Shown here one piece after another: positions 1-64,000 of a stretch of 64,000 nt of DNA. The stretch is from Zootoca vivipara (Eukaryota). The translations under genes and the position numbers were made by a program. The notes beneath the pieces are model-generated. The model had not been told where the DNA came from, did no database searches, and saw only the letters and a list, made by a program, of their open reading frames with translations. The stretch covers positions 44,020,001 through 44,084,000 of the forward strand of contig NC_083276.1 in the NCBI RefSeq assembly GCF_963506605.1, written 5' to 3'. The number at the start of each line of letters is the position of its first letter. The first letter of the stretch is position 1.

Positions 1-606
1 CATTCCTTCTGCTCAACCTTCTGAGGGCCACATGCCAGTGATATAAAAGGTCAAAGACGGAGATGTCAATTTTGTTTTTGAATAGTAACCGAATTCCTGC
101 ACAGTCCTCTTGATCATACATCCATTTAGGACATATTCTAGCCTGGCATAATTGCTCAAGGAAGTTGTGAAGCCAATGAGGGTGTGGCCTAGGGAGAGTT
201 CTAGGGGCCAGACAAAGGCAGCATATGACCCCTGAGTTTCTCATTTCTGCTATGGGCCAAAGAAGCTGCCATGACCAATTGCAATCGGTGGAATCGAACC
301 AAGTAGTTCTGCTAGTGCAAGGGTTACGATTTGCATAATGAAACCGCACATGCCATCCCCAAATCTGCTCTGGAGGGTTCAGAAAACCCTAGAAAATATT
401 TAGGGGACATACAAGGGAGAGAGGAGAGGGAGGGGAAGTTCTGTCGCACAGCCAGAAATTCTTGGTGCTAGTGGAAATAAGGCATTTGAAATAACAGAGT
501 GGTTAGAGAGGATGTGCCCAGGTATTCTTATACTCATGGCCGTTTTCAGATTCTGTCACAAGGTTTTAAATGCACAATGGATTCCATGAATATTTGGAGC
601 ACTTAC

Positions 607-14777
<14,171 letters not shown>

Positions 14778-17700
14778 AGTGAACACTTTGAAAATGTCTT
14801 ATCCGACCCCTACAAACAGGGAAAAAATAAACTGTATTCAGTAACACTTCAACAGTTTCCTAGTTTTTATGAAAAACCAAGTGTGACATTAAAACAACCA
14901 AGCACACCATTTATTTTCATTCTGTCATTCACATCTTCAGTTTAGCTACAGTTCTTTTTCATAGCAACCTAATTGCTATCTCTCTTTGATCAAGAACTAA
15001 AGTAATGTTTCTGAGCACCAATGGTGGCCATTTAATCTTTGACTGGAAGATGGATACATTGAAGAACCGAAATACGTTGGATAAAATTCAAAGTTTACTT
15101 GCAGTACGTTCCTGGAGCAAAAATGTAGGCACAAATGGTGCAATTTAATGACCTTATTGTCATGGAAGGATAGTTCTTTTGTAAAAAACTACATTTTTAT
15201 CAATAATTTTTCTTGCTATTTCAGATGAAAATCAAATCAAAGTTTTGATAAATTCAAGATAAAACCGGGAGCATGTCTTGACCACTACAGAAAATGATTG
15301 AATTTTAAAGATTAAGCAGGATAGGATATGTATAGCAATACCATCACACAGCACATCAGTTTTTGTTCACATCCTAAACAGTCAGGTTAAAGTAGATATA
15401 TGCAAATATATCTTCTACACTGATTATTTAACGATGCTAGATATTCATACTAACAGATATATCAGAAATATGTATAACTGCTTTGAGTAGTATATAACGG
15501 TAGGTATTTTTTTTTTTACAATCGAGTGATATATAGCTTTATTAAATAAATAAATAGTATATGAAATTAGGCATTTCAGGAAGCAGTAATGTAAGTCCAG
15601 TATTTTTCGGGGGGGAAGGGGGGGGATATCCTTCCTGGAATAAAATGTCTGAAGGTGAACTGTCACATGGTGAATGCATAGGAATTTGCAAACTAGGATG
15701 CAGCTGGTGAAACGTAAGAGCAATAGCTATGAGCCCCACTTTCTATGTTAGTTTTGGGCTCTTATTGGGGCATCTTAGGTTAACTGCCAGCCACTATTGC
15801 TAATACAGGAATAACACTGCACTAAGGTACAAGTTTATTTTAATAACTACTGAGATAATAGGTGGGATGTGATAGCAATAAATACTTATAGCATTCTGCT
15901 TAACTAGTATTAAACAGGAAGTCTCACTGGGCTAAACACAAGCTCTGGGGCTTGTGTTGCCTTCTCCTAACTGAAACAGACAATCCTACTATAATATTAT
16001 AGTATATTGAGAATACCAGACAACATGCGCAGATAGATTACAGGACAGGATTGCATAAAAGTATTTCCCCAGAAACATAGGTCGAGGGTCAATATTTAAA
16101 ACACCCTTAATACAGGACGCAAACCGCTGCATAACAGCTACTATGTTAAGAGACTGCAGAATCTGCCATTATTAGAATGCATGCTTTCATCTTTCTTGTA
16201 CCATTTGTACACACTGCCTAGCAGTTACCTTCAAAAACTGCTGAAGGTTTTAACTCACAGGAAGCAATGTTTCCAAAGTATAAAGCACAGTTGTAAGTAA
16301 CTGAGGAAGAGCTCTTATGTAGAGAGAGTCATTAACAAACTACCCGGTGAAATTCTGTCAGGTACAGACATTTAAGGTGTGTGTGTGTGTGTTACGCTGG
16401 AAAGTGTCTCCCACTCCAAGCAGAAAACTTTAAAGCATCTATTCAGGGGGGAAAGCCCAACCCTCAATAGCTATGGCATAACTTTCATGACTCTAAGATG
16501 AAAAGAATGCCGTTCAAGATCACTGCAGTCAAGCAGCAAAATTATAAACATCCTTTTAAACTTCTGAAGCTTACTTTAATGTGAAAAGGAACTTGGGAGT
16601 ATTCTTAAAAGCGGGAGGTGCTAATCCTTATACGGAATATTGTAGATTTCCTTGTCGGCTATAACCTGCTCTCTGTGCCTAATATTCTATGTGAGCATTG
16701 CTTTGTAGTTGATGAATTAATGCTCACTGTTTGTTTAGCATATTGCTTAAAATTGGCTTGGTGTTTCTGGAATTTGTTGGGAAGCCAAATACTTAATAGG
16801 CACAGCAAGGTCACTAGAGTAGGCCCAGCTTTTAGCATCACTTAGCACACTCCGTTAAAGTGACTTTTACCAAGCGGATCTAAAATTACACCTGCTTTGG
16901 TGAATTAGAGTATCAGAGTAACTATACATGATCACAAGAAGAGTTTAAAAGGATTCCCGTCAGCTGCCCAATCAACTGCAGCCACTTATGGGAGAAGGCT
17001 AAAAATACTGGCTGAGGTCAGCTGCTATTGGCTGTCACTATGAGAGGCAAGGACAAGCTTCTTTCTGCAAAGGGACCGCTCAGACTGCACTCAAAGAGGC
17101 AACAGGTTCTGGTCTAGAATCAAGTTCTCAAGGGCTCTTTCATGTCACCCAGAGAAGGTCACAGGAGGAATAAAATGCCTGTGAAGAAAAGAGGGGTGCA
17201 GCAGGGCCCCCCTTGTTCTATTTGTGAGCCAGGTGACCTCACTCATCCATTTACCTGGCAGGTGTGACACTCCCATCAGGAAGGCCTTGGGGATTGGCGC
17301 CACACCTGCTTGGAAACAGCAGGCAAAGCCAGGAAACTAAGGACCATTTGGGCAATGGGAGCAGCACAGGGAGTGAGGATGGGCTGGTTCAAAAGAGGAA
17401 CAAGAAATCTATGCAAAGAGGTGGCAGAACCCCAAGGCACAGGCTTTCCTCCAATGAAAGAAGGGCACCAGTTTCCTAGAGAAAGTGCTATGAGAGGAGG
17501 CAATCCCTCAGGAATCCTGGGTCCAAGCCGTTACAGCCGGCCAGCCAAACCTTTTTCAGACCAACAGCGACATTCCTTCTGGGCAACCTTCCAGGAGCCA
17601 CATACCAGTGGCAGGTGAAGCCAGAGGCAAAAGTGGAAGGAGCAACAAATGTAAATTTTGCCTTTGTACAGTAACCAAGGTCCTAGACACCCTTTGTATC

Positions 17701-18099
17701 ACCCATGGAGGGAAGCATTATCAGAACTGAAGGACACATTTCAGGTGGGCAAAAACACTCAAGGGGTTGCAAACAGGGCCAGTGAGAGATGTGGTCTGGG
17801 GAGAGTTCTGAGGACCAGGTACCGTAGAGAGGCTTGGAGGGCTGCATTTTGCCCCTAGGCCTGAGGTTCCCCACCCCTGCATTAAGGCTTTAAAGGTAAT
17901 CATCAATAAGCTGAGTTGTGCCTTGGAGCAAACTGGCAGTTGGAACACACAGAACAGATGTAACATGGTCCTGCAATGGTTATGTGGCCACTAAAATCCT
18001 TGCTGATGCATTCTGGATCAACTGCAGCTTCCAAAGGCTCTTCAAAGGTAGTCCCATGTATAACACATTGGCCTTCCCTATATAATAAAAAATAAAACA

Positions 18100-18278
18100 T
18101 TTATATCTCACCTTTCCTCCAAGGAACTCAAGGTGGCCTACACGGTTCTTCCTCCCCCCATTTTATCCTCCCAACCATCCTCAGAAGTCAGTCAGGCTGA
18201 GAGACAGTGAACAGTGAGGATTTGAATCTAGGTCCCCCAGACCCAAATCCAACACTCTAACCATTACACTACACTGGT
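18100..18278 (-). mobile_element. MIR/Squam-like SINE
   Basis: tRNA-like head on the minus strand (cagtgtagtgtaatggttagagtgttgga...gattcaaatcc) and an L2-like tail. Confidence 0.65.
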
Positions 18279-18455
18279 TATTCCAGGGACTGACCAGGAC
18301 TTTGACAGGATCAAAGGCTGAAGCAGTCGGAAACTCACCTGGGGCAGTCAGGAAAACTTTTGGCTCCACCTTGGTTCAACGGTGGATGTCCCACACCTTT
18401 TCAGAGGTTAGAAGCTTTTGTGAGTTGAAAAGGACCGTATATTGCCCCTCCATAC

Positions 18456-18665
18456 CCAGAATTGATGCTTTTGAATTATGGTGCTGGAGGAGACTCTTGA
18501 GAGTCCCATGGACTGCAAGAAGATCAAACCTATCCCAATTCTTAAGGAAATCAGCCCTGAGTGCTCACTGGAAGGACAGATCGTGAAGCTGAGGCTCCAA
18601 TGCTCCCTGATGTTGGGAAAGATGGGGTCAGGAAGGGTCGGAAACGACTAAACAACAACAACAAC
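18456..18665 (+). mobile_element. BovB (RTE) LINE 3' fragment, internally deleted
   Basis: RIDAFELWCWRRLLRVPWTARRSN; (CAA)n tail. Confidence 0.9.
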
Positions 18666-18814
18666 CCAGATCACTCTTCTCCTGGACAGAACAAAAAAAC
18701 CAAGTCCAGCATATGTCCTGGACCTATGGTTGCCATGGAGGCAGAACCTCCAAACCTACCCCACAGCGCTTTTTAGGAAGTAGTGAGTGGTGGACCCAGT
18801 CCAGTTTGGCATAA

Positions 18815-19655
18815 TAATATTATAATAATTTTTTATTTATACCCCGCCCATCTGGCCAGGTTCCCCCAGCCACTCTGGGTGGCTTCCAAAAAAATATTAA
18901 AATACAGAAATCCATCAAACATTAAAAGCTTCCCTAAACAGGGCTGCCTTAAAATGCCTTCTAAAGGTCTAGTAATTGTTATTCTCTTTGACCTCTGGTG
19001 GGAGGGCACTCCACAGGGTGGGTGCCACTACCGAGAAGGCCCTCTGCCTGGTTCCCTGTAACTTGGCTTCTCATAGCGAGGGAACCGCCAGAAGACCCTC
19101 AGCGCTGGACCTCAGTGTCCGGGCAGAACAATGGGGGTGGAGACGCTCCTTCAGGTATACTGGACCGAGGCCATTTAGGGCTTTAAAGGTCAGCACCAAC
19201 ACTTTGAATTGTGCTCGGAAACGTACTGGGAGCCAATGTAGGTCTTTTAGGACCGGTGTTATGTGGTCTCGGCGGCCGCTCCCAGTCACCAGTCTAGCTG
19301 CCGCATTCTGGATTAGTTGTAGTTTCCAGGTCACATTCAAAGGTAGCCCCACGTAGAGCGCATTACAGTAGTCCAAGCGAGAGATAACTAGAGCATGCAC
19401 CACTCTGGCGAGACAGTCCGCAGGCAGGTAGGGTCTCAGCCTGCGTACCAGATGGAGCTGATAAACAGCTGCCCTGGACACAGAGTTGACCTGCGCCTCC
19501 ATGGACAGCTGTGAGTCCAAAATGACTCCCAGGCTGCACACCTGGTCCTTCAGGGGCACAGTTACCCCATTCAGGACCAGGGAGTCCTCCACACCTGCCC
19601 GCCTCCTGTCCTCCACAAACAGTACTTCTGTCTTGTCAGGATTCAATCTCAATCT
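18815..19655 (-). mobile_element. L2 LINE 3' fragment, young (open frame 19071-19703)
   Basis: LNPDKTEVL..LGVILDS..LVISRLDYCNALYVGLP..KLQLIQNAAARL..HITPVL..LHWLPV; AT-rich tail. Confidence 0.92.
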
Positions 19656-19674
19656 GGCATCTATCTGTCTAGAG

Positions 19675-20215
19675 CAGGGGTCGGCAAAAAATGTCCGGTC
19701 CACTGTCCCTCAGACCTTGTGGCAGGCCGGAGAAGTAGCACGTGGGGGGGGGCTGAAAGAAGAGGTGAGGGGGGCAAGTAGTCCACCTCCCCAACCCCCA
19801 CCCATTGTGCTTACCTTCCCTGGGGCTGCCGCCGCTGCCACCACCACCGCTGCTGCTGCTTCTCGTGGGTAGGCAGAGCTCATCCGCTCCACTCTCTGGC
19901 CCACAGGAGCACCAGGGCAGCAGGAAGATGAGCGGCGCAAAAGGGCTGGCTCAGGAAAGGGATTGCTTAAAATGGCACTCAGCCAGCTCAACCCAGCCCC
20001 CTTCCTCCTCTAGGCAGGGCAGGGAGAAGACAGGAGGAGGGAGGGAGGAGGCACCGCTGCAGTGTGAGGAAAAGGGGGGAATGGAATGGCGCAGAAAAAA
20101 ATGGCGCAGCCCGAATGAATAGAATCCCTACGCCGATCCACTGACAGTCCGCGGGCCAGATCCTGAAGGCAATTGGGCCTGAGCTGGCCCGTGAACCTTA
20201 GTTTGCTGACCCCTG
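19675..20215. mobile_element. Non-autonomous hAT (Charlie-like) element
   Basis: TIRs CAGGGGTCGGCAAA / TTTGCTGACCCCTG; perfect 8-bp TSD GTCTAGAG. Confidence 0.92.
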
Positions 20216-20580
20216 GTCTAGAGACACAATGGAGTGTGCCTCCAGGGGCAAAGCCAAACTGCTGAAGAACCACAGAAGTGACCTCTCCAGGGCACAAGCT
20301 TGGGCAGTGTGTATGGAGGTCCTGGCTTGCCCAGTTGACAAGACCCCCCTCTCGACCTCATTGATGTAGTCTAAAGGAAAGCAGAGAAATGTTTAGCACC
20401 AGCTTGACAGCACTGTGGAAACAACAGTTCCATGAAGTTCACTGGGTGACCTCAGGCCAATCAGTCTGACCTAACTCCTTGTAAGAAGGATGAAATAGAG
20501 TGGTGAAACCATGTATGTCACTTTAGGGGCAGAAAGGAAGGATATACTGTAAATGTAATAAACAAACTACATAAGTAAAT

Positions 20581-20813
20581 AAAATAAAAAAATTCCTTCC
20601 AGTAGCACCTTAAAGACAAACTAAGTTTGTCATTGGTATGAGCTTTTATGTGCATGCACACTTTTTCTGTTTCAGTGTATCTGAAGAAGTGTGTGCATGC
20701 ACATGAAAGCTCATACCAATGACAAACTTACTTGATCTCTAAGGTGCTACTGGAAGGAATTTTTTAGTTTTGTTTCGACTACGGCAGACCAACATGGCTA
20801 CCTACCTACGGTA
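20581..20813. mobile_element. Penelope-like element remnant (inverted terminal repeats) with hammerhead motif
   Basis: Palindromic arms aaaattccttccagtagcacctta...; 13-bp direct repeat tacataag(t/c)aaat flanks it. Confidence 0.8.
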
Positions 20814-21149
20814 TACATAAGCAAATGTTCTGTTGTCTATTCCAACCAGTACACAACCTAGTGGAGAAAACCAGCCATAATGCCCACTTCTGCAGCAGAC
20901 CACAAAACCAAATCATACACCACATTAAGAACTCCTGTGCTACATACAGAATTGCAACGTGCCCCTCCTAACTTCACCCAGAAGCTATCACCCAGCAAGA
21001 TGGTCCAGACAGGCCCATCCACCACAGCTACCCTTTCCAGGGACTTGCTGCAGCAGCTCCAAATGAGTATCAGATCCTACCTGCAACTGTATGCTGGAAA
21101 TAAATAGCAGATTTGGCTTCTCTTTCAAGGAAAATGTTGTCCCATCAAA

Positions 21150-21510
21150 TGCTTTCATGGCCTCAGTGGTGCAGAGTGCCTTCCATCAGCTTCAGTTGGT
21201 GACCCAGATTATGTACACAGGGATAGCCTAACTTCTGTTGTCTATGCTCTGGTAACTTTTGCAATGTTTTATAGAAGGGACTACTTTCGAAGACAGTTCA
21301 GACACTGTAACTGGTGCATAATTTGGTGGCCAGGCCACTCACCAGGGCAAGATGCTCTGCGCACAGAACACCAATCCTGCACTGGCTACCAGATAACTTC
21401 TGGGCCTAATTCAAAGTGCTGGATTTGACCTATGAAGCCTTATGCAGCTGAGGAACCCAATGCCTCAGTGTCTGCCTTTCCCCATATGAACCAACCCAGA
21501 CATTAAGACT
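21150..21510 (+). mobile_element. Degraded L2 fragment
   Basis: ttccatcagcttcagttggt..., ctgcactggctacca...aattcaaagtgctg similar to the other L2 copies here. Confidence 0.6.
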
Positions 21511-22259
21511 TGATATCACAGTAACTCTTAAGTTTGGGTCATAATTTACAATTACCAGTTTCATGCTTGAAAACAAACTACATATATACATATTAAGTTG
21601 TACTAAGGGTTATTCTAATTTGTTCTTTGTGGACTGCATTCATATCTGTTACATAGAACAACTCTTGAAAGGCTTAAAAGTCACACAAACACTTTTTAGA
21701 ATGATCCAAGAAAATGTGTCAAACATCATTATGGAAGTTTGAAAAAACTACACCTCTGAAGTATTCCCAACAGCCAATACAATTTTTATTTTTAAAATAA
21801 AGTGGCGGCATCTTCAGCATTATTCTCTACTGTAGAGAGAACATTGTAACTCTGAGGAAAGTGCCCCAAATTTCCACACCACAGTTTAAGAAGCACTAGC
21901 AGATGCCAACATACCCATTTGCAGCAACATATTAAATGGTATGCAAAATGTATACATTAATAGTTAGCCCCCCCATACTTTATAGGATGCTCCTAATTAC
22001 AATGCTGCCTGCATGGTGCGTGCAAGTTGTGAAAGCTATAATGCAAGAAAAAATATGTCTCCGATATCACGCCCTAAAACAAGGTTTTTAGGTTAGGCTT
22101 TTACTGCCACAAGTGGGGCTTTGTGTTAGTCCTCCAATGTGTGCTTCAAAAGTACAAAATCTCGCGCAAAGGCTGCTTGCACGCTGCCCTCCAGCCTTAC
22201 GTGCTCGGCAGCCCTAACAACTTCATTTAAGATGGTTCCCCCGAACTGCCCCATCTCAT

Positions 22260-22900
22260 AAATAACCGGAGCTGTAGGTCTCGCATACTCGTGACCTACA
22301 GCCACCCCATCTACATTGTCGCCGTGCCTGCACTTAATCTCAGCCTCTCCTCCTCCCCACGCACTGGAGAGCCGTCCACCTCTCAGTACTCACAGGTCGT
22401 ACCCTCCTCACCCCGCTGCGTAGCCCAGGCCCATCGCCCAGCAAGATGGGCTGGCCAGGGCCCCCTCCCGCCGCCGCCGCCCCCGCCGCCTTCCCCGGTA
22501 CCGCCTCCTCCTCCGGACACTTGCCGACCCGAAAGAGACCCGCGCCACAACGCAGGAAGCGCCCCATCGATTTAGCCAATCGGAAAGCCCAAATCTTACG
22601 CGCCTTTGCATTCTGGGAAGAGTAGTTTTCGTGCCTCACAGAACCCGACTCGGCGGCGCTGTTTCCGATGGGAAACGACTCTTGCGAGAGAAAATTGTGG
22701 CCATGGCCATAGGACGCGGGGAATTTCGGGAGTTGTAGTTTTGCTCGCGGAGGAGGCGGAACTTGGGCACTTTCTGTTGAACTCGATTGGCGTTGCTTCC
22801 AGATGGCCATGCGCGGGAGCAGGTTGTAAGAGATGGATCCTTAGTTGGGACGAGGCCCTTCCGACGCAGTTCACAGTGGGACGTCTTTCTAAGCTCCCTG
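22260..22900. promoter_or_regulatory. CpG island / ZNF106 promoter and probable non-coding exon 1
   Basis: CpG/GC-rich; minus-strand donor-like gtgagt at ~22393 or gtgagg at ~22411; CCAAT boxes at ~22576 and ~22786 (opposite strands); two ZNF143/THAP11-type motifs at 22608-22627 and 22721-22740. Confidence 0.8.
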
Positions 22901-23679
22901 AAATGCAGCCATATACAGGAATTAGACATTATGATTACTACTAAGAAGCCTGTCTTGGAGACTAAGCTTGTTATCCCCGAGAATTCAGCTATTTAAACAT
23001 AAACTCAGCTGAATAATAATAAAAAAACCTGCGTGCGCAGACAAACCTGAAAGCTAACGCACGAATCTTTATTTATTGCACTTCAGCGGGAGAAAGTTGT
23101 AATACTGTACTGCCCTTCCAGCCAGTACATGGGACTTTAAGGAGATTTCTTTATTCCTTGCTTAAGTCTGTTTATTATCATATTGTTATGCTCAGAGAAG
23201 AATCTGGAAAATTCAGATATGTCGATCATAGAGGTAGACACATTTCTCAAAAACCTAAACTTTGATTAGCCTTTAAATGGAAAAGCAAGGACGTCTCCAC
23301 CGCAGTATCTGACCTGATGCAATGATTGCCACCGGCTTTGGCACTTTGAATCCATAACCAACTAAAGGAGAGGAAAGGAGAGCGCCAGCCAAAAAACAAC
23401 AACAACTCTCCAGATGAGCAGTCGTTTTAGTCTTTGGCAGCAAAATAAAGAGTCTTGTGACACCTGAGAGATCAACAAAGTTGTTATAGCATAAGTGTTT
23501 GCAGACTACTGTGCATTGCGTCAGATGCAAGAAGCGTTACCCAGAGTTATAGGTATGTGTGCACAAGTTTGGGAGGGTAGGTTATAGAAAGCGAGGCCAG
23601 ATGTAAACGGAATGCAGAAAACCAAACAGTGATTGGTGTTCTGGAAAGCGAAAGGAGGACGCGAAGTTTGACAGTCACT

Positions 23680-24520
23680 AGCTTTCACCAATAACTCGAA
23701 GCGGAAACGACTAGTGCAGTCCTGAGTGGGGGTTGCGGAGGAGGCGGGTGTTGTTGTCAAGGAGGGAGGAAGCGACACCTCGGCGGTCCAGGAGGAACTA
23801 GAGGGCGGAGGCTGTGAGGAAGTACTGTAGCCCGGGTGGGGCTTGGCCGAGCGAAGGGGCCCCCGCAGACTCGAGGCAGAGCGGAGCGACCTGTGGCGGA
23901 AGGCCCGAGCTCCCGGGTGCGGGGCTGGAGAGGAGGGCGAGGGCTGGTCGTCTCCGAAGCCGTGTGGGTGAGCCTCGAAAGGGAAAGCAAGGAGGGGGTG
24001 GCGGGGAATCCGGGGGTGGGGAGAAGTAGGCTCGCTGAGTAAGTGTGAATGAGTGCAGCGGCGTGCACTGGAAGGTGCGAGTGCGGGGTCGGCTCGGAGG
24101 GGAGCGAAAGGGGAGGTCGAGCGAGGTCAGGGTGCCGGAGGCAGGTGGGGCGCTCAAGGTGCCCGGGAAAGGAAGGGGCCGGGTGGGCGTCTCTCGGCTT
24201 CATACATATATGTACAGGGTATATATCTATATATAATGGTCGGCTGGGCTGGAGGCTGAACCTGGGCGAGGATCTGCGGCGAGTGGCCCAGGAATGCGGG
24301 CGGATGAGGAGCCCTGCGGAAGGAAGGGAGGAAGGAAGGAGAGAGGGGGAGGCGGATAGTGCAGGAAGCGGCGAGGAGGGAGGGAGAGGCAGAAGCGCCA
24401 CTCTCGCATCCCCGGGAGCGGAGGGACCTCGGCGGGCGAAGCTGCCCTGCCGCCCCTTCCCGGCTTCCGGGATGCCTGCCTGGGACTGGCCTCCCTTCCA
24501 GGCCCCGCTTGGTCTGGGGA
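23680..24520 (+). promoter_or_regulatory. CpG island / SNAP23 promoter and probable non-coding exon 1
   Basis: CpG/G-rich on +; candidate donors gtgagc at ~23968 and gtaagt at 24039; exact exon 1 not resolved. Confidence 0.7.
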
Positions 24521-24612
24521 GTTAGGGATTCGTGAAGGAATGTGGCCAACCGGCTTCCTCTCCCCAGAGCTGCCCTATATTTCATGCTACCTGTATATCA
24601 TTACTACATAAG

Positions 24613-24702
24613 CAAAATGAAAAAATTCCTTCAGTAGCACCTTAAAGACCAACTAAGTTTATATTTTGGTATGAGCTTTCGTGTGCATGCACACTTCTTC
24701 AG
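24613..24702 (-). mobile_element. Single-arm Penelope-like remnant
   Basis: Same arm sequence as the 20581 and 48266 copies. Confidence 0.75.
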
Positions 24703-25130
24703 GAAAAGGATTACATAAGGTGTGAATGAATCCTTTTTCTGAGCACTTAATTCCTGAGGGTGGTTTAGAATGGAAAGGCACTTAATGGAGAAGGTAACTT
24801 TTGTTTAGGGGCGTTCCCATGCAGAGGGTACATAAAACAAGTGAGTAGGCATTTCAGAGTAATAATAGTAGCTGGTTTATGGAAAATAGAGTTTAAGGCA
24901 TACTTTTATCATTCACAGTATACTCTACAATTGAAAGTTCACTCAGGGGTCAGTGTAGGACACCTGCAAAGGCACACACCAAAGCAGGGTCTGCTGGTCC
25001 TTTTCCTCCTTGCTGTTTCTGCTTTTTAACGTGCCCTCTCCAAGACATGCCATTAGTTTAAAACACATGTCTTCTCCCAAAGAATCCTGGGAAGTGTGGT
25101 ACATACACAGTCCAAGAGTATGGTCAAGGA

Positions 25131-25266
25131 CAGGCACCCCCAAACTGCAGCCCTCCAGATGTTTTGGCCTACAACTCCCATGATCCCTAGCTAACAGGAC
25201 CAGTGGTCGGGGAAGGTGGGAATTGTAGTCCAAAACATCTGCAGGGCCGAAGTTTGGGGATGCCTG
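25131..25266. mobile_element. Palindromic hAT MITE (136 bp)
   Basis: TIRs CAGGCACCCCCAAACT / AGTTTGGGGATGCCTG; perfect 8-bp TSD GTCAAGGA. Confidence 0.92.
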
Positions 25267-27013
25267 GTCAAGGACAATGAGAGCAGCTTCCACTCATTCT
25301 CTACATCAGGGCAGTGGTCCACATTTGCCCAAGAAGCAGAAGGCAAATGACTGGACAGTGTGAGAGTGGCTGGAAGAAAAGCTAGTAAAGGATATATTGT
25401 CCAAATCTGAACCCAACACTAGGTTGAAAGCCTTTACATCTTCATAATGTTGAGAACATTATATAACTTGAATCTTTGGTAAGGTACATGAAGTAGATTG
25501 GGCAATATGGACCTATTCATCTTATTTCCAATAATTCATTTCTGCTCATGCTTTCTACTCTTTGCTATTTCCTGTTAATCTGTTCTCCCATATGGCTCCC
25601 CATTTTCCCTTCTACTTGATCTTTTCTAACTCCTCCCACTTCTTTTTTTCTACTCTTCACCCCATGTCTTTTGTACATAGAGATAACTATTAACTATTAT
25701 ATGTAAACATGCTCCCTCCTCCCTTGAATGCACAGCCCTATGCAGCAACGTCTGATCAAAGAGCAGTCTCCCCTCATCCTCTACCCATTCAGTACAATTA
25801 TAAACTATTCTAGGCTGTGTTGGCTATTCTCCATCTGGTTCATAGTCCTTCTGAGAACTATCTTTGCCATCAGCTTTGGTATCTCATGCAGCAGCCAAGC
25901 TGCTAGTGAAATATAGAGCAAGCACAGCTTTTTCAGAACCCTACAAAAGTTGCTTGCAGGAATCCCTGGTAATCAGTTTCCAGGGATGATCAGGAAATTA
26001 CAAGGCTGCCATAAGCTTGCCTTCTTGTATGACTTGAGGTCTCGTTCACACATAGTACTGGTCTCTCTTGCTACTATGCACATTTATCTCCTTAAGAGTT
26101 ATGGTAGTCTGCAGGCCTACGCACCCAGGACTATCAGCTTACTTTCATATGCTAGCACCCCCACAACATTTGCCATTCCTGAGTTTTATTCCCTGCTCTT
26201 GTTTCTTAATGTAGTCATACTCTTAAGAATACTACAAATAGTACTCTATACATTTTTAACTTACCATAGATGCATACATACTCCGTTCTGTTTCATCTTG
26301 ACAATTAGGACTGGGATCCAAAGAGCCCCTTGTGGATGTTGAAGGCAACTTTATGCATGCATAGAGGATGTAGCAATTTTCCTTTCTAGCCACAACCCTT
26401 CCATTGCATTGAGTGCCAAGCTGGAGAGTCTCCAGACTTTCAGGCTAAGTGTTTTGAGGGAAGGTAATGGGCTGAGGGGAAAAGGGGGACTGAATAGCCT
26501 CAGGGCATTCAGCCTTTAAGACCCAGTTTAGAGAGGGAAAATGAACACCAGGAATTACTTGATGTTCCATGGCGCTGATTGTCATATCCTACTTACAGTT
26601 TTAATATATACAAAATACTTGAGCCGTGAGGTCTGCCATGAGAATTGCATCAATGTTCCAACTAACCTAAATAACCTTTCTAATAACATTCTTTATATCT
26701 CAAAATTGCTTCTCGTACACTTCAGAGTAAGTCACAAAGCAATAAAAGATATTTACTCAGGAAGTGTTCTGTTTAAAGATATAGGCTGTGATGCAAATCA
26801 CTATGTTCACATGTTTCCAATCCCCCTTTGCACAGTGCATGCTACCAAAGTTGGTTCTCTTTTTCTTTCTGCACAGCAGTTGCTTGTGACTACTGAGTAA
26901 CTTCTTAACAAAGTTTAGGAAACTCAGGAGGGGATTAAAAGTGATGTGAAATGGAATGGTGCATTTATAAATTAAAATTGCCAGTAATTCCCCTGCAAGT
27001 GGAAGTACTTATA

Positions 27014-27257
27014 CAGTGGTACCTCTACTTATGAATTTAATGCGTTCCGAACACACATTTGTAAGTCGAAAAAAATTGTAAGTCAAATCCCATAGGAATG
27101 CATTGGGAGAAAAAATTCGTAAGTCAAAGCAACCCTATCTAAAAATTCGTAAGTAGAAAAAAATCCTATCTAAACCGCATCCAAGATGGCGGACGGAGCT
27201 CCATTTGTAAGTAGAAAAATTTGTAAGTAGAGTTATTTGTAAGTAGAGGTACCACTA
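27014..27257. mobile_element. Tigger-like MITE
   Basis: CAGTGGTACCTCTACTT...AAGTAGAGGTACCACT; iterated ttcgtaagt motif. Confidence 0.85.
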
Positions 27258-27632
27258 CTCTGGTGAGGAGCTGTTTCACTTCTGGCACCATGAATATCAA
27301 TACAAAAGATAGATCTTTAGCAACAGAATGCTTGCTAATATCACATGGGGAATTCATTACAGAGGATTTTAGTAATTCCAGCATTGGCTGTCTTCTAACA
27401 CTATTGCGCTGTTTCATTTTTGGGACCAAGAAGTTGAGAGAGAGCGCCTTACATTAACATGAAAGTATGCAGTCACTTGAGACAGATTTATAAAAGAAGT
27501 TTCCTCCCTAAGAAGAAGCCAATTTGTGGGGAATTAGTTGTTACACAACTAATTGTATTTTGGATTATATTAGGTTATGGAGACCTGTTTGCTCATGAAA
27601 GTTACTCTTATATTCAATGATAAAATCAAGTA

Positions 27633-27881
27633 CAGTGGTACCTCAACTTACGAACGACTAGACAACCGAATTTTTCGACTTACGAATGTGGGTAATGGCT
27701 GCGCGCTTACGAATGTCTCGACATACGGGGGAAAACCGCGGCGGTTTTAGATAGGGATTTTTCGACTTACGAATTTTTCCGTTTCCAATGCATTCCTATG
27801 GGAAATCGTGTTTCCAATGGCCTTTTCGACTTACGAAGGTGCCTTCGGAACAAATTAAATTCGTAAGTCGAGGCACCACTG
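27633..27881. mobile_element. Tigger-like MITE
   Basis: TA|CAGTGGTACCTC...GAGGCACCACTG|TA; same family as 40496-40791, inverted. Confidence 0.85.
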
Positions 27882-29139
27882 TAACATACTTGCCTTTGTA
27901 TGAAAGCTGTCTCCAGAACTGCTTCTGTAACTTGGGTCTTTGGGTCTTCTCTAACGTAGGTGCAGGTATTTGGAGTTCCTTTGCTGTAGAATACATGAAA
28001 ACTGCCTCCAAGACAATGTTCATACCCACACATTCTTCTTCTCAAATTATCTTTGAATGTGACCACTACTAAAGTTTTGAACAACAAAGCAGAAGCAAAC
28101 TACAAAATGAAGTCAAATTTATACTGGTTTACCTGTTGTGGCTTTTCAAAAAAATATTCTGGGAAGGGTAGTTTGAAAACTCTGGAGGTTTTGATTTGTA
28201 GTGTAGATAGTAGATACTGCTGTTACTTAACTCTAGAAGGCCTTCCTAAGTAGTATTTAGGGTGTTTCAAGTGTTAAGCAAGCAAAGCAATCAACATGCT
28301 GTTACTGTGCTATCTGAAAGAGCAGCAATAACACTATTGTCCTTGTAGCATATTTAGGAAGCTGATAAAAAAAAGACAGGAAGAGATGTTGAGTGGTGTC
28401 TTTGTTTTCACATTTATTTATTTTTTTAGTCAGTGTAAAGTAATAGGGAAATAACTTCTCTGCTTCAAAAGAGTACTAGAGATACCACAAATGTTGTTGG
28501 TAGATAATGTGTTGCAAAATTCTTGGCTCCTTCGGCTTCTGATGAGATTTAAGTGTGCAACTTTTAAAAATCTCTGCTTGTGATATTCTGCTAAATATTC
28601 CTGATGCTCTTCTTAGTTAAATTTGTATTGTTCAAGTCCCAGACCATGTCAGATACATGCAGCAAGATGTAAGGAACCTCCTTTAACCAAAACAATCTGA
28701 GTCATGAGAGCATAATGGAACAAAAAGTTTATTTTAAAAATGTTTAACATTCAATAGTCAACATGCATATCTGGGGAAGGTTTTTAAAATGCCCAGACAA
28801 CATATCGGGAAAGCTAAGACAAGCTAGGAAGAACTGAGGAGGAATGTAAAGGTAAAGATGGAGAATGGAATTTTTTGTGTCCGGTTCAGAGGATGGGAGT
28901 AGAATGGTTTAAACTTTAAAGGAAAGAGCTGTGACGAGCTGTGACAAAATGCTGTGGGCTGTGCACTACATGAAAATTAGCCAAATTTTAACTGATGTTA
29001 TTGACCCATTAAAATTGCCTGCCACCTTGGAAGTAATATGCTAGGTATGGGTGGACATTTTCAGAGGAACCTATTGCTTCTGAGGAAGATATGACATTGT
29101 TTCTGAATTATTATCACTGTGGTCATTATTATCATTATC

Positions 29140-29485
29140 ACTGAGCCTCTTGGAAGGTCGGGGGTTCAAATCCGCATGATGGGGTGAGCTTCCATGGCTC
29201 TGTCCCAGCTTCTGCCAGCCTAGCAGTTCAAAAGCATACCAGTGCAAGTAGATAAATAGGTACTGCTGCGATGGGAAGGTAAACGGCGTTTCCGTGCGCT
29301 CTGGCACTTGTCGCAGTGTTCCGTTGTGCCAGAAGCGGTTTAGTCATGCTGGCCACATGACCAGGAAAGCTGGCTGTGGACAAACGCCGGCTCCCTCAGC
29401 CTGAAAGTAAGATGAGCACCACAACCCCATAGTCGCCTGTGACTGGACTTAACCATCCAGGGGTCCTTTACCTTACCTTTTTACC
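29140..29485 (+). mobile_element. Sauria SINE
   Basis: B-box ggttcaaatcc, core gtgcaagtagataaataggtac, (ACCTT)n tail. Confidence 0.88.
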
Positions 29486-30109
29486 TTATTGTTGAAAGTT
29501 GTGATTGTGGCAACTTTTTAGGGAGGCCATGCTTTCTCTATGGGAAGTGCTTGCTAATGTAATTTTTATAGGGTATTGTGATTTGATTCCCTCTTGGTAT
29601 TTCTCTCTTTCAAGAACTAGAGGACCCTAAATCAACAAAATTATATCTTCTGAATAAGATACTAACTGAAAAAGATAGCATTGCACAAAGGAATAGTAGT
29701 TCATTTTTTAGGATTACGGCAATAAAATTCAGCTTTAAATTGTTTAGCATTTATAATGTTTCATAAGAGGAAAAAGAGGGAGTGGGGGGGGGGGTGTTTC
29801 GTTGAAGTCTTAACAACACAGTGCTAAAAATCAAGGGGAAACCCAGGGTGTTTTAAGAGCTGAAATCACTGTTGCCAGCAAACCTCAAATTCCTAAGATA
29901 GTAAACAACTGAGGCAGAGTAACAGTAATTAATACCTGCTGACTCCAGGATGGAAGAACAAACTTCATTTTTGTTTGGGGTGGAAAATGGGAAACATCCT
30001 TTCTGCATGTGGGTAATTATGTCATTCTGCCTCTGCATATTCCATACTCTCCATTCCCTTCCAGATACACCCTTGTCGGTTAACATAGCAATTTTACCTC
30101 CTCGAGGTA

Positions 30110-30198
30110 AATCGAGGAAGACAAATATGTAACTGTTTTAAATGGTTTCAACAGAAATGAAACCATTTAAAACAGTTACATATTTGCCTTCCTCGATT
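30110..30198. repeat. 41-bp inverted repeat with a 7-nt loop
   Basis: Arms 30110-30150 and 30158-30198, one mismatch. Confidence 0.95.
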
Positions 30199-30885
30199 CT
30201 GCTGCTTGGACTAGACTAGAGCAAAACGTCTAGAGGGCTCAGAATTACAGAGGCTAAAAGTGAGGAGCAAAGAATTAGGGAGTGTTAAGATGTGGATGAG
30301 GCAGGGGCTTTATAGCCTGTCATTTTCTTTGTTTGGTCCCAGCTGCTGCACTTGGTACATGATTCCAGGACGAATGTGTTTTGCTTTGGGGTGAATGGGT
30401 TACACTTGTCATCTGTGGCTTGCTTGATTCCAGCTATTATAGTTCTCTTCCTGATCAGGTCACTGAAAATTGGGGCTGGGCTAAACTTGGTTTTTTCTCA
30501 TTCCTTCATTTCACTAATCAAGTAAAAGTGCAAAACCTCATTTAAACTTCTTACTGACCGAGGTGCCAGTTTGAATGGAAACTGCTTTTACTAAATTATA
30601 CCTTTTAAGCAATAAGCATATCTCCAATAGGGGCTATTTCATTATGGCTTTTCCCTATATATTCCAGTTATTGATTGATATTGCAATTTTAAATTGTGTG
30701 TTCCTTGTCTTGAGACCTGAGAATTGAGCTGAATGTAAATATAATAGGAACTGTGTTACCACCTCTTTAGAGCACTTGTATCATTTGACATTTATTAGAA
30801 TTTTGCTTGTAAATAATGTATTCTTTGTTACAGAGGAAATACCATTGTTTGTGTATAGTCAGAGATCAGAAAATAAGTGTTAATC

Positions 30886-30942
30886 ATGGCTGAGCTGTCG
30901 CCTGATGAAATTCAACTGAGAGCCCATCAAGTTACAGATGAG
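30886..30942 (+). CDS. SNAP23: SNAP23 coding exon 1
   Basis: atcATGG start, [19 protein letters not shown], donor gtaatt. Confidence 0.95.
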
Positions 30943-31854
30943 GTAATTACATTAGATTATTCTCTTTCTCCTGTGCTTGTGTAGTGGAAAGTAGACCTCA
31001 TATTAAGGAAAGCTATTTAGGATGCATGAAGCCCTATCATAGTAAATGAGATTTGCTGTCCAAAATGGCTTCTGTACCACTGAAGAAGAAACCTCTCTTA
31101 ATACGTCAAGCTTTTAATTTAGAAAACAAAAATACTGTTTTCAGAATATTGCTATTTGAAATGAGCAATATAACCTAGTAGGATCTATTCAGATTCAGGA
31201 ATATAACATCATGCTCAGTTACATGAAACTCTGTATATAGTGTGATTACTAAATGTCTTTATAAGTCCATATGGCTGAAAATAAATCTCTTTTTTGTTTT
31301 AGTCTTTGGAAAGCACAAGGAGAATTCTTGGCATGGCCATTGAGGTAAGGAAAAGCTTTTGCGGGAGAGAGAGATGAGGAAGAACAAATCGAAATGTTTG
31401 AGAGCAGTTCATTCCTGCAGTTCTGGCACCAGCTGTTGCTATTTTTAAAGCGTGTGGGTGCCATTATGAGGCATGTGTAGTTGATGACTATGGGTGAAAC
31501 AGCTTTGCAACTTTAAATATTTGCATTGCTGCTGTATTTAGGGTTCAAATTCAAAATTGATTAGCTGTCGGATACTTGCATCTGAATTGCTCAACTTCTG
31601 CAAGATTCTGAACATACTTTTATCACAAAAAATGGACTTCCTTGAGGTTTACATGGTACTAATGCAAATATTGTACTCTTCACTAGAAACTCTGTAGAAT
31701 GACCTGTTGTAGTCCAAACTTGTGCCCAATTCTAGCATTAGATTTTACTGGTTGTGTATCTCCTATCATTTTTTTTCTTCCTTACAGTCCCAAGATACAG
31801 GAATCAAAACTCTCACCCTGCTAGATGAACAAGGGGGTGAGTTGTGCATGTGTA

Positions 31855-31888
<34 letters not shown>

Positions 31889-33762
31889 TTAGTTCAGCTT
31901 GAATGATCTACAAAACAGCTTGACCGAATGTGCTGAAATTTTGACACAACATCACATGCAAATACGAGATTAATATAAGACAGTTTGCGTGGACAGATGT
32001 AACACGTGGGCCACGTAAAAAAACCCAAAACCCTGTGTTTCAGAACACACAACTCACCCAAAAGTGCATGCTGGGAAATAGAACGGAGAAGCAGCGTCTC
32101 CATTGGCTGCATACAATCAGTGGCATCACAAAATTCCACGGCAACCAACTGAAAACGGCCTTTTGCAGCAACAAGGCCCAGCATTGCCCAGCCGAATGAA
32201 TAGGCTGCAGCATTGCCCAGCCGGAAGAACTGACTAGGCCGCAGTGGATGAGTCCGGGGGGTGGGGTGGGGGGAGGAGTCAAAAGGGGGGCTCTGAGGGC
32301 CCATTTAACAGACTAAGCCAAAGTTGGGCCTACAGGGGAGTCTGAAGGGGGACTCTGAGGGCCAGTTTAACAGACTAAGCCACAACAACGTGTGGCAGAG
32401 CCAGCTAGTGACAGATAGATAGATGGATGGATAGATAGATAGATTCGATTCGATTAGAATGATGGTTCTTACATTGGCTTGCTCAATACGATCTTTGTTG
32501 GTTTCAGCCTGGAATACAAAACATAGCATAAGACTGCTACTAAACTAGAAAGATGAAAACAAGCTGTTTATATCATGCTGTGATTCAACGGTTTCTTCAA
32601 GAGCTGGATCAGAATAAGTTTGTTGATAATATTATGGCTTGGGTTATCTAAAGTATATTGCGTGCAGCATGCAGTGTTTTTTTTTTTTTACTTCAGTTTT
32701 GAGACCTGAGGCACATGAATATTGTGTGTTTGTTTGTTTGATTGTTTACCCGCCCTTCAACTTAAGATCCCAGGGTGGGTTGCAACATTAAAACACAACA
32801 TTAAAACCAGTTTAAAACAGATTACAATAATTAAAAATAAGGTGCGTTCTAAAACTATGCACCTCAAGTGTCAAAATCCAGGATAAATAGGTGTGTCTTC
32901 AGCACCCCCCCCCCCCGGAAGTTGTATAATGAAGGTGCCAGATGCACCTCTAGGGAGGAGGTTCCACAGCTTAGGGGCCACCACAGAGAAAGCCCTCTCT
33001 TGCTCCCCCACTCCAAACCTCTGAGGGTGAAGGAACTACCAAGAGGGGCCCCTCTGCTGAACTCAGCATCCGAGAGTGTCTGTAGGAAAGAAGGCGGTCT
33101 TTCAGATATTTGGGGCCTGAGTCCACCCAGGTGTGGATACTGGTGTGATTCACTTGCATATTATTGGTATTCAAAAAAGTTTCTCTTGCAACTCCAAAGT
33201 TACTTTTTAATGCATTTCCTCTGGTTTTTTCTTTTTTTTAAAAAAAGAAGCATTTTGAACACAAACCATTAAAGTTCTCATCTGAAGATCAAGCATATTG
33301 CAGCATTTATGTTCTCTAAAATTCCTTTTCTTTATACTTTTCTTAGAACAGTTAACCCGTATAGAAGAAGGAATGGACCAGATAAACAAAGACATGAGAG
33401 AAGCCGAGAAGAACTTGACAGAGCTCAACAAGTGTTGTGGTCTCTGTGTCTGTCCTTGCAATAGGTCAGTTAAAGGCAGGTTGATGAATTCCAAAATTCA
33501 AGGGGGAAAAATGAGGCCATTGAGAAATGCTCAGAAGATCAAGATTGGGAGTTTTTTATAAAAAAACTGGTGTGCTTTAGACTATTTCCCCAAGTTTAAG
33601 TGAAAGTTCTAAATTTTTTAGTATCCTTGAACCTGGTTATGTGTAAGGGCAAAAGAATAAAGTAACAATAAAAGCTTGGATGACCTTAGTTACCATTATT
33701 GAATACAGTGTCAGTATTGTTTTTGTTAAAATAATACCTGGTTGGTATCATTAAGGTACAGA

Positions 33763-33811
<49 letters not shown>

Positions 33812-36800
33812 TAGGTTGACTAGAAGCAAGGAATATTTGGAAATGCTTTGAGAGCTTGGCAGGCAGGAGTAAGATATACATTCTAAATACCGTACCTGTT
33901 TTCTTCTTCCTTTTGCTATCATATTCTAACTCCTTTTTCCTGGAGAGTGCTTAGCTTGTTTGAGAGCTTTTGTGATAGTTCTAAATATTCTTTTTTTGAC
34001 ATATGCACATTGGAGAGATCTATGGAATCTATTTCAGTTTACTTAAGCAGAGGAAGAGGGACAATATAACCTTCTAGTAATTTTGGGATGGTCTGGCCTT
34101 AACACAAGTAGTGAATACAGCACTCGCAGAATTAAGTTTCAGTACTAACCCCACTTACAAGGAAGTGACCCCCATTGAATTTAGTAGGACCTTCTTCTGA
34201 TTAGACGAGGATTGCAGTCTTAATCGTTTTTTCCTTCTCCCTGTGTTAGGGTTAAGCTGCTCCCCCCCCCCTAAACACAAACATAATCTCAGCTGTACTT
34301 TTGAAATAGTTTGTTTGCTAACAACTATTTATCTGTTTGCTGGTCTTACTGCTCACTCTTTTCTCATTCTCTCTCCTAACCACCCCACTTTTCCTTGCTT
34401 AATAAAATGAAGATTTAGCAGCAGAGGTTGGATTCGCTTAACTGGTCAAAGTGGACTTTAGAAAAAGGTCAATCTTATGAAGCAGCCTGTACTGTTAACC
34501 AGCTGCCTGAAGGTGATATTCTAACTGGGTGCATATATGCATGTGCATGCTGTCTTAACATGCAAGCTATTTTGTGATGGTCCGTAGTTGTGTTTGTATC
34601 TGTGCTATGTCGCTTATAGATTGTGTTTAAACTATTTGTTCTGGCCTCATAAACCTGATATCAACCTAGGATGATACTATGGGTGATATTTGGTTGTAAA
34701 TCTATTGGATTTTGTTTCAGGAAAATTGCTGGATTGTATACAATGGGGAAAATGTTGGAGGAATATTGTGAAATGATACTAAAAGCTAACAGTGGGGGTT
34801 TTCTAGTCACCGTTAGCTCACATAAAGTTCCAAAACTGCACGGGGAACCTATAGCTCTCCAGATTTTGATGGACTCCAGCTCCTATCTTGCTTGAGTGCT
34901 GACTGAGACTCATGGGAGTTGGGAGTCCAAGAACATCTGGAGGACCACAGATTCCCAATCCCTCATGTTTACTATTCCGTGAATCATTATCTTACATACA
35001 ACTTGTTAAAAACTCTAGTGATGATTTGCATTTGGTCATCCAATTCAGTAGTACCTTGTTGTGAGTCCGCCCCATTTAGCGACCATTTCTTGGAATGTCC
35101 GCAGCAAACCCGGAAGTACCGGAACAGGTTACTTCTGGTTTCGCCGTTCGCACAGAAGTGCTAAATTGTGCTTCGTGCATAGGCAGAAGCACAAAACCGC
35201 TCATGCGCAGAGCGGCGCTTTGTCGAGCGTCCGGTGCTCCGGAACAGATCCCAGACTCAAGACAAGGTGTCACTGTACTGTATTAAAATTATGAACTACT
35301 GATACTCCATTCATCTGTCCAAAAATATAATGCTGGGAGATTATACCGTACATTATTTCTTCTTAAACACGCATTGTAGTCCTATGTCTTAGACTGTAAT
35401 TTGGTTGATTTTCTTTTAACATAGCAGCCATTAGTGGCAACAATGAGGCTGACGTGTAAGAAAACAGCTCGGATACCAAAGCAGTCCAAGATTTAAATAT
35501 AACATACGAACTTTAGTAAAATAAAATTGTTGTTTTTATTTTTGTATAAGATTGCTTCCAGTGTGAAATTAAATGTCTTAAATTCACTTGCTATATGACA
35601 TTTTTGGTGCACACACAAAGCTCAGTGGAAATGTAAAGAATGTGTATATGAAAACATGAAAACACATCAGGAAGTCATCTTCCTATGGGATACATCTTCT
35701 GTGGCAAACCTGGGGCTATTACTCTGTCATGTATGAAACAGTCCTTTCTATTACTTGTTGTATTGCACATTGGGTTTGTTAAAACTTTATATCTTTGATC
35801 TAATAATGTGCGGTCTGGCTTTTTTTGTAGAACAAAGAATTTTGAGACTAGTAGAGCTTACAAGACAACTTGGGGTGATGGTATGGAGAATAATCATGTA
35901 GTGTCTAAACAACCAGGGCGTGTTGCAAACAATCAGCAACAGAATTCGGGAGGAACAACAACTGGAGGCTACATAAAACGGTAAGATACTTCTCCTGCCC
36001 ACTCCTGAATATTTATAGGACCAAATGCTTCTTTCTCTGCAATAGTAGTGGCTGCATTTTGAAAAGCTTGAGGACAAACCTTTTGACTTGGTCCACACAA
36101 TCAAATCTTTGCTTCATTAGCCAGGATATACATAAGCTCTATGCAGTTGCACACAGCTGCCATGCTCCTGATTCACTTTTCCCTTTGTGTGAGTGGAGGA
36201 AACAAGCCAAGAAGCCATAGTTAACCACAGCATCTCATTACTTTTGAAGCAGGAACTATAGTTAATGGATTCCATACAATTCAGAATATAAAGTCATGAA
36301 AGTTGACTTCTGAATCCTGGCTTGACTGGAAGCCATTAATCACCCATTTTATAACTAGAAGCTGTTATCCAGATACCATTTCTGGAATCTTTTCTACTTT
36401 GCACCAAGGGGCTATCCAGAGATTCACAGAGCTTCTGATTTGATCATTCAAACATGGCTATTCTGTGTAATTCCGAGACACTTCTAGTTGATCTATAGTG
36501 TCTCTAGGGGATTATATCACTTTCCGATTCAATTTTTCAAACAAACTTGCGTAGAAACCTCTATAGCAGAAAATACTTCTGAAAACGTGGGATGCAATAA
36601 CATTCAGGAGAAAGGAACTTGGGATTTCTCAATGTTGGCTTCCCTTGATACTTTCAACAGGGTAACAAATGATGCCAGAGAAGATGAAATGGAAGAAAAC
36701 CTAACTCAAGTTGGAAACATATTGGGGAACCTGAAAAATATGGCCGTGGAGATGGGCAACACAATTGATACACAAAACCAGCAGATAGACCAGATAAACA

Positions 36801-37739
36801 TTAAGGTAAGAAACAAAGAATTCAACTGTTGGTGTCTTAATGTTGGTAAATCTAGTGTCCAGGTGGACAAGTTAATAATTCTTCAAGGCCACAGTGCTAA
36901 GCTGTAGATACACTGTGTATTTTTGTTACATTTGTTGTTGTTTTAGTTTTCTATACACCACTTAAATATATTTTAATATATTAAGTGATAGAGAAGTGGT
37001 CTAAACAGAAACACATTGCTCTTTATTATATATGTGTGCTACATTTTTCCTAATAATTTGATTATATCACTATTACTGCCAATAAAAACTTAACTGAATA
37101 GGAAGATTTAGCTGCTTTTGGAAAACACACTGGCATAGTTTGGGTTGGACTTCCTTGAAGCAGGGTGTGCCAGATATGGAGTGTGGTCCCAAGATTGTCT
37201 TCCATCATGGTTTTGCTGTTCTTAACATACAACAGATCTTGGGGAAGGAAGTTGGCTCAGATACATAAGACCCAACTCCTTTAGGTCTTCATTGATGAAA
37301 ATGAGTGCATTGAATCTTGCTCTTCTAGAACACTTCTAGAAGCCAGCTTAAATCCTAAACTGCTGGTGTAATAGTCAGCCAGTAACCAGTTCACCCAGGG
37401 TCCAAAACATTCCTTCCAGTACTTTAAGCATATCTTCATTGGTAGGTGGTATTTGCTCTAAATTCTGAATGAGTTGCAGGAGTGAAAGGCTCTTCTGCTC
37501 AGATGGCTTCAATTACCACTTAACTACTAGTCTGTCTCTTGAATCACCGTAATACAAACAAACTTATTCTGAGCCAGCTCCTGAAGAAATGGTTTAATCA
37601 CAGCATGATATAGTTTGTTTTCATCTTTTTAGTGTAGTACGGTAGCAGTCTTATGCTATATTTTGTATTCCAGGCTGAAACCAACAAAGATCGTATTGAG
37701 CAAGCCAATGTACGAGCCAAAAAACTCATTGAAAACTAG
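30886..37739 (+). CDS. SNAP23: Synaptosomal-associated protein 23 (Qb/Qc SNARE), 208 aa
   Basis: Join 30886-30942, 31303-31344, 31788-31836, 33347-33464, 35831-35980, 36661-36805, 37674-37739 = 627 nt. [33 protein letters not shown]...CCGLCVCPC (palmitoylation cluster)...[13 protein letters not shown]...RAKKLIEN*. Confidence 0.97.
31303..31344 (+). CDS. SNAP23: SNAP23 coding exon 2
   Basis: [14 protein letters not shown]; ttttag/gtaagg. Confidence 0.95.
31788..31836 (+). CDS. SNAP23: SNAP23 coding exon 3
   Basis: [16 protein letters not shown]; ttacag/gtgagt. Confidence 0.95.
31856..32408 (+). mobile_element. Non-autonomous Helitron
   Basis: 3' hairpin GCCACA-acaacg-TGTGGC (32379-32396), then CTAG|T at 32405-32409; (TA)n-expanded 5' end (exact start uncertain); no TSD seen; internal ~36-bp duplication. 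Confidence 0.75.
32449..32624 (-). pseudogene. Inverted partial duplicate of the SNAP23 last-intron 3' end plus terminal exon
   Basis: Reverse complement aligns to ~37557-37733 and translates [22 protein letters not shown]. Confidence 0.92.
32735..33125 (-). mobile_element. L2 LINE 3' fragment
   Basis: [10 protein letters not shown]...R.L.SAEG motif; tail ttgtttacccgccctt. Confidence 0.75.
33347..33464 (+). CDS. SNAP23: SNAP23 coding exon 4
   Basis: [40 protein letters not shown]; tcttag/gtcagt. Confidence 0.96.
33766..33808. repeat. (CA)n microsatellite
   Basis: Seen directly. Confidence 0.95.
34830..34963. mobile_element. Decayed palindromic hAT MITE related to 25131-25266
   Basis: ctccagat..tggactccagctcc ... 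gggagttgggagtcca...catctggag arms. Confidence 0.6.
35046..35275. mobile_element. Tigger-like MITE (CpG-rich)
   Basis: CAGTAGTACCTTGTTGTGAGTC ... GACTCAAGACAAGGTGTCACTG|TA. Confidence 0.75.
35831..35980 (+). CDS. SNAP23: SNAP23 coding exon 5
   Basis: [17 protein letters not shown]...GGYIKR; ttgtag/gtaaga. Confidence 0.95.
36661..36805 (+). CDS. SNAP23: SNAP23 coding exon 6
   Basis: [28 protein letters not shown]...INIK; caacag/gtaaga. Confidence 0.96.
37674..37739 (+). CDS. SNAP23: SNAP23 last coding exon
   Basis: [21 protein letters not shown]; acceptor ttccag. Confidence 0.95.
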   Translation, partial: AETNKDRIEQANVRAKKLIEN

Positions 37740-38794
37740 CAGCCTTCTTCCAATTCTTTATCCAACTGAAGACGTCCATTTTAGTCTACAAACCTCAATT
37801 TCCAAAGAAGAAAGATGGCAGGATTCAGAAGAGGGAACAAAGCAGGACATGCATCATATGGCTTCTTTTGTTGCTTGTATACAGACTTGATTTGAGAATC
37901 CAGGAAAATAGCACAACAGAGACTTTGCTTCCTTACTCTTTTTAATATATCCTCAGGGTTTCGTTTTCTGGCTTCAAATATTTCCATGGTACCTTCTCCC
38001 CCTTTTGCAGTAGAATAGTAGAGTGTGAGGCAACTGAGCAAAGGCAGAAGAGGATGCATTCAGTGAATGTCATTACCTCACTCAATATTTCATGTCATCA
38101 CTAAAATGGTGGATGAGTAATTTTCATGAACTTTGTCTTTAAGCTGACCTTAGTTTACAAAACACCTAGATTTCATGGTCAAGCCATACATGATGGGGTG
38201 GGATGGGGGTGCATTTTATATTCTTATAATTGGAATTTGTAGTTCAGCAACTACTACTACTGAGAATGGGGCTTTAAAACACATCATTGTTGACATTCAA
38301 TATATATAGGAGAGAACTACATTTTGTGAGCCATAGCAATTCTCATTTGGATACCAAGGGGATGAGTAGTCCAGCTACACACAAAAAACCTGTATAGTTG
38401 GACATGGGACTCTCACAAAAATTTTAGGAGTTTATCCCCCATTTTATTCTGGAAAGACTGGGTGTTTGCCACCAACCCTACTAGTCATTGCTCTACCCAG
38501 AGATACTTTATGGTGGCTGGAGGACCTAGGGGAGGTGAAAGGGCCTACACAGCACCTAATGATCAACTCGGGATTCCAATCAAAACACTTCCAGGTGAAG
38601 AGCTCTGTTGCAAATTGTTGTATGAGTTGTCAGAAATCATCTTTTCCTTTTCCGGTAAATGCTGCATATTATTTGGACGCTGGTAGTGCTGAAAAGAGAT
38701 TTTGATCTGCGAAATGTTCCATCAAAAAGCAACATTTGGAAAGTTATGCAGAGCTTAAGGTTGAGTGAAAACTATTTTGTAATGCTGTTTCCTA

Positions 38795-38800
38795 AATAAA
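38795..38800 (+). terminator. Candidate SNAP23 poly(A) signal (a distal AATAAA also lies at ~40124)
   Basis: AATAAA about 1.05 kb after the stop codon; usage not verifiable from sequence. Confidence 0.4.
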
Positions 38801-40495
38801 TTCATCCTTCCCTACACAAACTATGAATCTAGTTGTGTACCAAAAAGCCAACATCTGGAGAGCAGCATCTTGAGATATTTATTCAGAGCAAAACACTTAC
38901 AGGATTTCTAGAGAGACCTCCAAAGCAGGGTACAATCTAGTTTCCAATGAGAACAAAAACTATGGTTGTTACAGTGAGTTTGCATCTACCGTGGCTTGAT
39001 AAAACTCAGTTCTTTAAATTGTTTTTAATTGACTACAGTTGTGTGCTCACCTGGTTTTCTTCAGCAGCTCATTACAAAATAAGAGTTGTGTCATCTTTTA
39101 GTTGGAACCATATGCGTGTTAAGCTTCAAACCTGTACTGAAATATGTGAAAGACTGAAGTCAGTATTGAAACATAGCTTTGCTGCTTCTATCTTTCTTAT
39201 CATGAGACTGAATGTGTGTTTATTTTACAAACTTTAAAGCTGTGGCTTGGCTATAGGTTATTCCTTGCTCTGCAAATTGTGATCCCTCAAGCTTGAATGT
39301 ACACCATCAACTATGTGTTGTGTAATCCTGAAGCAGGTAGCAAAGCTTGAAGCCCATGAGGAACTGCCATTCATGACTTCTAGACTACATTTAATTTGAC
39401 GGGTTGCAAGTTGTTCAGGCCTTCTGTAGTGAGTGCTTAGCATATAACCTTCAGTTCATTTCTGTTTCAGGATGAAGGTGCTTGATTTAGCTTTCTTAGA
39501 GGACTGGTTCAACAAAAAATGTTACAGTTCCAAGGATTCTCAAGAAAGTTTTAGTTCACTCTTCTAATTAAGAGTTCACCAAACAGCATTGGAATCATTT
39601 TGTTTTCTAAAGAGATACGTACTTAGTGCTTTGTGCTGCTGTATATGTTTAAGCTGGATTTTTTTTATCATATGTAGAAATTATAAATTGATCATAATTT
39701 GAGGGTGGAGCGTAGTTCCCAACCCTTCCATAGAAGGAAAAATAGTTCATGTAGACAGTTTCTGAGTGCTTTTTCTTTGTAAAAAGACTGCCCAGTAAAT
39801 AGCTGTGCCTTGTGGTGGTTGCTGCCAGACAAGAGCTTAAAACAAATTGGCTCATTGTATTGCCACTTCCCATAGATGACAAGAGGATACCTCATTTTTC
39901 TACCGCTCTGCATGTCAATTCCAACTGAGCCATAATTTTTTTATTAAGACAAAGCTCAGTCTTCCATGTAACCTGCTGTCAACAAGGGTGAGGTGGTAAT
40001 TCTAGCTGTGTAGGGTAGAAACTGCGCACATCACTGTCGGTTTGTTTATTGTATTAGTAATAGTGAAACATGCAATCCTCAAAGCTGGAAATGGCAGTTC
40101 GCACACTAAACCTTGTCTATGGAAATAAAATGGTGAATATTCAAGTGCCGTAATAACTGTTACTGTTAATTTCAGATTTACCAGGCTACCATCACAGATA
40201 GTGAAAATGTGGCTTTCTAATGCACATGTGTTCAGTAGCCTCTGGAAACACTACAGCAGTGTGAAAAAGTACTTGGATGTGGATAGCATATTTTCTTGTG
40301 TTATAACTGAAACTTTGAATTCTTAAATAGCTTTTAACTGCATAGTGCTCTACATCAAACTATACCTTCTTTTTTGCTTTCTAGATTGCCCATTTTAAGC
40401 TGTAATTAAGCGAATGCCTCAGGTTTCTACTTGCTGGACTGAATAAATTAACTTATGGTTGCCTGCATTGCCTGTCTCTTTCAAAAACACATGTA

Positions 40496-40791
40496 CAGTG
40501 GTGCCTCGACTTACGAATTTAATCCGTTCCGAAGGCACCTTCGTAGGTCGAAAAATTCGTAAGTCAAAAAGCGCCATTGGAAACGCGATTTCCCATAGGA
40601 ATGCATTGGAAACGGAAAAATCCTTAAGTCGAAGCAACCCCATCTAAAAATTCGCAAGTCGAAAAAACCCTATCTAAAACTGCCGCGGTTTCCGTTTGGA
40701 TGTCGAGAAATTCATAAGCGTGCGGCCATTTGCCCCATTCGTAAGTCGAAAAATTTGGTTGTCGAGTCGTTCGTACGCCGAGGTACCACTG
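40496..40791. mobile_element. Tigger-like MITE
   Basis: TA|CAGTGGTGCCTCG...CGAGGTACCACTG|TA. Confidence 0.88.
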
Positions 40792-40961
40792 TAATGCTGA
40801 CTAGCATTGAAAATCGAACTTAGTACTACCTTGTTGCCTACTTTAGAGAGTAAGCTACAAGTGATTTTTCTAATCAGAACTAACTGAATTATTCTTTGTT
40901 GCTGCTGTGGCAGCCTTTTCTAAAAACAACATATTTTATGTAGCAAAAGAGGAAGTACAGA

Positions 40962-41251
40962 TGTCCATTCTGAAGATCAGCCCTGAGTGCTCACTGGAAG
41001 GACAGATCCTGAAGCTGAGGCTCCAATACTTTGGCCACCTCATGAGAAGACTCCCTGGAAAGGACCCAGATGTTGGGAAAGATGGAGGGCAAAAGGAGAA
41101 GGGGACGACAGAGGACAAGATGGTTGGACAGTGTTCTCGAAGCTACGAACATGAGTTTGACCAAACTGCGGGAGGCAGTGCAAGACAGGAGTGCCTGGCG
41201 TGCTATGGTCCATGGGGTCACGAAGAGTCGGACACGACTAAACGACAACAA
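40962..41251 (+). mobile_element. BovB LINE 3' end
   Basis: SPECSLEGQILKLRLQYFGHLMRR; MLGKMEGKRRRGRQRTRWLD...AWRAMVHGVTKSRTRLND. Confidence 0.92.
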
Positions 41252-42185
41252 AGCCTCAGATATTCTCCTTTCCATATATTTGTGTCAAGTAGCATAACCC
41301 CTGAAGTTTGTCAAGCTTCTGAGGAATTTCTAAGAATTTAGTGTCACACTGGCTATGTGCAATTCTTTAGTTTAGTTTTGTGGGAGTGGCTTAATCTTAC
41401 CAGAACTCTCCCCCAAATGGAACAGTTGATCCATATAGTCCTGTTTAGTAAAATATTTTCTCCTGCATACTTATTTGATCCCTACTCCTCACTTGCTAGT
41501 AGAAGATAAACATGGTGGGGGAAGGGGAAGAATATATGCTTAATGTGCATAATGGTTCTCAAATCAGGTTTTCTTAGCATTGCATAATAAGCGTGAGTGG
41601 TAAGGCACCTGATAAGGTTAGCCTTAACAAATACATCTGCCCAACTTTGCACTCAGATTTTGGTACATATGATAAGAGCATTCATCGTCTGATTTTGCAG
41701 TCATTTTATATCACATTCTAGATCTTTACAACTATATGAGGTAGGTTAGCTGAGAGTTAGTGACTGACCCAAGGTAGGAAACAAAAACAATCAGTTAAGT
41801 GAGCTTAACATGTGAAACAGCACATTCTCAGTACTTTTGCAAGAGCACTTGGGTTTTCAAATGGCAACTTCCAAGTCACACACATCTCCCTGAAATTTAG
41901 ACTCAACAGATGTGGTTTTTGTACTACATGGAACTCTATATGCAAGAACTGGGGGTGGGAGGCAAGAGTATAGGTTTCCAAGGGAAATTCTTTACACAGC
42001 CTTTAAACTCAAACTATCAACTCCTTCCCCAGCAATTAAATCCAAGTTACAAAAAAAAACACTATATGTTGTTCCTTCAATCACACCCAAAGCATCCACC
42101 TGTAGCGACAAGCATGCATATTAATCTTGACAGCCACACACCCTACAGAAAGATGAATTATACTGTACTGCTTTTTTCTAGGTAT

Positions 42186-42252
42186 TTTATTTTAAATACT
42201 TTATAAGGAGCAATGTATTTTACAGGAACAATTTTAGCTGTGCATATTTATT
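42186..42252 (-). terminator. Candidate LRRC57 poly(A) signals
   Basis: Minus-strand AATAAA at 42191-42186 and 42252-42247, about 0.9-1 kb after the stop. Confidence 0.45.
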
Positions 42253-43180
42253 CAGATTACATGATGTGAATTTATATATTAACTGAAGTTTGTCAAAAGG
42301 TGCCAAAAAGCTTAAGACAGTTGTGGATGCAATATCTTTTTAATAAAAAATATACAAGTTATTCAACAAAGTTGCATATCTTAGGTCCTCCTGGGTGCTT
42401 TGTATAAGGCAGTAATAAGGTGATCATCCCCTTTAAGCAGTTGAGTTTGCTCCTGCCATGAACACAGAGTGCAAAGATGTCAGCTCCCTCCCCCATCAAA
42501 TGCAGTGTAGACATTATGATCCTGTATTTCATTCATTTAGCATGCTCAGGTGAACTAGAGGGCACTTCACCATCAAATGGAAGACAAGCCATTCAAGGGG
42601 AGGTGAGCATGAGATGAAGCTAGGACAACTATTTTTGATTAGACATATTGAGCTACTATCAGCCCAATTACTTGTGCTTTCAAATGTACATGATTTTTAT
42701 TTATTTTTTAAAAAAGATCAGTCTCCTCTACACTATAAAACATTTAATGCAAAGAGATGACTTTGCATTCTAGAGTTAATCCTGTTACAGAACCTCAGTG
42801 TACTCCTTGGCAAATGTTCCCCTTAGTGTTATCTTCATGTACTCCTTACTTTATATAAGTAAGCCAACATCTGTAATAAAACCTCTGCAGCCCAAGTGAG
42901 TAACATTTTTCTTCTTACAACATAATGATCCCTGAAGATGGAGAATCACATAAGCAGAAGTGCCTTGTTAGCTGCAAAGGTGTAAAGCGTAACGTAAAAG
43001 ATAGTTCCACCAATTCCTGGTTTCACTTTGTGGCCTTAAAAACAACATATTCCACCACTTCAAAGTTCTCTTGCAGTTAAAGCCTTGAATGTCCTTCTCC
43101 CGAAAAGACTTAGCAGCATATAAGCTATGTGCATCGCACCTCTTGTCTCTCCTTCATGAAATGAGACCCATAGCAATCCA

Positions 43181-46905
<3,725 letters not shown>

Positions 46906-48265
46906 TCAGATACTAACAAATGTGTGTAGCACAAGTCCAGCTGAGTCACTTTCATTCACACCACATTAGGCAACATAGGTTTATGTTCTATTAAAAGGTA
47001 AATTTATAATACTTATGATACAGGATTATCAAAGTCACTTTTTCCCAGCAGCGCAATCATCTTTACAAGAAAAGCAAAGCACTCGGGCCTATTTCTCAGG
47101 GGATAAGAAATCAAGCGTATATTGATCTGATCATCATGACATAGAGGTTGAGCTGGACAGTTAATGAAAAAGAACTATATGGAAATATGGGCATATGCAG
47201 TACGTAGGACAGATTTAGACAAAGTCTGCAATACTGAATGCGTTTAAGCTGTACTGAAAACAATTTGTTTCCAGGTCAGCATGCTGATGCTCGTAGTCCA
47301 AGAAGATTAAGGCTGCAATCCTCCATGCACCTACCTGGGAGTAAATCCCACTGAACTCAAAGGGACATATTTCTGAGTAGACATGCCCAGGTTTTTACTG
47401 TAATTTATTCGGCCTTGTAGAAGAAGCTTTACTAAGTAGGTTATGTAATCAGGCAGGCCGGCCCATCCAGTAACAAGCTTTATGATGTTAGAAGCCATGA
47501 GAACTTATTTATAGTCTACCCTCGGCTCAGCATATGCAAACTAGGGAATAAGTCACATTCACAGGGGCTTACTTCTTGTGTATTAGATTTATTCATTGTT
47601 ATTCACAAGAAAATGTCTCAAAGCTACTTACAAATCCATTAAGAACAAAACAGAATTGACAATTGTTTAAAAAAACAAGTACACAGTTTTTTTTTTAAAA
47701 AAAGCTTGGCTATAGCTCAGGTTATTGAAGAGAAACCTTAACCACAAGTTCAGTTCCGGACAACATGTTAAGTCAAACTTTGGTTTAGCTAAGCAAAACA
47801 CGACTGGAGTAAAGTAGCTACAAGCTCCTCTCCCAGAGCCTGTGTGCTTGCACAGTCCAGGTAAGTCATAGTTAGCTTACCCTGTCATGTGAATGGGGTC
47901 ACAAAGAAATACCAGCAGTCACATAGGATGGTGGAAAGGTACTTGCACAACAGGTTCTAGCACATATCCTTCAATCAAGCTCACAAAGTATTGAACTAAT
48001 GAGCCAGCATAGAAAAAGATTTCTTTGTAAACGTAGTTTTGATATTTTTTCCTGAAAATTCCTGATTATCAAGTGGTTAATATATTCAAATATATTCACA
48101 TTCTTAAAGGATCAAAAGCATAGATGTTAGCAGAAGATACCATAAAATATTTAACCCCTCAATGGTTCCACTTTTTGCTTTCCTCATTCCCAAATACTCT
48201 ACAGAATACAGTACTGCAAACAAAGGTTGCAGATATGAGCTCACATACCGTAATTGATTCAAGTT

Positions 48266-48516
48266 ACAGGTAGGTAGCAGTGTTGGTCTGAGTCGAAGCA
48301 AAATAAAAAAATTCCTTCAGTAGCACCTTAAAGACCAACTAAGTTTATATTTGGTATGAGCTTTTGTGTGCATGCACACTTCTTCAGATACACTTGAAAC
48401 TGGTTTCAGGCGGACTACTGGTTTCAAGTGTATCTGAAGAAGTGTGCATGCACACAAAAGCTCATACCAAAATAAAAACTTAGTTGGTCTTTAAGGTGCT
48501 ACTGAAGGAATTTTTA
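48266..48516. mobile_element. Penelope-like element remnant (inverted repeats)
   Basis: Long inverted arms; perfect 15-bp TSD taattgattcaagtt (48251-48265, 48517-48531). Confidence 0.85.
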
Positions 48517-49439
48517 TAATTGATTCAAGTTTGGGTTCCACAGCTATAGGAATCACAAAGGCCTATGGATTTTTAACTTCCCAATGTCAACACTGTTTCT
48601 TTTCTGCACCACCCAAGTTCCAGTATATGCATATAATATAACAAAATCCTTATTCACTCAATAACAGTATTTAAACAATGAGTCTCAGTTCCCCTGAACC
48701 AGCTTTTGCCTGCTCTCCAAGCCGCCTCCTCACTCCTCTCAGTTGAAGCTGGGAAGACAGGCTGTGGGTAGGTGAAGACAGTTCTGATCTAAATAAAGAG
48801 GACAAGATGAAACCCAGCTGCCCCATCTTCCTCCATCTCAGCTGGCGGAATTGAAAACAACAACACTTCGCCTAACTTTTCACTTCCACATATGGCAAAC
48901 AATATGCCATCTCTATCCAGCGAAGAGGCTGTATCCATCGCAGGCGATGCTCAGAGTAAGCCCACTGAAATTAATAGACATGACTAACACTAATTTCAAT
49001 GGGTCTACTCCGAGTACAGTACTTGGATACAACCCAGGCGGACTATGGGTGGGGTGGGGAAAAGAGAGCAGCATATTTATCTAAAATGGGCGTTGTCCAA
49101 GTTGTCCTACGTTAGAGGGAAAGAGCCCAAGTTTATCTTTATTCAGAGAAGTCAGCCACACTGAATTCAATGCGACTAGGCTGCAAGCTTCAGCATACTG
49201 GCTTGGAGCAGCAACCATCGCATTCAAACAGGACTTACTTCCGAGTAGACACACACTGAAGTGGGCTGCCCAGATGCGCTGCGCCTGCCACACAGTTTTA
49301 ACTTCCCAGGTGCAGCTACTTTTAGGTAAAGATGCACAGGCTATAAACGGAGGGATCTCTTCCCTGCTGCTCCTAGAAAAGAGGACGGGAACCAGGGGCT
49401 TTCTCGGGAGAATGACCTAAGAGGTGGACAAGCACCTGA

Positions 49440-50130
49440 GCTTGTCTTACCTGTAACTACGGTCGCCGCCGCTTCGCATCCTAGCAACAAGCACACGCAG
49501 TAGCAGAAACGCCTGCCGCACTGTTTTTAATCCCCCACGGCGAATCGCAAGCCCCGGATGACAGCACAACCCCGCCGCCTAACGTGAATAATGGCGAAGC
49601 CTGTGCCCGGAATAAGCTTTAGGTGGAGGTTCTCCGGGGGTGGACATTACCCACACGGCCGGGTTCACTTCCGCCAACAATCAACATGGCGGGAAGGGCC
49701 ACGGCGCCCGGGTGCCGTTGAGCTCCACAGGGTTATCTTGTCTCGCCGCAGCCCGGTACGGCTATAAGTAGGCGCCAGGGAGGGCTGCGTCAGGGCTGCG
49801 CCTCCTCTGTCGGGGGTCCCCTCAATCCCTGCCACAAATATATTTATATAAGCAACCCCTCGTCTAAAGAGCCGCTTGCCCGCACTCGAGATGGCGGCGC
49901 GAGTTTGAAAGAAAGCGCGAGGCGGCGCTTCGCATTCGAAGGCGAGGCGCGCGCAAGAGTTTCCGCGCGGCGGCGGATGCTTGCCTTGCCATGGCTTCTT
50001 CGAATCCGTGGGCTCCTGTGCAGCCGTCGGCGGCTGGGCTGCTGCTGGCTGGCTGCCTATCCGCGGGGGTGGTGTCCCAGGTGAGACGGACCGCGCTTTT
50101 TCTCCCTCCCCACGTTGTATAAATACACGT
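49440..50130. promoter_or_regulatory. Bidirectional CpG-island promoter LRRC57/HAUS2, including the LRRC57 non-coding exon 1 donor (CAG|gtaaga at 49451/49450)
   Basis: CpG-rich; ETS-like cacttccg ~49666; YY1-like ATGGCGG at ~49686 and ~49891; E2F GGCGGGAA 49688-49695; CHR TTTGAA 49904-49909. Confidence 0.85.
49991..50080 (+). CDS. HAUS2: HAUS2 exon 1
   Basis: gccATGG; [30 protein letters not shown]; donor gtgaga. Confidence 0.92.
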
Positions 50131-53100
50131 AACGCAAAACCATCATCTGAAATGTGTAAATACGCGTTATGCAAAACCATACTCTGAAATGTGTTCGTTT
50201 CTGCCTAAACTTTGGGAATGTGCTGCTGCTCAGTTTATTAGTTTCGATTTTACTGGGATGGAAAAGTCATATTTGAAGCTGCCTGCTGCTTTTAAAGGAT
50301 GCTGATAATATCGATATGTTCATAGGCTGCCCAGTATGTTCTGTCCTGGTTGGCAGCATTTCTCCAAGAAGTCAAGGGAGGCCCTTTTTGTAACCTTGCT
50401 ATCTGACACCTTTTGCAAACATAGTTTTTTGTCCTTGTTCCTTCGTCCAGCTGGAACAATGCCGGTGTGCTTGTGGTGTGTTTAAAAGGTAAGGGGATCG
50501 TGACCGACTCTGGGGTTGCAGCGCTCATCTCGTGTTATTGGCCGAGGGAGCCAGCGTATAGCTTCCAGGTCATGTGGCCAGCATGACAAAGCCGCTTCTG
50601 GCGAACCAGAGCAGCACACAGAAACACTGTTTACCTTCCCGCTATTTATCTACTTGCACTTTGATGTGCTTTCAAACTGCTAGGTTGGCAGGAGCTGGGA
50701 CCAAGCAACGGGAGCTCACCCCGTCACAGGGATTTGAACCGCCAACCTGATCGGCAAGCCCTAGGCTCTGTGGTTTAACCCACAGCGCCACCCGTGTGGT
50801 GTTTACTTTTGCTTAAAAGTACGTCTAGGTGGTGGGCTTACTGTGAAAGAAACATGCGTATGGTAAAAAATATTAACTTCCACCCTAGTTGTAGTTTTAT
50901 AGTTGTTAGTTCTTGTAGCTCTCTGGAGCACCTGGATTGGATTCTGTTCCTAAATAGAAACGAAATATCTTATTTTCCTTTTGTTGCATCCTCAGGAAAA
51001 CTGGTTATTTAAATTCTAAAAGCCTGAGCCACTTGACTCTGCGTAACTATGGATGGAGAATTCCCATAAGTTCAGTAGGGGGAAATGGGGGTCTGTGCAT
51101 GTGTAACCCTCGTTGTTTTTAATTCCATAGAAGTGACTTTTGTTCCAGAGCACAAGTAGCTTACACAAAGTGAAACATAGAAAGCTGCCTTGTACTGAGT
51201 CAAATCATTTATCCATCTAGCTCAATACTGTCAGGTCTGTCAGTGCGTCTCCATAGTTTCAGTCTGGGCTCCCTCCCAGCACTGTCTGGAGATGACAGGG
51301 ATTGAACATGCCATCTTCTGCGTGCAAAAGAGATGCTCCGCTACTGAGCCACAGCCCATCCCCAAAGTGGAGGGAAAAGGCTTGATTGGAGGTATGAGCA
51401 GATGCAGGCAACGGCCGATTTACATGCTTCTGATGGAGATGCAGTTGCACATGTGTGTGTTGTGCTGAACCCATAAATGACCCGAAAACATCACTAAAAC
51501 AGAGTGGAACACTTTACGCAGGCCTTGCCAATGCATGTTAGGGTCTGGAAGTAGGATGGGTGTAATATGCTCAAACTGCCATGCCCCAGTGAGTAAGCTT
51601 TGCTGCTGAATTCTGCACCAGTTGCACTGTCTTTAGAGGCAGCCATATAACACGTTGCAGCAATCCAACCTAGAGGTTACCAGGGCATAGACAAGAGTAG
51701 TTAGGCTAACCCTGTCCAGTTGGGCTACCAGCTGGAGCTTATGGAAGGCACTCTGCACCACTGAAGCCACCTGAGCCTCAAGCGACACCAATGAATTCAG
51801 AAGTATCCCCAAGCTGCGTACCTGCTCCTTCAGAGGAAGTGTAGCCCCAGTCGAGATCAGGCAACCTTCTACCTATCTGGTCTGGGAAACCATCCACAAA
51901 CAGTGGTATCTGGATTGAGCTTCAGTTGGTTGGCTATCATCCAGTCGGTTACTGACGTAAGACAACCTAATAAATACCCCTAATAAATGTAAGGGTGACA
52001 ATTTCAGAAATGTGAACTGCTCCTCCACACCACCCATTATTCATTTTCACTGGCTTGTCCTTCATTTCTCCAGGCAAAGACATTAGGATTGCAACCTAAA
52101 TGTATTCAAGACTGGAACCCTAATTTCAAGGAAGTTTGAATTGCTTATGTTAATTGAGAATTTTCATGTTTCTGTTTCAGGAAACTGTGGATAGATGTGG
52201 AAAACCAGCTCCTTGCTTTGTTCGCCTCACAGAGGCAGAACAAATTGCTGATCTCCAAGCTGAAATCAGTGAGGTAAAATAATCTTTGAGCATCAGAATA
52301 GGAGCTCTACTGAATAGGCCATACATACAATTTCCTCTGAATTGTAATAAATGATTTCATAGTGATGAAACAGTACTATAGGACCATAGAGTTGGAGGGG
52401 CTTTGTAGGCTATCTAGTCCAATGCGTGAAATCCAGAGCTACAGTATCTCCACCAGATGACTGTGCTTGAAGACCTCCAATGAGGGAGAGGCCACTGCCT
52501 CCTTATGTAATTTTTCTATTGTTGAACTGTTATTACATTTAAGAGGTTTCACCTAATATTCAGCTGAAACCAACCCTACTGTAACTTAGTCCTGCCCTTT
52601 GGAGCAGAAGAGAACAACAATTTGCCCTCATTACTGTGAATCATCTTCATTTTTCTCCTCTTCACCTCTTTTAATTTGTCTATATATCCTCCTTAAAGTG
52701 TGGTGCCCAGAACTGGACAGTTTTTTCAGATGGACAAGATAAAGTGGAACTTGGAAACTGTGGTTTGATTAATGCATCTTAAAGTTGCATTTGCGTCCCT
52801 CCTCCCTTTTTCTTTGGCCACTACACCGCTGATTCATTTTAGTTCATGATCAGCTATAAATCTGAGCTGGTTTTGGTATGTACTATTGCCAAACCATGCA
52901 TCCACTTTAACTATGCATTTCTTTCTTTTTCTGTTTTGCCTGGTTTCAAAATAATAAATAATAATTTATTATTTATACCCCGCCCATCTGGCTGGGTTTC
53001 CAGCCAAATAAAAAGATAATGTTTTTTAAAATATATTTTTCACTTGGTAAGAAGCACTTCTTATCATGTGAACAATATATTTTGAAATCAATCCAGGACT

Positions 53101-56100
53101 CCCTCTCCCTTTTTGTTCTTTGGTGCCTCAACTGAGGTTGAGAAGCTTGTCAAATTATCACACCTAATCCTCTTCTACAGAGATGTGATGTAGTGACATA
53201 GCCATGAAAATTGCATTAACTAGGAATTTAGCCTGTAATAGTTCCACCTAGAACAGATTCTGTGTTCTGCGCAGCTACAGATTTTGGATGTTGGAAAACA
53301 GAAGACAACTAGGAGATTGGAAGTCTTACTAAAGCTGGAATTAAGGGATGATAAATTGAACTATTTTAAAAAAGAAATTATGAGATTTTAGTTAGATACA
53401 TTAAAAAATAAGCTTCCCAACAAATCTTATCAGAAATAAAATTATGTTGTGGTTCCTGCAAGCATAGAAGAATTACTTTTCTAAAAATACTTGAAGATGG
53501 TCAGGGTTGTTGGGGGTTTTAAAGCAGCTATGAATGCAATAGTAAATTACATGAAACATACCGCATGGATATAAGTGTAACTTTTAATGTGTATAGATGA
53601 AGCTAGATGCTGAAATCCTGCAGATGGAGAAAGATACAGCAGACATTACACATCCATTCTACCTAAGTAAGTATTTTGTTTTATGCTATTGTTTGATCTT
53701 CTAGGAGTGCTGTTTTGGGGGTTAATCTTAAGAGATATTTAGACAAAGCCTCACATCTTCATACTGCTGTAAGTATACTGCTGTCAGAGAGGTTGGTTGA
53801 GTAACAAAGCTGCCATCTATGAGCAAGATGCAGTACAGTGCCAGTGGACACAATGGACCTACCTTTCTCTCCTCCCCTTTGCCGCCTGCTGCCGCCCCAC
53901 ATCTGGCCCACCAACCTTCCAAAACAGATTTTTGGGTGCATGGGAGGCTGCAACAGGAGAGTAGAAGTCTGTTGAGGAAGTAGCATACTTAACACACTTA
54001 ACAGGTGACGAAGCATCTAGCAGCCAAAATGAAAAAGTTTGAACGGGAATGATCCCTGAAAAAGGAAACAAGTAATTAGAGGTGTTTGTATTCAGCAACT
54101 CCATAGATGCATTGCACATATGCTGAAATGGGCATTTCATTCGGAAGCCTGAGTGTTTCATTTAAGACAACTGTGAGCAACTTACAAGCCCATACCCTGT
54201 GAGGAAAGACAAAGACATCCCTAGGTTGGGAAGCAATTTGGCTTGGCAGCAGGTGGCACCTCATCCTGATACCGCTTCAGTGATGAGTAGTTAGGCATGT
54301 TGCATGAGGAAAATCCATACACCAGGAGTAGGGCACTGGATCTGGCCAGTGGGCTGGATCCTAGGTTCTTCTACCTTGAGGGCGGGCAGTGTAGCATTTT
54401 GACAGGTTATTGGTTCAAACCACTCTAGAAAGAGAGGTTGACGTTACTGCCAATCAGCTGATTGGTGCTGACTGACTTCAAGCTCTGCTTTCTGTGGTGG
54501 TCATCTGTGCTATGGAGTTTCCTATGGGGAGCACAGCTAATTCCAGCTTGTTGGTGTGAATCAGGCTTCCTTGCCAATACACAACCAGGAGCGCATTTTA
54601 GGGTTCCCAGTTGTGCATGGGCAGCTGTGTGCCCCTCACCCAATGTCACATATGATGTTGGGTATGAAACAGGTTGGTGTTGTTCCAGAGAAACAGACTG
54701 ATGGGCCAGATTGAGACCTGAGGGTGGGCCTAATTAGACCTGCAAGCTGGAGGTTTGCTATACCTGACATACGTGGACGCCATTCCCCCAAAAAAAACCC
54801 AAACCCTTTATTCCATGCAAGCTACTAAACATTGCATCCATAACTATGGCAATCCTACATGTATTGGGTGAAGGCGGAAAGTCCCAAGATCTTGGGGAAA
54901 GGCTCACAAAGGCTACCATTGTTGACTGAAATGAGCAGAACCAAGAATCATTTTTTTTAAAATGCAAGACGTTCTTCACAGGTGTACGTATGTGTACGTT
55001 TGAAACATTAAGGCTGTAATCCTGTACATATTTACATTGGGACAGGTCCCATTGAACACAATGGGCATATCTTGAGTAGTTGGTTAGGGCGTAGTGCTGT
55101 CGCCCTGCATTAATAGAGAGTACACACATACTTGCACTGGAGGGAAAGATAGGGAATGGTGGACAAATGACCCCTTTTCACCAGTTTGTCTGCTGTTACT
55201 TCTCCTGCTACCAAAGGTACACAGCATTCCCTAGGATAAACTTAGAAACCTGTGGTCTTTATTTCTCAGCAGCTGCTGCTTGCTTCCATGGGAGTCTCTT
55301 GATGTGATTCACCTTGCAGGTGCTGTGTGAGCCACACACTTTTGTTAGACAATTACAGATTAACACAGCATGCTACCAGTATTTTGGAAGCCTGTGTTTC
55401 AAAGCATGAAATTATGTTTTACAAAGAACCTGCTCTCACTTCAATTCATGTTTAAATCTGAAAGTTTTTCATTTTTTTAAAAAATAAAATCTGTAGCTCA
55501 GAAATGCCAGGCTCTGCAAGCGATGAACAAACACCTAGAAGCAGTGCTGAAAGAGAAATGGGTTCTTAGGCAGAGGCTAATGAAACCAGTGCGTCAAGAA
55601 AGCCTGCCTATTGAAGCTATCTTCCACAGGTAACAAACTGCTTTGTTATTTTACTTATATGTTGTATACTCCTTATTTCTTTTTCAGATCAATAAAATAC
55701 ATTGGGAACAAAATCCAATTACAGTTAAAACTGCAAATGATGATGCTAAAACTTTTTTTAAAAAACAAACAAAACCCAAGTTACTGCAGAACTCTAAACA
55801 GCCACAATCAGTTCACTTCTGCTGCCAAATAACATCCTTTATTTCAATTTTCATCAAAGGTACACTTCAAACATCTATTTGGTGTGTCACAAATGCTTTT
55901 TTATTTTAACCATAGTCACTTACATTTCTTACAAGACACACAATCCTAACTTTATTCATTACATTTTTCCTCTGTTTCCTGATAAGTTCCTATTTTAAAT
56001 CACCCTATGTTACCGTATATCCAGCCTTTTTTCTAAATCTACATTAGTCTGACAGCTAAATTATTCTAAATCATTTATCAGCTCAGTCCAATTCATATTA

Positions 56101-56413
56101 AGGCATTGTTTCTGCTATAACATTAAAAGAAATGATCTAAATAGCTTTTGTGTTCTATTTTCCCTTCTTAATTATCATCTATGTTCATTTAATGCATTTC
56201 ATTAAGGACCAATAAAGATCAACCACTCAGTGATAGTAGGTGACTGCTTTTTCCCAATATTGGGCTGTTCAAACATTTGAAGTACAGTAATATATTGGTT
56301 CAGTGTCATTCATCTGTATCTGTTTCCAGCACCATCAGTATAGAGTCAATTGAAATGTCTCTTCCTATTATCTCTTTTTTTTGGGGGGGGGGAGTTCTGT
56401 TAGAAACCAAAAC

Positions 56414-56462
<49 letters not shown>

Positions 56463-59162
56463 CTGTAACGTGAATTATTGAGCAATCTCCCCTCCCCGGC
56501 AAATCCCACAGATTATGTTAACTATTTTACAGTGGTAACAACTTGAAAGATTCCTAGGTGATACATACTGTATTTTTCCGTGTATAACACGCCCCTATGT
56601 ATAAGACGCCCCCTATTTTTGGGGACTCCAAATTGAGAAAATGGAGGGAGATTATATCTGTGTATAAGACGACCCACAATTGTGAACATAATTTTTAAAT
56701 AAAAAAACCTAGTCTTATACACACAAAAGTACGGTACTGTATTTTTAGCCTCCATAGTGTGAAATACCACCTCACAAAGATAGTATCATTTTCCATACAT
56801 TTTTTTCTTTTTCATGCAGGCATGTAGTAGAATTGTTGGCGTCGGCAGTGGCTTTCATTGAAAAATTAGAAACCCATCTAACCACAGTAAGGAGCATTCC
56901 TCAAATACCTCTAGTTATGAAAAACATGGTAAGTTGTCTGTCCTATAACTTTGATAGCAAAGTAGTGGCTAAGAGCATGGAAGTCTTAGCTGGAAGTCTC
57001 CAGTTCAAATCTCACCAGGCTATGGATTCCCTGGGTTGTCTCACTCAGAATGCTGGTTAATAGACCTGTACCTGACATAAGGAATGTGAAGCACTAACTT
57101 CTGCTTCACTTCACACTAGGCTTCCCCTGGAATTAGAGAAACTGTGAGTCTGTATCTCTGTCCTTGAAGAAAGGAGATTCAATTGCTGAATCAATTGATC
57201 AGAAAGTTCAATTCCATCTATTTGAGTCTGAATAGTGACTGGTTTTCTCTCCTGCTACAGGTATTAATTTCCCGTCAGTGCTAAGATGATTGTATTATCA
57301 CTAATTATTGCTATTGTGATGGGTCACACTAGTTATTCTGCATACTGTACAGTTCCGTTGGACTGTATTTTATTTTGCTTTTCATTGCCATTTAATTCCA
57401 ACTCTTACATTTTTCCTTTATTTAACATCCCCTCATTAAAATACAGTGGTACCTCAGTTTACAAACACAATTGGTTCCGGAAGTCTGTAATTAACCTGAA
57501 GCGTACTTAACCTGAAGCGAACTTTCCCATTGAAAGTAATGGAAAGTGGATTAATCTGTTCCAGACGGGTCCGCGGAGTACTCAACCTGAAGCGTACTTA
57601 ACCCAGGGTATGAGTGTAATTGGTTCCGGAAGTCTGTACTTAACCTGAAGCGTACTTAACCTGAAGCAAACTTTCCCATTGAAAGTAATGGAAAGTGGAT
57701 TAATCTGTTCCAGACGGGTCCGCGGAGTACTCAACCTGAAGCGTACTTAACCCAGGGTATGAGTGTAATTGGTTCCGGAAGTCCGTACTTAACCTGAAGC
57801 GAACTTTCCCATTGAAAGTAATGGAAAGTGGATTAATCTGTTCCAGACAGGTCTGCTAAGTACTTAAACTGACAATACTCAAACGAAGGCGTACTTAAAC
57901 CGAGGTATGACTGTAGTACCAAAGTGATGTACAACAAAGCAGTTAAATACAAATCAATTCAGTATACGATAAAAACTATTTTAAAAAGCCAGCATATCAC
58001 TGTTACAGCAGTCAGGTATCATTCAACTGATACCAGAAGCAAGGGAAAGCTTGAGTGAATAGATATGTGTTAAACAGCCGGCAGAAGCTGTTAAATAGGT
58101 GCTTGCCATATCTCAAGAGTAAGAAGGGTCATTGCTCAGGCTAAGGGCACAAGATGAGCCCCCTGCAATCTGGCATAATTAATAGGGCCTCCTCCAAAGA
58201 TCTTGGTGAACGAGCAGATCTCTATGGGAGTTGCTCTTTCAGATAACCTGGTTCTAGGGAATTATCAGTTAATAACAAAACATTAAACTTGACTTAATAG
58301 CAAACTTGGCATTTCTTAATACCCATGTGTTCATTACACATATCTGCCAGATGAGCATTACATAATGCATCTGATAAAGTGGACTCTGCTCCACAAAAGA
58401 TTATGCCAGGATAAATTTTTTAGTCTTTAAGGTGCCTCAGCTCTTGGTTTTTGCTGTAACAGACTAATATGGCTACCCCTAAAGCTATATGGAGGGACAC
58501 TGTGGTCTAAACCACTGAGCCTAGGGCTTTCCGATCAGAAAGTCGGCAGTTTGTATCCCTGCGACAGGGTGAGCTCCTGTTGCTTGGTCCCAGCCCCTGC
58601 CAACCTAGCAGTTCAAAAGCACGTCAAAGTGCAAGTAGATAAATAGGTAGCGCTCCAGCGGGAAGGTAAACGGCGTTTCCCTGCACTGCTCTGGTTTCGC
58701 CAGAAGCGGCTTAGTCATGCTGGCCACATGACCTGGAAAAACTGTCTGTGGACAAACGGCGGCTCCCTCGGCCAGTAAAGCGAAATGAGCACTGCAACCC
58801 CAGAGTCGTTCACGACTAGACTTAACTGTCAGGGGTCCTTTACCTTTTGAAAGCTATATGAAGGAATCTTTCCCTGGAGTGCGTTGACAAATGCCAGGGC
58901 AGTTACGCTAGTTTCACTTCCCTTGTGCAGCAGTCCCTGTGATGAGTTCTTATGTTGTTGAAGTTTTAGCATAGTGCGCTAAAATACTTGTTTTCCTATT
59001 TCATTCCAGGACAGTGCACTAACAGAGATGGACTTGTTAGTAACAGACACAAAAGCACTGGCAGAACAAATACTGGAGTGGAGAGAGAAAGTAAAGGAGA
59101 TCTTTGAAAATTCACAGCTGACTACTGAATCAGATTCCTGGTTCAGAAGTATAACTCTGTAA
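49991..59162 (+). CDS. HAUS2: HAUS augmin-like complex subunit 2 (CEP27), 215 aa
   Basis: Join 49991-50080, 52181-52273, 53597-53666, 55497-55629, 56820-56928, 59010-59162 = 648 nt. MASSNPW...[53 protein letters not shown]; syntenic between LRRC57 and STARD9. Confidence 0.94.
50484..50796 (-). mobile_element. Sauria SINE
   Basis: Reverse of the gggtggcgctgtgggttaaaccacagagcctagg head; tatttatctacttgcac core; aaaggtaa tail. Confidence 0.88.
51175..51362 (-). mobile_element. tRNA-derived SINE with CR1-like tail
   Basis: Minus-strand head gggctgtggctcagtagcggagcatc...gttcaatccctg. Confidence 0.65.
52181..52273 (+). CDS. HAUS2: HAUS2 exon 2
   Basis: [16 protein letters not shown]...LQAEISE; tttcag/gtaaaa. 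Confidence 0.9.
52380..52900 (-). mobile_element. Degraded CR1 fragment
   Basis: catagagttggaggg..., tgcttgaagacctccaatgagggagag, tgtggtgcccagaactggaca. Confidence 0.6.
53597..53666 (+). CDS. HAUS2: HAUS2 exon 3
   Basis: [23 protein letters not shown]; gtatag/gtaagt. Confidence 0.93.
55497..55629 (+). CDS. HAUS2: HAUS2 exon 4
   Basis: [20 protein letters not shown]...IEAIFHR; ctgtag/gtaaca. Confidence 0.93.
56414..56463. repeat. (CAA)n microsatellite
   Basis: Seen directly. Confidence 0.95.
56568..56734. mobile_element. Tc2/mariner-like MITE
   Basis: TA|ctgtatttttccgtgtataa ... cttatacacacaaaagtacgg|TA. Confidence 0.8.
56820..56928 (+). CDS. HAUS2: HAUS2 exon 5
   Basis: [27 protein letters not shown]...KNM; atgcag/gtaagt. 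Confidence 0.93.
57444..57913. mobile_element. Tigger-like MITE with three 149-bp tandem units
   Basis: TA-flanked TIRs; aattggttccggaag at 57469, 57618 and 57767. Confidence 0.88.
58367..58480 (+). mobile_element. Older Penelope-like terminal remnant
   Basis: gcatctgataaagtggac..ccacaaaagattatgc...ttagtctttaaggtgcc...cagactaatatggctacc. Confidence 0.6.
58494..58848 (+). mobile_element. Sauria SINE, near full length
   Basis: Head ctgtggtctaaaccactgagcctagg, conserved core, cctttacctttt tail; TSD aaagctatatg. Confidence 0.9.
59010..59162 (+). CDS. HAUS2: HAUS2 last coding exon
   Basis: [26 protein letters not shown]...SITL*; acceptor ttccag; AATAAA at 59654 and 59667. Confidence 0.92.
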   Translation, partial: DSALTEMDLLVTDTKALAEQILEWREKVKEIFENSQLTTESDSWFRSITL

Positions 59163-61075
59163 TACTGCACACTTCCCGCCATGCCTTTTCCTTCCCAATT
59201 CTCAGGCTACTTAGCAATTTTGTGTGTTGATAAAATGCATGTGTTCTATCACATTTAAAGTCACTTGTGTCTGTCTGAAATGTATATTTGTACGTAGAAC
59301 TAGGGCTATGTAGAAATTGACAACGGATGTTAAATGGCTCTCTTGAGGTTGTATTTTAAAGAAGCAATTTTATGATGTTGCCTTAACAAGATCAGCTTCA
59401 TGTACATAGGTTTTATATTTTATAGAAACATTATCTATTTTTAAAAGTGAGACCACTCATATCTTGGTATAAAACTTCAATCAGAATACTGGACTATAGA
59501 CTATTTTGTATGGGTGGGAAACCTTTGGATTCCACCCTATCTTCATGTGCATTTATGAAAATCTGTAGCTTGATACTTTTGCCCTTCATACTGTTGAGTA
59601 CTGTAGTAGAAAATAATGCAGAGGAAGAGTATGGGAAACAGTATTCAGTTAGTAATAAACAAACTAAATAAATACTTTTTTCTCTTAGTTTGTATTTCAA
59701 AGAGAGAAAAATTAAGCAACTATACAGATGAGCCTGTCACTGTGCAAAACTGGCTAGCAAATGCCTGTGTTTCATAATTCTCCATCAGCTATGCTTGATT
59801 TGTTATAGCTTGTTATGGCTCATCATCAGTTTCTCATCTCCATCTGATCTCTGTTCCAGCCACTGAGAGAAAGCACAAGATAGATGTGCTGCTAGGTAAA
59901 CAGCATCCTGAGGATATCAAGACTGTCTTCTCCCAATGACAGGACCTGTGTTCCTTTTCACATGTTAAAACAAAAACCACAAGCAGGGAACATCCCACAA
60001 TAAACGTCCATGTGCATACAACCTGGCAAGCAGGCATTTGTGTGTTTATAACCTAAACATGCTTTCTTAATAGAAATGGATGGGTAGTTTTTCTTTCACT
60101 CTCATACATTGAAGGTGGTAATTCTAACTCTTCATAATCCTTATATTTGTTTGTTCCTAAGTGACATGTAGGCAAATGTTTAAATTTGCCCAGGCGGTTA
60201 GCCAGTCTTATATACATTTCCTTTGAACTAAGTTGTGCTGTATTGAATTCAGGGGTGTGTGTGTGTAGAGATTTGCAGTTTTTAGTTTAATATGCTTCAA
60301 AGACATTCATATTGGTTCCTGAATTTATTTCTGCTGAATTCTCTTTAAAGCAGTTAACCTGTTACTGATATTAACAGACAACTTAAAACTATACTAATTT
60401 AAGCAGATATTTCTATTAGAGTACATTCACAAAGTTTACAACAGGACTTAATTTATCAGCACAGTCCTATTAAATCTGAATAAATTTACTCCATCAGTGT
60501 GTTTAGGACTGCAGCCTCAAATCCAACGTGCTACAATTTAATTTAAAAGAAATGAATACAGTACCTGAGAAGGTTTCAGGAAAAATAATGAAAAGCAAAT
60601 AGAATTTCTCAAAAACTTTTGTTTGTATTTATGGAGAGTTGCAAAACATTGTGGGTCCGTGATCCATGCATTGCACTAGGAGATGTTTAAATACAACTAG
60701 CTGGTAAATTCCTACATGTTACACAGATTGTTTCATTTGAGCAATCTCAAAATCTTTTCACAAAGATTTATGGTGTCAAATGGAACTTCATACCGCTATA
60801 TGCTGTCTGAGAAAAAGGAAGATAACAGTGGTTGACTCCTGACAGGTGATGACAACATTGAAGCAGATAACAACTTAGTAATGACACAAATTTGAATGCT
60901 CATCTCTAATAGTCTTGGAGTGCTGGTCCATTTGTCACTAGGGGGCATAATTGTGAATGATTCCCTTTTGTTACCAGTAACAGTCTGAAAGTTTACATGC
61001 TTTCCACCACAGCCCCGCTTTATTTTTAACTTTCAGCTCACAGTGTAGTTTTGAACAAGGTTATAGTTAGCAGTA

Positions 61076-61641
61076 CAGTGGTACCTCGGTTTATGAACAC
61101 AATTGGTTCCGGAAGTCTGTTCATAAACTGAAGCGTTCATAAACTGAAGCGAACTTTCCCATTGAAAGTAATGGAAAGTGGATTAATCCGTTCCAGACGG
61201 TCCGCGGAGTAACCGTTCATAAACTGAAGCGAACTTTTCCATTGAAAGTAATGGAAAGTGGATTAATCCGTTCCAGACGGGTCCGCGAAGTACTTAAACT
61301 GAAGCGTTCATAAACTGAAACATGGGTGTAATTGGTTCCGGAAGTCTGTTCATAAACTGAAGCGTTCATAAACTGAAGCGAACTTTTCCATTGAAAGTAA
61401 TGGAAAGTGGATTAATCCGTTCCAGACGGGTCCGTGAAGTACTTAAACTGAAGCGTTCATAAACTGAAACATGGGTGTAATTGGTTCCGGAAGTCTGTTC
61501 ATAAACTGAAGCGTTCATAAACTGAAGCGAACTTTCCCATTAAAAGTAATGGAAAGTGAATTAATCCGTTCCAGATGGGTCTGCAGCGTTCATAAACCGA
61601 AAATTCATAAACCGAGGTGTTCATAAACCGAGGTTCCACTG
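61076..61641. mobile_element. Tigger-like MITE with tandem internal units
   Basis: TA|CAGTGGTACCTCGGTTTATGAAC...GTTCATAAACCGAGGTTCCACTG|TA; units start at 61101, 61330 and 61479. Confidence 0.88.
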
Positions 61642-62908
61642 TATTGGCTCTTTATTGCAAAATGGAAACAATACTAAACTCATAGTACTTTGAAGGCAAA
61701 TACATTAAAGACACCAAAGCTCCTCTGAAAGTGAAAAAGTTCTGCATGTTTAGTCGTGTCCAACTCTTCGTGAAAGTGCTGCATAAATAGTATTTTTAGC
61801 AGTATGAAGATAACTGTACAGTGTGAATGCGCACTGTCTTTCCTGGCAGATAGAAGGTTTGATTGTATTCACCCAATACTGTGTCACCTGCACTGGCTGC
61901 CAGTATACTCACTAGATGAAAAGCTAGTGCTTCCCTCTTAAAAGCATTTCATATGCTGGGCCCCATATTTCTGCAACCACCTCCCTAGTATTAACTATGC
62001 CACTTTTAGTTATTGAGTCAAACCTTGCACCAATGCACCATATACAGACTTATCAGGAACATAACAGGGCCTTTCCTTCATCAGCTGCTCCAAGGTTTTG
62101 GAATTATTTCCCCTCAGGTGTGTGCAGTTTCTCCTTAGTGGGTAGCTGCACTTTATATTTTTGATTTGCCCTTGTGAGTTTTTTAATTTAATTTTGAATA
62201 GTTTTGTTAGTATAAATCATCTGGAATCTAGTAAAGGTGGCTACCAAGAATTTTGTAGCAATACAAAAATTATTTTGTTGTAATACTACATAAGCTGACT
62301 CTTCTACTTATGTGCAGTATCTTTTTAGGGAAGTTATATATGAGAATCTGCATTTTAGCAGGCCACTATAGATCTACTCATGTATACACTAGAATGGACC
62401 CAAAGAAGCCAAGGATCCAGGAAGCATGCCATCAAGGGTGTTAGATGAGGCTCAGAGCAGTGGGACCACAACAGATAAAGCTCAAATTGCAAGATGGGGT
62501 GTTCAGATAGTGAACAAAGGTGTGTATCACAGCAGCAAGCAGGGAGTTCCAGTCAGGTAAGGTCAGTCATACGGTCAGAAGGCTCTTTGTGGCTTACAGG
62601 TGTATCCACATATTGGTGATCAGTTTCTGGTCAACTCTATTGCCCAGTAATTGCTGGCATTTCTGCAAAGAATGCTGGATTAAGAACTTTGGCCTGATTC
62701 AGCAAAGGCGATTTATTCAGTACCTTTAGGATTGCTTACTACAGAATGATGTGCCAATCACACTTGACCTCTTTCTAAATAAAACAATGCACCAAGAAGA
62801 TTCCTGTTTTTGTTCTTCAAGGAAGCACGCTATCCTTGTTCTATGTTGTTCTTGAGAAGCCAGCTGTGTTTTTTTTTTTTTGACGCACATGTCTCACCCA
62901 CATGGGGT

Positions 62909-63037
62909 NNNNNNNNNNNNNNNNNNNNNNNNNNNNNNNNNNNNNNNNNNNNNNNNNNNNNNNNNNNNNNNNNNNNNNNNNNNNNNNNNNNNNNNNNNNN
63001 NNNNNNNNNNNNNNNNNNNNNNNNNNNNNNNNNNNNN
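62909..63037. other. Assembly gap (129 N)
   Basis: Run of N. Confidence 0.99.
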
Positions 63038-63129
63038 CTCTTTAGGCCAAGAGTGGAAAGTTGTCGAGTTAAGCGTCTTTCCACACTCCATGAACTTCTC
63101 TCAAGTTTCACCCTCCACTTGGAGTATTC

Positions 63130-63800
63130 CATCCCCACCGTCCCAGAAGTTGGAGCAGCCGGCTACTTAGCCGCAGACCCAGCGCCTCACGGACAACGGA
63201 GGGAAATTGGAGACACCCGTTTTCCTCAAACCGGCCCAGCAGCACCGGCGGCCCCTCCCTCCCCATTTCCTCTCCTCTCCCCAGGCGGCCAGGCCCTTCC
63301 CTCAAGAGCAGCTGCGCTGGGCGGGGTCGGGCCGCGCTTCCCCTGCCCAGGGCTCTGCGGAGAGCCGAGGCGCTCGGAGGACGGCGGGGATGTGATGCGG
63401 AGTCGTGGCTTCGGCGGCCGCGGTGGAGGGGAGGAGGGGGCGCCTTTTGCTGCAACTCCAGACGGGACATGGCGAATGTCAAAGTGGCGGTGCGGGTCCG
63501 GCCTCTCAGCAAAAGGTGGGCCGGCGGTGGGGCGGTTGAGGGTGGCAAGAGAGAGGGAGTCGACCTCGAATACACAAACACGCACGTCTATGTGCACAAA
63601 GGGTGGGAGAGGACACTTTTTGCACGCACGCGCCGCCAACTCGTTTGCACCGTAGCGCGGCTTGTGAGCGTGTGTGTGACCGTTATGTGCGGCGCTCGCG
63701 TCTCCTATGTGGAGGAGCTGCCAGGTGTTACATGTGCTGGTTCAGTAGTAGCGTCGCTTGCAGAAAACCTGGGCACCCCAGGAACTGAAGCGCTGGGCTG
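63130..63800 (+). promoter_or_regulatory. CpG island / STARD9 promoter
   Basis: CpG-rich with a GC box (gggcgggg ~63319), around the STARD9 start codon. Confidence 0.8.
63469..63515 (+). CDS. STARD9: StAR-related lipid transfer protein 9 (kinesin-3, KIF16A), first coding exon
   Basis: gacATGG; MANVKVAVRVRPLSK(R), a kinesin N-terminal motif; donor AG|gtgggc; synteny with HAUS2. Confidence 0.9.
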
Positions 63801-63833
63801 CGCTGGGCATCAGTGAAAAAGGTGCAAATGGAG

Positions 63834-63987
63834 CATAGGAGCCAAAATATTTGAGGGTGCAGTGCATCCCGCAAAAAGTTGATGGGCATCACCATTGAAA
63901 TGGTGTGCGCACACCGTGTCTTGTGATAGATTATGTGGGGTTGGAGTGACCTCCCCCCCCAATATTTTATTCAAGTTGGCACCCCTG
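63834..63987. mobile_element. Non-autonomous hAT element (154 bp)
   Basis: CATAGGAGCCAA...TTGGCACCCCTG; 8-bp TSD AAATGGAG. Confidence 0.85.
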
Positions 63988-64000
63988 AAATGGAGATGGG

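Follow-up and report, generated by a model that had tools for sequence, protein, structure and literature searches.

The DNA analysed here is a 64,000-nt stretch of the Zootoca vivipara genome (assembly GCF_963506605.1, contig NC_083276.1, positions 44,020,001 to 44,084,000 of the forward strand), referred to below as the window and numbered from its first letter. On its plus strand lies a gene whose exons we read singly rather than as a joined protein model. A start exon is located near 30961, and a second coding exon was read from 31303 onwards. Coding exon 3 (31788–31836) ends in a donor that opens a 1510-nt intron (31837–33346), which is closed by the acceptor of coding exon 4 (33347–33464), the exon with the palmitoylation cysteine cluster. 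Coding exon 5 (35831–35980) encodes the linker, and coding exon 6 (36650–36805, with an approximate start) is followed by a GTAAGA donor. The last coding exon, with 21 residues and then the stop, occupies 37674–37739, with its acceptor AG at 37672–37673; both positions are corrected here relative to the preliminary description of this locus. Exon 5 matched the Pfam SNAP-25 family (PF00835, E = 1e-12) and exon 4 matched SNAP-25/SNAP-23 chains in the PDB. A protein search with exon 4 returned fragments from relatives, including one entry (P0072) that was 100% identical over the exon and differed in the intron read-through. These matches, together with the SNAP23-type cysteine cluster, the SNARE exons and the linker domain, identify the host from its sequence as a SNAP-25-family gene, which we take to be SNAP23 rather than SNAP25 on the type of its cysteine cluster and on its N-terminus. 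Upstream of the start-codon exon we also observed a near-perfect 41-nt hairpin (30110–30198; 98% complementary, with a 7-nt loop).

Several further elements were seen elsewhere in the window. On the minus strand, 2076–4346 contains a 757-aa open frame devoid of Pfam domains, which may be the large exon of the neighbouring gene, perhaps ZNF106-like judging by synteny. Three long palindromes, of 223 nt at 91%, 201 nt at 86% and 137 nt at 77%, were located at 48301–48521, 20577–20775 and 25131–25266, respectively; the first two and a fragment at 24610–24702 are mutually related, which suggests a foldback or MITE-like family. A separate repeat family (5108–5548, 57438–57915 and 61074–61643) consists of 149-nt tandem units that are 97% alike and are themselves built from 16-nt sub-repeats (GTACTTAACCTGAAGC), with shorter relatives at 10293–10539 and 11933–12170. 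Positions 62909–63037 are a run of 129 N.

The SNAP23 intron between coding exons 3 and 4 carries, at 32449–32631 and in antisense orientation, a reversed copy of about 180 nt of the gene's own last intron–exon junction. The reverse complement of this segment aligned with 37550–37733 on the plus strand, and in a lenient gapped alignment 159 of the 179 aligned bases were identical (159 matches, 20 mismatches and 9 gap columns). Under strict scoring, the reverse complement of 32463–32624 matched 37557–37719 with 147 matches, 11 mismatches and two indels (93%), the indels measuring 4 nt and 5 nt, and a repeat search recovered the same arms as two segments, 32449–32547/37635–37733 at 88% and 32569–32631/37550–37612 at 87%. 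Direct reading, the repeat search and both gapped alignments hence bear out the inverted match of the preliminary description, with limits that widen to 32449–32631 and 37550–37733. When the host intron was compared with the window by blastn, this was its sole significant match (E = 4e-56), showing that the inverted match is not due to chance, and a six-frame translation contained the last-exon peptide exactly twice.

Read on the minus strand, the copy opens with the 3′ part of the last intron (about 123 nt), crosses the AG and continues for about 60 nt into the last coding exon. The source arm accordingly has the branch region and the pyrimidine tract ahead of the AG, and after it the larger part of that exon. 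The longest identical run between the arms in the gapped alignment is 52 nt (37661–37712), composed of 13 bases of intron followed by the opening 39 of the exon, and spans the last 3′ splice site, in agreement with the roughly 52 identical nucleotides across the acceptor that had been reported before. For the more distal intronic part, the two indels described earlier were found again, and the substitutions numbered 11–12 instead of roughly nine. The drift described for the exon tail is visible in the six-frame translation (VRTIILIE versus VRAKKLIE), and its extent hinges on the alignment chosen. Ungapped, the tail shows 13 matches in 21 positions, and if a 6-nt deletion is placed in an A-run (source 37720–37725), it shows two substitutions and one indel, with homology ending at about 37730.

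The minus strand of the copy has features of its own. Its pyrimidine tract and AG are intact, and a C-to-A change at 32469 creates a strong donor-like GTAAGA after 39 exonic bases, giving a potential 39-nt antisense pseudo-exon within 32470–32529. A frame over the copy on the same strand is open for 74 codons from an ATG (32308–32529); the 74-aa sequence had no relative in the protein collection searched, a result that is uninformative on the copy in other assemblies.

The two arms belong to one transcription unit, about 4.9 kb apart on its sense strand, and would indeed be contained in a single pre-mRNA as had been claimed; mapping of the exons on the plus strand confirmed that they bracket coding exons 4–6. 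From the end of the copy it is 715 nt to the exon-4 acceptor downstream, and the exon-6 donor is followed after 744 nt by the source arm; about 424 nt of exon lie between the arms. Canonical sites are present at the would-be back-splice junction: the AG at 33345–33346 before exon 4 is a candidate back-splice acceptor, and the GTAAGA after 36805 a candidate back-splice donor. Using blastn at E < 1e-4, we found no second long-range inverted pair within the transcription unit, where all others are either local or extend past the gene.

The surroundings of the copy were then compared with those of its source. Both flanks (31885–32448 and 32632–33346), aligned with 36806–41000 on both strands, scored no better than shuffled sequences, and on this comparison the copy appears as a discrete patch, flanked by sequence free of homology to the last intron or the 3′UTR; a larger decayed duplication was rejected on the same result. 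At its exon-side end, the copy adjoins a tandem-repeat tract of three GAATC pentamers followed by TATC/CATC tetramers, which passes into an (AGAT)n array (32413–32444), the only microsatellite of its type in the window. Beyond the intron-side end there are about 50 nt of unique sequence, then, at 32677–33140, a T-run leading into minus-strand, SINE-like debris that is not repeated elsewhere in the window. The SINE-like tail ends in a (CAAA)n-type repeat, not in (ATCT)n, and its motif occurs once in the window. At the intron-side junction, the copy shares TAATA with the source, a possible 5-nt microhomology, and the other junction is blurred by the microsatellite. The host intron as a whole is rich in microsatellites and TE-like debris and is an ordinary landing place for filler DNA; an Rfam search of this intron gave sub-threshold chance matches only.

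Next to the copy, its left flank (31885–32410) was seen to be a G-rich element containing a tandem duplication of about 55 nt around 32296–32395, and its minus strand displays a CCAAT box, a CACGTG and the motif TTCCCAGCATGCAC, which resembles the ZNF143/Staf site. The element holds a 136-aa ORF that has no Pfam match, is not repeated in the window, and may represent either another captured fragment or the promoter of a transposon.

Taken together, the copy is probably an old, small, inverted intragenic duplication that has been decaying since, tolerated rather than maintained by selection. A patch of about 180 nt would have been copied from the junction of the SNAP23 last intron and last exon and put in backwards about 5 kb upstream, the likeliest route being a DNA-level template switch or a filler-DNA event at break repair or replication. 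We favour a DNA-level route because the patch is short, discrete and inverted and comes from a nearby template. A retrocopy of mature mRNA was rejected, as about 123 nt of the copy are last-intron sequence. The preliminary description had drawn the same distinction and concluded from the included intron that the duplication took place at the DNA level; its argument stands against a mature-mRNA retrocopy, and its conclusion is reasonable, though not compelling, because a pre-mRNA template carries the intron as well.

Such a template is at the centre of an RNA-mediated origin, in which a LINE reverse transcriptase would have changed template to SNAP23 pre-mRNA that was still unspliced, giving a short chimeric insertion. 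The tandem-repeat tract speaks for this route, lying at the exon-side (3′) end of the copy, where the microsatellite tail of a LINE would be expected. However, inspection of the copy edges showed neither a poly-A at that end nor a target-site duplication, and the microsatellite follows the fragment with no recognisable LINE 3′UTR in between. Moreover, eight large ORFs of the window, scanned against Pfam, are free of reverse-transcriptase or TE domains, and the nearby SINE-like tail is of the (CAAA)n type, as noted above, rather than (ATCT)n. On balance, we consider an RNA-mediated origin distinctly unlikely.

An assembly artefact, produced by a chimeric read or a fold-back, would also place a reversed copy near its source. 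Artefactual fold-backs are near-identical and adjacent to their source, whereas this copy has diverged by 11%, carries two indels, lies 5 kb away and has unique flanks; the divergence of its left part and the unique flanks rule out a recent event or an assembly fold-back, and the probability that we assign to an artefact of any kind is close to nil. Twelve runs from three studies contained at least 0.6 of the sampled words of 31700–39500, the copy accounting for only about 2% of these words. Across the same interval, DNA runs from these studies contained 0.60–0.94 of the sampled words and probable RNA contig runs 0.16–0.31, a share that corresponds roughly to the exonic plus 3′UTR fraction; the search also named three RNA raw-read runs, and none of these matches is specific to the copy.

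The differences between the arms are unevenly distributed. We counted 13 events in 89 sites in the left intronic part (37550–37641), 1 event in 71 sites in the middle (37642–37712), and, in the tail, 8 events in 21 sites ungapped or 3 in 13 with the A-run deletion; with that deletion the tail is not anomalous (p = 0.06–0.29). A run of at least 52 identical nucleotides would be rare under a uniform scatter of differences (p = 0.0075). Uniform scatter is the wrong null, however, because in the real gene the middle takes in the signals of the 3′ splice site (branch region, pyrimidine tract and AG) together with coding sequence. The contrast between left (13/89) and middle (1/71) gave a Fisher p of 0.0035, for segments that were defined with the data in view. 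Half the left rate is the appropriate expectation for the middle, because only the copy is free to change there, and on this expectation one event or fewer in 71 sites has p = 0.03, again for segments chosen post hoc. Constraint acting on the real splice site and exon thus seems to account for most of the 52-nt core, with a marginal residue.

This residue bears on a further possibility, that the near-identical middle (37642–37712) is an intrachromosomal gene-conversion patch over an older duplication. Both the uneven divergence and a count below that expected at half the left rate fit such a patch, and its size is in keeping with typical gene-conversion tracts, which are short. Nevertheless, the segments were defined post hoc, arms of about 180 nt that had already diverged would be poor substrates, and constraint on the source branch region, pyrimidine tract and exon explains most of the pattern; we regard conversion as unlikely. 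As it concerns the identity pattern only, gene conversion is compatible with an old duplication scar. The concentration of identity at the splice site, for which selection, conversion and chance had all been offered, would accordingly be traced mostly to constraint on the real junction; the marginally clean middle leaves some room for a short conversion patch, or for selection, and does not appear to call for the latter.

Consistent with the decay of a tolerated duplication, a signature of selection on a sense-strand duplex was not seen. Among the 12 intronic substitutions, 3 are transitions that keep a G–U wobble, 3 yield A–C mismatches and 6 are transversions, so that, in these 12 changes from one genome, there is no bias toward wobble-preserving change. 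The left part has a Jukes–Cantor distance of about 0.15, and the rate typical of lizards is roughly 1e-9 substitutions per site per year; with both copies drifting, these values would imply an age of tens of millions of years as a rough date, which becomes a maximum if errors were frequent in the founding synthesis. After insertion, the copy would have decayed as non-functional DNA and the real junction would have stayed constrained, leading to an identity that peaks over the splice site and the exon.

The pre-mRNA would thereby have gained, as a side effect, a long-range complementary pair around exons 4–6. Cofolding of the isolated arms gave a predicted energy of −243.4 kcal/mol, compared with −74.8 ± 3.6 kcal/mol for shuffled partners and with −31.6 and −36.2 kcal/mol for the single arms folded alone. 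The previously proposed duplex of about 170 bp, extending from the branch region through the pyrimidine tract and AG across most of the last exon, is thus also predicted here, at about 170–180 bp, with an energy that is expected for any inverted repeat of such size. Inverted repeats of 30–40 nt are enough for circularization in minigenes (Liang & Wilusz 2014, PMC4201285); both arms exceed this length and flank exons 4–6, the downstream arm being partly exonic. Exonic ADAR sites are typically set by pairing with an intronic complement (PMC1920255), and editing and splicing interact (PMC1920255 and PMC5991522). Of the 16 adenosines in the perfect exonic core, 12 would change the encoded residue if read as G. 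Low-level by-products are therefore plausible in principle: the arms could undergo A-to-I editing, and exons 4–6 might form a circle of about 424 nt. Pairing of the arms would be expected in a minority of transcripts. The 1.5-kb host intron must outlast about 5 kb of polymerase travel, which would limit the frequency of the duplex. In the literature on SNAP23 circRNA, we found nothing specific to such an architecture. In mouse, a Snap23 microexon is reported to be regulated by MBNL, QKI and RBFOX2 (PMC12064062).

A stronger interpretation would make the copy a selected, maintained cis-antisense element that, paired with the only terminal acceptor and the last codons of the SNARE helix, tunes splicing of the terminal exon, circRNA formation or recoding of the C-terminal SNARE motif. 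In its favour, the duplex is predicted to be very stable, the exons between the arms have canonical sites, the geometry is near ideal for known effects, the identical 52-nt core covers the splice site, and 12 of the 16 core adenosines would be recoding if edited. Against these points, the substitutions show no wobble-preserving bias, the remaining duplex has decayed by 11–15% with two indels, and constraint on the real gene would by itself lead to identity over the exon. Furthermore, hyper-editing of a housekeeping SNARE motif, or masking of the only terminal acceptor, would be likelier to harm than to help. We hence regard a selected element as very improbable, and the description of the copy as a built-in switch appears unsupported by the substitution pattern.

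As a probably old, decaying duplication, the SNAP23 pair belongs with intragenic inverted repeats and templated insertions, both of which are known kinds. It resembles the intronic repeats that drive circRNA formation, such as IR-Alu and mouse Sry (PMC4201285), in that the arms surround canonical exons within one pre-mRNA; at about 180 nt, they are above the 30–40 nt given there and lie within about 750 nt of the splice sites. Unlike IR-Alu, the arms are a duplication of the gene's own sequence and not a transposon pair, and unlike other circRNA-driving repeats, the downstream arm is not purely intronic and covers the terminal 3′ splice site and coding exon. The ADAR exon/ECS duplexes of the GluA2 Q/R and R/G sites (PMC1920255) likewise pair an exon with an intronic complement in cis, a pairing that is predicted here, and in SNAP23, as in these, the same sequence would be contested by splicing and editing. 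Known ECSs tend to be short, imperfect and deeply conserved and to lie near the exon, frequently in the neighbouring intron, whereas the SNAP23 complement is about 180 nt long and lies three introns upstream, about 5 kb off. With the docking/selector pairs of Dscam and the MAPT exon 10 stem, the SNAP23 pairing would have in common the sequestration of splicing signals, here the branch site, pyrimidine tract and AG. The Dscam and MAPT elements are short, conserved and backed by compensatory changes, and the SNAP23 pair has been seen in one genome.

Templated insertions arising by MMBIR or polymerase-theta end joining (PMC8421209) are likewise short, discrete, inverted patches from a nearby locus on the same chromosome, and like them the SNAP23 copy is free of flanking homology and has a possible 5-nt microhomology at one junction. 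It differs from the cases of PMC8421209 in being a probably old, germline-fixed event of a lizard, with its second junction masked by a microsatellite.

If the pair acts, an exon-complementary sequence or a circRNA-driving repeat would have been born from a tiny duplication of the gene's own junction, independently of any transposon, and this in a housekeeping SNARE gene with a functionally critical C-terminal helix. If, as we judge likely, the pair is inert, it would caution against predicting splicing or editing effects from complementarity alone, and this lizard would long have tolerated, within one of its genes, a near-perfect duplex of about 180 bp across a constitutive 3′ splice site.
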